NCBI RefSeq assembly: GCF_006345805.1
Contig: NC_043001.1
Location: 25,172,001 to 25,236,000 of the forward strand
Direction: 5' to 3'
DNA: 64,000 bases
Source: Octopus sinensis
Lineage: Eukaryota
In this document: positions 1-64,000 of the stretch, piece by piece
Position numbering within the stretch: position 1 is the first letter of the stretch
Layout of the letters: every line of letters starts with the position of its first letter
The notes under the pieces: model-generated
Seen by the model: only the letters and a program-made list of their open reading frames with translations
The model's database searches: none
Told to the model about the DNA's origin: nothing
Made by a program: the position numbers and the translations under genes

Positions 1-689
1 GTCTACACAAATGAAATGGCCAGACAATTGAAACTATACTGGAACAATTTTCATTTTGATGCCAGTATAGCCAGTTCTAATCCAGCACATTTACATAATT
101 GACTAAGTATTTAAATGCAGAGATGTTCCAACAGCTAGCTGAGCAAACAGTACATGAATGAAGTGACAACTACAATACTGAATGCCTAGAATTTTATGGA
201 AAGACAGTGCCCTCAAGGTTCATTTTCTAAGTACTTCTAGTATTCTCATGGGTATAATGAACTTCCACACAAAATCCAACTTACTAAGAATTTACAGTAT
301 GCTTCTATTGATGTCATATCACTTCATCAGATAAATGAATACATATCCCACTGCAGAAACTATGTTTAACAAAACATTTTTTTCTAATCAATCTTTGGTT
401 GGAAAAAGTTTGCAGCTTCTTATAAGAAAGCATTCATTCCATCAAATGTGATGAAGAATTACTAAGGGGACAAAGTGGCTATTTTGTAATCACTGGAAAT
501 AATAAGTTTTGATGTAACATTTTTCTTTCTCTTTTACATTGTATATATATTTCAGCAAAGTTGACACCAACTTTATGCAAGCATGAAGACACGCGGGCAA
601 AATACTGTTGCTCTAAATGAAAACCTTACCTGTCATTGTGGTTTTGTGGCATGAAGCAAAGCAGACCTTGTCCACTCAAGAAAACACAT

Positions 690-862
690 AGTAAATGATC
701 CACAAGCACTTGAGCAAACTGAGCCCTCAACTTGTTCCATTTACTAAAAGGTTTGCAAGACACAAGCAGGCCTCAAGAGGCACATGTGTGTCCATAGAAC
801 ATGATTACTGCTTTATTTTACTATTTACATTTGTTGTTCACAACAAGAGAATCAATCATCAT
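690..862 (+). mobile_element. 3' end of a decayed RTE/BovB-type LINE (C-terminal C2H2-like motif and tail)
   Basis: Translates as VCKTQAGLKRHMCVHRT*, parallel to CNVCSRVCLSRAGLISHQR at the end of the RTE fragment at 29064-29400. Ends in atcatcat. Confidence 0.5.
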
Positions 863-882
863 ATTTATATATATATATGATG

Positions 883-1186
883 TAGACATAGGAGTGACTG
901 TGTGGTAAGTAGCTTGCTTACCAACCACATGGTTCCAAGTTCGGTCCCACTGTGTGACACCTTGGGCAAGTGTCTTCTACTATAGCCTCGGGCCGACCAA
1001 AGCCTTGTGAGTGGATTTGGTAGACGGAAACTGAAAGAAGCCCGTCATATATATATATGTGTGTGTGTGTATGTTTGTCCCCCCAACATCGCTTGACAAC
1101 CAACGTGGGTGTGTTTACGTCCCCGTAACTTAGCGGTTCAGCAAAAGAGACCGATAGAATAAGTACTAGGCTTACAAAGAATAAGT
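883..1186 (+). mobile_element. tRNA-derived SINE, family A (3' part missing)
   Basis: Head ggagtgactgtgtggtaag...ggttccaagttcggtcccactg, internal (TA)/(TG) tract. Near-identical to the copies at 40245, 47908 and 61889. Confidence 0.9.
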
Positions 1187-2403
1187 ATTCCAGAATTTTT
1201 CAGGAGACATTTATTGAAGTACAAACAATTTCCTTCAAAGTAAAATCTTCTAACTTCAATGCACATGTAGCACTCCAGCCACTACATGAAGGCCTCATGG
1301 ATGTCATCAAGTGAAGGTGTCCAGGACTTTTTGTCACAACCTCCTTCATCTTCCTATACCTTCAAAACAATTGCCCCTTAGGTTCTCCTTCAGCTTGGGA
1401 AACAAGCAAAAGCTACAAGGAGAAGGTCTGGACTGTAGGGAGGGTGAGGGATAGGTTTGATGCCCATCCTTGTCGAATAGTTGCTTACCAGCATGGAATT
1501 GTGGACTGGTGCATTATCTTGGTGCAGGTGCCACTGACCTAAGCGGAAGAGGTCTGGCCTTTTGCAACAAAATCTTTTCCTTAACTCCCTCAAATCTTTA
1601 ACAAAGTACTACTTGTTGGCCCCCCTGGTCAGAGGGAATCCAGTGGATGTAGGTGTTGCCCTTACTGTCAAAAAAGGAGATCATCACGAGTTTCCAGGTG
1701 AACTTGCTTTGCCTGGCCTTCTTGGGTCTGGGGGAGCCAGGATGCTTCCATTGGGCACTCTTGGTCTCTGGATCATGTCAGTAGATTCAGCTTTCATCAC
1801 AGGCTACCAGAAACTCGTGTTCTCTTGGATACTGTCACCAACACACTTTTCCCTTTCCCTGTTTATCACTGACCACCCTAGGAACAAACTTTGTACAAAT
1901 TCAGTGTACAGTTGTCACACCAACTCCAGACTGCATGCTTGTCTTAATAGACACATGATGGTCTTCATCTAGAAAATTGCAAACTTTCTCAACTAGCTCA
2001 GATGTTCCGACATCCCTCTCCCTACCACATTTCTCATTGTCTCTCACCTCTTCTCAAGTGTCCTTGACCTCATGCCACTGAAAAAACAGATACTCGGCTT
2101 TAGTGTATTTCATAAGTTTTCCGAACAATTTTACCCAGTTTAACACAAAACTTTATTGCATAGCAAGCTTCCAAATTGTCTTCAAATCCCAAATGCATTC
2201 TGCAAACTAGTCAGCTGCGACAAGCAGTGATCAGGAAGGTGTGTTCAAAGTGCTGTTGCAGCTGTTTCCTTCAATCTGAAATAAGAAAAAGTTGGCCGGT
2301 CAGCTTATTAGATGTATAGTAAAAATATGCTAAAATTACAACAATATAGAACAGTTATAGATGCCTCTCCTAAAAAAGTCTCAAAATTTCTAGAATGGAC
2401 CTC
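1187..2403 (-). mobile_element. Decayed mariner (Tc1/mariner) transposon
   Basis: Minus strand gives AIKFCVKLGK (about 2160), LHQDNAPVH and HPPYSPDL. TIR-like gaggtccattctagaaattttgagac at 2378-2403, with a partial counterpart at 1187-1212. Multiple stops. Confidence 0.9.
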
Positions 2404-2487
2404 AAAAGATTCAAGAAGTTTAAAATCCCAAAACTTTGTAGAATTCTTCATAGTATTCATTCATGACTATGTAGTTAAGAAGGCATA

Positions 2488-2707
2488 ATAAATAAATGGG
2501 CCCGGTTTCTATGGCGTATGTGTTCCCCAGCTGGACGGGACGCCAGTCCATTGCAGCATTACTCATTTTTGCCAGCTGAGTGGACTGGAGCAATGTGAAA
2601 TGAAGTGTTTTGCTCAAGAACACAACGCGTCGCCCGATCCAGGAATCGAAACCACAATCTTACGATCATGATGCTGACACCCTAACCACTAAGCCATGCA
2701 CCTCCAC
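2488..2707 (-). mobile_element. tRNA-derived SINE, family D
   Basis: Minus-strand head ggaggtgcatggcttagtggttagg...gtttcgattcc with A/B-box-like motifs. Exact 11-bp TSD aagaaggcata at 2477-2487 and 2708-2718. Confidence 0.9.
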
Positions 2708-3249
2708 AAGAAGGCATAGGTATGGTTAAAAAGTTTGCTTCACATCCACATGGGTTCATTCCAACTTTGTACCTTAGGTAGTGTCTTTTACTCTCATCTC
2801 AGGCTGACCAAAGCCATAAGAGTGAATTTGGAAGACAAAATGCCAGATTTGACTGGGCCTGATGAAGCCTACTGGCTTCACAGACCCCAGTAGAACCGTC
2901 CAACCCATGCTAGCATGGAAAACGGACGCTAAACGATGATGATGATGATATATATGTGTGTGCATGTCTGTGTTTTTACACTTGTGCCCTATGACAGTTG
3001 CTACAAGTAGTATTGTTGTTGTTGTCAGTTCTCCTGTTGACTTTTCTGCTTGCTTTACATCTTTGTGAAATAAGAGATCCCACACTTGAAGGTTAGCAAC
3101 AGGAAAGGAATCCAGATGTAAAATAAACAAATAGACAGCTTGACATAACATAGAGAATGAAAAAGTTCCAAATAAATTAAATGCTTAGATCATTCTTTTG
3201 TGGGATACAGAAAAAAAACAATTAAATATTGATATCTATGAAGACGCAC

Positions 3250-4012
3250 CCTCCTCAGCCAAAAATGAGTTCTGGAAGTGCTGTACATCTTCCCTACCCA
3301 TTAGTGATTCTCCTCACCTCATGCACTATACTTACCTCTTACTCCTACTCTCTTGTCCTCCCTACCAGCAACTACATCTTCCTACTCTTGCTAGTTGCTA
3401 CTCCCACTCTTCTGCATCTCTCTATCATCCCCAGCTCACGGCTCTTGTCTTATCCTCTTTTCAACCCTACCCATTTTGGCAGCCTGCCTCCCCAGCCCAC
3501 ATTCACTTCTTATACAATCTTGAAAATGACCCACCCACTTCTACTTAGCTTGTGCCTTGTAGGGCCACTTGGACACTTATTGCCATTAGCTATGTCTTGC
3601 AGCACCTACTGGTCATTTTCTTTCTTCCCCCACTCTTTACCTCTACTAGATGTGAGTAGCCATGCAGATCCCTCTACCCCACCCTCTCATAGTAGCCATG
3701 CAGATCCCTCTACCCCACCCTCTAATAGTATTTCCTCTTGTCTCCTAGCATAAAGCTCATCCCACCCCTATCCCTAAGGTTTGTAGTTCTATGAACTGCA
3801 TGGCAGCCCCAATGGTGCAGGTGGTACAAAAAAAGCACCTGGTCCATGCTGCAAAGTGGTTGGCACAGCAGGAAGGGCATCCAGCTGTAAAAGTTATGCC
3901 AAAGCAGAATTTGGAGCTTAATGCAGTCCTTGGACACATTAGATCCTGTCAAACTGTCCAAACTATGCCAGCATGGAAGATGCACATTAAATGAGAATGA
4001 TGATGATGATGA
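3250..4012 (+). repeat. Old retroposon copy: pyrimidine-rich body plus RTE-type 3' tail, with a 36-bp tandem duplication at 3655-3726
   Basis: Tail aagggcatccagctgtaaaa...gccagcatggaa...(atg)n. The body resembles 19990-20430. Confidence 0.55.
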
Positions 4013-4039
4013 ACAGAGACCTGGACAATTTTGTCACAA

Positions 4040-4690
4040 CAGCAAGAAAAATACAAACACCACTCATAATTCATTCTTAATTAATTGCAGCATTCTGAAG
4101 GGGTCCTGAAAATCACACCTACTGTTGGGTTTCACTACCAAAATGTGATCTCTCTTGGTAAAAGCACATCCTTAGCATGTCCATTGTTCCATGCTTGTGT
4201 GGGTTGATGACTACAACTGAGGCATCATTTTACATCCAATCACCTATTTATCAATTAAGGGGTCTCTTATTTCACATAACAAGGATGTAAATCAAGCATC
4301 CCAATGATTAACCCTTCTTTTCGGAGAAGCACTACTGATGCACACACAGACATCCCAGCTTCTGGTTACCAGCACACTGTTTCCACTCTCTGTCTTTTCT
4401 ATTGCAATTATAATGGCCTCTGCTCCTTAGAGATGGTTGAGCTCATGCTACCTGACTCAGACATTCCAGTCAAACCTGTCTTTCCTATTTCCATCATCTT
4501 TGTTGTGTCCAACTATCCTGACTCCATACTAACTATTATGCCCTGTCCTTCTTCCCCAGAAAGTTAACTCTTTTGAATTCTCTCTCTACTCATATTTCTC
4601 AAAGGTTCAAGGGAAGCATTAATGGCATTGATCTCACTGCTCTAGGAAGTCTACAAATGCTATGAACACTGACTCTACCTCCAAAGCTAG
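4040..4690 (+). mobile_element. CR1/Jockey-group LINE 3' remnant
   Basis: HTVSTLCLFYCNYNGLCSLEM resembles the SLxLFYRYYxGxCSxEL-type C-terminal motif. A related remnant is at 58290-58650. Confidence 0.5.
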
Positions 4691-4930
4691 CAAATAAAAG
4701 AAAAAAATTGCTTAACCCATTGATGCATATAGTTTAGTTTACATTCTTTTTCAATAAAATTTTGTGAACAGAATAGTTACCTTGCATTTAAATTTTCACT
4801 AATTATTAGTGAAAGAAGTGATACTTATACCAAAAAAGCAATCTTTATATCCAACTTATTTTGTTAGAACACCAAATACTGTGGTATTTGGTGTTCTAAC
4901 AATATATTCACATTTAGTTAGATAAAAGAT

Positions 4931-5304
4931 GACTGGCATCCATGCTAGTGGAGCACTAAGAGCACCATCCGATTGGTTACCTGGCGTTCGTGCCGGTGGC
5001 ACGTAAAAAAGCACCATTCGAGCTTGATCGTTGACAGCGTCGCCTCACTGGCACTTGTGCCGGTGAAAAAGTAAAAAAATTTTTTTCGTGGCCATTGCCA
5101 GTACCACCTGACTAGCCCTCATGCCGGTAGCATGTTAAAGCACCCACTACACTCTCGGAGTGGTTGGCGTTAGGAAGGGCATCCAGCTGTAGAAACTGCC
5201 AGATCAAGATTGAAGCCTGGTGCAGCCATCTGGTTTGCCAGTCCTCAGTCAAATCGTCCAACCCATGCTAGCATGGAAAGCAGACATTAAACGATGATGA
5301 TGAT
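4931..5304 (+). mobile_element. 5'-truncated RTE-like LINE 3' UTR copy (family B)
   Basis: Tandem gtgccggtggcacgtaaaaagcacc units, conserved terminus ...ccaacccatgctagcatggaaag...ttaaac(gat)n. Same sequence follows ORF2 at 60420-61745. Confidence 0.9.
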
Positions 5305-5534
5305 TGCCTTTTGATATTAATACTGCTTGTCATTAATTATTTTTTAACAAGCCTGCCAGCTACCTGCAACATCAGTGCCTGTAAAGTCACTATAATTTGG
5401 TGTATCATAGGCAGCGAGATTTTCGCCGGTATGCATCAAGCGGACAACTGTCAATTAAGAGACACAGTACATTGAAATCACTTGGTCTAGACAATTCTCA
5501 TCTGCCAACAATATAAGTGTACTTTTATGTACCA

Positions 5535-5832
5535 CGGGCACCATTCGAGCATGATCGTTACCAACGTCGCCTTACTGGCACTTGTGCTGGTGGCATGTGT
5601 AAAAGGATTTGAGCAAGGTCGTTGCCAGTACCGCCAGACTGGCCCCCGTGCCAGTGGCACGTAAAAAGCACCCACTACACTCTCAGAGTGGTTAGCGTTA
5701 GGAAGGGCATCCAGCTGTAGAAACTCTGCCAAATCAAGATTGGAGCCTGGTGCAGCCATCTGGTTCGCCAGCCCTCAGTCAAAATCGTCCAACCCATGCT
5801 AGCATGGAAAGCGGATGTTAAACGATGATGAT
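5535..5832 (+). mobile_element. Family B RTE 3' UTR copy
   Basis: Same units and (gat)n tail. Confidence 0.9.
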
Positions 5833-6129
5833 TCATATAAGGTGAAAACTGCAGTGTTCAGTCTTCTAACAAAGCATCCATCTATGTTCAGCTGCATATA
5901 AAGACCACCTTTCAAATTTTCAATGTTTCAATACTAACAGAATTTTGGTTACAAAGTGTCTATTTAGGACACAATGCCGTCTGGATATAAAAATAGACAT
6001 TTCAAATAAAACAAATTTTATTTAAGACACATATTCAGCACACAAAAAAAAAACATTTATTGATAAACATCTGTTTTAGTTCATAACAAGTCTCGTATAC
6101 TTTTTGACATTTGGGATGGAATCAGCATT

Positions 6130-7728
6130 ACATTTTGAAGGTGAAAATGTGGCTTTACAAGTGCAACATTACATCTTTGATTTCTGAGTGTAGCCTGTGA
6201 GTCAAACCTTCACAGTAAACTGAAAAGTTGTACTGCATGCAGACTGATGTCTTCCTCCATAGGATGCAAAATCCGTATAGATCTTCAAAACTGCAACAGC
6301 TGAACACCATCAGAACTGGAAAAGAGGATTTGTACTGTTCTTTGATTTCTTTCAAAGTAACCAAGCAGACATTACAGTCACATCAAGAAAATAAATGAAG
6401 ACTGGCCACCACCACCTTTTCCTCTTGTATGTCTTGCTATCCATTGAGATAGCTGATCCACTTCCATCCCACGAAGGAGTTGTAATGGTTCATAGCAACT
6501 GGTTAAAGGACTTGTACACTGAGATTTTCCAGGGAAAATCGTTTTGTTCAGCCAATAATCGACAAATTACATTTTGTTGCTAAGGTGAGCACATTATTGC
6601 CATTATTTTATTGCAAATACAGTGGTTGTTGAAGAAATCTCAGTGCTTACTTTCATCTTCCTCAATGCTACAGTTTTTGGTAAAAGGGCAATTCCCAAAC
6701 CTAATTTCTCATATATATAGTTCCTAATGCACAAATACCAATTTCCGATAAGTGGATGAAAAGATCATAGGATGGTAAAATAATTATCAAAATATACTTT
6801 ATATCCAGATTTTTTTTGGCACATTTCCTTTATTGATCTAATTTACTAGTTTTTGATTTCAACACTTTTGTTGAACCCAATTGCTTTTCCTATATATATA
6901 TATATATATATTATTCAGTAACAGAACAGACACTTTTCTAACCCAAATCTAATATGTTGCTTGGTAAAGTAACAAACAAAATTAGAAATCCTGTATTCAT
7001 TAAGAGAAATATGTTCATCCAAAGTCTTCAGCTCAAGAAACTTTTTCCTAAGTGATCTAAAATTGGTTCTATACTGGATAAACTGTTTGCATAATCCTTC
7101 AAATAAGTAAGATACAGAACATCTTCAAAATGATTATATTGGATTAGAATCCATCAACTTAAATGTCTTTCTCAGGTGACGAATAGGTCCTTTTACTAGC
7201 AGATTTAGAAACACCAGATAGCAAAAGTCCTCTAGACATCATCCATATTTCATTATCAGATGCATTCAAGGTGGTGTTTTTCTGATAAGCATAAAGGATA
7301 GTCTGATGAAGGATATTCTGGGAAAATGGCTTTATCAAATATAAGTTTAAAAACTTCTGCCTCTAATTCACTTAATAGGAAAAATTCTGGCACTGGTTTC
7401 GAAACAGTGTTAAATACATTTATATCAAATACTGGTACAGTTTTTTTCTCCCATTTCAGGTTTTTATCTGTTTTGTTGACTAACAGATTTGGGTATACTT
7501 ACAGTTTCCTCTTCATTGACATCGTTCGTTCCTTTTGGCACGAAATCACACTGAGTTTCTCGGCAGTTCACTTCTTCCTAAACCATTCACTGGATCAGTG
7601 GAATCATCTTCAGAATCATCATGTTCGATTACCCTTTTCTACTTCGGGAATAAGGAGTGCAATGTCAAGTAGTGAAGTTTCTATCATCGCCTTCTTCTGG
7701 AATTTCCGAAACCTGATGCATATTCAAT
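6130..7728 (-). pseudogene. piggyBac (PGBD-like) transposase pseudogene
   Basis: Minus-strand motifs in canonical order: acidic N-terminus DDSEDDS, GLLLSG (7213-7229), HIRFG (6942-6956), KVYFDNYFT (6774-6800), GICALGTI, YNSFVG/EVDQ (decayed YNxxMGGVD), KRWWWPVFIYFLDV (6380-6425), and a decayed Cys-rich end. Many stops and frameshifts, and a (TA)n insertion at 6891-6912. Confidence 0.9.
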
Positions 7729-7989
7729 CTGGAAAATAAAAAAAACAAAGTCATTCTGATAGTAACGTAAACATGTCCAAAGACCGGTCGTAGGGTCTGC
7801 AACTTATTACTCAACCAACATAACTTCAGAGTCCTGATTCCAAGACACATAAATCATGATACCAAAAACCACCTATGGATTGACAAACAAATATTTTTAT
7901 GACTGCGTATTTTTACACTTTTTTTGTAAACTCCCAAATGATTATCAGTAAATAGTTAAGTTGAAAATTACTACAAAAGCCCTTCTTAC

Positions 7990-8024
7990 CTGTCAATGAA
8001 AACACTTGTTGACTGTGACGCCAT
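7990..8024 (-). CDS. Short first coding exon MASQSTSVFID(R) of a minus-strand transcript
   Basis: ATG at 8024, donor ACAG|GTAAG at 7990/7989. Joins in frame to acceptor ttttattttccag|A at 7728, giving MASQSTSVFIDRLNMHQVSEIPEEGDD. Confidence 0.55.
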
Positions 8025-8362
8025 ATTGGAAGCGGCATGCAGAATAAAAGAGTTATTCATTAAATTCTATAGATAGAAAACAGTTTAAATGTTAACTGAA
8101 ACAAAATATAGATAATTACAAGTCGTAATTATTTGGTAGTTTATAATTTGGTGACGATCGTATTTTCTTAGTAAACAAACGAATTTAATGAGCAAAGTTG
8201 CTATTCCAAGGGAAATCTCGCGTGTGTTTGCGAGAGAGAACGAGAGTGAGATCTTGTGATGGCTGTCGTTATTGATATAACGGCGGTAAGTTGAGCGAGT
8301 GTTGGGAGGGAAGGAAGCCACAATAAAGTGTGTGAGCGACTGAACCAATCCCTCGCACGCAA
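8025..8362. promoter_or_regulatory. Candidate bidirectional promoter / 5' UTR region
   Basis: CpG-rich relative to flanks and free of repeats. Lies between divergent ATGs (8024 minus, 8363 plus). YY1-like AATATGGCG and ETS-like GGAAGCGG at 8018-8035. Confidence 0.55.
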
Positions 8363-9257
8363 ATGGACGATCAATTGAAAGTGGTACACGGAGGCGTAGC
8401 CCAAACAAACACAACAACAGACAGTCCCGGGGCTCCCACCACCAGTAGTCCCTTTCCGAAGGAGGATAATACCGACAGGACTACGTCGAGCACCAGCAGT
8501 TGCGATTGTGTTGTTGTCACAAACGCGGCTGCAGTAGACACGGTACTTAGCGAAAATGGCAAAGACAGCGAGGCTAAAGTCTCGAGCTTCGATGTAACTA
8601 GCAACAACACGACATCGTGCATGTCAAGCAACACAGTCGCTAGTACTACATTGACAACAACCACAACAACAGGCTCACCATCAACATTCACTGCTTCAGA
8701 TACAGCAGGGTCTGATTCCTCGTTAGACCACCGTCTATCCGAGTGTAACATAAATAAAAATGAAGATGGAAATGACAATGTTCCCGATAAAAATCCCTTG
8801 TTGGAGGTAGGATTAGGATCAATGCAGCCCGTTATGGAATCTAATAAAGCTATAATGAAAAATTCTACTTCGAATGAAATGGAAACGAGTAAGAAGTCTG
8901 ATAATGCAAATAATCATGTCAGTGTTAATCACCCTGGATCTCCCGATTCTGGTGGTGTAGAACTAACTTCAGCTATGCAACAACAAGGAAAACATGAACA
9001 TTCTAGAGAACAACAACCTGTCATTAAACAACCACTGTTGTCGTCAGATGGTCGTTCTACTTCACAGATTGCCGAGCAGAACACCACTCAGAGTTGGAAC
9101 AAAACATCTGAAGCAGGAATGGAGGAAAGCAACAATGTGGAGCGACAACTGTCGCGAACCACCTGTCCGCAGGCTGTACCTTTGGAGACGATACCTATAC
9201 CTGGTGATCACGAACAGTCAAGAATAACCCTCAACAAAAACCAAACAAACGTGCAAG
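8363..9257 (+). CDS. First coding exon of an unidentified host gene; Ser/Thr/Asn-rich, probably disordered N-terminus (298 codons + 1 nt)
   Basis: By far the longest ORF, unique and CpG-containing. In-frame upstream stop at 8333-8335. Donor CAAG|GTGGGT at 9257/9258 (phase 1) just before the ORF stop. No recognisable domain. Confidence 0.75.
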
Positions 9258-10086
9258 GTGGGTAGATTATAGCAGCATTATTACAATTTCTACTGTGAGA
9301 TATTTCGACCCTTGTGTTTACGTCATCAACATTATTCGTGCCTATTTTCCGTAGTTCAACTTAAGTTCTCCTTTCGTTTACACCTTACATTATTATTCTC
9401 CTCTTTAATATATATTTATATAACCATATGTATATATATATACTTCAATATATCTCCTTCGACACAGTTATTATTTGTGTATTCTTTTAACACATTAGAT
9501 TCTCGAAACTTGCCATGGTTAAAAATTTTTTAAAAAAGTCATTATCATGTATATTTCTATTTTATTTCTTTCTTGCCTTCGTTTTACCTTTACTTATAAT
9601 CGGTTTCATATTTCGATTTACTGTTCAAGTTGTTACTCAATGGACGGCTTCTATCATATAATTAAACTCTATATATATTCTAGGACCTCATCTTTGTTTA
9701 TTCCATGCACAACTGTTCCCCTTCGAACCCAATGCAACCATCTCGATACGTACCTTTTACCACGTATGAATAAAAACAATAAAATACTTCAACCAGATGC
9801 AAAATTAAACCATGCTAGTTGCAAATTTTGCAGTAGGTTAAAGTTGCTTTTTTTTTTTACCTAACAAAATACGAATAAGAGATACCTTGATGTGTTTTTA
9901 TCTGACACCAAATAAATTCTATCCATAGTTTTATTATTCTTCCTCATTAAACTTACAGCGTGACTTAAAACACTGTACTCATTATTTGGAGGCTTTACGT
10001 TAAAAAAGAAATACTATAGATGTGTAAATTATACACTTAAAGAGTTCTCTACTATAAAACACTTTCTTTTACACTGTCTTCAATAA

Positions 10087-10106
10087 CTGCGCAGGAAATC
10101 TTTCAT

Positions 10107-10141
<35 letters not shown>

Positions 10142-10150
10142 TATAATATA
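10087..10150. repeat. (TA)n microsatellite
   Basis: Direct reading of the sequence. Confidence 0.95.
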
Positions 10151-10199
10151 TGTGTTCATGGTGTATGTAAATCTAATTTTAATTCTCAATTCATTCAGC

Positions 10200-10803
10200 T
10201 TTTCTCTAAATAATTTTGCCGGAACTTTCCGAATGTTTATTTATCGTAGCTTCTGCTCGCCATATGGAATTTTCCGGTGAAAGTGTTTTTTTAATTACTG
10301 TCGTATTTTGAAAATATGGTGGAAATAATACCACGACTACCTTCGCTGCTTTGGTACTTTTCTGACAATAAGAACATACTGTGCTACACTGTAAACTTCA
10401 GTTTATTTCACACAGTGGTATCTCGTTCGATTTTCTGTGGAATGTGGTTTAAGTTTCGTTTAACGAAATTGTTGTATATATATATACAAACAGGCTTGAT
10501 TGCAAATACTTCAAAGTTCAGCTGAAGTTCGCTGCCATCTTCGCCGACAGACACTGTTTACACATCGTTTGTTAATTCGTGTAAGCATTTGTTCAAAACA
10601 TCACAAGAAGGCCGACCCGCGTCATTGTTTATTTTAGGACTTCACTCACGCACTCTTGTTTTATATGAAACGAAAAAAAATGTGTCACAGCAAGTTGTCG
10701 ATTAACTTTCAGCTTGATTCATTCAAGAAAAAAACAGAAAAAAAAAAAATACTATGGCACGAGTCTGAGCACCACTCAACCCCATGCCTACCATTAGTCT
10801 GGG
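10200..10803 (+). promoter_or_regulatory. Candidate second promoter / alternative first exon
   Basis: Local CpG enrichment, gccggaac, ttccgg and GCCATCTT motifs. Donor TGGG|GTAAGG at 10803/10804. Confidence 0.3.
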
Positions 10804-13298
10804 GTAAGGGATGGCCTGAAAGTTTTTTCAGTGGTTTATAGACTGTTTCCTCCCCCGTTAAATAGTGATGCAAGTGAACTAAAAGTTCATCCACGCCTCT
10901 GAAGTGTGCCGAGAAGTCGGTTGTTTTCAATATCTTTTTGCTTAGTATCAGTTTCCTATTTACATATTACACATTCTCTTTTGACATTTGCTAAATATGT
11001 GATTTCTAAAGCTGTTGAAATATAATTTCTAATCTAATTGTTTTAATTAATTAGCTTCGTTAATCGGCTGGTCTTCTCACCCTCCCCCTTCAAATATCTC
11101 TTATATTCCAAAGATTTTTTGCTTGTATTTTTTTTTTGGTTTTTGTGCTGGGGGTACATTTCTTATGTGTTTTATTCAAACATTAAATACTTTATTGCTA
11201 TTTAAAATGGCGAATTTTTAACACCTGAAACTATATTTTATAAATTGCTTATATCATTAATAAAAACTTGTTTGTGGTAGTTGTTTTTTTTTTATCCGTT
11301 TTGTTTTTGTTTCTTGGAGGTGGGGGAGTCTTTTTGTAATGCCAAGAATTTTCTTGGCATTACAATCTATAATTTAGCGTGAGTCATACTTAATGCACGT
11401 ATCAAATTTGTATTCACTTATATATATATGATGGTAGAAATAGAATTAGATGTATTAATTTTTATTACATATTCCCTTAGGGTATGGGGTAAATATCTAA
11501 GCTAATCAGTTTTACAAGAATCTAAATGATACAAATTTTCCAACCCTTTGATTCTTATTTCTAAAGTGACAACATATCTCCTTAGTCTTCGTTCCACTGT
11601 ATTCTTGTCCTTATTCTGAGCAATTAAGCAAAGTAGTTTTCATAAATCAATTTGAAAGATTGGAAAGAAATCTATTGAATGTTTGAAAAGAAGTTTATCA
11701 TTGTAACTAACATGTTGGAAACGTTGGATAATAGTATTCAGTAATATATATCACACACTGAAAAAGTGTGTATTAAATGTTGATGTATTCGTGTGTGTGT
11801 GTGTGTGTTTTATTTAGACAAGGTGTTTTTCTTACAACTATAAATAGATCAATCCGGGAGTAATTGACAATTAAATACACACCGTTGAGCAGACTTGTTT
11901 TTGAGTAGAGCATACCAGTTTCACTAATTACAATGAAAGTTTAATATCATATGTGTGTGTGTGTATAATTTTGTTTACTGGAGGATAGCTGTTCACAATG
12001 AGATATTCATTACTTCTAGGTGATCGCTGTCAGATATGGAAAATGGTGAACCCATAGATTGTTTTTGTTTTGGGGGCTTCTTTTTTTTTTGTATGTGTGT
12101 GTGTGTGAAATAACTGAAGATTAGATTTATTGATTTTCAGCTTTAAATGTTAGAAGATTGACTGAAGAACGGACATTTCTGTGGATAAAAATTGAGGAAT
12201 GAAAGCAATATTGAGAAATGTATTAGCACAGTTTCTTAAGTATGTTGGTGCTATATAAATAACAGCTGATTTGGAGCTGTACTGTTTTGGGAAAGTGCCA
12301 CTAGTTGATAGTGAGAGAGAAGAGCTCATACGTGAGGCCATGTTATAAAGAGGACATGCAGCAGAAAAATAATTTCAATAACTTGTTTATGCATTTAAAT
12401 TGCCTTTCATTATCTTCAGCAGAAATTAAGGAAACTTGTTTCATTTTAAAATCAGCTGAATGAATACAATATGTCAAGAATTTTCAGATTGAGATGTTTT
12501 TTTTTCCTAATAATCAACACCCTTAGCAATTCAGATTTTAACTCTTTGCCCCATTTTCATTAAGTCTTTTTGTATAGAGCAACAGGAATTACCATAACTT
12601 TAATGTGTTGTGTATTAGATTTGCATGTTTGTATTTTTATGGATATGTGTATGTGTGTGAGATTAGCTTCGTCTTCAAAAAAAAGGTATGTCTTCTGTCT
12701 TAATTTTACATCATAAAAACCATTGTTGCTTTTTCAAAAGAATAAATTTAAGGCAAACCTCTACTGCAACACAAACAATATCAGAATAATTCTGGGGAGG
12801 TGAAGGGCAGCTTACTAATAGTTAAAGACTTCTTGTTTCTAAATTACTGTTATTAACTCTTGAAATGTTAGGAAAATGCCAATTAAGTGATTTTAATTAT
12901 CACTACTTGGTTACTTCCCATCGAGAGCAATATAAAGAGTTTGATTATAATTTGACAACCATAACTAGCATTCTAGCAACCATAATAGCATTAGCCTATC
13001 TTATGGTCTATGAATGTCTATCTCTGAATTATATTGGTGGTTGCTATAGTAACATTGTAATGCCAACAGGCAAATTGTTTTAATTTTCAAGACCTCTCAT
13101 TTTGTCATTTTTTTTTTTTATCTATTGTTTAAATATGACTTCTGAGTACACAGTTTATTTTTAATTGACAATAGTTCTTATTTTTAGCAAAAGTAAGTGG
13201 GACATAAACATTGAAATCAAACCTGGAATTTTGTTATCCACCTCTAATAATGTGTGTATGTCAGTGCTCTGTGTGTGTGTATATATATATATATATAA

Positions 13299-13640
13299 AT
13301 CATCATCATCATCAACGTTTAACATCTGCTTTCCATGCTAGCATGGGTTGGACAATTTGACCTTAGGACTGGCGAACCAGATGGCTGCACCAGGCTCCAG
13401 TCTTGATCTGGCAGAGTTTCTACAGCTGGATGCCCTTCCTAACGCCAACCACTTCGAGAGTGTAGTTGGTGCTTTTTACGTGCCACCGGCACGAGGGCCA
13501 GTCAGGCGGTACTGGCAACGGCCATGCTCAAATGGTGCTTTTTACATGCCACCTGCACAGGAGCCAGTCCAGCAGCACTGACAATGACCTTGCTCGAATT
13601 TTTTTTCAAGTGTCACCGGCACAAGTGCCAGTAAGGCGAT
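13299..13640 (-). mobile_element. Family B RTE 3' UTR copy
   Basis: (cat)n tail at left, conserved terminus, tandem units. Confidence 0.9.
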
Positions 13641-14405
13641 GCATGTATATCATCATAGGTGAATTGGCAGTGTTGTTATAGTGCTGAATAGAATGGTTCA
13701 TGGTATTTGTCATGACTCGGCTCTCTGGCTATAAATTGCCAAGATCAACTTTACCTTCTGTCCTTTTGGGATTGATAAAAATACCAGTTAAGAGCAGTGG
13801 ATTTGCAGTATTGTTAGGGCATTAGACGGGATACCTTTTCGTTTCTGCTCTGTGAGTTATAAGTTCAGATCCCTGCCTCACCTTGTGACTGACTGATAAA
13901 TGGTGCCAGCAATTTGAAAAGCCAGTGGAATCCCAGCATCATCTTTTCTTTTTCTTTTCCTTCTTCTTAATTCTTTAACTTCATGTGGAGCATTGGATGC
14001 CAACAAGAGATCTCAATCTTTGGCAATGAATTACAGTTGTCCCCAGGTGTAGCCACCTGTCAATGCTTCAGTTTCTGTAGACATCCTCCATGTTGTTTTT
14101 GATCTACCATCCTTGCTCTTCCCTTGGTTTGGCCATTGGGGGTGGAGGGTTGCTTTGTAATGATGGGGGCAGGATTGATATATACAGTAAATATTTAGTT
14201 TGGTATTTCATATTTGTGAAATATTTAAAGCCAGCTGAGGATGACTGTACTTTTTATTCATTTGAGTTGTTTGTGTGGGAAAATACTGCAGGTTAGGGTA
14301 GGTATGGTTTGTATCGTTCTGCACAAACAACTATCACTGCCTCAAATGAATGGAAAGCAAAGTTATCCTCAGCTGGCTTCATTCAGACTCACACATATGA
14401 AATAC

Positions 14406-15302
14406 TACACTAACTATTTATTGTATATCAATCTGTCAGATTTTCCTTCATCTGCCATATTGTTCTGGATGAGATATATTTAAAATATAGAAGTTGCAAA
14501 ATATACATAGAAACTATTTTTGATCTTAATGTAGCTAATCATCATCATCATCATTTATTAATGTCCATCTTCCATGCTGGTATAGGTTGAACAGTTTCCA
14601 GTGAACCGCAGGGCTGCTTCGTGCTCCAATCTCATCTTTGTCATGGTTTCTGTAGCTGGACACCCTTCTTTTTTCATACCACTGACACTAGTGAGGTCGC
14701 CAAGTAACTCATCATCATCATCATACGTCCGTTTTCTGCGCTAGCATGGGTTGGACGGTTCAACTGGGGTCTGGGAAGCCAGAAGGCTGCACCAGGCCCA
14801 GTCTGATGTGGCAGTGTTTCTACGGCTGGATGCCCTTCCTAACGCCAACCACTCTGTGAGTGTAGTGGGTGCTTTTTACGTGCCGCCGGCACAGATGCCA
14901 GACAAGGCTGGCAAACGGCCACGATCGGATGGTGCTTTTTACGTGCCACCGGCACGGGGGCCAAGCAAGGCTTGCAACGGCCACAATCAGATGGTGCTAC
15001 ACTAACTATTTATTGTATATCAATCTGTCAGATTTTCCTTCATCAGCCATATTGTTCTGGATGAGATATATTTAAAATATAGAAGTTGCAAAACATTACA
15101 TAGAAACTATTTTTGATCTTAATGCAGCTAATCATCATCATCATCATTTATTAATGTCCATTTTCCATGCTGGTATAGGCTGAACAGTTTCCAGTGAGCT
15201 ACAGAGCTGCATCATGCTCCAATCTCATCTTTGCCATGGTTTCTGTAGCTGGACACCCTTCTTTTTTCATACCACTGACACTAGTGAGGTCGCCAAGTAA
15301 CT
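14406..15302 (+). repeat. About 300-bp direct duplication (14406-14712 and 14997-15302) flanking a family B copy
   Basis: Both copies start ctacactaactatttattgtatatcaatc and end gaggtcgccaagtaactc, with few differences. Confidence 0.9.
14712..14996 (-). mobile_element. Family B RTE 3' UTR copy
   Basis: (cat)n tail and conserved terminus. Confidence 0.9.
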
Positions 15303-15650
15303 CATCATCATCGTTTAACGTCCGTTTTCCGCGCTAGCACGGGTTGAACGGTTCGACCGGGGTCTGGGAAGCCAGGAGGCTGCACTAGGCTCCAGTCTGA
15401 TCTGGCAGTGTTTCTACAGCTGGATGCCCTTCCTAACACCAACCACTCCGCGAGTGTAGTGGGTGCTTTTTATGTGCCACTGGCACAGGTGCCAGGGGAG
15501 TCTGGCAGCGGCCTCGATCAGTTGGTGCTTTTAACGTGCCACCGACACGGAAGCCAATCAAGGCGGCACTGGCATCGGCCACGTTCGGATGGTGCATTTT
15601 ACGTGCCACTGGCATGGAAGCCAATCGAGGCGACGCTGGCATCGGCCACC
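15302..15650 (-). mobile_element. Family B RTE 3' UTR copy
   Basis: (cat)n tail, conserved terminus and three units. Confidence 0.9.
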
Positions 15651-16567
15651 CCCACCCCTAGGCCAAGTGGGGAGAGGTGGCTTTATGTTGATTGTTAGCA
15701 GGGTTAAAGTATGACAGTGGGATAAGCACAGGTGTCTTGCAATTTCTGAGTAAAAATTTCAGTGTAAGAATTACCTAAAACCAAAGTAGAAAGTACATGA
15801 GGAATTGTAAAATTGTAGTACGTTCCAATAACTATTTAGCTATAACAAATGTCATTAACCTTTTTGAATTTGTAAGAATTTAAATCATTGATTCACAAAC
15901 TGCATCTTGTAATAAACACCATCTCATAATGTTATCTCATTCATTATTTCCTACCATTACTCTCAGTAAGACTACCGTAACCATTCTATTACTAAATAGC
16001 TGGTAATATGAAATTAAATTATAAATTGCCCATGTTGATACTTTTATTTTAACATAATCATCAATAAATAAAATTTAAAGCTAGGATGAGAAGAAAATGA
16101 ATGTTCTGTAATGGTATATGATCATTGTAAAAATGTATCTCCAATTTTTATGACGTGAATGATTATACTCTAAAACTAGTTTATTTTTTGGGCATTATCC
16201 CAAAGAATTTCATGCCAAAATATATTACCATATGCTCACAACCATTTCATAAAGCACATTGGAAAGAGCCATTTGTAATTATTGAGAATAAACCCTATTT
16301 GAATGGTTATGTTTACATACAATGCATAGTAAAGCAAAAAGCGGATCCAAACCTCCTGGCCAATTCTCCCACCTTTTCTCAGACATCCAAGGACTTCTCT
16401 CCACCTAGATTCCATATATCACCACTTACACAACCACACATATCCTATTTCTTTCTAAGACACAAATTTCATGACCCCAGTTTACAACTCATCTCAACAG
16501 TCCAGGATAAACTCTTACTCAAATTTCACCCCAAAAGGCAGTAGCTACACATGTACAGGCTCCATTT

Positions 16568-16961
16568 GGATCTTTTCGGTTTGAACAGCAGTTTTTTCTA
16601 GCGGTGTCATATGAAATTGTCACCCATAGTTATGACCCTATTGCATTTCAATCTCTTTCAGGGTTGGGGAAAGGGTATCTTTTTTGCTTCACAAATGTAA
16701 ATAAACCCAATCTGTTTCTTAATCGAGGGACATATTCATACGGCACAGAATGCTTTTTAACTCAATAGACATCACTGATTGGTTGAAATTGCAGAAATTG
16801 AAGAAAAAACAACAACAAATATCTTACAAACTATAGAATTTTCCCAATAAAGCCAAGAGAAAAAGATGTTTTATAAACACATTCTACCAGTATACGAAGT
16901 TTAAAATTTTTTAGTTACCTAGAAATTATGTTAAAAACTGCCGTTGAAACCGAAAAGATCC
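16568..16961 (+). mobile_element. MITE with about 29-bp TIR GGATCTTTTCGGTTTGAACGGCAGTTTTT
   Basis: TIRs at both ends. Flanks gctccattt / gctccattc. Further copies at 30755 and 50710. Confidence 0.92.
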
Positions 16962-18590
16962 GCTCCATTCTTCCTATCTCTCACCTTTCTCACCTGTATT
17001 TCAACAGTAAACAACTTCCAGTTACTCTGGCTCAAAATCTCCTTCATTTTCCTAACTACATCTTCCTCTATCATTCTCTGAACTCCTTGAACCATCTTCT
17101 ACTCGACTACATCTCCTCCTACATTGTGAACATCTATCTCAGCTTTCCTTTATCCAAAGTTATCATCTTCAATGACTTCAGTGCTCACAACTCCTCATGG
17201 CTCTCACACCTTATCATCCCACACCTTCTGACCTATTTGCTTTTCTCAACTCTTTGCACCAACTTATTTCATTCCCTACTTACATTCCAGACTGATACAC
17301 TGACATCCCAAATGCTGTTAATCTCTTTCTGTCCTCAAAACCTAACCTCTACTAACCTATGACTGTCTAGGCATCTATCAAGTCCTCTGATCACTGCCTC
17401 ATCACAACTACCTAATACACAGTCACATACATCAGTGTCCTTCCCCATCAAGTTTTAAATTTAACACTCTAAGTTAGATAACTAGTTGAGCTTCCACTAG
17501 TTTTATGCCACTTATACTCAGCAGCACTTATGCTTTACTCCAGACCCATCAAAAACAGTTATAGTGGATGACTGAAACCATCCTTTTAGATATGTCCCTC
17601 CACATTCAACACAGCAAAATCTGAATGTGTTAGATACCCCATACAATTTACTCATAACTTCATTGCAGCTGTTCGGGTAAAAAACAAGGCCAATAATACT
17701 TGGAGAATCTCATCTACTCCCTAAAAGTATGTGATGATCACCTATTTGTGCAACTCTTATAATAGTGTGCAAAAGGTGCGTTTGTGTATCACAAGGGCTT
17801 CAAGCTTTCGTGTCTCCCAAACCGCAGCAATCCTCGTCTTTTCAAAAGAATCTCCAACTTTATGGAGTTTTCTTTTTGTCTTCTAAGTGAAGTCTCCCTC
17901 CATAGAGAAAGCCTTCCACCTTCACTGCATGCTTTGCATCCAACTTTACCTACACACCTTTGGCCAATCCCCTCCTTATCTACCCCATTCCACTCCACCA
18001 GGCTCCCCACCCTACTTGCAGATATACTAAGTGCAGAAATATTGTCAACTGCTTCAAACAACACAAATATCAGCTCTGACAATGTTACTTCTATTACACT
18101 CAAACATTGCACCCCAGGACTTGCTCTTGTATTCATCAAACTCTTTGCTCTCAAGTTTTTTCAGGGTTATGCTGTAACACTCGGAAACACACTTCAGTGT
18201 GTCCCATTCCAAAGAAAAGCAACTCCCCTCAACTAGTCCCTATCATTCTCTTGCTCTCATTTCTAACATCTTTAACATAATGAAGACAGCCATTAACAAT
18301 GACATTCTCTAATGCCATGAAACTATCACTCTCTCCTTAGTGACTACCAGTGCAGCTTCTGCAGAGTTGGATACACTAGAGACCTTCTTTTACATCACTT
18401 GTCAGTGGGTTCTTGCTTTACAGAAGGGACTGCTGTATATATCAACTGAACCATTGAGCATGTCTGACATTCCAATCAATCAAATTTTAACACTTACAAA
18501 TTACACTTATCTCTCATCCCTTAGGTCAGTAGCTTCCTATCAGATAGCACTATTGCAGTATGCATTGATAGTGCTTTCTGCTTTACACAA
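16962..18590 (+). mobile_element. Decayed CR1/Jockey-group LINE (APE endonuclease to start of RT)
   Basis: KVIIFNDFSAHNSSWL resembles the APE IIxGDFNAHxxxW motif. SDNVTSITLKHCTPGLALVFIKLF resembles GPDxIxxxxLKxCxxxLxxxLxxLF upstream of RT. Heavily disrupted. Confidence 0.7.
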
Positions 18591-18870
18591 TAAGTTTCCT
18601 ATAAGATTATTCCATGAATCTACTTTCCAGTTTTGATGACTGCTTCAGTGCTGGACCAGAAGCATTAACATGCTTGCACTAAATGGTCCTTATTCATTTC
18701 AGGCATCAACTGGACAATAGCAGCCATCAGTGAAGGTATGGTAGTGTAAGAATGTCAATCGGTCTCCTTTTCAACAACACTCTAAACATAGTAGTCCATG
18801 GGATTTAAATTTGGTGAATTAGCAGGCCACAAGTTTGGTATTACATGATCACAATGTAATTTGTGATGAT
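18590..18870 (-). mobile_element. Tc1/mariner (maT-like) transposase C-terminal fragment
   Basis: Minus strand reads LWPANSPNLNPMDYYV*SVVEKET...SLMAAIV...EAVIKTG, a WPxxSPDLNPxD-type motif. Confidence 0.7.
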
Positions 18871-19395
18871 TTGGATGGAATTTGTAGAAGTATATTTTCT
18901 ACAGCTGGATGCCTTTCCTGTTGCCAACCTGGAACCATGTGATTGGGAAGAAAACTTCCTACCTCATTACTACACCTGCATTTATATATATAAAGTAGAG
19001 CAGTAGATAGGACTCTGGTATCTTCAAGGAATAGCCTGGCTCAGTATGCAGGAGAGCAGCAAGTACAAACTCCATACACGGTACTGAATGCAAACTATAG
19101 ACAAAGGAGAGTTATAGTGGAATTACTGACAGACTAACAGAGAAAGTAAGCCTCATATGTAACAGATGCTTCTGTACAGAACATACTGGAAATAAATTCT
19201 CTTAAATGCTCTGATGGCTCACTAGAAGTAGCCGATAGCTTTTGTTACCTGGGAGATGTAACTAGCAGGGGAAGTAATGACTCCAAAAGTATAGTAGCCA
19301 GGGTAAAAACTGATTGAAAAAAGTTCAAAGAGCTTCTACTGGTAACAAAGGTTTTTTTCCCCTCAAAGTGAAGGGAAAATTGTATGACACTTATT

Positions 19396-19411
19396 GTATT
19401 GCTTCGGCAAT

Positions 19412-19451
<40 letters not shown>

Positions 19452-19502
19452 GGCCCCCTGCGCAAGGATGACATGCAAATTCGTGAAGCGTTCCATATTT
19501 TT
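19396..19502 (+). pseudogene. U6: Full-length U6 snRNA retrocopy (107 nt)
   Basis: GTATTGCTTCGGCAATACATATACTAAAATTGGAACGATACAGAGAAGATTAGCATGGCCCCCTGCGCAAGGATGACATGCAAATTCGTGAAGCGTTCCATATTTTT. ACAGAGA box and AGC triad intact. One extra C and one CpG-type change versus the vertebrate U6 as remembered. Upstream flank is LINE ORF, so no Pol III promoter. Confidence 0.96.
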
Positions 19503-19781
19503 CGAGCGAGGTCATCACCAGTGCCGCTGGACTGGCTCCTGTGCAGGTGGTACGTAAAAAGCACCATTTGGGTGTGGCCGTTGCCTGTACCACCAAACTG
19601 GCCCTCATGCCTGTGGCACATAAAATCACCCACTACACTCTCAGAGTGGTTGGCATTAGGAAGGGCATCCAGCTGTAGAAACTCTGCCTGATCAGATTGG
19701 AGTCTGGTTTGCCAGACCTCAATCAAATCGTCCAACCCATGCTAGCATGGAAAGCGGACATTAAATGATGATCATCATGAT
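19503..19781 (+). mobile_element. Family B RTE 3' UTR directly fused to U6
   Basis: Continues cgagcgaggtc..., matching 26480 onward, to the conserved terminus and (atg)n tail. Confidence 0.93.
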
Positions 19782-20428
19782 GTTAGAACTGTGGTGCTAC
19801 ATGGTAGTGAGACATGGGCCTTGAATGTAGAGGACTTGAAATGACTAGAAATAAAAGAAGCTAGCATGATCCTTTGGATGTGCAAATGTGTTGTGTAAAA
19901 TTGGGCATGAGAGAAATCAGATGTAGTACACAAGAAAGACTGATATGGACATGTGATTCATATGTAATTAGTTGTGAACAGAACTGCATACTTCACCAGC
20001 TTTTGCCTGAAATCACTAATCTTTCTCTCTACCCAGAACCATACACTCTTCCAATCTTTACCCACCCACACTTTCCATTCTCCTCTTCCCATTTACTTCC
20101 GCTCACCTTGTATCTTATTTGTCTACCCTGACATTTCCACTATTTTCACCTCTTTCCAACTCTACCTCAGCCACTCCCACCCTCTCTTCTGTCATGTGAG
20201 TAACCATGTACATACACTACAGCAAGAAACCTGTTTCATTCTGGACCCTTCTCTCACACTGTAACCCTTCATCTCACTGCATAAAGCTGCCTCTCTCTCT
20301 ACTGTAGTCCTACTCAGTGAAAGGGGATCATTGTCTTGTGAGCTATATGGTTACCTCAGTAGTGCTGGTACCATGAAAAAAGCACCCAGTAAAGGGATTA
20401 ATATTAAGAAGAGTATCCAGCTGTAGAA

Positions 20429-20595
20429 TTTTTTTTTTTTTTTGCCCACAAGGAGCTAAACATAGAGGGGACAAACAAGGACAGACAAAGGATTAAGTCA
20501 ATTATATCAACCCCAGTGCGTAACTGGTACTTAATTTATCGACCCCGAAAGGATGAAAGGCAAAGTCGACCTCGGCTGAACTCAGAACGTAAGCC
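20429..20595 (-). mobile_element. SINE family C, partial monomer with poly(A) tail
   Basis: Reverse complement of the first module of 52050-52439. T15 tract at left. Confidence 0.85.
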
Positions 20596-22650
20596 ATACC
20601 AAAGAAGACATTGGAGCAAAACACAGTTTTCCAACCTGTCGGATCTTGTCAAATCATTCAAACCTTGTCAGAATGGAAGGCAATTTCCCATTCTATCATT
20701 GTCAGTATTAAATGATGGTGATTATGGTGATGATGTTTATATGGATTGGTTTATTTTTAAAAATTCCTCTTAATGAAGAAAGAGTTGTTCATTTTGTTCT
20801 ACATCAATGTGATAGTCCTCGAGCCAGACTGTTTTGAAATCTAAGCATTTGTGTGAATTTGAGCAAATGTTTTGCCATTAGATGACATTGCTCATGTGTC
20901 TGCATGTCTCCAATTTAGCAAGGATAATAAACTCGATGTAAAAGCTAATTTTGATAAATAATTTATTTTTCCATATATTACATATCAACTTGTGAATAAA
21001 AAAAGAGTATGAAAAGATAGCCAGAGAAAACTTCACTATGCTCTCTAAATCATAACAATTCCTTTTAGTAAAACATTAACAGCCTTGCTTTATGATGGAT
21101 ATGAGAGGGGAATTCACAATGGACATGAATAGATTATTTCACTTAATAAACCTTTTATATTGAAATAATATAAGCTTCAGTCATTTCCAGAAAAAAATAA
21201 GCATCATCTAGTGACTGCCTAATGCTTTATATTAATATATTTATATCAACTGTTACAGATAGATATTGCCATTAAAAGATATTGTTCGAATCTGTTGGTA
21301 ATGGCTCACAATCATATGTGCTTACTGATAAGGGGTCTTTGTAGTTTCTTTTCCTTATCCTTTAACTGCTACTTCTCTGAATTTAACAATGATCTTTCAG
21401 GATAAATTTCTGCTCTCGTTAGTAAATATTGATCATGTTGATTGATTCTTGCTTAATTCATGGCAAATTTGCTGAAATCGGCATGTTTTATTTCCTGATA
21501 TGCTACTATATTAGCGTAGCCGTTTGAAAATCTAATTATATCATAATAACTAGAAGGTCATTGTTAAAACATTAACGTTTTTTTTATATTCTGTAGTTGT
21601 AGTGTTTGTAGAGGAGCTCAAATGAAACCACCCTCCATTGTTCATTACTCCAATGGAATATAGGAGAGTGCATTTTTCTTAGTTTCTATAAATATGACGA
21701 ACCAAGATTACCTGATTTTCAATGAAAATTATTCTAAACAATATTTACACACAAGAAACTCATTAAGTCATTTCTGTCCAGCAATACTAATAAAGACTTT
21801 GCTTTACTGAGGAGGTCTAATATGACTGAAACGTACTCAGTTGTCATGGTGCTTCCAAGATAAGGTTCACTCCCTATTGCATTGCCTATATTCTCTTTTT
21901 AACTAATGAAAATCTCAGGTGGTTCTTTTTGCTTTTCTTGACCAGAATTGACGATACAGTTATTATTTTTTTCTCTTATCACAGGTATAATTTTGATTAA
22001 AATCTCTTTTACTCTCTATATTTAATATATTATTAGTTGTATTTAGGACAATTAAGTAATTTGGCATTTGAGTTGGGGGGGCTGGTGTTGACTAAATTAA
22101 GGTCTTTATTGGAAACGGTTTGTTCCTACAATTCTAGCTTTATACTCCAGTAGATTTATGCAGAAGGTGCTTTCTATTAAGCAATATGCTAGGCTGTTCT
22201 ATCTGGAGATAGTAAAAACATACCAGACATAATAATTTCTGAATGCATTGTTGTACATTGAAGCTAAACTCAGATCCTCCATTTGATCTTTGCTTGGTAT
22301 TATATCATTTCTTTTATGCTATCAGGCACTTGAGAAAAAGCCTGAATATCATATATTCTCCTATCTCCAGCCCTATAAATCTAAAAAATTCTTCCTATAT
22401 AATATATTATTGAGAGATTTAGTTAGTATTGAGAATAATGAGTCCAACCAAGTTCTTTTTAGTGTTTACATCACTTACACATTGCCCTGAGTGAGCATAT
22501 TAAAATACTACCAAGATTTGTTAAATAATTATTAACTTAGTGGAATAAACTAGACATGCTCTACTCCTTAAAAAAAACCCTGCTTACTTGTAGCTAAGAA
22601 ATTGTCAACTTTTACCTTCGTTGTCATGCAAGGAATTAGTTTGATTCCAG

Positions 22651-23280
22651 TACTCTTTACTCTCTTTTATACTCTTTTACTTGTTTCAGTCATTTGACTG
22701 CGGCCATGCTGGAGCACCGCCTTTAGTCGACCAAATCGACCCCGGGACTTATTCTTTGTAAGCCCAGTACTTATTCTATCGGTCTCTTTTTGCCGAACCG
22801 CTAAGTGACGGGGACGTAAACACACCAGCATCGGTTGTCAAGCAATGCTAGGGGGACAAACACAGACACACACACACACATATACTCTTTTCTTTTTCTC
22901 TTTTACTTGTTTCAGTCATTTGACTGCGGCCATGCTGGAGCACCGCCTTTATTCAACCAAATCGACCCCGGGACTTATTCTTTGTAAGCCCAGTACTTAT
23001 TCTATCGGTCTCTTTTTGCCGAACCGCTAAGTGACGGGGACGTAAACACACCAGCATCGGTTGTCAAGCAATGCTAGGGGGACAAACACAGACATACAAA
23101 CATACATACATATACATATATATATATATACGACGGGCTTCTTTCAGTTTCCGTCTACCAGATCCACTCACAAGGCATTGGTCGGCCCGGGGCTATAGCA
23201 GAAGACACTTGCCCAAGATGCCACACAGTGGGACTGAACCCGGAACCATGTGGTTGGTTAGCAAGCTACTTACCACACAT
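22651..23280 (-). mobile_element. SINE family A with tandemly duplicated 3' half
   Basis: 22651-22882 repeats 22883-23100, and both share private variants. Confidence 0.9.
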
Positions 23281-23469
23281 AGCACACCAAATTAAATGCC
23301 TAATAATTTGAATGCATAACATGCATATTTTCAGAGACATATATGTTATTTCTGATGGGTATTCTTATACTCTTAGATCATTATTTTTGTTTGCTTTTCT
23401 TTAGTTTTGATCTGAAATATTTATTGAGTTGGCTTTAACTTTGAGAATTCTAAAATTATACATGAAATA

Positions 23470-23680
23470 GAGAAGGTGTGTGGCCTAGTGTTTAGAATGT
23501 TCCACTCACATTCTTGTGATCGTGGTTTCAATTCTCAGGCTGAGTGATCTTCTTTGTTTCCAATCCACTCAGCTGTAGTTGAGTAACTCTGCAATGAACA
23601 GGTGTCCCATCCAGGAAACAAGGTGACTGGCCCTTTGAAGCCTAGGTTTCAAAACCATAATGTCAAAGTATCTATGATGT
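23470..23680 (+). mobile_element. Diverged SINE family D
   Basis: gtgtggcctagtgtttag...ggtttcaattc...tccactcagctg matches the family D consensus. Confidence 0.65.
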
Positions 23681-23779
23681 AATATACTGTGATTGAGTCA
23701 ACAATATGATCTCCTTAAAACAGTTTTGCAGAGAATCAAAAGAAATTATTATTGTAATATGTGTTATTAAAATTTTAAT

Positions 23780-24000
23780 TTACGAAGCAATTGCCCCAGC
23801 TCCCCTTCAGGGTTGGCGAAAGCGATGTGGTGGACAACGAAAAACCTGGCTGATGACAGTCAAGGCTGATCTGGAATCCAACCTAGGCCCCCATATCTAC
23901 AGTGTTCATCACTAGAATGAGTGGTTGGAGATCACACAGTCGTTAGCCTCAATCCGCCAGATCTGGTTTGTGAGAGATGCAGCATTGAGGATGAATGAAG
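23780..24000 (+). mobile_element. RTE-clade LINE C-terminal fragment (second RTE lineage)
   Basis: GWRKRCGGQRKTWLMTVKADLESNLGP resembles the RTE GRPxxTW / GGQxxTW motif. Confidence 0.65.
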
Positions 24001-25263
24001 CCAGCTCCACCCACCCCAGGTGAATGCTGTCTCAAGACAAAGAAATTTTAATTTTTGGTAATAGATAGAACTCTTTAGATCTTCCACAGACAACCTCTTT
24101 AATGTTGTTGGCCTGAAGAAATGCACTCAGTTCACCTCATAAAATATTTTGTGTCAGGAAAGGCATCCAATTGTCTAAACCATCCTGCAGTAACAATGAT
24201 CAGAAGCAGTGTTGGGTCAATGTGGGGCTTGTTGGAGATGACTTCTCTAATGGAACAAATATGTTCAATTTCATTGGATCAAATATGTCCAATTTCAGAG
24301 ACAGAATGCCAAGAAGAGCAAAGCACTATGAGACTTGTACAACTCATGCCAGCATGGAAAAATGGGCATAAAATAAGGATGATCACTGGCATAAGCATAG
24401 TAATATTTTATAAAATATAAATTATAGATCATTGTCTTCACTTCTTCAGTGACCTTTTATATGCTGGTCACAGAATGTCAATAGGGGAAATTTCTCCAGC
24501 TGTTTGCTGAAATTAAATTGATCTACAGAAAATAAACTGACTTTATTTAGAACTTGCTAATGTTCCTTTATTAAAACAATATATTTAGTTGCCCAATTGT
24601 ATTGTAAACATCTTCCATATCAAGATAAATATTCATTTACTGAGAATTGATTCATCACAAACACTTAAGCATTTATTTAGTGTGAATGTAAAATATGATA
24701 AATTGAATTTTTGTTTGCAGCAGTGTTGGAAAGCATCTAATCTACAAATGATTTATGATTAAATTGGTTTTACTAGTAGCTGGCTTTTGTGTATATGTGG
24801 CATTTTATACACTTGTTAATTAATCTACTATTTACAATATTTAGCTTTGGCTAATTTCTGTTTCAAATATTGAAGTACATTCAGTCCTGTCGTAGGTTTG
24901 TTATTAGAATATTAATCTTGTAATGATACTTATCATCATCATCATTTAGATTTCCACTTCTTTTCCATGCTTGCAAGAGTTGGATGGAGTTTATTGAGGC
25001 AGATATTCTACTGCAGGATGCCCTTCCTGTTCCCACTTCTTACTCATTTGCAAACAAGGTAATATTTCCTAATGACCAAACAAAAGTGTTCCCAGAATAT
25101 TGGAAATTAATGACATTCATTTACAAGCACACACACACAGATATTACAGTGTGTTTATTTCAGTTTACATCCACAAAATCCACTCAGAAGGCTTTGGTCA
25201 GCCTTGGACTAAAACAGAAGACTCAAGGTGCTGCACTGTGGGACTGAACTCCAGACCACATGA

Positions 25264-25496
25264 TTAACCCTTTTGAGACCAACTTGGCTGAAACTGGCTC
25301 TGGCTCTGTAATACAAATAATGTCTTGTTTTCGTAAGTTTTGAATTAAAATCTTCCACCAAATCTTAGTCACAATTTATGTTCCTAACATTAGCTTAATG
25401 ATAACTAAGTTATTTTACTAAATTCTTAGTTATATTTAAAATTGATTGAAAGAAACACAGAGTATCTCAAAATAAATACAGTAATGAAAGGGTTAA
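25264..25496 (+). mobile_element. piggyBac-type MITE (TTAA-CCCTTT...AAAGGG-TTAA)
   Basis: TTAA at 25264-25267 and 25493-25496. Copies at 35658 and 54772. Confidence 0.92.
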
Positions 25497-26385
25497 GAAG
25501 CAGGCTTCTCAACCACACACCCATATAACGACCTGCTAATAGCCTATCAATTTATTTGTTATATTTCCATGAACTTAGATCCTGGATGAAAATTATGCTT
25601 TCATTTTAGCCTTGGTAAAATACCTGTTTGGACCTTTTTCAGTAAAGGAATTTTTAACTCAGACTTAATGGAGTTTTCCAACAAATCAATTTTTACATTT
25701 CTAGCATTGTTATAATTTTCCAGACAATTCAATGTAATATTCTGCCAAATAGCTTCTTTGCATTTATGAAAATTTAATATAGTAAACTTTACATTTATAT
25801 ACAAGAGGTGTCTGAAATTTAACTAACATGGTCACTTATTTTGAGTTACCAGCTTAAAATTTCATCTATGATTGATTTGAGATAAATGTTATGCATACTT
25901 CTTATCAGTTGAAGTATCTAATTTTGTATTTACATGAAAAGAAAATCTAAATTTAGTAAAAGGTAGCTTGAATCTATAAATTTACTTAAATGTAAAGAGG
26001 AGTATTTAATATATGATATTTAAAGTGAATTCTGCTGAGTCTGTTAGTTAATGTTCAGATAGGTTTTCCAAAGAAGTCACATTTAGCACTATCTTAACTC
26101 TGATGATCTAACAAAAATTGGTGTATTTAGTGCCAAGTACTATAGCTACAACATATAGACAGTTGCTGTTTATAAGCTATACATATATGTTTTATTTTTA
26201 TTAGCTTAATTTTAACAAATAAGGCAGTGCTCCAGCATGGCCACAATCAAATGACTGAAACAAGTAAAAGAATAAAACCATAAATTATGTGCCTTTATTG
26301 TATTGTGTAAATTAATTATGGTTTCTTTAATGATTCTAAATAGTTTCATTTCATTTTGGTTGATTTCAAATATTGCCAGAGCAAC

Positions 26386-26762
26386 AAGCTGGCCTTCGTG
26401 CCAATGACACGTTAAACACACCATTCGAGCGTGATTGTTACCGTGTCGCCTTACTAGCACTTGTGCTGGTGGCATGTGAAACATTCGAGCGAGGTTGTCG
26501 CCAGTGCTGCTGGACTGGCTCCTGTGCAGGTGGCACATAAAAAGCACAATTTGGGCGTGATGTTGCCAGTTCCCACCAAACTGGCTCTCGTGCCGGTGGC
26601 ATGTAAAAGCACCCACTACACTCTGAGTGGTTGGCGTTAGGAAGAGCATCCAGCTGTAGAAACTCTGCCAGATCAGATTGGAGTCTGGTTCACCAGACCT
26701 CAATCAAATCTTCCAACCCATGCTAGCATGGAAAGCAGACGTTAAATGATGATGATGATGAT
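26386..26762 (+). mobile_element. Family B RTE 3' UTR copy (deletion subtype)
   Basis: Three units, terminus, (gat)n. Confidence 0.9.
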
Positions 26763-26985
26763 GAGCGTGGCCATAGCCAGTACCACCTGACTGGCCCTCG
26801 TGCCGGTGGCACATAAAAGCACCCACTACACTCTCGAAGTGGTTGGTGTTAGGAAGGGCATCCAGCTGTAGAAACTCTGCCAGATCAGATTCAAGTCTGG
26901 TGCAGCCATCTGGTCCACCAGTCCTCAGTCAAATCGTCCAACCCATGCTAGCATGGAAAGCGGACGTTAAACGATGATGATGATG
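26763..26985 (+). mobile_element. Family B RTE 3' UTR copy abutting the previous tail
   Basis: Starts immediately after the (gat)n of the previous copy. Confidence 0.9.
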
Positions 26986-28254
26986 ACAGCTGTAGCATTG
27001 TTGCAAGCTCTTGTCATCCTAGCTAATTTGTCATAAGTTTAGATGCCTTCATTTCTTTTTTACCTGTTTGAGTATGTTAAAAATTGTGTTTCTCTGGAAG
27101 TTTTCAGATTTCTTAATGTTGTCTTTACCTAAGGTTTAATGAAACAAGCATTAGAAATATAGACATAAAGTTATGAATCAACTAAATAAAGAGAAATGGA
27201 GAGAAAAAAGAACAAATTATTGGACAAATTAGGTAATGAATCAGAACCAGGTGATTGCTTGATATTTGAGATAGAATATATTTTGGGTTTGTATTGAGAT
27301 ATAGAAAAATAGGAATCTTATGTGTGGTCTTATGTTTAAAAAGTTCACTTCAGAATTATGTGATTCTTAGTTCAATCTCATTACATCACTCTTTGACCAA
27401 ATGTCTTCTCTCGTAACTTTGAGTGAAATTGAATTGGTGGAAACTGTGCTGAAGCCAATTAGTTGGACTGTACTTGTTCTTGGTTTACATACTTGCTTTG
27501 TTATGCAACTGAGTACCAACACCTAGCTCATGCATGTCTTTACTAGAACTCACTCTGTTGCTAGCATTTGGATCAAGGTAACCTGATACCTTGGATCAAA
27601 TTTTAATCTGAGGGTAACCTGATAATTTCTCTACCTTTACCCACTTATCTCAGAGGACCTGAAAAGAGTCAAAGAACTGTCCATTCTCCTCATGATTAAA
27701 CCCCCCCCCCCAAAAAAAAATAATTCTAATCACTTGACAAAGAAACAGCTTCTACCTTACATTTTAACAATCAGGAAGATGATTCTCTTCTTAATTTAAG
27801 ATGACTATGATCAAAGAGATTTTGCTTTTTCTCTTATATAGGAAATATTCACCCCCCCCCTTTTTTTTTTAGGGAATTGTAAGTTGCTCGGATAGAGCTA
27901 AGTCTTTTGGGGACTGGTTTTGGAAATAATGTTTGCTGAGTAAATTGTAACTTACATCTTGAAGGATTATTAGGAGTGATTCATGAGAAGCTGTGTAACC
28001 CCAGGTCAAAGTTAGTATGTCGTGTGGTTCTTTTGAAATAAAGCTTGCACTTTATACATTCAAATGTTGCTGAACTACCAAGTTACCATTAGAAAACGGA
28101 TATTGACAATTCTTTTTTATAGAAATAGTTGACTAATACCAAGTTTAAAAGTGCATTTAGTAGGTAGAAACTGAAAAAAGTCCATTGTATTCTTTTATTC
28201 TTTCATGTGGCTGCCATCATGCACCACCGTAGTGTATATATACATATTTAATAT

Positions 28255-28759
28255 GTACCTTATCAGTTGTTTAGTTAAGATTATGGTTAAGAAATACCTA
28301 CAATCTCTGCTTTAACTTCTAATAATCTGCTTGTGAAATATCTAATACATGCATGAGTCATTCACCAGTTCTGGCAATCGTCTTTCCTATTTGTTTATAT
28401 GGATTGAATTTTCAGTTTTGCTCTAAGAAGTGTTATTCTCAAAGAGAGTAGTAATAACATTGTATTATTCTCAAAGAGAGTGGTAATAATACTTTCTTCT
28501 CAAAATTCTAAGCCATTTTATCTCTGAGCAGCTCCCACAAAACTTTGATCTGCAGGTCTTGTGGGATCTGCTTTTGGTTTGTTTTTTTTTGTGGAATGGT
28601 GTTGTTCTCTTGATCTATAGCAGTGCTCCGTGACTTTTTTTTCACTTGCAATACACTTATAATCTTTTCAAGATCTTGCAGCACACCTAGTATCATCTTG
28701 TGGCACACCAGTGTACTGTGCCATACTTATTGCAGAGCCCTGATCTATATTATTGTCAG
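28255..28759 (+). repeat. About 0.5-kb dispersed direct duplication, copy 1 (copy 2 at 31698-32176)
   Basis: Both run from gtaccttatcagttgtttag to ccctgatctatattattgtcag. Copy 1 has an extra 31-bp internal duplication near 28433-28492. Confidence 0.95.
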
Positions 28760-28987
28760 GAAAGCTTTATGATATCAGCTGGATTTACCAGGAAAATAGA
28801 AAGTTTTATTTTTTATAGGAATTAAACATTTGTGAAGATTGTGAAGGAAAAGAGTCAAAGATATGACAGATTTGGGGAAAAGTAAGATTGACTGGGTGTC
28901 ATGAGTATTGATCAAGTTGAAGCTTCATCATCATACAATCTCAAGACAAAGAAACACACACACACGCACGAGCATGCATGTATATGC

Positions 28988-29400
28988 ATGATGATGGCCG
29001 TCCACTTGTGACCGAGGAAGACCATTGCCAACCTTCAGGAACATAATGCGCTCTAGGACTAACTTATATTTTGCATTTGCGGCTCCGTTGGTGGCTAATT
29101 AGCCCTGCTCTTGACAAGCATACACGACTGCAAACATTGCAGACCAAGCTTTCCCCATTCACTATACGAGCCGTGCGCTTTCGCGCAGCTCGCTTAAGTT
29201 CTTCATGCTGGATACGTGTTCTCTCAAAAGTGTCGATCCCCTTCTTAACTTGCTTCCTCCATCTGTGGCGATGACAGGCATTGTTCTCCCCGTCAGCGTC
29301 CTGCATATCACAGGCCTTTAATGAGGACTTGACACAGTCCTTAAATCGCAGCCTTGGTTTCTGCCGGAGTCTCCTTCCATTCACAAGTTCTCTATATGCA
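28988..29400 (-). mobile_element. RTE/BovB-type LINE 3' fragment
   Basis: YRELVNGRRLRQKPRLRFKDCVKSSLK...WRKQVKKG...CNVCSRVCLSRAGLISHQR is typical of an RTE ORF2 C-terminus. Confidence 0.88.
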
Positions 29401-30155
29401 TGATACATACATACATACATACATACATACAAACAAACAGAGAAAGAAATCAACCAACCGACTTGTTCATTGATGGGTTAGAAATTTATATTTCACTCTT
29501 GGTGTTGGGTACTCTGAGTAAAGCTTTGAAGTTTACTCTCTTTTATATATCATCTGAGAGAGCAGTTAAAAAAAAAAGAATCAAAATGACAGCTTGAGGA
29601 TGAAGCGCTAAACTAACTAGAATCAAATTTGTAGTTTGTTGGTTTATAGCACCCAGATCAATTCAGTTTTCTCGTCTGATTAGCATGATTTAATAAATCC
29701 TATTTTATAGTCTACTTAACTTACCCAGTGTCGCCCTATCTATCATGTAAATAGTTATGGTTCACATTGTCGTTGAAGCTTTCAGTGTAAAACTTTTTTT
29801 TTATGTTAAATTTACCTTGATCTAATGTATCATTTTCGGTTTTTTTTTTTAATGATAACCAGTTTTCACACTTCGTATTTGCACATATCACCATCAGCAT
29901 CATTTAACATCCACTTTTCCATGCTTGTATGGGTTGGACAGAATTTGTTGATGTAGATTTTCTACGGCTAGATGTCTTTCCTGTAGCCATCCTCACATGT
30001 TTCCTAGTAAGATTATGTTTTCCCAGAGCTAAGCATAGTTTTCCCATGAAAGACTGAAACCAAATGACCTTGCTTGTATGGTGATGATGCACATTTACAA
30101 CCATCACATGATATCAAGACAAGGTACACACACACACATACACTTCCGTATATTC

Positions 30156-30505
30156 ATCATCATCATCATCGTTTAGCGTCCGCTTTCCATGCTGGCATGG
30201 GTTGGACGTGCAACTGGGGTCAGGGGAGCCAGAAGGTTGCACCAGGCCCAGTCTGATCTGGCAATGTTTCTACAGCTGGATGCCCTTCCTAATGCCAACC
30301 ACTCTGTGAGTGTAGTGAGTGCTTTTTATGTGCCAGATGAGGCTGGCAAACGGCCACGATCGGATGGTGCTTTTTATGTGCCACCGGCACGGAAGCCAGA
30401 CGGGGCGGCACTAGCAACAGCCACGTTCGGATGGTTCTCTTATGTGCCACCGGCACTGGTATCACAGCTACTATTTCCATTGATGTTGATCGATTTTGAT
30501 GGTGA
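30156..30505 (-). mobile_element. Family B RTE 3' UTR copy
   Basis: (cat)n tail and conserved terminus. Confidence 0.9.
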
Positions 30506-30754
30506 TGCATGATGGCAGCCGCACGGCTGAAGCAAATGCAAGAATAAAAGAATACAATGGACTTTTTTCAGTTTCTAGCTACTAAATCCACTCATGAAGC
30601 TTTGATCAGACCATGACTATTTTAGAAGACTCTTGCTCAAAATACCATACACTGGGATTGAACACAAGACTACATCGTTGGGAAATAGGTTTCTTAATCA
30701 CACGATCGTACCTACTTTAAGCTTCTGAGGTTACTTTTTTGTTTTTGTTATTTG

Positions 30755-31172
30755 GGATCTTTTCAGTTTGACCGGCAGTTTTTTAAAATAATTTCCACGT
30801 AACTAAACACTTTTAAACTTCGTATACTGGTAGAATGTGTTTATAAAACATCTTTTTCTCTTGGCTTTAATTGTGAAAATTCTATTGTTTGTAAGATATT
30901 TGTTGTTGTTTTTTCTTCAATTTCTGCAATTTCAACCAATCAATGACGTCTATTGAGGTGAAAACATTCTGTGCCATATGAATATGTCCCTCGTTTAAGA
31001 AACAGATTGGGTTTATTTACATTTGTGAAGAAAAAAGATACCCTTCCCCCCACCCCTAACCCTAACTCTAACACAGATTGAAATGCAATAGATTGATACT
31101 AGGCTCATAATTATGGGTGACAATTTCATATGACACCGCTAGAAAAAACTGCCGTTCAAACCGAAAAGATCC
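30755..31172 (-). mobile_element. GGATC-TIR MITE, opposite orientation
   Basis: Exact 8-bp TSD gttatttg (30747-30754 and 31173-31180). Internal ccctaaccctaactctaac. Confidence 0.93.
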
Positions 31173-31697
31173 GTTATTTGTTTTCCCAGTTTATATTCAG
31201 CTGATTTCAACATCTTAGTTCTGATGATGATTTTGTTGTTTCCAAGCTTGGTTTGTCATGTTCTCTATCTTTTTTGTCACCATAATGTTGCATACAAAAT
31301 AACCTTGGTAGAAGAAAGTGTTAGAGAAAACAAATCTTTAGAGACTAGCATTCATGAGAAGAATTTGATTGTTAAATTTGTCACATATGCAATTAGTAAG
31401 ATTGCGTGTGTATTGGTTTATAAATATATTTGATTAGTCATTGTATTAAAAGTAACACTATTTCAAATCATTTCACATAGGAATTATCTCTACAGACTGG
31501 TATAGTAAGGTGTGTAATTTATAATTTATACTTTATTTCCTTTGTGATAAATATTGACTTTTTTTTTTATGAAAAGGACTAATTAGATTTTACTGTTAAG
31601 AAGACATAATCTTCTCTGCTTCCCAGTAATCAGTTTTCTTTCTGCCTTTCTATCATTCAGTTTATGTGAACCTCACTACTTGACCCAACTCTTGCAG

Positions 31698-32176
31698 GTA
31701 CCTTATCAGTTGTTTAGTTAAGATTATGGTTAAGAAATACCTACAATCTCTGCTTTAACTTCTAATAATCTGCTTGTGAAATATCTAATACATGCATGAG
31801 TCATTCACCAGTTCTGGCAATCGTCTTTCCTATTTGTTTATATGGATTGAATTTTCAGTTTTGCTCTAAGAAGTATTATTCTCAAAGAGAGTGGTAATAA
31901 CGCTTTCTTCTCAAAATTCTAAGCCATTTTATCTCTGAGCAGCTCCCACAAAACTTTGATCTGCAAGTCTTGTGGGATCTGCTTTTGGCTTTTTTTTTTT
32001 TTTTTTTGTGGAATGGTGGTGTTCTCTTGATCTATAGCCGTGCTCTGTGACTTTTTTTTCACTTGCAATACACTTATAATCTTTTCAAGATCTTGCAGCA
32101 CACCTAGTATCATCTTGTGGCACACCAGTGTGCTGTGCCATACTTGTTGCAGAGCCCTGATCTATATTATTGTCAG
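31698..32176 (+). repeat. About 0.5-kb dispersed direct duplication, copy 2
   Basis: See 28255-28759. Confidence 0.95.
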
Positions 32177-32793
32177 CACTATGTAATTCTTAACATTCTA
32201 CTGAAAATTTTCTAAGTGAAAAACCCAGTCCTGTAATGATCCCATTTTTAGAACAAGAATAAAAATGTTAAAGAAAGGTATTAGAGTTTCCTCCTTTACA
32301 CTAGAGGGTTTCTCACTTCCTTCAAAATGAGTGTAAATAAGGTTAGTACATGCATTTCACAACTGGCTGATTGATGCAGCCATGTGTGACAGAGGAAGTT
32401 AAGAGATGAAGTACTGCATAAAAAAAAAAACAATAATGAAATTACTTGTTTCACAAATATTTTATGCATAAACAAATTTCAATATCTTGCTCTTGTACAT
32501 GCTTTCCAGGAATCCATTAACTCCTGAACTTACTGTGTTTACTAACTCATTCCCATATGTAAAATAATACTCAGTAATCATTATCTAATACCTACAGCAA
32601 GAAGTTTATATAGAAACAATAGATATTATATTACAGGCCACTTTTGCATGTAATTAAAGTCTGGCCTCTAGAGCCTAAGCTCATCCTTTTCTACTCTTTC
32701 TTTCTATTACTCAGTGAGACCACCACAAGATCTTGAAATCCTCCTTTATGCTATTGTTTATTTGTTGATGGTTCATAAACTTTTTAGATTTAA

Positions 32794-33192
32794 CTAGCAG
32801 TATCACCCGGTTTTGCTCGGGTTTGTAAGGGAAATAACTATATAAGCATTTTTAGAGAGTTATAGCCAAAAAATAGCAAAAAAAATGCATTAAAAATGGG
32901 AAAAAATGATGGTAATTTTCTTTTTAAATCGTTGACTCATCGTAGACATTTTTAGAGAACTACTTCCCTTATATAATAGCGAAAAAATGCATTAAAATGG
33001 AAAAAAATGATGGTAAATTTTTTTTTTAAATCGTAGACTCATCATAGACGCGCGTTAATACCCAGAAGGGCTCGATATGAATCACGACTATAAGATACCC
33101 GGTTTTGGTTAAACTGCACCGCAAAATGTGGGAGTAGTTAGGAATCTAAATTATAGGAGACAGACACACAACCTCTCGTTTATATATAAAGA
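32794..33192 (-). mobile_element. Non-autonomous Helitron
   Basis: Minus strand begins A|TC (33192) and ends with hairpin CCCGAGCAAAACCGGG followed by CTAG|T (32794). No TSD. Internal tandem duplication of about 100 bp. Confidence 0.85.
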
Positions 33193-34224
33193 TTAATTAG
33201 TGACAAGAATATCTTAACATTTGCTCTTTTTGCTGGAAACTGAAAATACTGGCCTGGCCATATATCTAATATATTTACATCAATCCACTTCTAGTATCTC
33301 TATTTCTGGTTACAGTGATAGAAATAATAGGAAAAAAAAAAAAACAGACGAAAGTTAAAACACACAGGAATATTTTCAGTCTTGTTTCTTTACAGTACAT
33401 TTTTAAGTTTATGGTACATATGTCTTATCTTGTTTTTATATATTATTACTTTTAATTTTCTTACTATCCTGATTTATTCCCTTTTACTATATGTGTTATT
33501 TTTAGTCATTACACAAATACATTGTCTAATGTAATGCATTTTACATTTTATGAGAAGCCATGTTGTTGATCAATTACTGAATTCTATGTGTGAGTGTGTG
33601 TTTTCCTAGGTTCAATAAAACAGCATGGCTTCAACTGATATTGAATCGGCCTTCATTCCTGTAATCTATTTATATTTTAAATAAGTTGTCAAATTCATAT
33701 CTAAACTCCATTTATTTCATCCAACTGGAGCACAAGAACAGGTTTTTTTCCCACAATGAATGAATTTGGCATGCTCTCTAGTTTTTTGAGAATTGCATAA
33801 TAATTACATTGTGTGTATGTGGTTCTGATGTTGATGATGATAGTTAGTTTGTTTTTGTTTTAGGCACTTGGCCAACTGTTGAAGCGGTGAAGTATACAGT
33901 CAGTTGAGTCCCAGATTTAGTATATAACTGGTACTTCTATTTACTCTATAGATTGCCATGGTGATGAAAAGCATTTAACTCTAGCAGAATTTGAACTTAG
34001 AACATAGAGGGCTGAGCCAAGTTTTCCTAAGTTCAGTAAAACGGCTACCTTGACCTAATATTAAAGTTATTTTTGTAGGCTGAGAAGACATATGGCTCTA
34101 TGGATTATTGCTGAGCTAGCACCCATATTTAGTGTGATATTTAATGTCTAATTAATCTGCTCAAAACTTTTCTATACCAATAATAAAGATTTACTGCTTT
34201 GAAGTGGTTTTTGTCAAACAATTT

Positions 34225-34365
34225 GACACAGGACTTATTTTTAAGCCTAGTACCTATTCTACCAGTCTCTTTGCTGAACTGCTAAGTTATGGGGATGTAA
34301 ACACACCAACACCTGTTGTCAAGTGATGATGAGTGGACAGACACAAAGACACACACACACACACA

Positions 34366-34411
<46 letters not shown>

Positions 34412-34570
34412 CAACAGGCTTCTTTCAGTTTCCATCTACCAAATCCACTTACAAGGCTTTGTTTAGTCTGAGGTTATATTAGAAGACATTTGCCCAAGGT
34501 ACCATGCAGTGGGACTGAACCTGGAACCATGTTGTTGCGAAGCAAGCTTCTTACCACACAGCCACCACAT
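34225..34570 (-). mobile_element. SINE family A
   Basis: Family A sequence with expanded (TA)n. Confidence 0.88.
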
Positions 34571-35657
34571 TTTTGTTTTTTTATTATTTTTATTAACATT
34601 GATATAAAAAGAAAAGCATTATGAAACATATCTAATTAATTTTAATATATCTTTATATTGAGTAGATCATTGTGTTTCACAAACAAAATGTTCTTATGAT
34701 ATATATTACATTAATCAATTTTCACAATTTTGCATCATAAAACATTGCAGTAAATTTGACCCCATAATAGCCTTCCTTGGGAAGTTAAAGAAAAAATTTC
34801 TTTAAAATATATTCATTTGCTTGTGAGCATTTAGTAGATTTTATTTGACATGGCTGAAATTCCATATGTCTTTCATCTGTAAACTATCCGTTTTGAACAT
34901 TGCTTTTTTACTGAATATATTGAACCTTATAATCATTCTGTGGAAAGATATTTTTTACAAGAAGTATCAGTGATATGTAAATTGTGAGAAACTAAGTAGT
35001 ATTAGTTACAAATTAGGTCACAGTATGCTTTTATGAAGAATTGGTTGTCATAACCGTTAATAAAATGTCTCATAAAAACTAAACAAACTTTATATGATAG
35101 TGTAGACAAAACAGCTCGTAAATTTGTTAAAAGTTTATAATTATCTTTTAAATTGGCAACAGATGTTGGGTTAGGATTTTTTTTTGTTTTTTTTTATTGT
35201 CTCATTCATGTTCCTCTGATTTTTCTTTTTTTCTCCCCCATAATTTCACTGCCAATGAAGATATACTTATGCAGCTATTATTTAGTAAAAATAATAATAG
35301 ACCCAAGTGCTTTCGGCTCTTCCTCTAAACTACTGGGTTATTAAAATTAAGAACTATTTTTCTTGGTGACAGTTAAGAAAGAAAAAGGCTAAGAAATTTC
35401 GCTTGTTTTTAGAGCCTGGCTGTGTTGACATTCTGTTAGTATACTTAATGCTCTATGCATAGGTCTGCTGTTAATTAACTTCCCAGTATTAAAATGTGAT
35501 TATGTACTGCAATTATATGTCAAGATATGCTTCACTCTGGATCTGAAATTGACAGGCACACTTCACACTATTCTTCATCAAATACTACTTTATGCCTTTC
35601 TCTTATTAATACATATGTTTCTATTAAGGCTATGATGAGCATCATCATCATCATCGT

Positions 35658-35885
35658 TTAACCCTTTCATTACTGTATTTATTTTGAGATGCTCCATGTT
35701 TCTTTCAATTACTTTAAATATTACAAAGAATTTAGTAAAATAACTTAGTTATCATTAAGCTAGTGTTAGGAACATAAATTGTGACTAAGGTTTGGTGGAA
35801 GATTTTAATTCAAATCTTATGAAAACAAGACATTTGTACTCGGAGCCAGAGCCGGTTTCAGCCAGGTTGGTAATGAAAGGGTTAA
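35658..35885 (-). mobile_element. piggyBac-type TTAA MITE
   Basis: TTAA at 35658-35661 and 35882-35885. Reverse complement of 25264-25496. Confidence 0.92.
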
Positions 35886-37565
35886 AGATGAGACCATATA
35901 GTAGCTAAACATTAATACTAAAATTTAAAAAAAAAAGAAGCTACTAAGAAATTAACTGAGTTTGGTTTGCTTCTTGTGCAATGTAAACTTGAGGCTAGGT
36001 TGAGTATCAGTTGAGAAATAAATTGACAATCACAACTACAAATTAGTGTTTTAAAAAGAGATGATTGAACAGTTAAAGCATGTTTGTTTGGTGAAAAATT
36101 GATGTGAGCTGGTAGTAGAAGACAGCTGAAGTAGGGTTCGGATGGAACAATCATGTAATGTCAGAACTTTGATATTAGGACTTAGAACATGATTCAGAAT
36201 AGTCGGTTGTCAATATATGTCACTGTATTCTTCACCAGTATGAGTATTCAATTAATGACGATGACTCATTCTAGAGGAAAACAACAAATTCATGGAAGTT
36301 AAGCTAAACCTTTCACTTAGATGATCTCAACCATTCAACTATTTGATAGCACATGAGATTCTTATTTTTAAAACCATGTGATTTCAAATAATCATTATAT
36401 ATGTATTTTATATTTATAAATGCTCTTTTATTTCATTATCCACATACCATTGAAGTCAAATTGTCTGATATTTTCTTTTCATCTTTGAGCTAATGATTTT
36501 AACCAGTTGTTGCCTTGATATTGATTACAATTTGATAAACTTAAATTGTTGTTTATATTTATAACATAGTAGCTAAAAATTGTGTATATTATGAGCTTTT
36601 ATAGCATCATCATCATTTCTATACTAGCATGGATTAGATGGTTCAACAGGAACTAAGGAACCTAAGGGTTGTGCCAAGTTCCAGTTTTGGCATGATTTCA
36701 ACAGCTGAAATCCTCTCTAATGCTGACTGTTTTACAGAGTGTATTGGGTGCTGTAATAGTGCATCACTGCATCCACTGTTTGTTGGCAATTCCCTACTCC
36801 TGGCAGTATGACACCTTTGCACCACTCGGGTACAACCCTCCAACCCATGGGTCTGTTTGGGTAGTCGATGCTGGGGAGGGTTTTACAAAGTCATAATGCA
36901 AATCCTACCTCAACCTCTTTTAGACACCTTTTATGACACCCAGAGGGAACAGCCCTTTTTATTTTTTTGACATGCTGGTCCCCACACAACACTATTTAAC
37001 AGTTATGCAACTATTAACTACAGCTGTTAAATTTGGTTGTAGTGGTGTTAGTGAGTTATTTAGAGCTGGTTACTGCTGTTTAGTGACTCTACTGGTGTTC
37101 ACTGCTTGCCAAAAGTTCAGATAAAATTAATATTAGCTTTTGTGCTTATGTTTTCTTACCTTTGCCACAGCCATAATTCTAATTTTGACTAATTATGATT
37201 TCAAAGTTGTCACCACCACCTAAGCATTTAGCTAATGTTTTCTTTTTCTTCTTACCTATTCTATTACTACAATAGTAGCCTGCTCATAAAATGTTGCTAA
37301 TCTCATGCTCTTTCTATGCAGTTACTTCTGACTCACTTGTAGCCCCTCCTCTCATCATCAGTAAGGAGTCTACCACCCATCCTCAAGCCCTATACTAACC
37401 ACTTTGCCCAGCCCTTTTTTCCTCGGAGTTTCACCCCTCTGGAATTCCTTTCTGCATGAGTTGTCATGGTGTTTTCCCCCTTCCTCCTTGCAACCATTCA
37501 CTTCAAGTTCAAGAAGAATATTAACTGCATTGGCCTCACCTTGTCAGTCTCGGAAGGCCTGCAAA

Positions 37566-37770
37566 GTAACTGTATTGGAATTGACTACAGCTGTTTAGTA
37601 ACTGCACTGGAGATGGCTACAGCTGTTTATTAACTGTCGAAGCTGACAACAGCCATGTTGGTGTTGGGTACAGATGTGTGGTTGCACTGATATTAGTTAT
37701 AGGTGTTTATTTGTGCTGGCATTAGTTACAGCTGATCTCATACCACTTCTGCTATGACTATAGTTGTGTT
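37566..37770. repeat. Degenerate minisatellite with about 32-bp period
   Basis: gtaactgtattggaattgactacagctgttta / gtaactgcactggagatggctacagctgttta, then decaying units. Confidence 0.6.
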
Positions 37771-40244
37771 TGAGTTATTTAGCATCTGTGCTCAGCCTTA
37801 TGACAACTCCTCAGCAGATGTATTGAGGCTGTTCAAATCTGTTTCATTATGTTATTGAAGATCTAAAACCAATTATCTACCACATGTTCTTTATGAAAAA
37901 TAATTGAATCATTCATTAGCAAGGACATATGATGTATAAACAAAAGTGAACATTTTCAAAAAGAAAATTTGAAATTTCTCTTGTAATGCTATTAATTATT
38001 GATAACTTCTAGCTTCATTTGACACATAAGGCTTGTAATTTGTTATTGATCTCTTTCGGTAGATAATTATCTTGTATTTGCATTTTATTGACTAAAATAT
38101 TTTCAACAGCCAGATTCTAAATGATTTAAAATTTTTATTGAATTCTCTAAAATTAGAAAACCAGAGAAGAAACAAAATTTCTTTTTTTAAATGAGTGTTT
38201 TTGCTGTATGTAGTAAAGCTTTGAATGCAGTAGTCCCAAAAGTTTAAATATTTCTGAAAGTTTGAAATTTCATTTTTGAAAGAAAATGCAATAAAAATTT
38301 AATAAACTTTGAGCAGTTTCTTTGATTTTAGTGATTGGAAGAAGTCATAGAATTCACACTCTAAAGTTACATTCTTTGAATAGATAAATACAGTATTGGA
38401 AATTTCTATTTGTGATAGTTGTGTCTATAGAATTGCTTATATGTTTATTTGTGATAGTTTTCTATGGAATTGCTTGTCTATCTGACATGCTTTTCAAAAA
38501 CAAAACGAGATTTGTTTCATTCAAAATTTTAACTTCAGCTAATATATTTGCAATAGAAGATCATTTTTATGTGTTTCTATACACGAAAGTCAAATTATGG
38601 CAATGTTTTATTAGTTTTCCAATAATAATTTTTAACAACTCATATCTGTTAATTAATGAGAAGTCCATTAATCTATTTAATCACTATGAAAATTTTGTGA
38701 ACACTGAATTTTTTTTTTTTTTATGTATGTATGTATGTATGTATTTAGGTCAAATCATCTTCACAATACTCATCTTTTTCCAAACTAGACTAGCAGGAAT
38801 TGAACTGTGTTGAAATCTAACAAAACACTTGTCAGTTTTATAGTGCTACTACTTACATCAGTAACCCAATACTACTACATGAAACCTACATACAGACAGA
38901 TGGACTGGGTTATTGAGTTGCTGTGTTACTCTAAGTTGTCTTTAGATGGGTAAATCTTTGATTATATATTCAAGCCATGATCATCTCATATAATTCAGTG
39001 TATCCAACACTGCACTATCCAACATTTCCTTTCCTTTCGAAGACAGTAAGGTGATATTAGAGGGAGTCCCTCTTCAGCTCATGAGCTGTTTAGGCTTTTT
39101 GAATTGGTCATAGACAAGATAGTGCTTGTACCTTTCAGCTAGTAGTTTATATTCCTGTTTCATACTTGTGATATGTGCGGCTTTCAATGTCTGCCAGTAT
39201 TATTTGGTAAATGACTTTCATTTGCTAAAATTAAAGCCAAGCCTCTTTTCTTAATTCTTTCTTTCACAATTTTTTTTCTGTAGTAAATTGATTTTATATT
39301 TGTTTTTTCATCCATTGTGATTTTTCAGAAAAATTTAGAAAACAAAATAGAACAAAGCCCTGAATACTTCTTTAAGAATAGAATAATCTTTTATTGTATG
39401 CTTGTTTTCATTCAGAAGCTAAAAAAACGTATGGTGTTCATTTGAATCTAGGTGATATTTATTAGACTCTTAAATTGTTTAAAATTGATTTCTAGATTTT
39501 TTTTTTTTTCAGTAAGTCAAATGTCTTCATGTCTACTCAGATTTGATTTTCATATTATTTTTGAGTCAGTATCTTAGTTTTGTTCTTAACCATTACTTTA
39601 TTTGGGTTTTCTTTTAAAATACCAGAGGCCTTACAGGGAAGGAAACTACACTAGAACATTTTCCCCGGTAATCTCTGAACAGTTTCACACATGGTTTAAA
39701 GCTCATGTTTAGCTGCATATATCAGCAATTACATGTATCTAAAAGAGAACCCCCCTCTCTCTCTCTCTCTCTCTTTCTCCAATATTAACTACATTATCTT
39801 TTTAATACCTAGCCCAGTATAAAGCTGACTTGAAGCTTTTGTTAAGTAGGTTAAACTGCTATCTGGCAGTAACCTCAAAAAGTGTTTATAAAACACAAAA
39901 TTATTAAGTTTGAAATTTTATTCCCAACCACAGGGTTTCAGGTTCAGTCCCACTGCATGGCACTTGGGCAAAATGTCTTCTATTATAGCTTCAAGCCAAC
40001 TAAAACCTCTGCTAGCTAAAAACTAATAAAAACTTGTCATATATGTATCTATATGAGTGTGAATGCTTGTGTCACCTTGTTTTGACACCAACCCGAGATA
40101 CTTTGCATTGGGATCAAACCTGGACCACATAGTTGTAATGCAGGATTCTTAACCATACAAACATACCTGTAGCCATATAACAAGACATTTTTTGTAGTGT
40201 TGGTATAAATCTCCCTTGGTTTTACCACGGAATCTTGCATACCA

Positions 40245-40640
40245 TTACTCTTTTACTTGTTTCAGTCATTTGACTGTGGCCATGCTGGAGCACCGCCCTT
40301 AGTCGAGCAAATCGATCTCAGGACTTATTCTTTGTAAGCCTAGTACTTATTCTATTGGTCTCTTTTGCTGAACCGCTAAGTTACGGAGATATAAACACAC
40401 CAGCATCGGTTGTTAAGCAATGTTGGGGGGGGGAGGACAAACACAAACACACAAATATATACACACATATATATATACATATATACGACGGGCCCCTTTT
40501 CAGTTTCTATCTACCAAATCCACTCACAAGGCTTTGGTCGGCCCTAGACTATAGTAGAAGACACTTGCCCAAGGTGTGACGCAGTGGGACTGAACCCGGA
40601 ACCATGTGGTTGGTAAGCAAGCTACTTAGCACACAGGCAC
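40245..40640 (-). mobile_element. SINE family A, full length
   Basis: Complete head to (tactctttt) tail. Confidence 0.92.
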
Positions 40641-42589
40641 TCCATTATATAACATATTGCGTGTTCACTCATGGAAATAATATGAGAAACAAACTTTAAA
40701 AATAACAGCAAGACTTTCTTCCTCTGTTAAGTAATACAATGGACAAAATAAACACATCACAGATTCTGGTGGTTGTATAGTTCATTCATTGTTTGGATAA
40801 TTCAACTCTGGCTGCCGTTGGTTACTCGTGCTTCATTATAATGGCAGGAAAATAACTTGTCTTGCCTTCATGAAAATTGCCCACCCCTCTGGCATAGATG
40901 TTTTGTTGAGCCTATATATAAACAGGTAGGCTCCAGCACAGATTCAGATTAGTTGTGTGAGAATGTATTATTCACAATGTGATTGGATCTTCAATCCATA
41001 TCCTGTGCAATACTTGACCAATCAAAGCACAGAATTCAACCAATGTTCTAAACTCACATGATAGATAAGACAACCAATCATTACAAATTAACATGGTGAG
41101 CCTGTAAGAGACTAGTCAACTCCAATATGCTATAATAGAAATTGGTCTCACTACACATTAAAAGATAGATATCCTTCTTATGTAAACAGGAATAAAAATG
41201 GAACATTATTTAGGATATTGTTATATGTTTTCCTTGGTAGTCAAAACAGAATACATCTACAAGAAGAATATTTATTCAAAAATACTGGGGGGTTTTTTTT
41301 GTGGTGGGGGTGCTTATAGAAACTTTGGGTAACGTAATTGTTGTTTGTATGCTGAAGTTACTACTGCTGCTGCTTATAAAATAGGGATCAATTGACTTTG
41401 TTATAGCATTTTCCTTTTCTTTTCTTTTTTTATGGAAATATTTTACATCATTGTTCTTCACCCCCACCCACCCCACACACATTCACAAAACTGCCCACAC
41501 ATACTTGTGTATGGGATTATTATTGACCTATCACAAGAGCCATTAAGTCACCTTGCCCTGCTGTGCTACAGTATGTAGTCAGATTTTTCTGTGGCTTATT
41601 CTGTTATGATGTCAGTAAAACAAAAACAAATAAATAAAAAAAATCTTTGTTTTTGTGAGTATTGATTTTGGTTTTTCCAATTCCTATATCGGTCTCTTGA
41701 TATTTCCATTTCTTCAGTAACTGAATATATATTTTAAAAAATCTTCTTAAAAATATAGTTTGGAGCATCTTAAAAGTTCAAACTTTTATTCAAAAAAATC
41801 CTTCAAACTTTAGTTCCAAATAACTAGCCAAATTTTTGTTTCAAACAACTGTACTAAACTGAACTCTATATTTTTTTTATTTTTGTTAGTTTCAGTCAGC
41901 GTACTGCTAAGTCATATTACCCCCCCCCCCAGTATTCATTCATATTGTTATTTTATTGACCCCTATTTGTTAAACATCTCAGTTACAAGGCAGAAGATGT
42001 CAGTATATACACAGCCTCACACACATCTCATCATCATTTAACGTCCATGTTCCATGCAGGCATAGGTTGAATGGTTTGGCAGGATTCAGTGAGCCCAAGA
42101 ATAGCATCATACTCCAACATCTGCCTTGGCATTGTTTCTATGGCTTGATGCCTTTCCCAACACCAACCACTTTACAGTGTAGTGGTTACTTTTTTCATGC
42201 CATCACCACTTGTAAGGTCACCATACAGCTTGCAAGACTCTGAATCCTGAGTGGAGCGGCTTGTCAATTTTAAGCAAATAGATGAGAGGTTAAAGTATGA
42301 GGAAAGAGGGCAGAACAGGTTCTTTCTTGCAGAGGAGCTACATGGCTACTCATACTTAGAAGTGAGGGTAAGAATGATCACCTGGAATACACACACACAC
42401 TGAGCTTTTGTTCAATTTTTATCTACATCATTCCACTTATAAGGTATTTGTCAATTCGAAACTGCAGTAGTTGACACTTTGCCCAAAGTCCCACTCAATG
42501 ATCGAACTTAGAGCCAAGAATTGTCGAGTAAATGTCTTAATCACACAATTATACTGCTGCCTATTTCTAGTTATTATTTATAATAAATG

Positions 42590-43065
42590 ATGATGAGTTG
42601 GCAGAATCATTACTCCGCTGGAAAAAATGCGTAGCAGTATTTCTTCCAGCTCTTTGAGTTGAGTTCAAACGCTGCTGAGGTCAACTTTTTTACCTTTCAT
42701 CTGGCTTCTGTGCCGGTGGCACTTAAAAAGCACCATCCGATCGTGGCCATTTGCCAGCCTCGTCTGGCACCTGTGCTGGTGGCACGTAAAAAGCACCCGC
42801 TACACTCTCAGAGTGGTTGGTGTTAGGAAGGGCATCCAGCCGTAGAAACATTGCCAGATCAGACTGGGCCTGGTGCAGCCTTCTGGCTTCCCAGACCCCA
42901 GTTGAACCGTCCAACCCATGCCAGCATGGAAAGCGGACGCTAAACGATGATGAACGACTTTCAGGGTTGTTAGAATAAGTACTAGCTGAGCATTGCGGCC
43001 AATATAAACTAATTTATCTCTCCCCTCAAAATCGCTGGCTTTGTGCTGAAATTACAAATATTTAT
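42590..43065 (+). mobile_element. SINE family C interrupted by a family B copy (42702-42952)
   Basis: Core gaggtcaactttttacctttcatc | B | ctttcagggttg resumes after the insertion. Confidence 0.8.
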
Positions 43066-44094
43066 TATGGACCTGTTACATTGTACTCTACATTACAGAG
43101 TTTAACTTTTTAAAGTGTTTCATTCATTATTGAAATATTTTGCCTATTTATTATTGATGACCAAAGGTTAATGGAAAAATTGGCATGCTAATAGAAGTTG
43201 TTGTATATTACCAGAAGTGGTCTTAAACAAGTTTATTAGATTAACTGCAAGGAGAAGGTAGAGTGTAGAGGCTATTCACCATCTGATTGTGTATCACCTC
43301 TGGTAGAGCATTAACTACCAGTGGCAGCATGTGAAGCTTTCAATCCTGGGCCATCTCCTCTGACTGTTCCCACCTCTGTCTCTGCTTCCTGTTACTATCT
43401 TTTTTTAACTGCATGTATTTTTTTTTTCTTCCTGTTTTGGAGTTTATCAAGTTCAGGCAATGGAATATTTCTGTAGTGTGTATCCATTCCCGCTCCAGAT
43501 CCTTTCTGGGGAATTTCTGTTCTCTGCTTATAGAATCTGGGCAGTGGATTTGGAGGAATTTTTTTGAGTCATCTGTTAGTGAATGACTGCACTTTCTAAG
43601 CAACAGCAGTGGTGGCAGCATTATCTCTGAAGCTTCTTGCCCCATACAACAATCACTTTAACTTGAAAGCTGAACAGCTTAATCATTGTGTAAGATTATA
43701 TTTCTCTGAACCTGCAGATGTTATTGAGCTGTAAGAATATACTATCCCCCACCCACCCCTGCAATTCTTATCTTAATATATGTGTGTTTTGCCCTTTGTC
43801 AATAACTTCAATCTGTAAAACTCTTAATTTCCTGTGAAATCACATCTAGCATAAATGGGTTACTACTGGCTTCATTATTAGAGGGAATCTTGGATCAGCT
43901 TCCAATAAAATTTAGGTAGCATTTACTACATTACCATCAAGCTCTATAGGGGTTTATTATTGTACCTTTTGTGTATCCAAGTACATGAAGGTCATATGAA
44001 AATAATTTCAAACCAACAAAATTGAGTACAATGTCCACTGGGTTAAGCTCTTTTGCGTTTTTTTCTTATTTTTTGTGGTTTTCTTCTCTACAAT

Positions 44095-44425
44095 TTGGCA
44101 TTTATTTATTTATTTATTTATGTGCCCTTTTTCAAGCCTAGCCAGGCTCATGGGCCCGGTTTCCCGGTTTCTGTGATGTATGTGTTCCCCCCAGCTGGAC
44201 AGGGCACCAGTCCATCGCAGCGCTACTCAAGAAACAGGAAGAGAGAGTGAGAGAAAGTTGTGGCGAAAGAGTACAACAGGGGTCACCACCACCCCTTGCT
44301 GGAGCCTCGTGGAGCTTTAGGTATTTTTGTTCAATAAACACATACAACGCCCGGTCTGGGAATCGAAACTGTGATCCTCCAACCGCGAGTCCGCTGCCCT
44401 AACCACTGGGCCATTGTGCCTCCAC
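44095..44425 (-). mobile_element. SINE family D (longer variant)
   Basis: Shares head and core with 2488-2707. (ttta)n tail. Confidence 0.88.
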
Positions 44426-45646
44426 TTGTCATTTAATCTCCTTCAAAGTATTCCCCTTTGGAAGCCACACACTTAATCCAGTGCTGTTTCCATTGATGGA
44501 AGCATTCCTGAAACTCATTTTCAGGGATAATCAGCAGCTGCCTCATCAGTCACTTTGATTTCCTTGATATCCTGAAATCTTCTTCCTTTCAAGCATGATT
44601 TAATTTTTGGAAAGAGGAAAAGTTACAAGGGATGAGATCTAGGGAATACGGTGGCTGTTAGACCTGGGGAATGCTGTGCCTAGCCAAAAACTGCTGCACA
44701 AGCTGTGCTGAATAGGCAGGTGCATTATGGTGCAACTGCCACTTATCGGATGCATGCAATTGTGGCTTTTCTGATGAATAGCATTCTGCAAATACCACAA
44801 AACATCACAATAGTACTCCTTGTTTACTGTCTGACCAGCTGGAGCATACTCATGATGAATAATCCCCTTGTAGTCGAAGATAACAGTCAACAGTGTCTTC
44901 ACATTGTTTCAACTCATTTGTGCTTTCTTTGGTCTCAGAGAGGTTGGGGTTTCCACTGGAAAGACTGAACCTTTGTTTCAGGGTCATAGCCATAGACCCA
45001 TGATTCATCACCTGTTATGATCATTTTCAAAAAATTTCCATCCCTCTTGACACAGTCAAGGAGATCTTGTACAACTGTGACTCAAGTGTCTTTTTGATTA
45101 GCTGAAAGTAGTTTTGGCACAAACTTGGCAGACAGTTGTCTCATACCCAGATCTTCAGTGATAATGGTCTGAACTTGAACTGTAATCAATCTGCACATCA
45201 TCTAATAACTCACAGACGGTGATTCGATGATTTTTCCCCTCACAGCTGCATTCACATCTGTGATGTTTTTCTCAGTTCTGCTGGTTGCAGGTCTCCCATC
45301 TTGGAAACGTCTGAACCACTTGTACACTTGTGTGCAGCTCATACACTCCTCTCCATATACTTTCTGTAACTTTGTGTAGGCCTCTGAGCAGATACCATGA
45401 AGCTTTGGGCAAAATTTGATTCAGATTCTCTGCTCAACTTTCTCTGTCATGGTCAATGTGATGATCACACACTACACACCTTCCTTCCAAGCACTGCTAT
45501 AAGCAGCAGAAATGAGCTAGAATGTTAAAACTTAGTGCACATGCACAGCAGAGTTCAAAGTCAATCTTTGCCTAGTGGCTACACTCTGCGTGCTTTAGCT
45601 TTGTTACTATGGCAACAGTCCTGATACTTATTGATCAAACCTCATA
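44426..45646 (-). mobile_element. Decayed mariner transposon
   Basis: Minus-strand KTLLTVIFDYKGIIHHEYAPAGQTVNKEYY and a C-terminal GEYFEGD*. TIR-like tatgaggtttgatcaataag at 45627-45646. Confidence 0.9.
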
Positions 45647-47907
45647 TTGCCCTAATTTCCTACTTCCAACAGGTCATCCTGAGAAGTAGCCAGTCTTTGT
45701 TTTTTGGGGTTTTTTTTTATTTTGTTTTTTACACTGTTCATTAAATGTTGATATGGTAAATGAAAATTTTAGTTTGTAATAATCTATATAAAATACAATT
45801 TGACTATTTGTGAACTGAGGTCATAACTGTGATTTATTACTTAATCTTGTTTACAGAGCGTGAAATTTTCTCTGGAGCTTTTAACTTCATAAGCTTCTAT
45901 GATTAATTACTTGTTTCTTTGAATTAAGAGATCAAGTCACTTTGAGGTCATAAACTGAAGAGGATGGACTTGATAACCGAAACATTGTCTATGTCTTTCT
46001 GTGCTTCAAACTCATGACTCAGTGTTTTCGTTATCTATTCTCTGTTATTAGTTTCCTCATAGTCTGAATTATTTCTTAAACTATGCACCTACATCTAGAA
46101 TGTTCATTTCTCACTTTAGTACAGAAAAATAGGATACTGTTAAGTTCTGTAGGTCAGCAATTGCATAGTAGATTTATTTGTGCTTTTCATGTTTTTTGCT
46201 TTATCAGAAAAAATATGTTGTGGAAATCCTTAGAGAAATGTAAACTGCTAATTGTCTCTGCTTCAACCTGTGCTGTTTGTTATGATTCACATTAACACCT
46301 TCATTGCTTTATCTATTGATAAGTTCTCTAGTTCTCTCTAGTACATTGTTTTGTAGCTTTTAATAGTAGTTCTACTGCAAATGTTATCTTCTCTTTCTCA
46401 GTTTGGTTTCAGAAACATGTAACTGGTACTATGCATTCAACATATGAGCTACTAATCTCATGGGGTCTTCCAGTTTTTCTGATTATAGCCTTAATCACTA
46501 TTTCCTGGCTAATCTCTACATCAAATTCTTAGTTTCGTTCATCATGTGTTACTTCTTGACTACCATTATGGCCATGTTCTCTTTGTCATCTCATAAAAAT
46601 CAGTTTGTTTGCTAAGTTGTAATGAACCACATCGATAGGTTTGGATGCTTTTTGTTTTTTAATATAGTTGTAATATTGTAACTAGTACTTGGAAACTCGG
46701 TGTGGTGCTGCTGCTGGTTTGCTTTCCCGGAAAGCAAGAATCATTGACAGTTTGTGTTTTGAGATTGCTGCATCCTATTATGTTTTAAGTATTGTTAGTG
46801 TTGCTTTAGTAGAGCTGAGTATTTAAAATAACAGTAACCACATATGAATAATTAGCAGGAAGAAGAACTGAGCTTACTTTTTGGGAAAAGATTGATACTA
46901 TCTGGAATAAATACAATGAAGTGATTTGCTAGTTAATTTAATTAAAGGAGTGGTGGCCTTAATAGAATAATGGAGGAGGTGCAGTTTCTTAAAGAATTAG
47001 AAATTAGTGAGTACCAATGGAAAAAGTTTTACTAATCAGTAAAATTGCTTTTTCTTGAATTTGGTGAAGAATATGTGAAACTAAAGCAAGTGTAGGGTTG
47101 GAAGTAACACTCACTTAAGCCTCATATGGTAATTTTTTTTTTTTCTTTAAGTTTCAGCTCAGAGCTGTGGCCATGCTGATGCACTGCTGGTAATTGCAAA
47201 TAAATTTCAAAAAATTAAGAAAATATTCAAGTTCCCAACTCATGTGATTACGTCATAATTACATCGTGGTTAGGAAAAATATTATTTTAATAATAATAAT
47301 AATACTAATAATTATATTGAAACTATCTTAAGAGTAGCTATGAATCGTTAATGAAAATGTTGGCAGGAAACTATAGAACTCTTAGCTTTAATCATAATAT
47401 TTTCTTTTGGTAAAATTACAATACATTCTTTGGTGTAAACTGGACTAACAGCTCTCACAGCAAAAATTAAATCCAGGTTAATTAATCATAGAAATATAAA
47501 TCATTTAAAACATCCATATATTCATTACAAAAATGTAAGGAAGTAACCTCACAATCCACTACTTTCTTTTGCCAAAATTGTCATATAAAGCAAATAATTG
47601 CTCGCTAACTTATTCATTACTCTTGTTTATCATCATTATGTTTAGTGAAATGAGTGAATTATTTCTGCTATTTTATGAAATTCTTTCCAAATATAAAAAG
47701 AATGTTTGTTTCCATTAGCATAGTTCTTTATTTTGTAGACTATCAAACTATACCAGTTACATCATGGAAGAGACATTTTTTGCTGTTGTATTCACTTTAT
47801 ATTCTTTTTTTCTTGAGTTGTCAGAATTTTGGTCACACCTCTATGACCTGATCACTGACCCAGTTCCATTGTTGCTGTGGAAAATTAGCTACTCATGAGA
47901 TTTTATA

Positions 47908-48312
47908 GCCTCTTTTACTCTTTTACTTGTTTCAGTCATTTGACTGTGGCTATGCTGGAGCACTGCCTTTAGTCGAGCAAATCGACCCCAGGACTTATTC
48001 TTTGGAAGCCTAGTACTTATTCTATTGGGCTCTTTTGCTGAACTGCTAAGTTATGGGGACGTAAACACATCACCATCGGTTGTCAAGCGATGTTGGGGTG
48101 ACAAACACAGACACATAAACATATACACACACATACATATATACATATATATGACGGGCTTCTTTCAGTTTACGTCTACCAAACCCACTCACAAAGCTTT
48201 GGTCGGCCCGAGGCTATAGTAGAAGACACTTGCCCAAGGTGCCATACAGTGGGACTGAATCCGGAATCATGTGGTTGGTAAGCAAGCTACTTACCACACA
48301 GCCACTCCTCTG
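47908..48312 (-). mobile_element. SINE family A, full length
   Basis: Complete family A sequence. Confidence 0.92.
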
Positions 48313-50709
48313 CCTATGAGCTTTTGTCTTTTTTTTTTTAATCTTCAGCATATAGATCTCAGTATAGTTATTTGATCATTTGACATGGACACCTATTAAA
48401 GAAGAATTGAACCTAAAAGTGACTAATAGCAGTTACTAAAAAATTTAATAAGTTTTATCATCATAGACATATTAGACAATGTCGCCCTAGATGCGTTGTA
48501 CATAGAAAGAACAGAGGATAGTCTGGACATTCCTAGAATGTTCAATCATAGATCTGTTTAATCAGGGCTAAAGAACAACAAATTCTGAGAACCAAGTCAC
48601 TGAGTTGGATTCTTCTTTGAGTCACCTTATCTGAAAACTCACCACTCTCAGTTCCCTTTTAATTTCATTGTTAACTCGCATTATGTAATCCTGGGGTATT
48701 TTTTCTCTTTCTGGTAGGCTTGTATCTCTGAGGACTATAAAAACTTGCCAGTAACTAATTTTCAACAGTTCCAGTAGAACTATGTCAGTGACCAGGCTTC
48801 AGAGATACAAGAAACATTTTGATGTCACACGGAATAAACAAAAGATGAATTATAACAGTGTTTGTATGATCTTAAATGACTAAAATGGTAATTCCATGAT
48901 GTAAGTGCTTCAGTTTTCACTCAGTCTCAGATCAAGTAACTCATCAGTTACAAATATAAAATGCTAAAAACTAGTTACAAACAAATTTATTTCCTGGTTT
49001 AATAATGTAATTCAGAAAAACAAAAAAAAAAGAAAGAAAGATGTTTATGTATAAATGAGAATTTGATTCATTTTGAGCCAGAGAAAGATTACTTGAACTG
49101 CAATATTCACTTTCAGTTAAGAAAATATTTTAATAAAAAAAGTATGCAGTTCCTTTAAGAGACTATAGTTGCTTTACCATCTACCAAGAGAAAATATAAG
49201 TATTTTTGCAGATGTGTTGGATATTCTGTTTGTAATATCTTTGATCTAAAGTTGGCAAACCTAATAATCTAAGAATTTTATGTGATTTTGAAATTAACTA
49301 AACATGTAACCAAATATTTTTTGAATTTTGATTTTTTTTTCTTCTCTAATTGGAAGATATTTCTGATTTGGCCAATAAAATTAAAGCTTCAAATGCAGGA
49401 TATTTATAATTAATGTTTAACATGTCTAGTATTTACAGATTAATGCAGCTTCATATAAATATATAACTTTATTTTTTCTTTATAAGACCAATTATGTAGA
49501 AGGTGTATAGATTGAATCTGCTTCACTATATTTGCAGTTCTTGAGTCCAGAGTTAAAAAGTAGTATTGATCCTGGAAGGATTTGAATTCAGAATTATTAA
49601 AGGGTAAAACAGAATACTTTAAGGTATTCAATTCAACACTACTGTTAAATTCTCACTGAAGCAGTGAGAATTAACAGATTAAATTGCGTTTTAAGACTAT
49701 ATTATGTTGTAAGCATTATCTTAATGCATCATTATTAGATCATTATTCTAACCATCATTATCCCTAAATTGCCATTTTAGTTTCTACAATCACACCTTTG
49801 CCCACCTCAGATCATATTACTTTCTAATTATTCCCATGCTACCACAACTCATTATCATTATGTAATTTTCAGCTACCCCAGACAGCCTTTTTAATCATAA
49901 TATGCTCTACAAACTCGTGTACCCGTAATTAATCTTCAGAGTGCTTCCTAAAACTTCATATAGCTGTAATGATCATGCTAATTTATATTGTTACATTTAC
50001 CCTTCAGTCATCATGCTTTTTAAAAAGCCACATTTATTCCAAAACTATCATAACATTTACTGCAATTACATTTACCCCTAGTCCTATTCTATTGCCATAT
50101 TTATATAGGAAAATCATTGACTTAAAATTTGATACAAGGAGAATGGAATTTACTATTTGTAAAAAGAAAACATATGAAAATGAATTCATCTTAATTTTAT
50201 TTAACAGAAATTTCTTTATCTAATAATAGGTCTTAAAATTTAAAAAAAAATCAAGCCACAATAGAAAATTATTCTATAGCAGTTTGAAAAGGGAAGAAAA
50301 TCAATAACTTAAGAATGGAAAAACTACATCAATGAAGTTTTGTATAATGTCTTGAAAACTACAAATCTTATTATAAATGTCACATATTCACATTAATAAG
50401 GAAGCTGTAATGATTGTTATTACTTTATGCAAAAATGCTTTGAGATGCTGTTGTCCTAAACAAAAAAGCCCAGTTGCTTGCAACTAATCATCCTTTCCAA
50501 TTTTCTTCTGTGAGTCGGTATGACAAAAGTCTTCACTATTTGTGCAAACAATTTTTTAAAAGTGATTATACATATGTATCTATCTGTCGTCAGAGCAAGA
50601 TCAAGACACTTTGTGCGTAGTAAAGTCACAGCTTTCAATAGATAGGTATTGTGACCTATAATTAATTCAATGTATCTGCAATTCATTTGGCTTTTTCTGA
50701 CAAACCAAC

Positions 50710-51113
50710 GGATCTTTTCGGTTTGAACGGCAGTTTTTTCTAGCAGTGTCATAGAAATTGTCACCCATAATTATGACCCTAGTATCGATCTATTGCATTT
50801 CAATCTGGGTTAGGGTTAGGGGAAGGGTATCTTTTTTTTCTTCACAAATGTAAATAAACCCAATCTGTTTCTTAAACGAGGGACATATTCATACGGCACA
50901 GAATGTTTTCACCTCAATAGACATCATTGATTGGTTGAAATTGCAGAAATTGAAGAAAAAAAACAACAAATATCTTACAAACTATAGAATTTTCTCAATA
51001 AAGCCAAGAGAAAAAGATGTTTTATAAACACATTCCACCAGTATACAAAGTTTAAAAGTATGTAGTTACGTGGAAATTATTTTAAAAAACTGCCGTTCAA
51101 ACCGAAAAGATCC
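50710..51113 (+). mobile_element. GGATC-TIR MITE
   Basis: TIRs. Flanking repeat accaac (6 bp). Internal gggttagggttagggg. Confidence 0.93.
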
Positions 51114-52049
51114 ACCAACATAATACACAGCATTGAGAATATATGAAATGAAGTCACATTCAGGTATAGAACATATTGAACGTATTCATTACCAGGAATA
51201 TGAGTTTTTGTGATAGTAATGCTGAACATAGAAAAAGAATTGAGAATGTTTGATGGGTACTGGATAATATAAAAATGTTCTGGACTGTAGTTGCTTATTG
51301 TAGATGCTCCCCCACCCTGCAAAAAGTGGGTTGATGTGAACGGACAAAAGAATTGACAAATGATTACTGAAGAGCTGTTATTTATACTACAGATCTCTTC
51401 CATGATGGGGAAAAAACAGTGAATGTATAATCAATTATAGTAGTATAGCTCTTTCTGTTTTTTTCAAGAATAGATTATTAATTCACCACTTTTTTTGTAC
51501 AAATCACATTGTTTGATACAAGCTTCCAAACTAGTGTGTATTTCAATAGATTGTATTATCAATTTTCATTTTACATGTAATATTCTCCATGTAGACAAGA
51601 TTATTAGAGAGATATTTTATTACAACTGTTGCCATATGGAAATGAAATAGCATAAAATTTATCAGTGAGAGAACAAAACCCCAACTTTTCAAATTCAGTG
51701 TATATTTGGTCCACATGTAGGTTGGCAAAACTTAATGACCAAATCAATAAAAAAAAAAAAAAAAAACTGAGAGAAAGCTGTTTAGTTTTCAAGAAATATT
51801 TACAAAAGTTGTCACAGATCCAACAACAAAACTTCATTAACAATGCTGAAGTACTAGAAAGCTGATTCATAGTTTGTCGCTAATGCTATGAAGAAACTGT
51901 TTAGTATCATGGTTTGTATTGAGAGTGCCAGAGTCCAGAATTTCTTTTCTTTTCAAGAGGTGCACTTGGTGCTATTAAAATACCCAAGTTTTTGAAGACA
52001 TAAGGAATCTTTGAAAAGTTGCTGGTCTTGTTAATATTTGAATAGAATA

Positions 52050-52439
52050 AGGCAGCGAGCTGGCAGAAACATTAGCATGTTGGGCGAAATGCGTAGCCAT
52101 ATTTCGTCTGCCGTTACATTCTGAATTCAAATTCCGCCGAGGTCAACTTTGCCTTTCATCCTTTCAGGGTCGATTAAATAAAGTACCAGTTACGCACTGG
52201 GGTTGATATAATCGACTTAATCCGTTTGTCCGTGTTTGTCCTCTCTGCGTTTAGCCCCTTGTGGGTAGTAAAGAAATAGGTATTTCATCTTTGTATTCTG
52301 AGTTTAAATTCCGCCAAGGTCAACTTTGCCTTTCATCCTCTCTGAGTTGATAAATTAAGTACCAGTTATGTACTGGGGCCAATCGATTAGATTGGCCCCC
52401 TCCCCAAAAATTTTGGGCTTTGTGCCTAGAGTAGAAAAG
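52050..52439 (+). mobile_element. SINE family C, dimeric (central core duplicated)
   Basis: 17-bp TSD with 1 mismatch (aatatttg[a/g]atagaata, 52033-52049 and 52440-52456). Core gaggtcaactttgcctttcatcc...agtaccagtt occurs twice. Confidence 0.9.
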
Positions 52440-53934
52440 AATATTTGGATAGAATATATACTAACACAAAAAGAAGAAAACAGCAGGGAATTGTCTACTC
52501 TGTATTATGCAGTAAAGTTACAGGTGGAGTCAATCAGTCACAGACAACCCCATAACCATCATATGCTCAAATTTGTTCTTAACTGCAACCATAATTGAAT
52601 GTATCAACACTATTGTCATGATTTTTGTATCATCGATCCAACCTAATTTTGTTGACTGTTGAATAAAAGATAGTCACCTACTGAAAGTAAGTTATGCCAG
52701 CAAACTAGAACAGAGAAATTTTAATAAAGCTGAAGTTATTATTTCATTGGATAAAAAAAAAAATTGCTGATAGCACAGGATTACATGTTTGAGTATATAA
52801 TGAAAATCAAACCATGAAGAGATTCTTTGAAATGGTTTCTAGTTGCCATGTGTAAAATGGTAAAATATAGTTTCTGTGATAGTTAAAGCTTACTGTAATA
52901 GTAATGAATACAGATAAAATTGTTGTTGCAAAACATGTTAAAAAGAATCTGGAATTCAGAATTTGTTCATTTCTTAATGAAGATTCTTAACAGCATCTTT
53001 GATATTTTTTTTTCATAAGTTCAATGCATGCAATATTAAGATAGTTTTTTAAAAAGTATTACCCATGCATGCAACATAAAAACTCTTTCCATTTATTGCA
53101 TTACTTAGCTGGTTTTTCTTGGTTTATAACAAAAGAGAAAGAGGATATATTTGCATTGAAAAGGTAACTTTTTTTGTCTTTTTCTCCTTTTTTTTTTAGA
53201 TAGCATTAATACATTTATTTCTAAAGTCATCATCTGAAACATCTGTCCTCCCTGATCCAAAATTGAATTTTTTTCCTTTCAAGAATTGTGTAGTTAAATT
53301 AGCATAATATTTTCTCCCAAAATCATTTTTGTAAATAAAAAATAAAATGAATTTATGTCGTTAAGCTTCATTATGTTTTATCTTCCTAATATTGAAGCTG
53401 CTTTTTATGTTTACCCACTTCAAACTCTTGGAATGCAATAAATTGGTATTTAATGATTTTCCTTTTGCTATGAATACAACGTCATTTAATATCATAGGAT
53501 GCTCTCAGAGCTAGATGTCTGTGGAAATTGCTCTACTGTAGACTTCATAGTTGCCTTTACAGTACCTATAATTCAGAATGAATTCAAGGTTTAGAGAGAG
53601 ACTTGAAATAACATTGCAATACACAATATGTTAATTAGCAGCCTTGTCAAGCCTTTAGAAAAAGGATGGCAAATCAATGCTGGATACTATCTAAACATTA
53701 CAACCTGTCAGTATACAAATATTACTGGCACTATTGTGGCTTAATAAAGACCTTGTTCTTCAAGTGGTCAAAACATGAGTATTATTACCACCACCAAGCT
53801 GGCTTCTATGAAGAGTTGCTCTCTGTTTCATTATTCAGGAGCTGTTAGGAGCTAGTACATTGAATTCATAAAACTGAGTTTAACTAAAAATCAGGTTATC
53901 TAATAATTGTTTTCTACAAATAAAATTAAAGTTA

Positions 53935-54130
53935 TCATCATCATTATCATCATCGTTTAACGTCCGCTTTCCATGCTAGCATGGGTTGGACGATTTTGAC
54001 TGAGGGCTGACGAACCAGATGTCTGCACCAGGCTCCAATCTTGATTTGGCAGAGTTTCTACAGCTGGATGCCCTTCCTAACGCCAACCACTCCAAGAGTA
54101 TAGTGGGTGCCTTTTACGTGCCACCAGCAC
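53935..54130 (-). mobile_element. Family B RTE 3' UTR copy, short
   Basis: Truncated within the first gtgccaccagcac unit. Confidence 0.9.
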
Positions 54131-54771
54131 AAATTTTATATCTATTTTTGAAATGGAATTTAAGCTAACCTACTTTAGAGCTAAATGCAATATGCATTAA
54201 AAATAATAAAAGTTCCTATAATTAGAATTTCTTCTCATTAGAACTACTAGTAATATTTGTTAATGACCTTTTGCTACAAACTACTTTATGTTAGTAACTA
54301 TTTAAATACAGGCTTCTTCCAAGACACCAATTCTAAAAGGAGATAACATAAATTAATTCAGTGTGTGTTTTAATGGAAACTCACAAAAATACTTTTGCTC
54401 CTTTTAAACTTCAAATGATGTATGACTTCATTTTGTGACTTTATACAAAAGCTCAATTTTGATGTCTTTAATTCCAGTGGTTGATTATTTTAAAAACCCT
54501 TCAACAACCATTTATTTTAAAATCTGATTTAGAAACTTGATTTGAGTGAGTAACCATTAAGTAATTAGCGTCAAGAAAAATACCTAGCAGCATGTGTTCT
54601 GGCTTTTTACAATCTAACTTCAAGTCTTGTCTTGGTTATCCTCTCAGGGTCAATAAAATCAAGAACTGGACTTGATGATATCAGCTACCCTACCCTTAAA
54701 AATGTCTGGCTTTGTGTCTAAATTAGAAACAATTATTGCTGTGGTCAATGAAAAAGTCTGAAATTGGAGGC

Positions 54772-54997
54772 TTAACCCTTTCATTACCAACCCAGCTGAA
54801 ACCGGCTCTGGCTCTGAATACAAATGTCTTGTTTTCATAAGTTTTGAATTAAAATCTTCCACCAAACCTTAGTCAATTTATGTTCCTAACACTAGCTGAA
54901 TGATGACTAAATTATTTTACTAAATTCTTTGTTATATTTAAAGTAATCGAAAGAAACACTGGGCATCTCAAAATAAATACAGTAACAAAAGGGTTAA
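54772..54997 (+). mobile_element. piggyBac-type TTAA MITE
   Basis: TTAA at 54772-54775 and 54994-54997. Confidence 0.92.
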
Positions 54998-55897
54998 ACT
55001 ATGTAATTTAGACCTTACTATTTTGAGTTCAGATCACATGAGTGTTGTCTGATCTTTCCTATTTTAATGGTTAATAATGTTGGTAGTAATCGGGAAACAT
55101 TAATTGTGCTTTTCCCTTATAAAATATTGATATGTCTCTTTTTTTTTTTTTTCTAAAGAAGAAATAAGTATCAGTTTATGTAGCATCTTCAACAAGTATT
55201 TCTTTGGAATTCTATGTAAGCTTATTTTATTTTTATAGCCTTTCCAAGTCTTAACAGACTTGGGGAGGGTATATGGTCAGCCACAGTCATGAAATACAGA
55301 ACAAGATGTAGGGTTTTGCACCACCTGTCTTATGATGCCCTACCTGTCTTACTGATACCCTATGAGAATTAATAGTGCTACTACCAGGAGAGAGACAGGG
55401 ACAATAGTGTTTTGAAAGTCTGCAATATGAAACCATATACTGGGCAAAACACCTTGTATTAGATCTTAATGTATCACACTTCTTATATTTTAATAAAGAA
55501 AATATAATTTCCATTTTATTTTAAAAATTTAATATCCAATTTTCTATACTGGCATTAATTAGAGAAGTCTGCAATAAAATGCCTTCATTTTGTATCATCT
55601 TATATTAGTTACTATCCTCAGTTCCAAAGTAGCTCTTTTTCAAATCTATATTAGTTATTCTTCACCTTTCCTTATAAACTCAAAGCAGTTTTTTCACCAG
55701 TCATTTTCAAAATGGACAGTTGTCTTCTATTTTTTTTTCCATACACTCATCAGTGTTTTTGCTGTCCAGTTGCTCCTTCAACTCACTTGCACAAAACCTT
55801 TTTCACAAGTTTTCACTGCACATCAGAAAGACCAAATTCAACTTATTACTGTGGTTGTTGCAGATCCTTTGCATTGCTGACTATCCAGGTTTAAGAG

Positions 55898-56084
55898 CCC
55901 TTAACATTCAGATTTCTTTGTCAAATATAATACCTATTTATTCAAAGGTTTCAATAGTGTACTTGTGTATTTTTAGAATGACATCGTAGGATAGGTGTGA
56001 AAGGTTGGATATGGTTAGTTTTAACATAAAACAGGTAGAATATACTTAGGCCAGATACGACCATATTAAATGCTAAAGGGTTAA
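55898..56084 (+). mobile_element. Second piggyBac-type MITE family (…CTAAAGGG-TTAA)
   Basis: Right end tgctaaagggttaa. Left end cccttaacattcag is an imperfect complement. Confidence 0.6.
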
Positions 56085-58289
56085 CTATATAACAGCACCA
56101 CTGGTTTTATACCCCCCTTCATATAGCTTACTAGCTTACCATTCCACATTGAGAGAGAAAATTTTGAAATTCTCTATATATTTTCTCGATTATTTGAGAC
56201 TCATTCTATTAATACTCACTTCAGTATTGTAATTCTCTAAAATACCGACAAAATTACTACTCCTTGAAATATTTTTAAAGATCAAATTAACAATGTTTAA
56301 TACTTACTAGGTGTAAACTTTCCTGAAGCTCTTTCTTTTCATTAAATGATATACCACTCTACATAGGTTTCTAAGCATTGATAGTGTTGATTCAGTTAAT
56401 GAATGTTAGTGATAAACATTGTATTTTTATTTTATTTCATTTTATTTATTTATTTTTTTTATTTAGCTTCTCATAATAGATAAACTGAAGTACAATGTTT
56501 GTGTAAATAGGGGAAAGTCTCTACATAGTTGCTCAACCTGCTAGAAGTAGCAGCCAAATTCCTCTCCTACCATACTCCCTACAAGAACATATTGGAGAAT
56601 TTACTCCTGGATGCATTGTTTGCAAATAAGTTGGGACGGTCATGGTTGGAATGCTTTGATTATATATAGGTTTGCTTCATCAAAGCTGACCTGAAACTAA
56701 ACAAAGAACTAAGATTTTAATTGACTACTCTAAAGACCTAGTTCCATAAAACAGGATCATGTGACGAAGGAACTGAAGCAGGTCAAGAGCTTGCTAAAGC
56801 TTAGTTCTTCATTATGTGAATATAATGAATTAGAATTGTACAACAGCAGGTGAGGGAAATCTGTTGCAAAGTAGCAATAGCAACAACTAACTGGCAACTA
56901 TATTTTGCTTATGTGCTTCATGAAAAAAAGGATTGTAAATAACTGGCTTTTATTTTTTTCCTATTTTTTTTGTCTTTTTGTATAAATACACTTTCAAATT
57001 ATATATTTGTTTTTTTTTGTTTGTTTGTTTGTTTTTTGTTTTTTTTAATGCTAAACCTTCACTACTCTGATTGTACTTATTCAAAATGGTGATTGTACAT
57101 TTATTCAGTTGATATGATTTGAATGTAGTCAGGCAAGTGTAACTCCTGCAAGCATTGGAAAACAGAAGAGATTTTTTACATGAATTCATGATCATGATGA
57201 TTATAATTTTATTTTATTTCATTTTATTTCTTTTTCTTTTTCTTTTTTTTTTTTTTAAGTAAAAGAATGTCATACTGAAGTGCTTGCTGCTTCAAGTATC
57301 TGTTAAAAACTGCACATGACTATTTACAAATCTTACAGTACTTATATCGGTAGTTTATTTTTGTTTACTATTAAGAAAAATAAACTAATAATTCTTAAGA
57401 TATTTATATTTTACTGATACTGAAATTTAATACATAAATATATTTTATGCTTCACTAAGTAGCTTTTCTCTTTCACCTCTCTCTTTCTCTCGGGTTTAGA
57501 TTAAGTCAGTGTTTGTAAATATGTATGTTTGTGTGTGGGTGTATAAATGTTTATGAGTGTATGTTAATATGTATGTGTCTGTGCAAAAGAAGCAGACATA
57601 TTTATTTTTTCTAATAAAATCCATAGCATTACAATATTTTGAGCTTGAACTACTTATTCATGATGGGACAGGAGAGTAAGGAGTTGAAAGAAGTCTCAAA
57701 TACATTTTGGTTAGGGTTGGTCATGTTACAACATTTCAGATATGTAGATTTGTCAATCAAGGGTCTGTCTGAACATCTCCATTGATCAGAATATGTTGAG
57801 GTACATATACTCATATATATCATCAGCATCTTCATTTTAGGTTTGTTTTCCATGCTAACACAGGTTGGACAGTTTGACAGGGGCTGGTAAGCCAGGGACC
57901 ATGCCAAGCTCCAGGCATCTGTTTTGGCATGGTTTCTCCAGCTGGATGCCCTTTCTAACACCAACCACTTTACAAAGTGTCCTGGGTTCTTCTCTAGGGA
58001 TAGCTGTGTATCTACTCTACAGTAAGACACCTGTTACTGTCCCCACCTCTCATCACTTAGCGTAAAGTCTTCTCCCTCAATGTTACACTCACTCAGTTGA
58101 AGGGGTCTTGTCTTGCAAGTTATTGGTGACCTCATTAGCACCAATGCTAATATAAAAAAGCATTATGAGGATTATCCAGCTGTAGAAACCATGCAAAAGC
58201 AGGCATTAGAACTTGGTGCAGTCTTCTGGTTCCTGTTGAACTGTTCAATGCATACCAGCTTGGATAATGAACACTAATTAGATGGTAAT

Positions 58290-58650
58290 GATGCCTTACA
58301 TCCAGAAAAATGCTGCCAATCTGATGGAAATAAAGTCTCTCACAGACATACTTGCTGTCTTCTTTCTCTGCCTTTTTTTTGCTGCTATTATAATGGCCTC
58401 AGCTCCTTGGTGTTGGCTAGGTTCATGCCACCTCTTCTCAATATTCCTCTCCCGTTCATCTCTTCTCTTTGAATTGCCATTTTGTCCATCCTCTAAGCCT
58501 CACATTAATCACTACAACCAGAACTTCTGCCATCTAGAATTCATTCCCTACTCATATCTTTCCCATTGATGATAATTTGCAAAGGTTTGAGTGGAGCATT
58601 TAACGACATCGATCTCATGGTCTAGGTGTGCCAAAAAACATGCAAACTAC
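58290..58650 (+). mobile_element. CR1/Jockey-group LINE 3' remnant
   Basis: ctgtcttctttctctgcctttttttgctgctattataatggcctcagctcc parallels 4380-4420. Confidence 0.45.
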
Positions 58651-58896
58651 ATCCCTTCCTTCAGATCCAGCAAGTAATATATATATATATATATGTCACA
58701 ATATATGGATTCAAGTAATCCAGTAGTACTACTCATAAAAAAGCTCCTTAGTTTGTCATTATACAAACCATTTAGAGTATATAATAATATACATGAGAAA
58801 AGAATTAGGAGAATATAAAGGTATAAACAATGGAGAAATATTATGATGAACTTTATTTGTTAAACAAAGTTCATATTTCTCCGTCGTTTATATCGT

Positions 58897-58907
58897 TACA
58901 CACACAC

Positions 58908-58940
<33 letters not shown>
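58897..58940. repeat. (CA)n microsatellite
   Basis: Direct reading of the sequence. Confidence 0.95.
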
Positions 58941-58943
<3 letters not shown>

Positions 58944-59782
58944 TCTGTGCCATCAGAAAGGGTAATCCAGTTGTAAAAAAAATACCCTCCAAAAGTCCCA
59001 TTCAACTTATGCCACCATCGAAATTTTGAAAAACAATGATGATGATGTTTTATACATATAATATGTATAAGGTTCCTCTCAAAATTCAGTACTAAGACAT
59101 AAATTTTGTTTTTACATTTTACTCGCTATAATATGACTAATTTTATATGTCAGCTTCTCTCCTTGTATTGGCTGTGAATAAAACGATTATTATTTCTTAA
59201 TCACCATGTCTTAATTACAATAGCTACAGTATTTAAGACATGGGATTAGGCTCAATGAACTTAAAAAGAAAAAGTCCCTAACATAAATTTAACTAATTGG
59301 ATACTTGGAAATTTGAGATTAAAATTCTGTCCATTTTTCAAAATGAGGTATTTAATATAATTTAGTGTAATCTTACCCGCTAGAGTGCCTGAGTCATCGA
59401 TAATGACAAAATTAGTGTTGAAAATGTAACCTGATGAAAGTTGATAATTAGAGGATGAGGAAGTATATAAAAATTCCAAAATAACAGGAAAATAAGAAAA
59501 TTATATTTATCACTCCCAAAATGTTTAAACATGTATGCTTCAATGCTGAATTTCGTGAACAACAATATTTCTTGTGTAGATAAGAGGAAGCATTAGCACT
59601 TCTTGACCTTATGAATTTTCAATCTGTACTTCCAAAGTGTTCTTTAACCCTAACCCTAATCTAGATCAGGGCATTTCACCACATAGACTACTGATACTGT
59701 GGTAGACGATATGCTAATGTAGCATTGAAATTTCTTGCAATGCTAGGAAAATCATCAGAATCAATGAACATTAAAACCTTTC

Positions 59783-59908
59783 TCGACCACATGGTTCTGG
59801 GTTCAGTCATACTGTGTGACACCTTGGGTAAGTGTCTTCTGCTGTAGCCCCAGCCTAACCAATGCCTTGTTAGTGGAACTGGTTGATGGAAATTGTAAGA
59901 AGACCATC

Positions 59909-59945
<37 letters not shown>

Positions 59946-60262
59946 ATTCAAACTTGAACAAAGAGAAAACACAACAACGCGAGGACGTGGAACAAGTATA
60001 GTGTTATTGGATGCTCAGGAAAGGAAAGATATATATATATATCTGTGTGTATCATTGTGTCCATGTTTGTCCTCCACCACTGCTTGATAACAGGTGTTGG
60101 TGTGCTTACATCCACATAAGTTAGTGGTTCGGCAGAAGAAACTGATAGAATAAGTACCAGGTTTTTAAAACAAAAGTACCAAGGTCAATTTGTTCAGCTA
60201 AGTTTCTTCAAAGCAGTGCCCCAGTATGGTCACTAATGACTGAAACAAGTAAAGGATAAAAT
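59783..60262 (+). mobile_element. Diverged SINE family A with an about 90-bp insert in its (TA)n tract
   Basis: Family A halves flank 59941-60029, which itself is bounded by (TA)n. Confidence 0.75.
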
Positions 60263-60419
60263 ATTAGAATCATTAGCTAAGTGTTAAGAAAGCAGAATGA
60301 ACTTTCAAATACAAAAGACAAACAGAACAACAAAATAGAGACACTGCTGCAGTAAAAAAGTAGAAATGCTGTTGGATAATTTAGAAAACTTCAGACTGTT
60401 TCTTTGAACATCATGAGAC

Positions 60420-61745
60420 TTCATCATCATCATCATCATTTAACATCCACTTTCCGTGCTGGCATAGGTTGGACGGTTTGACTGAGGACTAGCAAGCCAG
60501 GAGGTTGCACCAGGCTCCAATCTGATCTGACAAAGTTTCTACAGCTGGATGCCCTTCCTAATGCCAACCACTCCAAGAGTGTAGTGGGTGCTTTTTATGT
60601 GCCACCGGCACAGGGGCCAGTCAGATGGCACTGGCATCAACCACACTCGAATGTTGCTTTTCATGTACCACTGGCATGGGAGCCAGTCAGACAGCACTAG
60701 CATCAACCACACTTGAATGTTGCTTTTCATGTACCACTGGCATGGGAGCCAGTCAGACAGCACTGGCATCAACCACACTCAAATGGTGCTTTTTATGTAC
60801 CACCAGCTCTGGTGCCAGTCAGGTGGCTCTGGCATCAGCCATGATTACAATTTTGCTTGATTTATCAGGTCTTTTCAAGCACTGCATATTACCTGACAAT
60901 TGAAGGGTACTTTTAAACAGGCCAGTTATGCAACATTGCCTTCAACCACAGCTACGATCTTACTAGACTTGCCGGGTTTTCTCAATTGCAGCATATCTCC
61001 AAAGGTCTTGGTCACTTGTCATTGCTTCTGTAAGGGCCCAATGTTCAAAGGTCATGCTTCACTACCTCATCCCATGTCTTCCTAGATCTACCTCTTCCAC
61101 AGGTTCTTTCCACTATTAGGGTGTGACACCTCTTCACACAGCTTTCCTCATCCATGCGCTATATATATGACTATACCAGTGCAGTCGTTTCTCTTGCAAC
61201 CACATCTGATGCTTCTTATGTCCAACTTTTCTCTCAGGTCACTTACACCCTGTTGTATATGCACACTGACATTACACATCCAGCGGAGCATACTAGCTTC
61301 ATTTCTTTCAAGCCTATACATGTCCACAGCAGTCACAGCCCATGTTTCACTGCCATGTAGCATGGCTGTTCGCACACATGCATCATACTGTCTACCTTTC
61401 ACTCTGAGCGAGAGGCCCTTTGTTACCAGCTGAGGTAGGAGCTCCTTGAACTTTGCTCAGGCTATTCTTATTCTAGCCGCTACACTCTCAGAGCATCCAC
61501 TCCCGCTACTGATTTGGTCATCTAGGTAACAGAAGCTATCAACTACTTCTAGTTTTTCCTCCTGGCATGTGAAGGAATCTAATTTCTGTACATCTTTGCT
61601 GTTTATTACCACTGTGCATCTGTCACACACAAAAACTATCTTCCCAGTTAACCTTCCTTTGATATTGCTGTACCTTTTATGTGTCCATAGCTTACACTGA
61701 GTACATCTTATGGAGATTCTACCTACGTCTTTTCTGATCGAGCAG
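60420..61745 (-). mobile_element. 5'-truncated RTE-like LINE: ORF2 C-terminus + 3' UTR with about 66-bp tandem units + (atg)n tail
   Basis: Minus strand: CSI..RCTQCKLWTHKR..CDRC, LEVVDSFCYL, KGRQYDACVRTAMLHGSETW, RNEASMLRWMC, then the family B units and terminus. Confidence 0.93.
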
Positions 61746-61888
61746 TATAGGTGGTGAGGGTGGGATGGACAGGCGCACCGCTAACTGCAAAGCACTGTGT
61801 CAGCCCTATTCCCTAGCAGTAGCCAATGTGGCGTAACCTCAAACAAAGCTAGCTACTAATTAACAATCAAATACAAAAAATAAACAAT

Positions 61889-62268
61889 AGGTGCAGGAGT
61901 GGATGTGTGGTATGTAGCTTGCTTACCAACCACATGGTTCCAGATTCAGTCCTACTGCATGGCACCTTGGGAAAGTGTCTTCTACTATAGTTTTGAGCCG
62001 ACCAAAGCCTTGTGAGTGGATTTGGTAGACGGAAACTGAAAGAAGCCCGTTGTATATATGTATATATATATGTATATATGTTTGTGTCTGTGTTTGTCCC
62101 CCCAACATCGCTTGACAACCGATGCTGGTGTGTTTACGTCCCCGTAACTTAGTGGTTCAGCAAAAGAGACCGACAGAATAAGTACTAGGCTTACAAAGAA
62201 TAAGTCCTGGGGTCGATTTGCTCCAGCATGGCCGCAGTCAAATGACTGAAACGAGTAAAAGAAAGAAT
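61889..62268 (+). mobile_element. SINE family A, near full length
   Basis: Head aggtgcaggagtgg to tail aaacgagtaaaagaaagaat. Confidence 0.92.
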
Positions 62269-62664
62269 GACTCCAGCTCATGTGAAATGATTTAGAAAAT
62301 CTTATGAAGTGGAACAAATTCAACAGGTTCAAACACTCAAGTATCACTCATAAAAAAAGTATATATACAGTGACATGGAGTGCATTTTATATATATATAT
62401 ATAGAGAGAGAGATTGATTGATTTGCTCATTGAAAACATGGGACATTTAATTATGTATGTTTATGTTTGTTTGATAATTAGATATTTATTATGCCTTTTT
62501 CTTTTAGATGTTATAAATAACTTTTTGTTTCTTTAACATTGCTTAATTCCTATAGTTGATCTCACTATTACTATATAAGCCACTTGCATCCTGTTATAGT
62601 TTATATTAACATACAGCAGTTGAGATTCAGTGCGCTTTTTTTCTTTTAGTTAGGATATTGATAG

Positions 62665-62880
62665 TCATCATCATCGTTTAACATCCACTTTCCATGCTAG
62701 CATGGGTTGGACAATTTGACTGAGGTTTGACGAACCAGATGGTTGCACCAGGCTCCAATCTGATCTAGCAGAGTTTCTACAGCTGGATGCCCTTCCTAAC
62801 GCCAACCACTTCAAGAGTGTAGTGGGTGCTTTTACGTGCCACCAGCACAAGGGCCAGTCTGGCAGTACTGGCAACGGCCA
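62665..62880 (-). mobile_element. Family B RTE 3' UTR copy
   Basis: (cat)n tail and conserved terminus. Confidence 0.9.
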
Positions 62881-62949
62881 GGTTTGTCCTGTTTTTCTTA
62901 GTCCCATGTCTGGTTTAGCCCATTATTCAGGCAAACTTTTATTTTTATT

Positions 62950-63330
62950 GGATTGAATAAGGAACATTACTCATGGCCTTCACATGCCCTGTAAACAGGT
63001 AAGACTGATACAGTTAGACTGTTTTTGGATAGTTGCAAGCCAGTGGCTGCATAAAAAACATAGATAGGGAAGGTATTCCAGGGAGGTTGACATTCTGGAG
63101 GAGAATTAGTGGTTAGAAAAATTGGATACAACATGGATAATGAAAGGAGGAGAAACAAATGAGTCAGGAGTGTTGGAAAGATATGAGAGCAGCCAGTTCT
63201 GTGGAGCAGAGGCCACTTTAATAGAGAAAAAAAGAGAAATGTAAGAAGGATGGAAGGAGGGAGAAAGCCAGCAGCATTTCTGTTGACCTGATGTTTCTAA
63301 GTAAACCATGCCAATTAGTCAGTTTCTTTA
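62950..63330 (-). mobile_element. Possible LINE endonuclease remnant
   Basis: Pyrimidine-rich minus strand. LLSYLSNT resembles LLDYISSY in the 16962-17400 remnant. Very decayed. Confidence 0.35.
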
Positions 63331-64000
63331 GATATAGCCTAATGTATGTATAACAATACCCTAATAAGGAAGCAGTACTGTGTGTCATGAACTTTGTAGT
63401 AGGTTGGTAATTGTTGTTGAGAGCTGAAGTATTTTCTCATCTCAAACAGAGAAGTCCATCCTTGTTGAGGATCTATGTTGGCCTGTGTTAGTACAGCTTA
63501 GCATTTGTAGCAACCTTATATGGCTCTAGTTTCACACTGTTCATTTTGGAATGGATAATGTTTTCTTATAATATAATTGTGTATTTACTGTGTAAGGAGG
63601 CTAGATTGGTATGGCCTCAGTGGTGGAGGTTTTCAAGGTTTCTATTCATGGAATCAGTGTAGGTTTGGTTAGACTAAGTCATATATACATGACACTTGTG
63701 TTTGGGTATGGAAAAAATTTAATCTTCTGATTAATGACATTTCAGTCACAGCCATTGTTGTTTTGTGTTATATATAAGACTACTTTGTCCAGCATGTCTT
63801 TCCATGTTTAATATAGTAGTCTAAAATTCAAGGGAAGTTTGGATGGTTGCTTATTCTAGTAAGCTGAACAAACATGTAGAGGCTCCTTTGTTAATTCACT
63901 GGTAATTAATCTGTGAACTTTTCCCATTACTTTCAAAAGTTTATTTTATCTATATTTTGAGTCTTTTGTGAATTATGATTGTAAATTTAACAAGGTTCAG

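Follow-up and report, generated by a model that had tools for sequence, protein, structure and literature searches.

What is a piggyBac transposase doing directly behind what looks like the first exon of a host gene? The question comes from a preliminary description of the window, i.e., the whole stretch of 64,000 nucleotides of Octopus sinensis DNA that was analyzed, which had proposed that a piggyBac transposase on the minus strand, possibly a pseudogene, is wired as a spliced exon that follows a short, host-like exon with an ATG. We recovered this layout. The transposase part is an old, heavily decayed gene of the piggyBac superfamily (7728-6056, minus strand) whose protein can no longer be made, and its features are as follows.

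6056 to 7728, minus strand: piggyBac-like transposase pseudogene, acidic in its N-terminal region and Cys-rich in its C-terminal tail, with a DDE_Tnp_1_7 domain

7719 to 7721, minus strand: first in-frame ATG of the transposase open reading frame (ORF), with a splice acceptor 7 nt upstream

6349 to 7172, minus strand: DDE_Tnp_1_7 core, placed by frameshift-aware algorithmic alignment, with the motifs ISLNEY, VYFDNYFT, VDQLSQ and RKRWWWPVFIYFLDVTVMSAWLL

6890 to 6914, no strand assigned: (TA)n microsatellite that interrupts the transposase remnant

5675 to 5836, minus strand: first of a cluster of SINE-like copies, adjoining the remnant on its 3' side; the window has at least 13 members of this family

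A translation of the region stitched by eye from 22 pieces matched the Pfam profile PF13843 with E=7.7e-18 over profile positions 3-349. The stitching had been steered by known piggyBac motifs, and we therefore built an independent alignment test, a protein-to-DNA local aligner that admits frameshifts, with residues 106-459 of piggyBat (PDB 9c0f) as the guide. At every frameshift penalty tried, the minus-strand tile 6000-7800 scored best of 69 (z 3.3-5.6), and a shuffle outscored it in 1 of 60 cases, at one setting. The traceback translations of 7172-6349 matched PF13843 (E=1e-11 and 6.8e-10, profile positions 81-349), while none of eight equally optimised controls, the 4 best tiles and the 4 best shuffles, did so at E<=1. 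Because the traceback translations match the profile while the controls do not, the piggyBac homology of this minus-strand region is real.

For the N-terminal third of the domain there is less evidence than for 7172-6349: a two-piece join with one junction reached E=0.011 (profile positions 3-56) and a four-piece join E=5e-5 (3-138), and a frameshift-aware alignment of piggyBat residues 1-110 with 7100-7560 was not significant. Upstream of the domain, 7728-7360, the first ~120 codons, gave no family match. The N terminus of piggyBac transposases is typically acidic and poorly conserved, so that a missing match over 7721-7360 is expected, and its length is about right. The preliminary description had set the acceptor exactly at the start of the PGBD homology; in the hand-stitched translation, family-level homology instead runs from ~7360, with the algorithmic alignment backing 7172-6349 alone, and the acceptor marks the start of the ORF, ~120 codons ahead of the domain.

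The homology is visible only with frameshift-aware, family-guided alignment. Pfam searches with three single frames, with ten separate in-frame pieces, with the longest-ORF chain, and with a stop-avoiding frame path built without protein knowledge all returned no piggyBac match. The tblastn scores of Trichoplusia ni (T. ni) piggyBac and piggyBat against the window were at noise level, phmmer of the stitched protein against PDB gave no piggyBac match, and BLASTP of the same protein against T. ni piggyBac gave marginal collinear HSPs only. As a guide in the frameshift-aware alignment, T. ni piggyBac (its sequence checked against PDB 6x67: 1363 bits, residues 1-594) was not significant. The remnant belongs to the same DDE_Tnp_1_7 fold family as piggyBat (PDB 9c0f) and T. 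ni piggyBac (PDB 6x67), shares their Cys-rich tail and has motifs collinear with theirs (LSLDE/ISLNE, MDNYY/FDNYF, GVDxxDQ/VDQLSQ and KW..L...LD/WWWPVFIYFLD, piggyBat and T. ni piggyBac before the slash), whereas its pairwise similarity to them by ordinary BLAST or phmmer is at noise level and the signal comes from piggyBat alone.

The coding capacity of the remnant is gone. The hand-stitched path over the transposase contains about 21 or more frame changes and ~12 stops, the first of them a TGA at 7667-7665, and the algorithmic path contains 13-23 frame changes in 824 nt. Keeping the region open takes 16 frame switches, a number within the 12-20 needed by random stretches of the window, and its frame is thus as closed as that of random DNA. 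An N has replaced the first catalytic D (ISLNEY, compared with LSLDEG in piggyBat), and the second and third are kept (FDNYF and VDQLSQ); the remnant therefore has neither an intact DDD triad nor an open reading frame. In a large protein search, the stitched protein with its spliced N terminus had 0 matches, and joining every ORF of 38 aa or more from 5840-7800 into one query also gave 0 matches, even at E<=10. Exact look-ups of ORFs of the window returned nothing, and its conserved 27-28-mers found no match in metagenome scans.

The preliminary description had also reported that no 5' terminal inverted repeat (TIR) is visible, and our searches for TIRs and for a TTAA duplication agree with it. 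No inverted repeat bracketing the ORF was found, and the best TTAA-flanked inverted ends among all TTAA pairs matched at 6/13 positions. The motif CCCTACGACC had no inverted partner, and CCCTACGACCGGTC at 7795-7782, considered as a 5' TIR, was rejected for want of one. The SINE-like copies at the 3' flank, whose families look octopus-like, may have removed a 3' end of the element. The 64-kb window holds no second copy of the piggyBac remnant.

Upstream of the transposase ORF, the candidate splice is made of two features.

7990 to 8024, minus strand: candidate first exon, with its ATG in the context AATATGG, 11 codons plus 2 nt (MASQSTSVFID-R), ending in CAG|GTAAG

7729 to 7989, minus strand: candidate intron of 261 nt, whose last 20 nt are a polypyrimidine tract and CAG acceptor, TTGTTTTTTTTATTTTCCAG

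The minus-strand segment 8024-7990 reads ATGGCGTCACAGTCAACAAGTGTTTTCATTGACAG (35 nt, ATGGCG...GACAG) and is followed by GTAAG, and its ATG has a good -3A/+4G context. Exon, donor and intron are all where the preliminary description placed them. Joining 7990 to 7728 gives MASQSTSVFIDR|LNMHQVSEIPEEGDDRNFTT and a frame that meets the TGA at 7667-7665, 21 codons past the junction, in agreement with the in-frame run of about 20 codons claimed earlier; the hypothetical spliced reading is 32 aa long. A second ATTGAA acceptor, at 2275, was considered as an "exon 2" and rejected: spliced to exon 1 it reaches a stop after 10 codons, and a mariner remnant lies behind it.

Signals of this quality are rare in the window, as judged by criteria that were set after the case had been seen. 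Across its 64 kb, the minus strand offers 12 AG|GTRAG donors and just 2 acceptors that combine YAG with 13/14 pyrimidines or more. Such an acceptor stands no more than 12 nt upstream of 2 of the 2,751 ATGs on both strands of the window, and 1 of the 2,751, that of the transposase ORF, has in addition a mini-exon no more than 1 kb away that brings an in-frame ATG and a donor. Because such signals are so rare here, the acceptor at 7728 is unlikely to be an accident.

The locus may be a plain intergenic or intronic piggyBac fossil: the ATG...CAG|GTAAG segment would have arisen by coincidence in AT-rich sequence close to a promoter, no splice would ever have joined it to the element, and the acceptor and AATAAA would simply be generic signals that the element carries. 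We consider this account unlikely, though a serious contender. At 7 donors per 64 kb, a minus-strand mini-exon with an ATG and a donor of this kind would occur by chance within 1 kb in ~10% of cases and in frame in ~3-4%, and an ORF as closed as random DNA is what a plain fossil would have. Against it, the configuration is unique in the window and the ATG has the good context described above.

The end of the ORF carries the third element of the layout.

6061 to 6056 and 6022 to 6017, minus strand: two AATAAA, a candidate poly(A) signal at the ORF end, with a T/GT-rich run at 6055-6027 after the first

Both AATAAA reported earlier at 6056-6061 and 6017-6022 on the minus strand are present, and TGTTTTTTTTTGTGTG follows directly after the one at 6061-6056. 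On its own, AATAAA says little, because the minus strand of the window has 111 of them, ~1 per 577 nt.

Acceptor and poly(A) signal have a precedent within the family. piggyBac elements themselves, such as PGBD3 (7 nt) and moth piggyBac, bring along a splice acceptor a few nucleotides upstream of their first Met and a poly(A) signal past the end of their ORF (PMC2268245; PMC5381638), and piggyBac has been modeled as a "natural 3'-terminal exon trap" (Newman et al. 2008, PMC2268245). The remnant has the same arrangement as PGBD3, namely, an acceptor just before the first Met (13/14 pyrimidines plus CAG, 7 nt away) and a poly(A) motif after the ORF. By this analogy, both signals are most likely the element's own, as family traits, which also agrees with the account of a plain fossil. 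The remnant is an ordinary piggyBac fossil, of a kind already known, in which the signals for splicing in and for polyadenylation that are usual in the family have been retained.

The closest known layout is CSB-PGBD3 in intron 5 of primate ERCC6, which like the locus has a single-exon ORF with a polypyrimidine/AG acceptor placed 7 nt ahead of its first Met, a poly(A) signal that follows the ORF and, upstream, a donor in the same frame. Unlike in CSB-PGBD3, the ORF is destroyed and a fusion protein is impossible; the upstream partner is a 35-nt candidate first exon rather than five exons of a known gene; and TIRs, MER85-like arms or a TTAA duplication are not visible. PGBD3-related pseudogenes and PBLE fossils likewise have a degenerate, nonfunctional ORF with acceptor and poly(A) motifs still present. 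Compared with the human PGBD3-related pseudogenes, which are 88-90% identical, the remnant is far more decayed and lies directly behind a conserved promoter-proximal segment with an ATG and a donor.

Mammalian PGBD1 and PGBD2, which also have host 5' exons (PMC2268245; PMC5381638), share with the proposed layout one or more short upstream exons spliced to one large transposase-derived terminal exon, and the loss of the transposon ends, but their ORFs have stayed intact and evolve under purifying selection (Ka/Ks 0.12-0.43; PMC5381638), whereas the remnant is a pseudogene. Their architecture is also that of a further reading, put forward in the preliminary description, in which a once-domesticated PGBD gene made of exon 1 and the transposase exon was selected for a time and pseudogenised later. 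The loss of TIRs and TTAA, together with the retention of a position near a host promoter and of an in-frame upstream exon, would agree with such a history. However, age and the SINE insertions in the 3' flank would account equally well for the missing TIRs, and the acceptor and poly(A) signal are no evidence for domestication because they are published properties of piggyBac elements. Instead of an intact syntenic ORF under purifying selection, we found an ORF saturated with lesions that has lost the first catalytic D; the protein searches retrieved no intact ortholog or paralog, and no positive sign of past constraint appeared. Past domestication therefore gained no positive support, and we regard it as highly improbable.

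The host context of the candidate exon was examined by comparison with a related species. Three further features come into play.

8363 to 9265, plus strand: neighboring divergent host coding exon, a Ser/Thr-rich ORF of 300 aa used in the ortholog comparison

8207 to 8362, no strand assigned: highly conserved block, 154/156 nt (98.7%) identical to the relative (P ~1e-11), presumed promoter or 5' untranslated region (5'UTR)

8025 to 8120, minus strand: region upstream of the candidate exon, 88.5% identical, with a 34-nt identical run and the TATA-like CTATAGAA and TATATTTT

The 300-aa ORF had 1 match in the large protein search, and its ortholog was found on short Logan contigs from two SRA runs, SRR11869394 and SRR11869384. 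With 80% protein identity, all indels in frame and a dN/dS of 0.66, the plus-strand ORF is a real coding exon. Two contigs of the related species (L001 and L002) span both the candidate exon and this neighboring gene, and L001 was aligned to 7773-10132. Identity to the relative was 83.6% in the available part of the intron (7773-7989), which is about neutral, 79.8% in 8121-8206, 91.2% in the plus-strand ORF and 79-83% downstream of it. Conservation was tested against the pooled neutral identity of 81.6%. The block at 8207-8362, the presumed promoter or 5'UTR, matched no Rfam family and may be bidirectional.

Both contigs keep the ATG, the 35-nt length and a donor, GTGAG, with one synonymous change and one I>V. 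The contiguity of the candidate exon with the neighboring gene in the relative fits a host exon, as far as the sequence goes. Exon 1, described earlier as host-like, is kept in the relative beside the same gene, but its conservation alone (32/35 identical, 91.4%) is not significant (P=0.09). The account of a chance match draws on the same figure, and on a probability of ~0.36 (P) that the ATG and the GT are both kept by chance. It is at odds with the exon plus its 96 upstream nt, which exceed neutral conservation (117/131 identical versus 81.6%, P=0.012), and with the position of the segment ~180 nt from the 98.7%-conserved block, beside a divergent gene.

On its other side, the contig of the relative ends at the match to 7772, within the first part of a dispersed SINE that is absent from this place in the window, and so stops 44 nt short of where an acceptor and a piggyBac part would lie. 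Most probably, a SINE inserted there in one lineage, and the assembly broke inside the repeat. Two other possibilities were considered and discarded: a remnant of the relative's SINE at 7772 in the window aligned no better than shuffles, and, had piggyBac inserted into a TTAA of that SINE, the remainder of the SINE should lie nearby, but it was not found within 3 kb.

The lesions give an estimate of the age of the insertion. Neutral segments carry, pairwise, 0.015 frameshifting indels per nt, and the number expected per lineage since the split is ~12.5 in 1670 nt and ~6 in 824 nt; about 21 or more and 13-23, respectively, were observed. On this rough count, the frameshift load is about double the expectation, and the ORF has been decaying about twice as long as the two species have been separate. 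The insertion therefore probably predates the split, and the relative should probably carry the element too. As the decay is older than the split, any present constraint on exon 1 cannot come from a fusion protein.

An insertion that probably preceded the split also means that part of the "intron", and even "exon 1", could be the 5' arm of the element. A typical piggyBac 5' arm measures 100-330 nt, and that of moth piggyBac is roughly 300 nt; an arm of the element could reach into or past the "intron" and even cover "exon 1". In the fullest form of this alternative, the 35-nt segment and the 261-nt spacer are the element's own 5' arm, a promoter and leader, and the relative carries the old insertion. 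It would agree with the 5' arm of PGBD3, 100 nt or more (PMC2268245), and with Octopus vulgaris, where piggyBac families are abundant (474 recent insertions amounting to 3.67 Mb) and the copies long (PMC13282606). The decay estimate, the neutral evolution of the "intron" and the lack of a visible boundary between host and element from 7729 to 8206 point the same way. However, none of the candidate boundaries has a TTAA or TIR, and 7990-8120 is somewhat above neutral conservation. We judge an element-borne exon and intron rather improbable.

The explanation that we tentatively prefer, with slightly less than even confidence, is that a piggyBac fossil with intrinsic exon-trap signals came to lie behind a promoter-proximal segment with an ATG and a donor, whose transcripts were spliced into the element and terminated there. 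Minus-strand transcripts would start near 8030-8200, at the conserved divergent promoter region; a splice would join the donor at 7990 to the acceptor that the element provides at 7728, and the transcripts would terminate at its poly(A) signal. While the element was intact, its transposase would have been expressed from the host promoter with 14 extra N-terminal residues; today, the product would be a peptide of at most 32 aa or a noncoding terminal exon. In this explanation, we infer both the host origin of exon 1 and the use of the splice at any time.

A variant goes further and takes exon 1 for a true host first exon, divergent from the block at 8207-8362, to which the dead piggyBac still supplies an alternative last exon (7990>7728, poly(A) at ~6040) in a premature-termination or long noncoding RNA isoform that regulates the gene. 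We find it improbable. If true, it would give CSB-PGBD3 a counterpart in an invertebrate, apparently a cephalopod, where the element's signals for RNA processing have survived its protein.

What the locus means for piggyBac biology depends on the splice. If it is not real, the remnant is one more transposon fossil, of use for repeat and gene annotation alone, at a locus where automated gene prediction might report a two-exon "PGBD-like" gene by mistake. With a real splice, the locus would be a further independent capture of a host promoter and first exon by piggyBac signals, outside vertebrates, and it would indicate that such RNA signals can persist long after the death of the transposase.

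Besides the piggyBac remnant, a decayed transposase pseudogene, the window contains the following repeats:

~1500-2275, minus strand: decayed mariner-type transposase, with motifs AIKFCVKLGK, a DETWIY-like motif and PETKSAQWKHPGSPRPKK
5112-5836 and at least 12 other sites: SINE-like family containing GCACCAGGCTCCAATCTTGATTTGGCAGAG, at least 13 copies
SINE-like family with the head CTCTTTTACTTGTTTCAGTCATTTGACTGCGGCCATGCTGG, at least 6 copies
6890-6914, 10105-10138, 34374-34405 and 59906-59950: (TA)n microsatellites

The match of the mariner-type remnant to Pfam Transposase_1 fell below the cut-off (E=0.0018). This remnant is preceded by an acceptor-like sequence at 2275, tttttcttatttcag followed by ATTGAA, and these first six exon bases are identical to those at the splice acceptor of the piggyBac remnant. 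Both SINE-like families are abundant in the window, and a cluster of GCACCAGGCTCCAATCTTGATTTGGCAGAG copies adjoins the 3' flank of the piggyBac remnant. A related species carries a CTCTTTTACTTGTTTCAGTCATTTGACTGCGGCCATGCTGG-family copy (positions 1-32 of its contig L001) at the position matching 7772; at that position the window itself lacks it. One (TA)n microsatellite (6890-6914) interrupts the transposase remnant; another coincides with the point where L001 ends.

The window also contains three ORFs and a conserved block:

7326-7739, plus strand: antisense ORF, 137 aa from ATG, 145 codons from stop to stop
29064-29453, minus strand: ORF of 129 aa with a C2H2-like motif at its end (CNVCSRVCLSRAGLISHQRS)
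8363-9265, plus strand: Ser/Thr-rich ORF of 300 aa
8207-8362: conserved block of 156 nt, between the candidate minus exon (a 35-nt ATG segment with a donor) and the Ser/Thr-rich ORF

The ORF at 7326-7739, the longest of the piggyBac locus, runs antisense to the N-terminal region of the transposase. A protein database search found no homolog, an exact sequence look-up returned no match on record, and this is probably a chance antisense ORF. The ORF at 29064-29453 resembles the tail end of a protein encoded by a retroelement.

The Ser/Thr-rich ORF is a real coding exon that is evolving fast. It shares 80% identity with its ortholog in the related species, none of the seven indels between the two shifts the reading frame, and the dN/dS ratio is 0.66 for a dS of 0.13. 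No domain was found in a Pfam search, and no annotated homolog among 5.8 billion proteins searched.

Immediately upstream, the conserved block is 98.7% identical between the window and the related species, compared with ∼82% for neutral DNA. No Rfam family matched it. On the plus strand, the block contains a mini-ORF, ATGGCTGTCGTTATTGATATAACGGCG, followed by a strong donor, GTAAGT. The block could be a promoter/5'UTR or else an upstream first exon of the plus-strand gene.

Follow-up and report, generated by a model that had tools for sequence, protein, structure and literature searches.

A full-length U6 snRNA lies head to tail, in the same orientation and with zero spacer, on the truncated 3' end of an octopus LINE at 19396-19781 of the window, the window being the whole 64-kb stretch of DNA that was analysed. 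Judging from the sequence, this U6-B unit (B being the repeat family that forms the LINE part) is very probably a chimeric retropseudogene that arose in one retrotransposition by an octopus LINE, presumably APE-type and plausibly RTE-like, recognising its own 3' end. The parts of the unit, its host site and the copies with which it was compared are located in Table 1.

Table 1. Features of the U6-B unit, of its host site and of related copies (positions are those of the window).
Feature	Position	Strand	Evidence or remark
Host, upstream part: PHD-finger / C-terminal RT fragment of an older LINE, decayed; last residues ...KVKGKLYDTY	19035-19394	+	tblastn of octopus LINE proteins P0121-P0137
Extra T between the host and G1 of U6	19395	+	Empty-site alignment gap-free only with 19395-19781 removed
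U6 snRNA retrocopy, full-length	19396-19502	+	ACAGAGA and AGC boxes intact
Terminal T5 of U6 (Pol III terminator / U-tail) and junction	19498-19502	+	Last TT overlaps B (...CATT/CGAGCG)
B part 1: pair of internal ~62-66-nt tandem units, the first cut at the junction	19503-19630	+	Alignment of B copies
B part 2: conserved unique 3' region	19631-19765	+	Contains GGTTGGCATTAGGAAGGGCATCCAGCTGTAGAAAC (19648-19682) and the terminal stem-loop
Terminal stem-loop CGTC...CCATGCTAGCATGG...GGAC	19729-19760	+	Predicted; consensus fold of 16 copies, weak covariation
Trimer microsatellite tail TGATGATCATCATGAT	19766-19781	+	Proposed site of RT priming
Host, downstream part, restarting VRTVVLHGSETWALNVEDLK...	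19782-19948	+	tblastn, translation
Empty site as expected without the insertion: ...GACACTTAT/GTTAGAACTG...			
Closest B relative, unfused	26486-26762	+	Shows the sequence 5' of the junction point: ...GTGAAACATTCGAGCGAGG
Partner LINE, reference copy	60423-61795	-	C-terminal RT ORF (PHD finger ... DLWRYAAIEKTRQV, two stops), ~120 nt spacer, B units, conserved tail, (GAT)n

The U6 part matched the Rfam family RF00026 over model positions 1-105/105 (109.2 bits, E = 1.5e-27) and was the sole Rfam match across the 64-kb window, even at E ≤ 0.1; one U6 only was found in the window by blastn. The copy is 107 nt long, its final T5 included. It carries one clear lesion (ACACGC>ACATGC), with possibly up to two more transitions in the 5' stem. 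Bona fide U6 genes for comparison were recovered from metagenome contigs, and two further candidate lesions were rejected on finding them in real U6 genes: the 5-C variant, with one C more in GGCCCCCUGCG, and a short 5' stem of 7 bp, GUAUUGC/GCAAUAC. Upstream of the copy, LINE coding sequence extends to -2 and there is no TATA-like box at about -30, unlike the real U6 genes compared, which have A/T-rich boxes at about -30. With no U6 promoter upstream, the U6 copy is a processed copy and not a gene, and the U6-B copy is promoterless, inert and dead on arrival. Two eukaryotic metagenome contigs have U6 close to other RNA genes: L001 (ENA ERZ17087970) has three U6 genes and a tRNA by the start of the SSU rRNA, and in L003 (ENA ERZ27293390) some 430 bp separate a U6 gene from one for SRP RNA.

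The U6 is followed by 279 nt of 5'-truncated family B (19503-19781), the end of which is a (GAT/ATG)n tail. Family B was represented in the window by more than 20 pieces (blastn) and by 17 tail cores. Its layout is a variable number of tandem units of ~62-67 nt, a unique region of ~135 nt, a stem-loop and (GAT)n, in which all B copies terminate. The shortest copy measures about 49 nt and the longest 1.37 kb, the 3' end being common to all, and this variable 5' truncation is typical of LINE insertions and of target-primed reverse transcription. The nearest relative of the B in the chimera is the copy at 26486-26762, which is 88.6% identical over 280 nt and has a 13-nt deletion in common with it. 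A tRNA-headed SINE was considered as the identity of B and rejected, with no tRNA in the window and variable 5' truncation instead; no tRNA or other small-RNA head was found on B copies by Rfam at E ≤ 0.1 across the 64-kb window. The proteins P0159 and P0161 were also considered, as arrays of B units, and rejected; P0161 is bacterial, with a type IX secretion sorting domain.

A perfect palindrome, CCATGCTAGCATGG, nested in CGTC/GGAC, precedes the tail in the chimera and in 16 other B tails. As RNA, the predicted terminal stem-loop of B reads CGUC...CCAUGCUAGCAUGG...GGAC, and its position just before the tail makes it a candidate RT recognition element, with weak covariation among the copies. 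Two B copies stand head to tail at 26486-26986 (+), where the second (26767-26986, 5'-truncated) begins directly on the (GAT)n of its predecessor; this pair suggests a preference of the LINE for priming on its own microsatellite. Elsewhere in the window, a tandem duplication of ~593 bp with 89-98% identity occupies 14405-15590 and has B copies inside, so that those at 14709-14998 and 15304-15639 count as duplicates and not as independent insertions. Another tandem pair, at 22658-23108, consists of two copies (96% match) of a 226-bp unit with ...TCAGTCATTTGACTGCGGCCATGCTGGAGCACCGCC... and belongs to another repeat family, with no relation to B.

Family B is the 3' UTR of an octopus LINE. In the reference copy of this partner LINE (61795-60423, read on the minus strand), the RT frame, ...LEVVDSFCYLDD...LHGSETWAV...DLWRYAAIEKTRQV and two stops, continues into B with no microsatellite between. 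The same order was present in an independent public contig, L007, with an ORF end (...DRDLWKYAVREKTRQD and a stop), a spacer, four B units, the tail and (GAT)n. The assignment of B to the 3' UTR follows from the ORF end leading into B in both. The nearest proteins to the partner LINE were from Octopus bimaculoides and O. vulgaris (70-85% identity), which marks the window as octopus DNA, and both RVT_1 and a PHD finger were confirmed in relatives. The finger, of PHD type (PF00628), was located at 61560-61795 (-) and in P0121, P0126 and P0127, with the RT core on one side and the C-terminal RT region on the other, and a Nematostella relative, 45% identical, has the same layout. Pfam gave no match on the decayed LINE fragments of the window. 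No full-length copy of the partner LINE was found in the window and the fetched loci, and the window holds only the C-terminal RT part.

The related ORFs P0124 and P0132 finish in ...RPTHASMEK(K)DVKR, with the stop codon within the (GAT)n tail. In related octopus LINE ORFs, the ...PTHASMEK-DVKR C-terminus and its stop are encoded by the final ~40 nt of B (CCAACCCATGCTAGCATGGAAAGCGGACGTTAAACGATGA), as at 60423-60470 (-) and across B tails. The B-bearing subfamily, with a 3' UTR of ~550 nt, appears to have gained a repeat-containing UTR of ~500 nt upstream of this coding end. A very short 3' UTR dominated by tandem repeats of 3-5 nt is a hallmark of RTE, reportedly described by Malik and Eickbush in 1998. 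A short, repeat-dominated 3' UTR and a stop codon in the trimer tail were reported for octopus RTE-2_OV (PMC9115989). The ends of P0124 and P0132 agree with both descriptions, but the B-bearing subfamily departs from them in the length of its 3' UTR. It is established that the partner LINE is a non-L1 element whose 3' end is sequence-specific and whose tail is a trimer repeat; that it is RTE-like is plausible from the way in which the related ORFs end.

The unit sits inside the decayed remains of an older LINE, which by translation and protein similarity belongs to the same broad family as the partner LINE. The flanks translate as ...KVKGKLYDTY / VRTVVLHGSETWALNVEDLK. When the 387 nt at 19395-19781 were taken out, an in-frame host LINE RT fragment was restored with no host base lost, and the nucleotide alignment of the joined sequence (19394 to 19782) with the paralogous LINE at about 61.3-61.5 kb had no gap across the join. 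Because this removal restores a gap-free, in-frame host, U6 and B arrived in one event. The 5' ends of B have a frequency of about 1.7e-4 per position and strand, and the zero-spacer, same-orientation abutment inside one clean insertion is not chance. Any target-site duplication is limited to 2 nt at most ('AT') and is indistinguishable from the tail; the other B copies in the window are likewise without obvious target-site duplications, so that their absence is normal for the B element. Points that count against the one-event reading are the unexplained extra T, the unrecognisable target-site duplication, the single locus and the unequal decay of the two parts described below.

The orthologous locus was looked up with the ORF at 8363-9265 as anchor, and only Logan contigs of 1.6-2.4 kb were returned, from another species (80% identity) and short of the site. 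The anchor itself (+ strand) is a Ser/Thr-rich ORF of 300 aa, to which an ORF of 301 aa in Logan SRR11869394 and SRR11869384 is 80% identical. The anchor probably represents a genuine coding exon, conserved in one related species, and the U6-B unit would be intronic and in sense orientation if the gene of this exon extends downstream.

At the junction (...CCATATTTTT/CGAGCGAGG) the T5 of U6 abuts B directly, the U6-B junction string being ...ATATTTTT/CGAGCGAGG. The B copy at 26486 reads ...AACATTCGAGCGAGG (...AACATT/CGAGCGAGG) at the junction point, and two T's can be assigned to either partner. TT makes up 4-5% of the dinucleotides in the B references, and with TT this scarce the overlap is mildly above chance (p about 0.05). 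A 2-nt TT microhomology is what microhomology-assisted template switching predicts. The alignments bore out the observations of the sequence-only reading, which had noted a TT overlap with the B copy of the 26480 region, one extra T and no clear target-site duplication. Its description of the unit as a U6/LINE-3'-end chimera was likewise confirmed (complete Rfam model, no spacer, B with its (GAT)n), as were its claims that U6 and B came as a single insertion, by the gap-free, in-frame join of 19394 to 19782, and that B is a LINE 3' UTR, by the reference copy and L007.

The following order of events would account for the unit. The LINE endonuclease and RT would have primed at a nick, ...TAT/GTT..., in the older LINE, with the (GAU)n tail of an RNA that carried B as template, and the RT would have copied 279 nt of B. 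The target, TATGTT, includes ATG, and microhomology between tail and target in priming fits both this ATG and the B copy seated on a B tail at 26486-26986. The RT would then have moved from B to a mature U6 snRNA and copied it from the 3' U-tract to the 5' end. The likelier route for this move would be template switching, in which the end of the cDNA (...AA-3') pairs with the terminal UU of U6 through the 2-nt microhomology; alternatively, U6 may already have been ligated to a fragment of B RNA. One untemplated base may have been added at the 5' end of the U6 RNA (an A in the cDNA, giving the extra T at 19395), and the cDNA would finally have been joined to the upstream end of the target, with a target-site duplication of 0 or at most 2 nt.

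Prior formation of the chimera as RNA may be entertained tentatively. An RtcB-type ligase would join the 2',3'-cyclic phosphate end of U6 to the 5'-OH of a B-tailed LINE RNA, and the product would be reverse-transcribed via the B tail. The completeness of U6 to its U5 end and the join without filler agree with this route, and RtcB has been demonstrated in human cells to ligate U6 to other RNAs, L1 among them, ahead of retrotransposition (PMC6789731). A pyrimidine-preferring RNase that leaves a 5'-OH would likewise be consistent with the break after UU and could yield a fragment beginning CGAGCG... However, the TT overlap, expected by chance at ~5%, is not required by ligation, and no feature of the DNA sets this route apart from template switching. 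The DNA sequence is compatible with template switching and with prior U6-B RNA ligation, and cannot decide between the two; the conserved U6 ligation pathway suggested by the sequence-only reading is accordingly not supported in the form in which it was stated.

Recurrent events were also considered. Recurrent capture of U6 by the octopus RTE-like LINE, or membership of U6-B in a transcribed, amplifying U6-headed family, maybe the 'SINE/U' of O. vulgaris, is improbable; if either were true, U6 capture would be regular in protostomes and the first U6-headed SINE would have been found. In its specific form, an amplifying U6-headed retroposon ('U6-SINE') would descend from a master U6 gene with B downstream, its read-through U6-B RNA being mobilised via the B tail, and this is quite improbable. 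Pol III running past T5 could reach the tail, with no TTTT run in B, but in 279 nt such a lack has about an even chance of arising at random (P about 0.5) and carries no significance. The repeat annotation of O. vulgaris includes 'SINE/U' (369 kb) and 'U-L1', which are automated labels without published sequences (PMC13282606). RTE-type LINEs make SINEs by fusion with tRNA or 5S rRNA, according to what PMC13174262 relays of Kojima (2018; PMC5786205). Against such a family, the window holds one U6 versus at least 17 B tails, and metazoan U6 promoters are upstream and not in the RNA (Kojima 2015, PMC4494074), the upstream sequence here being a LINE ORF with no TATA-like box. No second U6-B ORF was found in two protein databases, which hold almost no octopus B. 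The nascent U6-headed SINE of the sequence-only reading was thus not upheld, given the single copy in the window, the lack of an upstream promoter and the intact T5 terminator between the U6 head and the B body.

Searches with the junction itself gave no further copy. Junction-spanning ORFs, in word-indexed and in exhaustive searches of representative proteins, matched only ORFs of ordinary U6 genes and the B-only P0186, in databases nearly devoid of octopus B. Word-indexed protein matches compared with the window by tblastn had no similarity to B. The junction 19-mer had eight matches in JGI metagenomes, all of them chance matches in bacterial DNA without U6.

The two parts of the unit differed in apparent decay. 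CpGs were kept at 4 of 13 positions in B versus 5 of 6 in U6 (about p = 0.03-0.05), and the B part was 8.2% from a mixed consensus, with 1-3 changes in the 107 nt of U6. Decay thus looks more advanced in B than in U6, with borderline significance, and because this decay is unequal, equal age of the two is not demonstrable from their sequences. Dating by CpG decay, with B older than U6, was rejected as confounded by the source copy of B. The B template RNA was probably transcribed from an old, diverged genomic copy and not from an active master, and the U6 RNA from conserved genes.

The less decayed look of U6 and the lack of a target-site duplication linking both ends are what two sequential insertions, the second landing exactly on the boundary of the first, would have in their favour. 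This history is nonetheless highly improbable, as the second element would have to strike one nucleotide in the same orientation with no base duplicated or deleted, and a lone U6 retrocopy needs a tail of its own, of which there is none between U6 and B or after U6; stringent-type LINEs are, moreover, reported to yield chimeras only and no tailed U6 (PMC4476161). A misjoin of U6 and B by the assembler is barely credible: both are repeats, but they have no common k-mer longer than ~4 nt at the join, and the outer boundaries form one clean interruption of the host ORF, which is not the product of a false join.

Insertion of U6 and B in a single retrotransposition places the octopus unit in a class described by Doucet et al. 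(2015), who described U6 fused to L2 and Mon-1 in platypus and, in the anole, to L1-like, L2-like (L2_Acar) and RTE-like (RTEX-2_Acar) LINEs and to AnolisSINE2, and who concluded that U6 template switching is general to LINEs and that stringent-type LINEs give only chimeras (PMC4476161). A U6 chimera outside the L1 system, which the sequence-only reading had taken as new, had therefore already been published for L2, RTE-like LINEs, Mon-1 and AnolisSINE2. No invertebrate U6/LINE chimera was found in the literature searched. The novelty appears to be taxonomic, this being the first cephalopod example found of a class already known for L1, L2 and RTE-like LINEs, and a single locus opens no new mechanism. 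In practice, the 3' flanks of cephalopod U6 matches need checking before they are annotated as genes, and U6-B junctions genome-wide would be a cheap marker of the period of activity of this very abundant octopus LINE family.

The octopus unit resembles U6-RTEX-2_Acar, U6-L2_Acar, U6-AnolisSINE2, U6-L2 and U6-Mon-1 in having U6 head to tail on a truncated LINE 3' end, the LINE in each case recognising its own tail. As here, the vertebrate chimeras of stringent LINEs have no poly(A)-tailed U6 form, and their published reading is template switching in target-primed reverse transcription. Target-site duplications were reported in the platypus chimeras, whereas none is recognisable in the octopus unit or in the other copies of its partner LINE in the window. 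The partner LINE differs from the vertebrate stringent LINEs in its long, repeat-containing 3' UTR, its PHD finger and its mollusc host.

Mammalian U6/L1 pseudogenes (Buzdin 2002; Garcia-Perez 2007; Moldovan 2019, PMC6789731, the last for the RtcB ligation model) are similar in their full-length U6, with the U-tract joined to a truncated LINE 3' end as one unit. L1, in contrast, has a poly(A) end and target-site duplications of 7-20 bp and also makes U6-poly(A) copies, and the octopus unit has (GAT)n, no recognisable target-site duplication and a non-L1 partner. A small-RNA head on a LINE-derived tail, with a template switch as the proposed founding event, is shared with SINEU, the U1/U2-headed family of crocodilians (Kojima 2015, PMC4494074), and with SINEs from fusions of RTE with tRNA or 5S (Kojima 2018, PMC5786205). 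SINEU and the RTE-tRNA/5S SINEs are multi-copy, with shared junctions and subfamilies, whereas the octopus unit occurs once in the window, is headed by U6, whose promoter is external, and contains the T5 terminator internally.

Outside mammals, template-jump chimeras are also known from the MGL-LINE/WEIRD retrogenes of Magnaporthe grisea, which differ from the octopus unit in their fungal host and in a 5' partner that is not U6, and which show the template-jump property to be ancient among LINEs (PMC2104539). The octopus unit widens the range of U6/LINE chimeras from vertebrates to a mollusc, and it supports U6 jumping or ligation as a general and ancient property of LINEs and not a quirk of L1.
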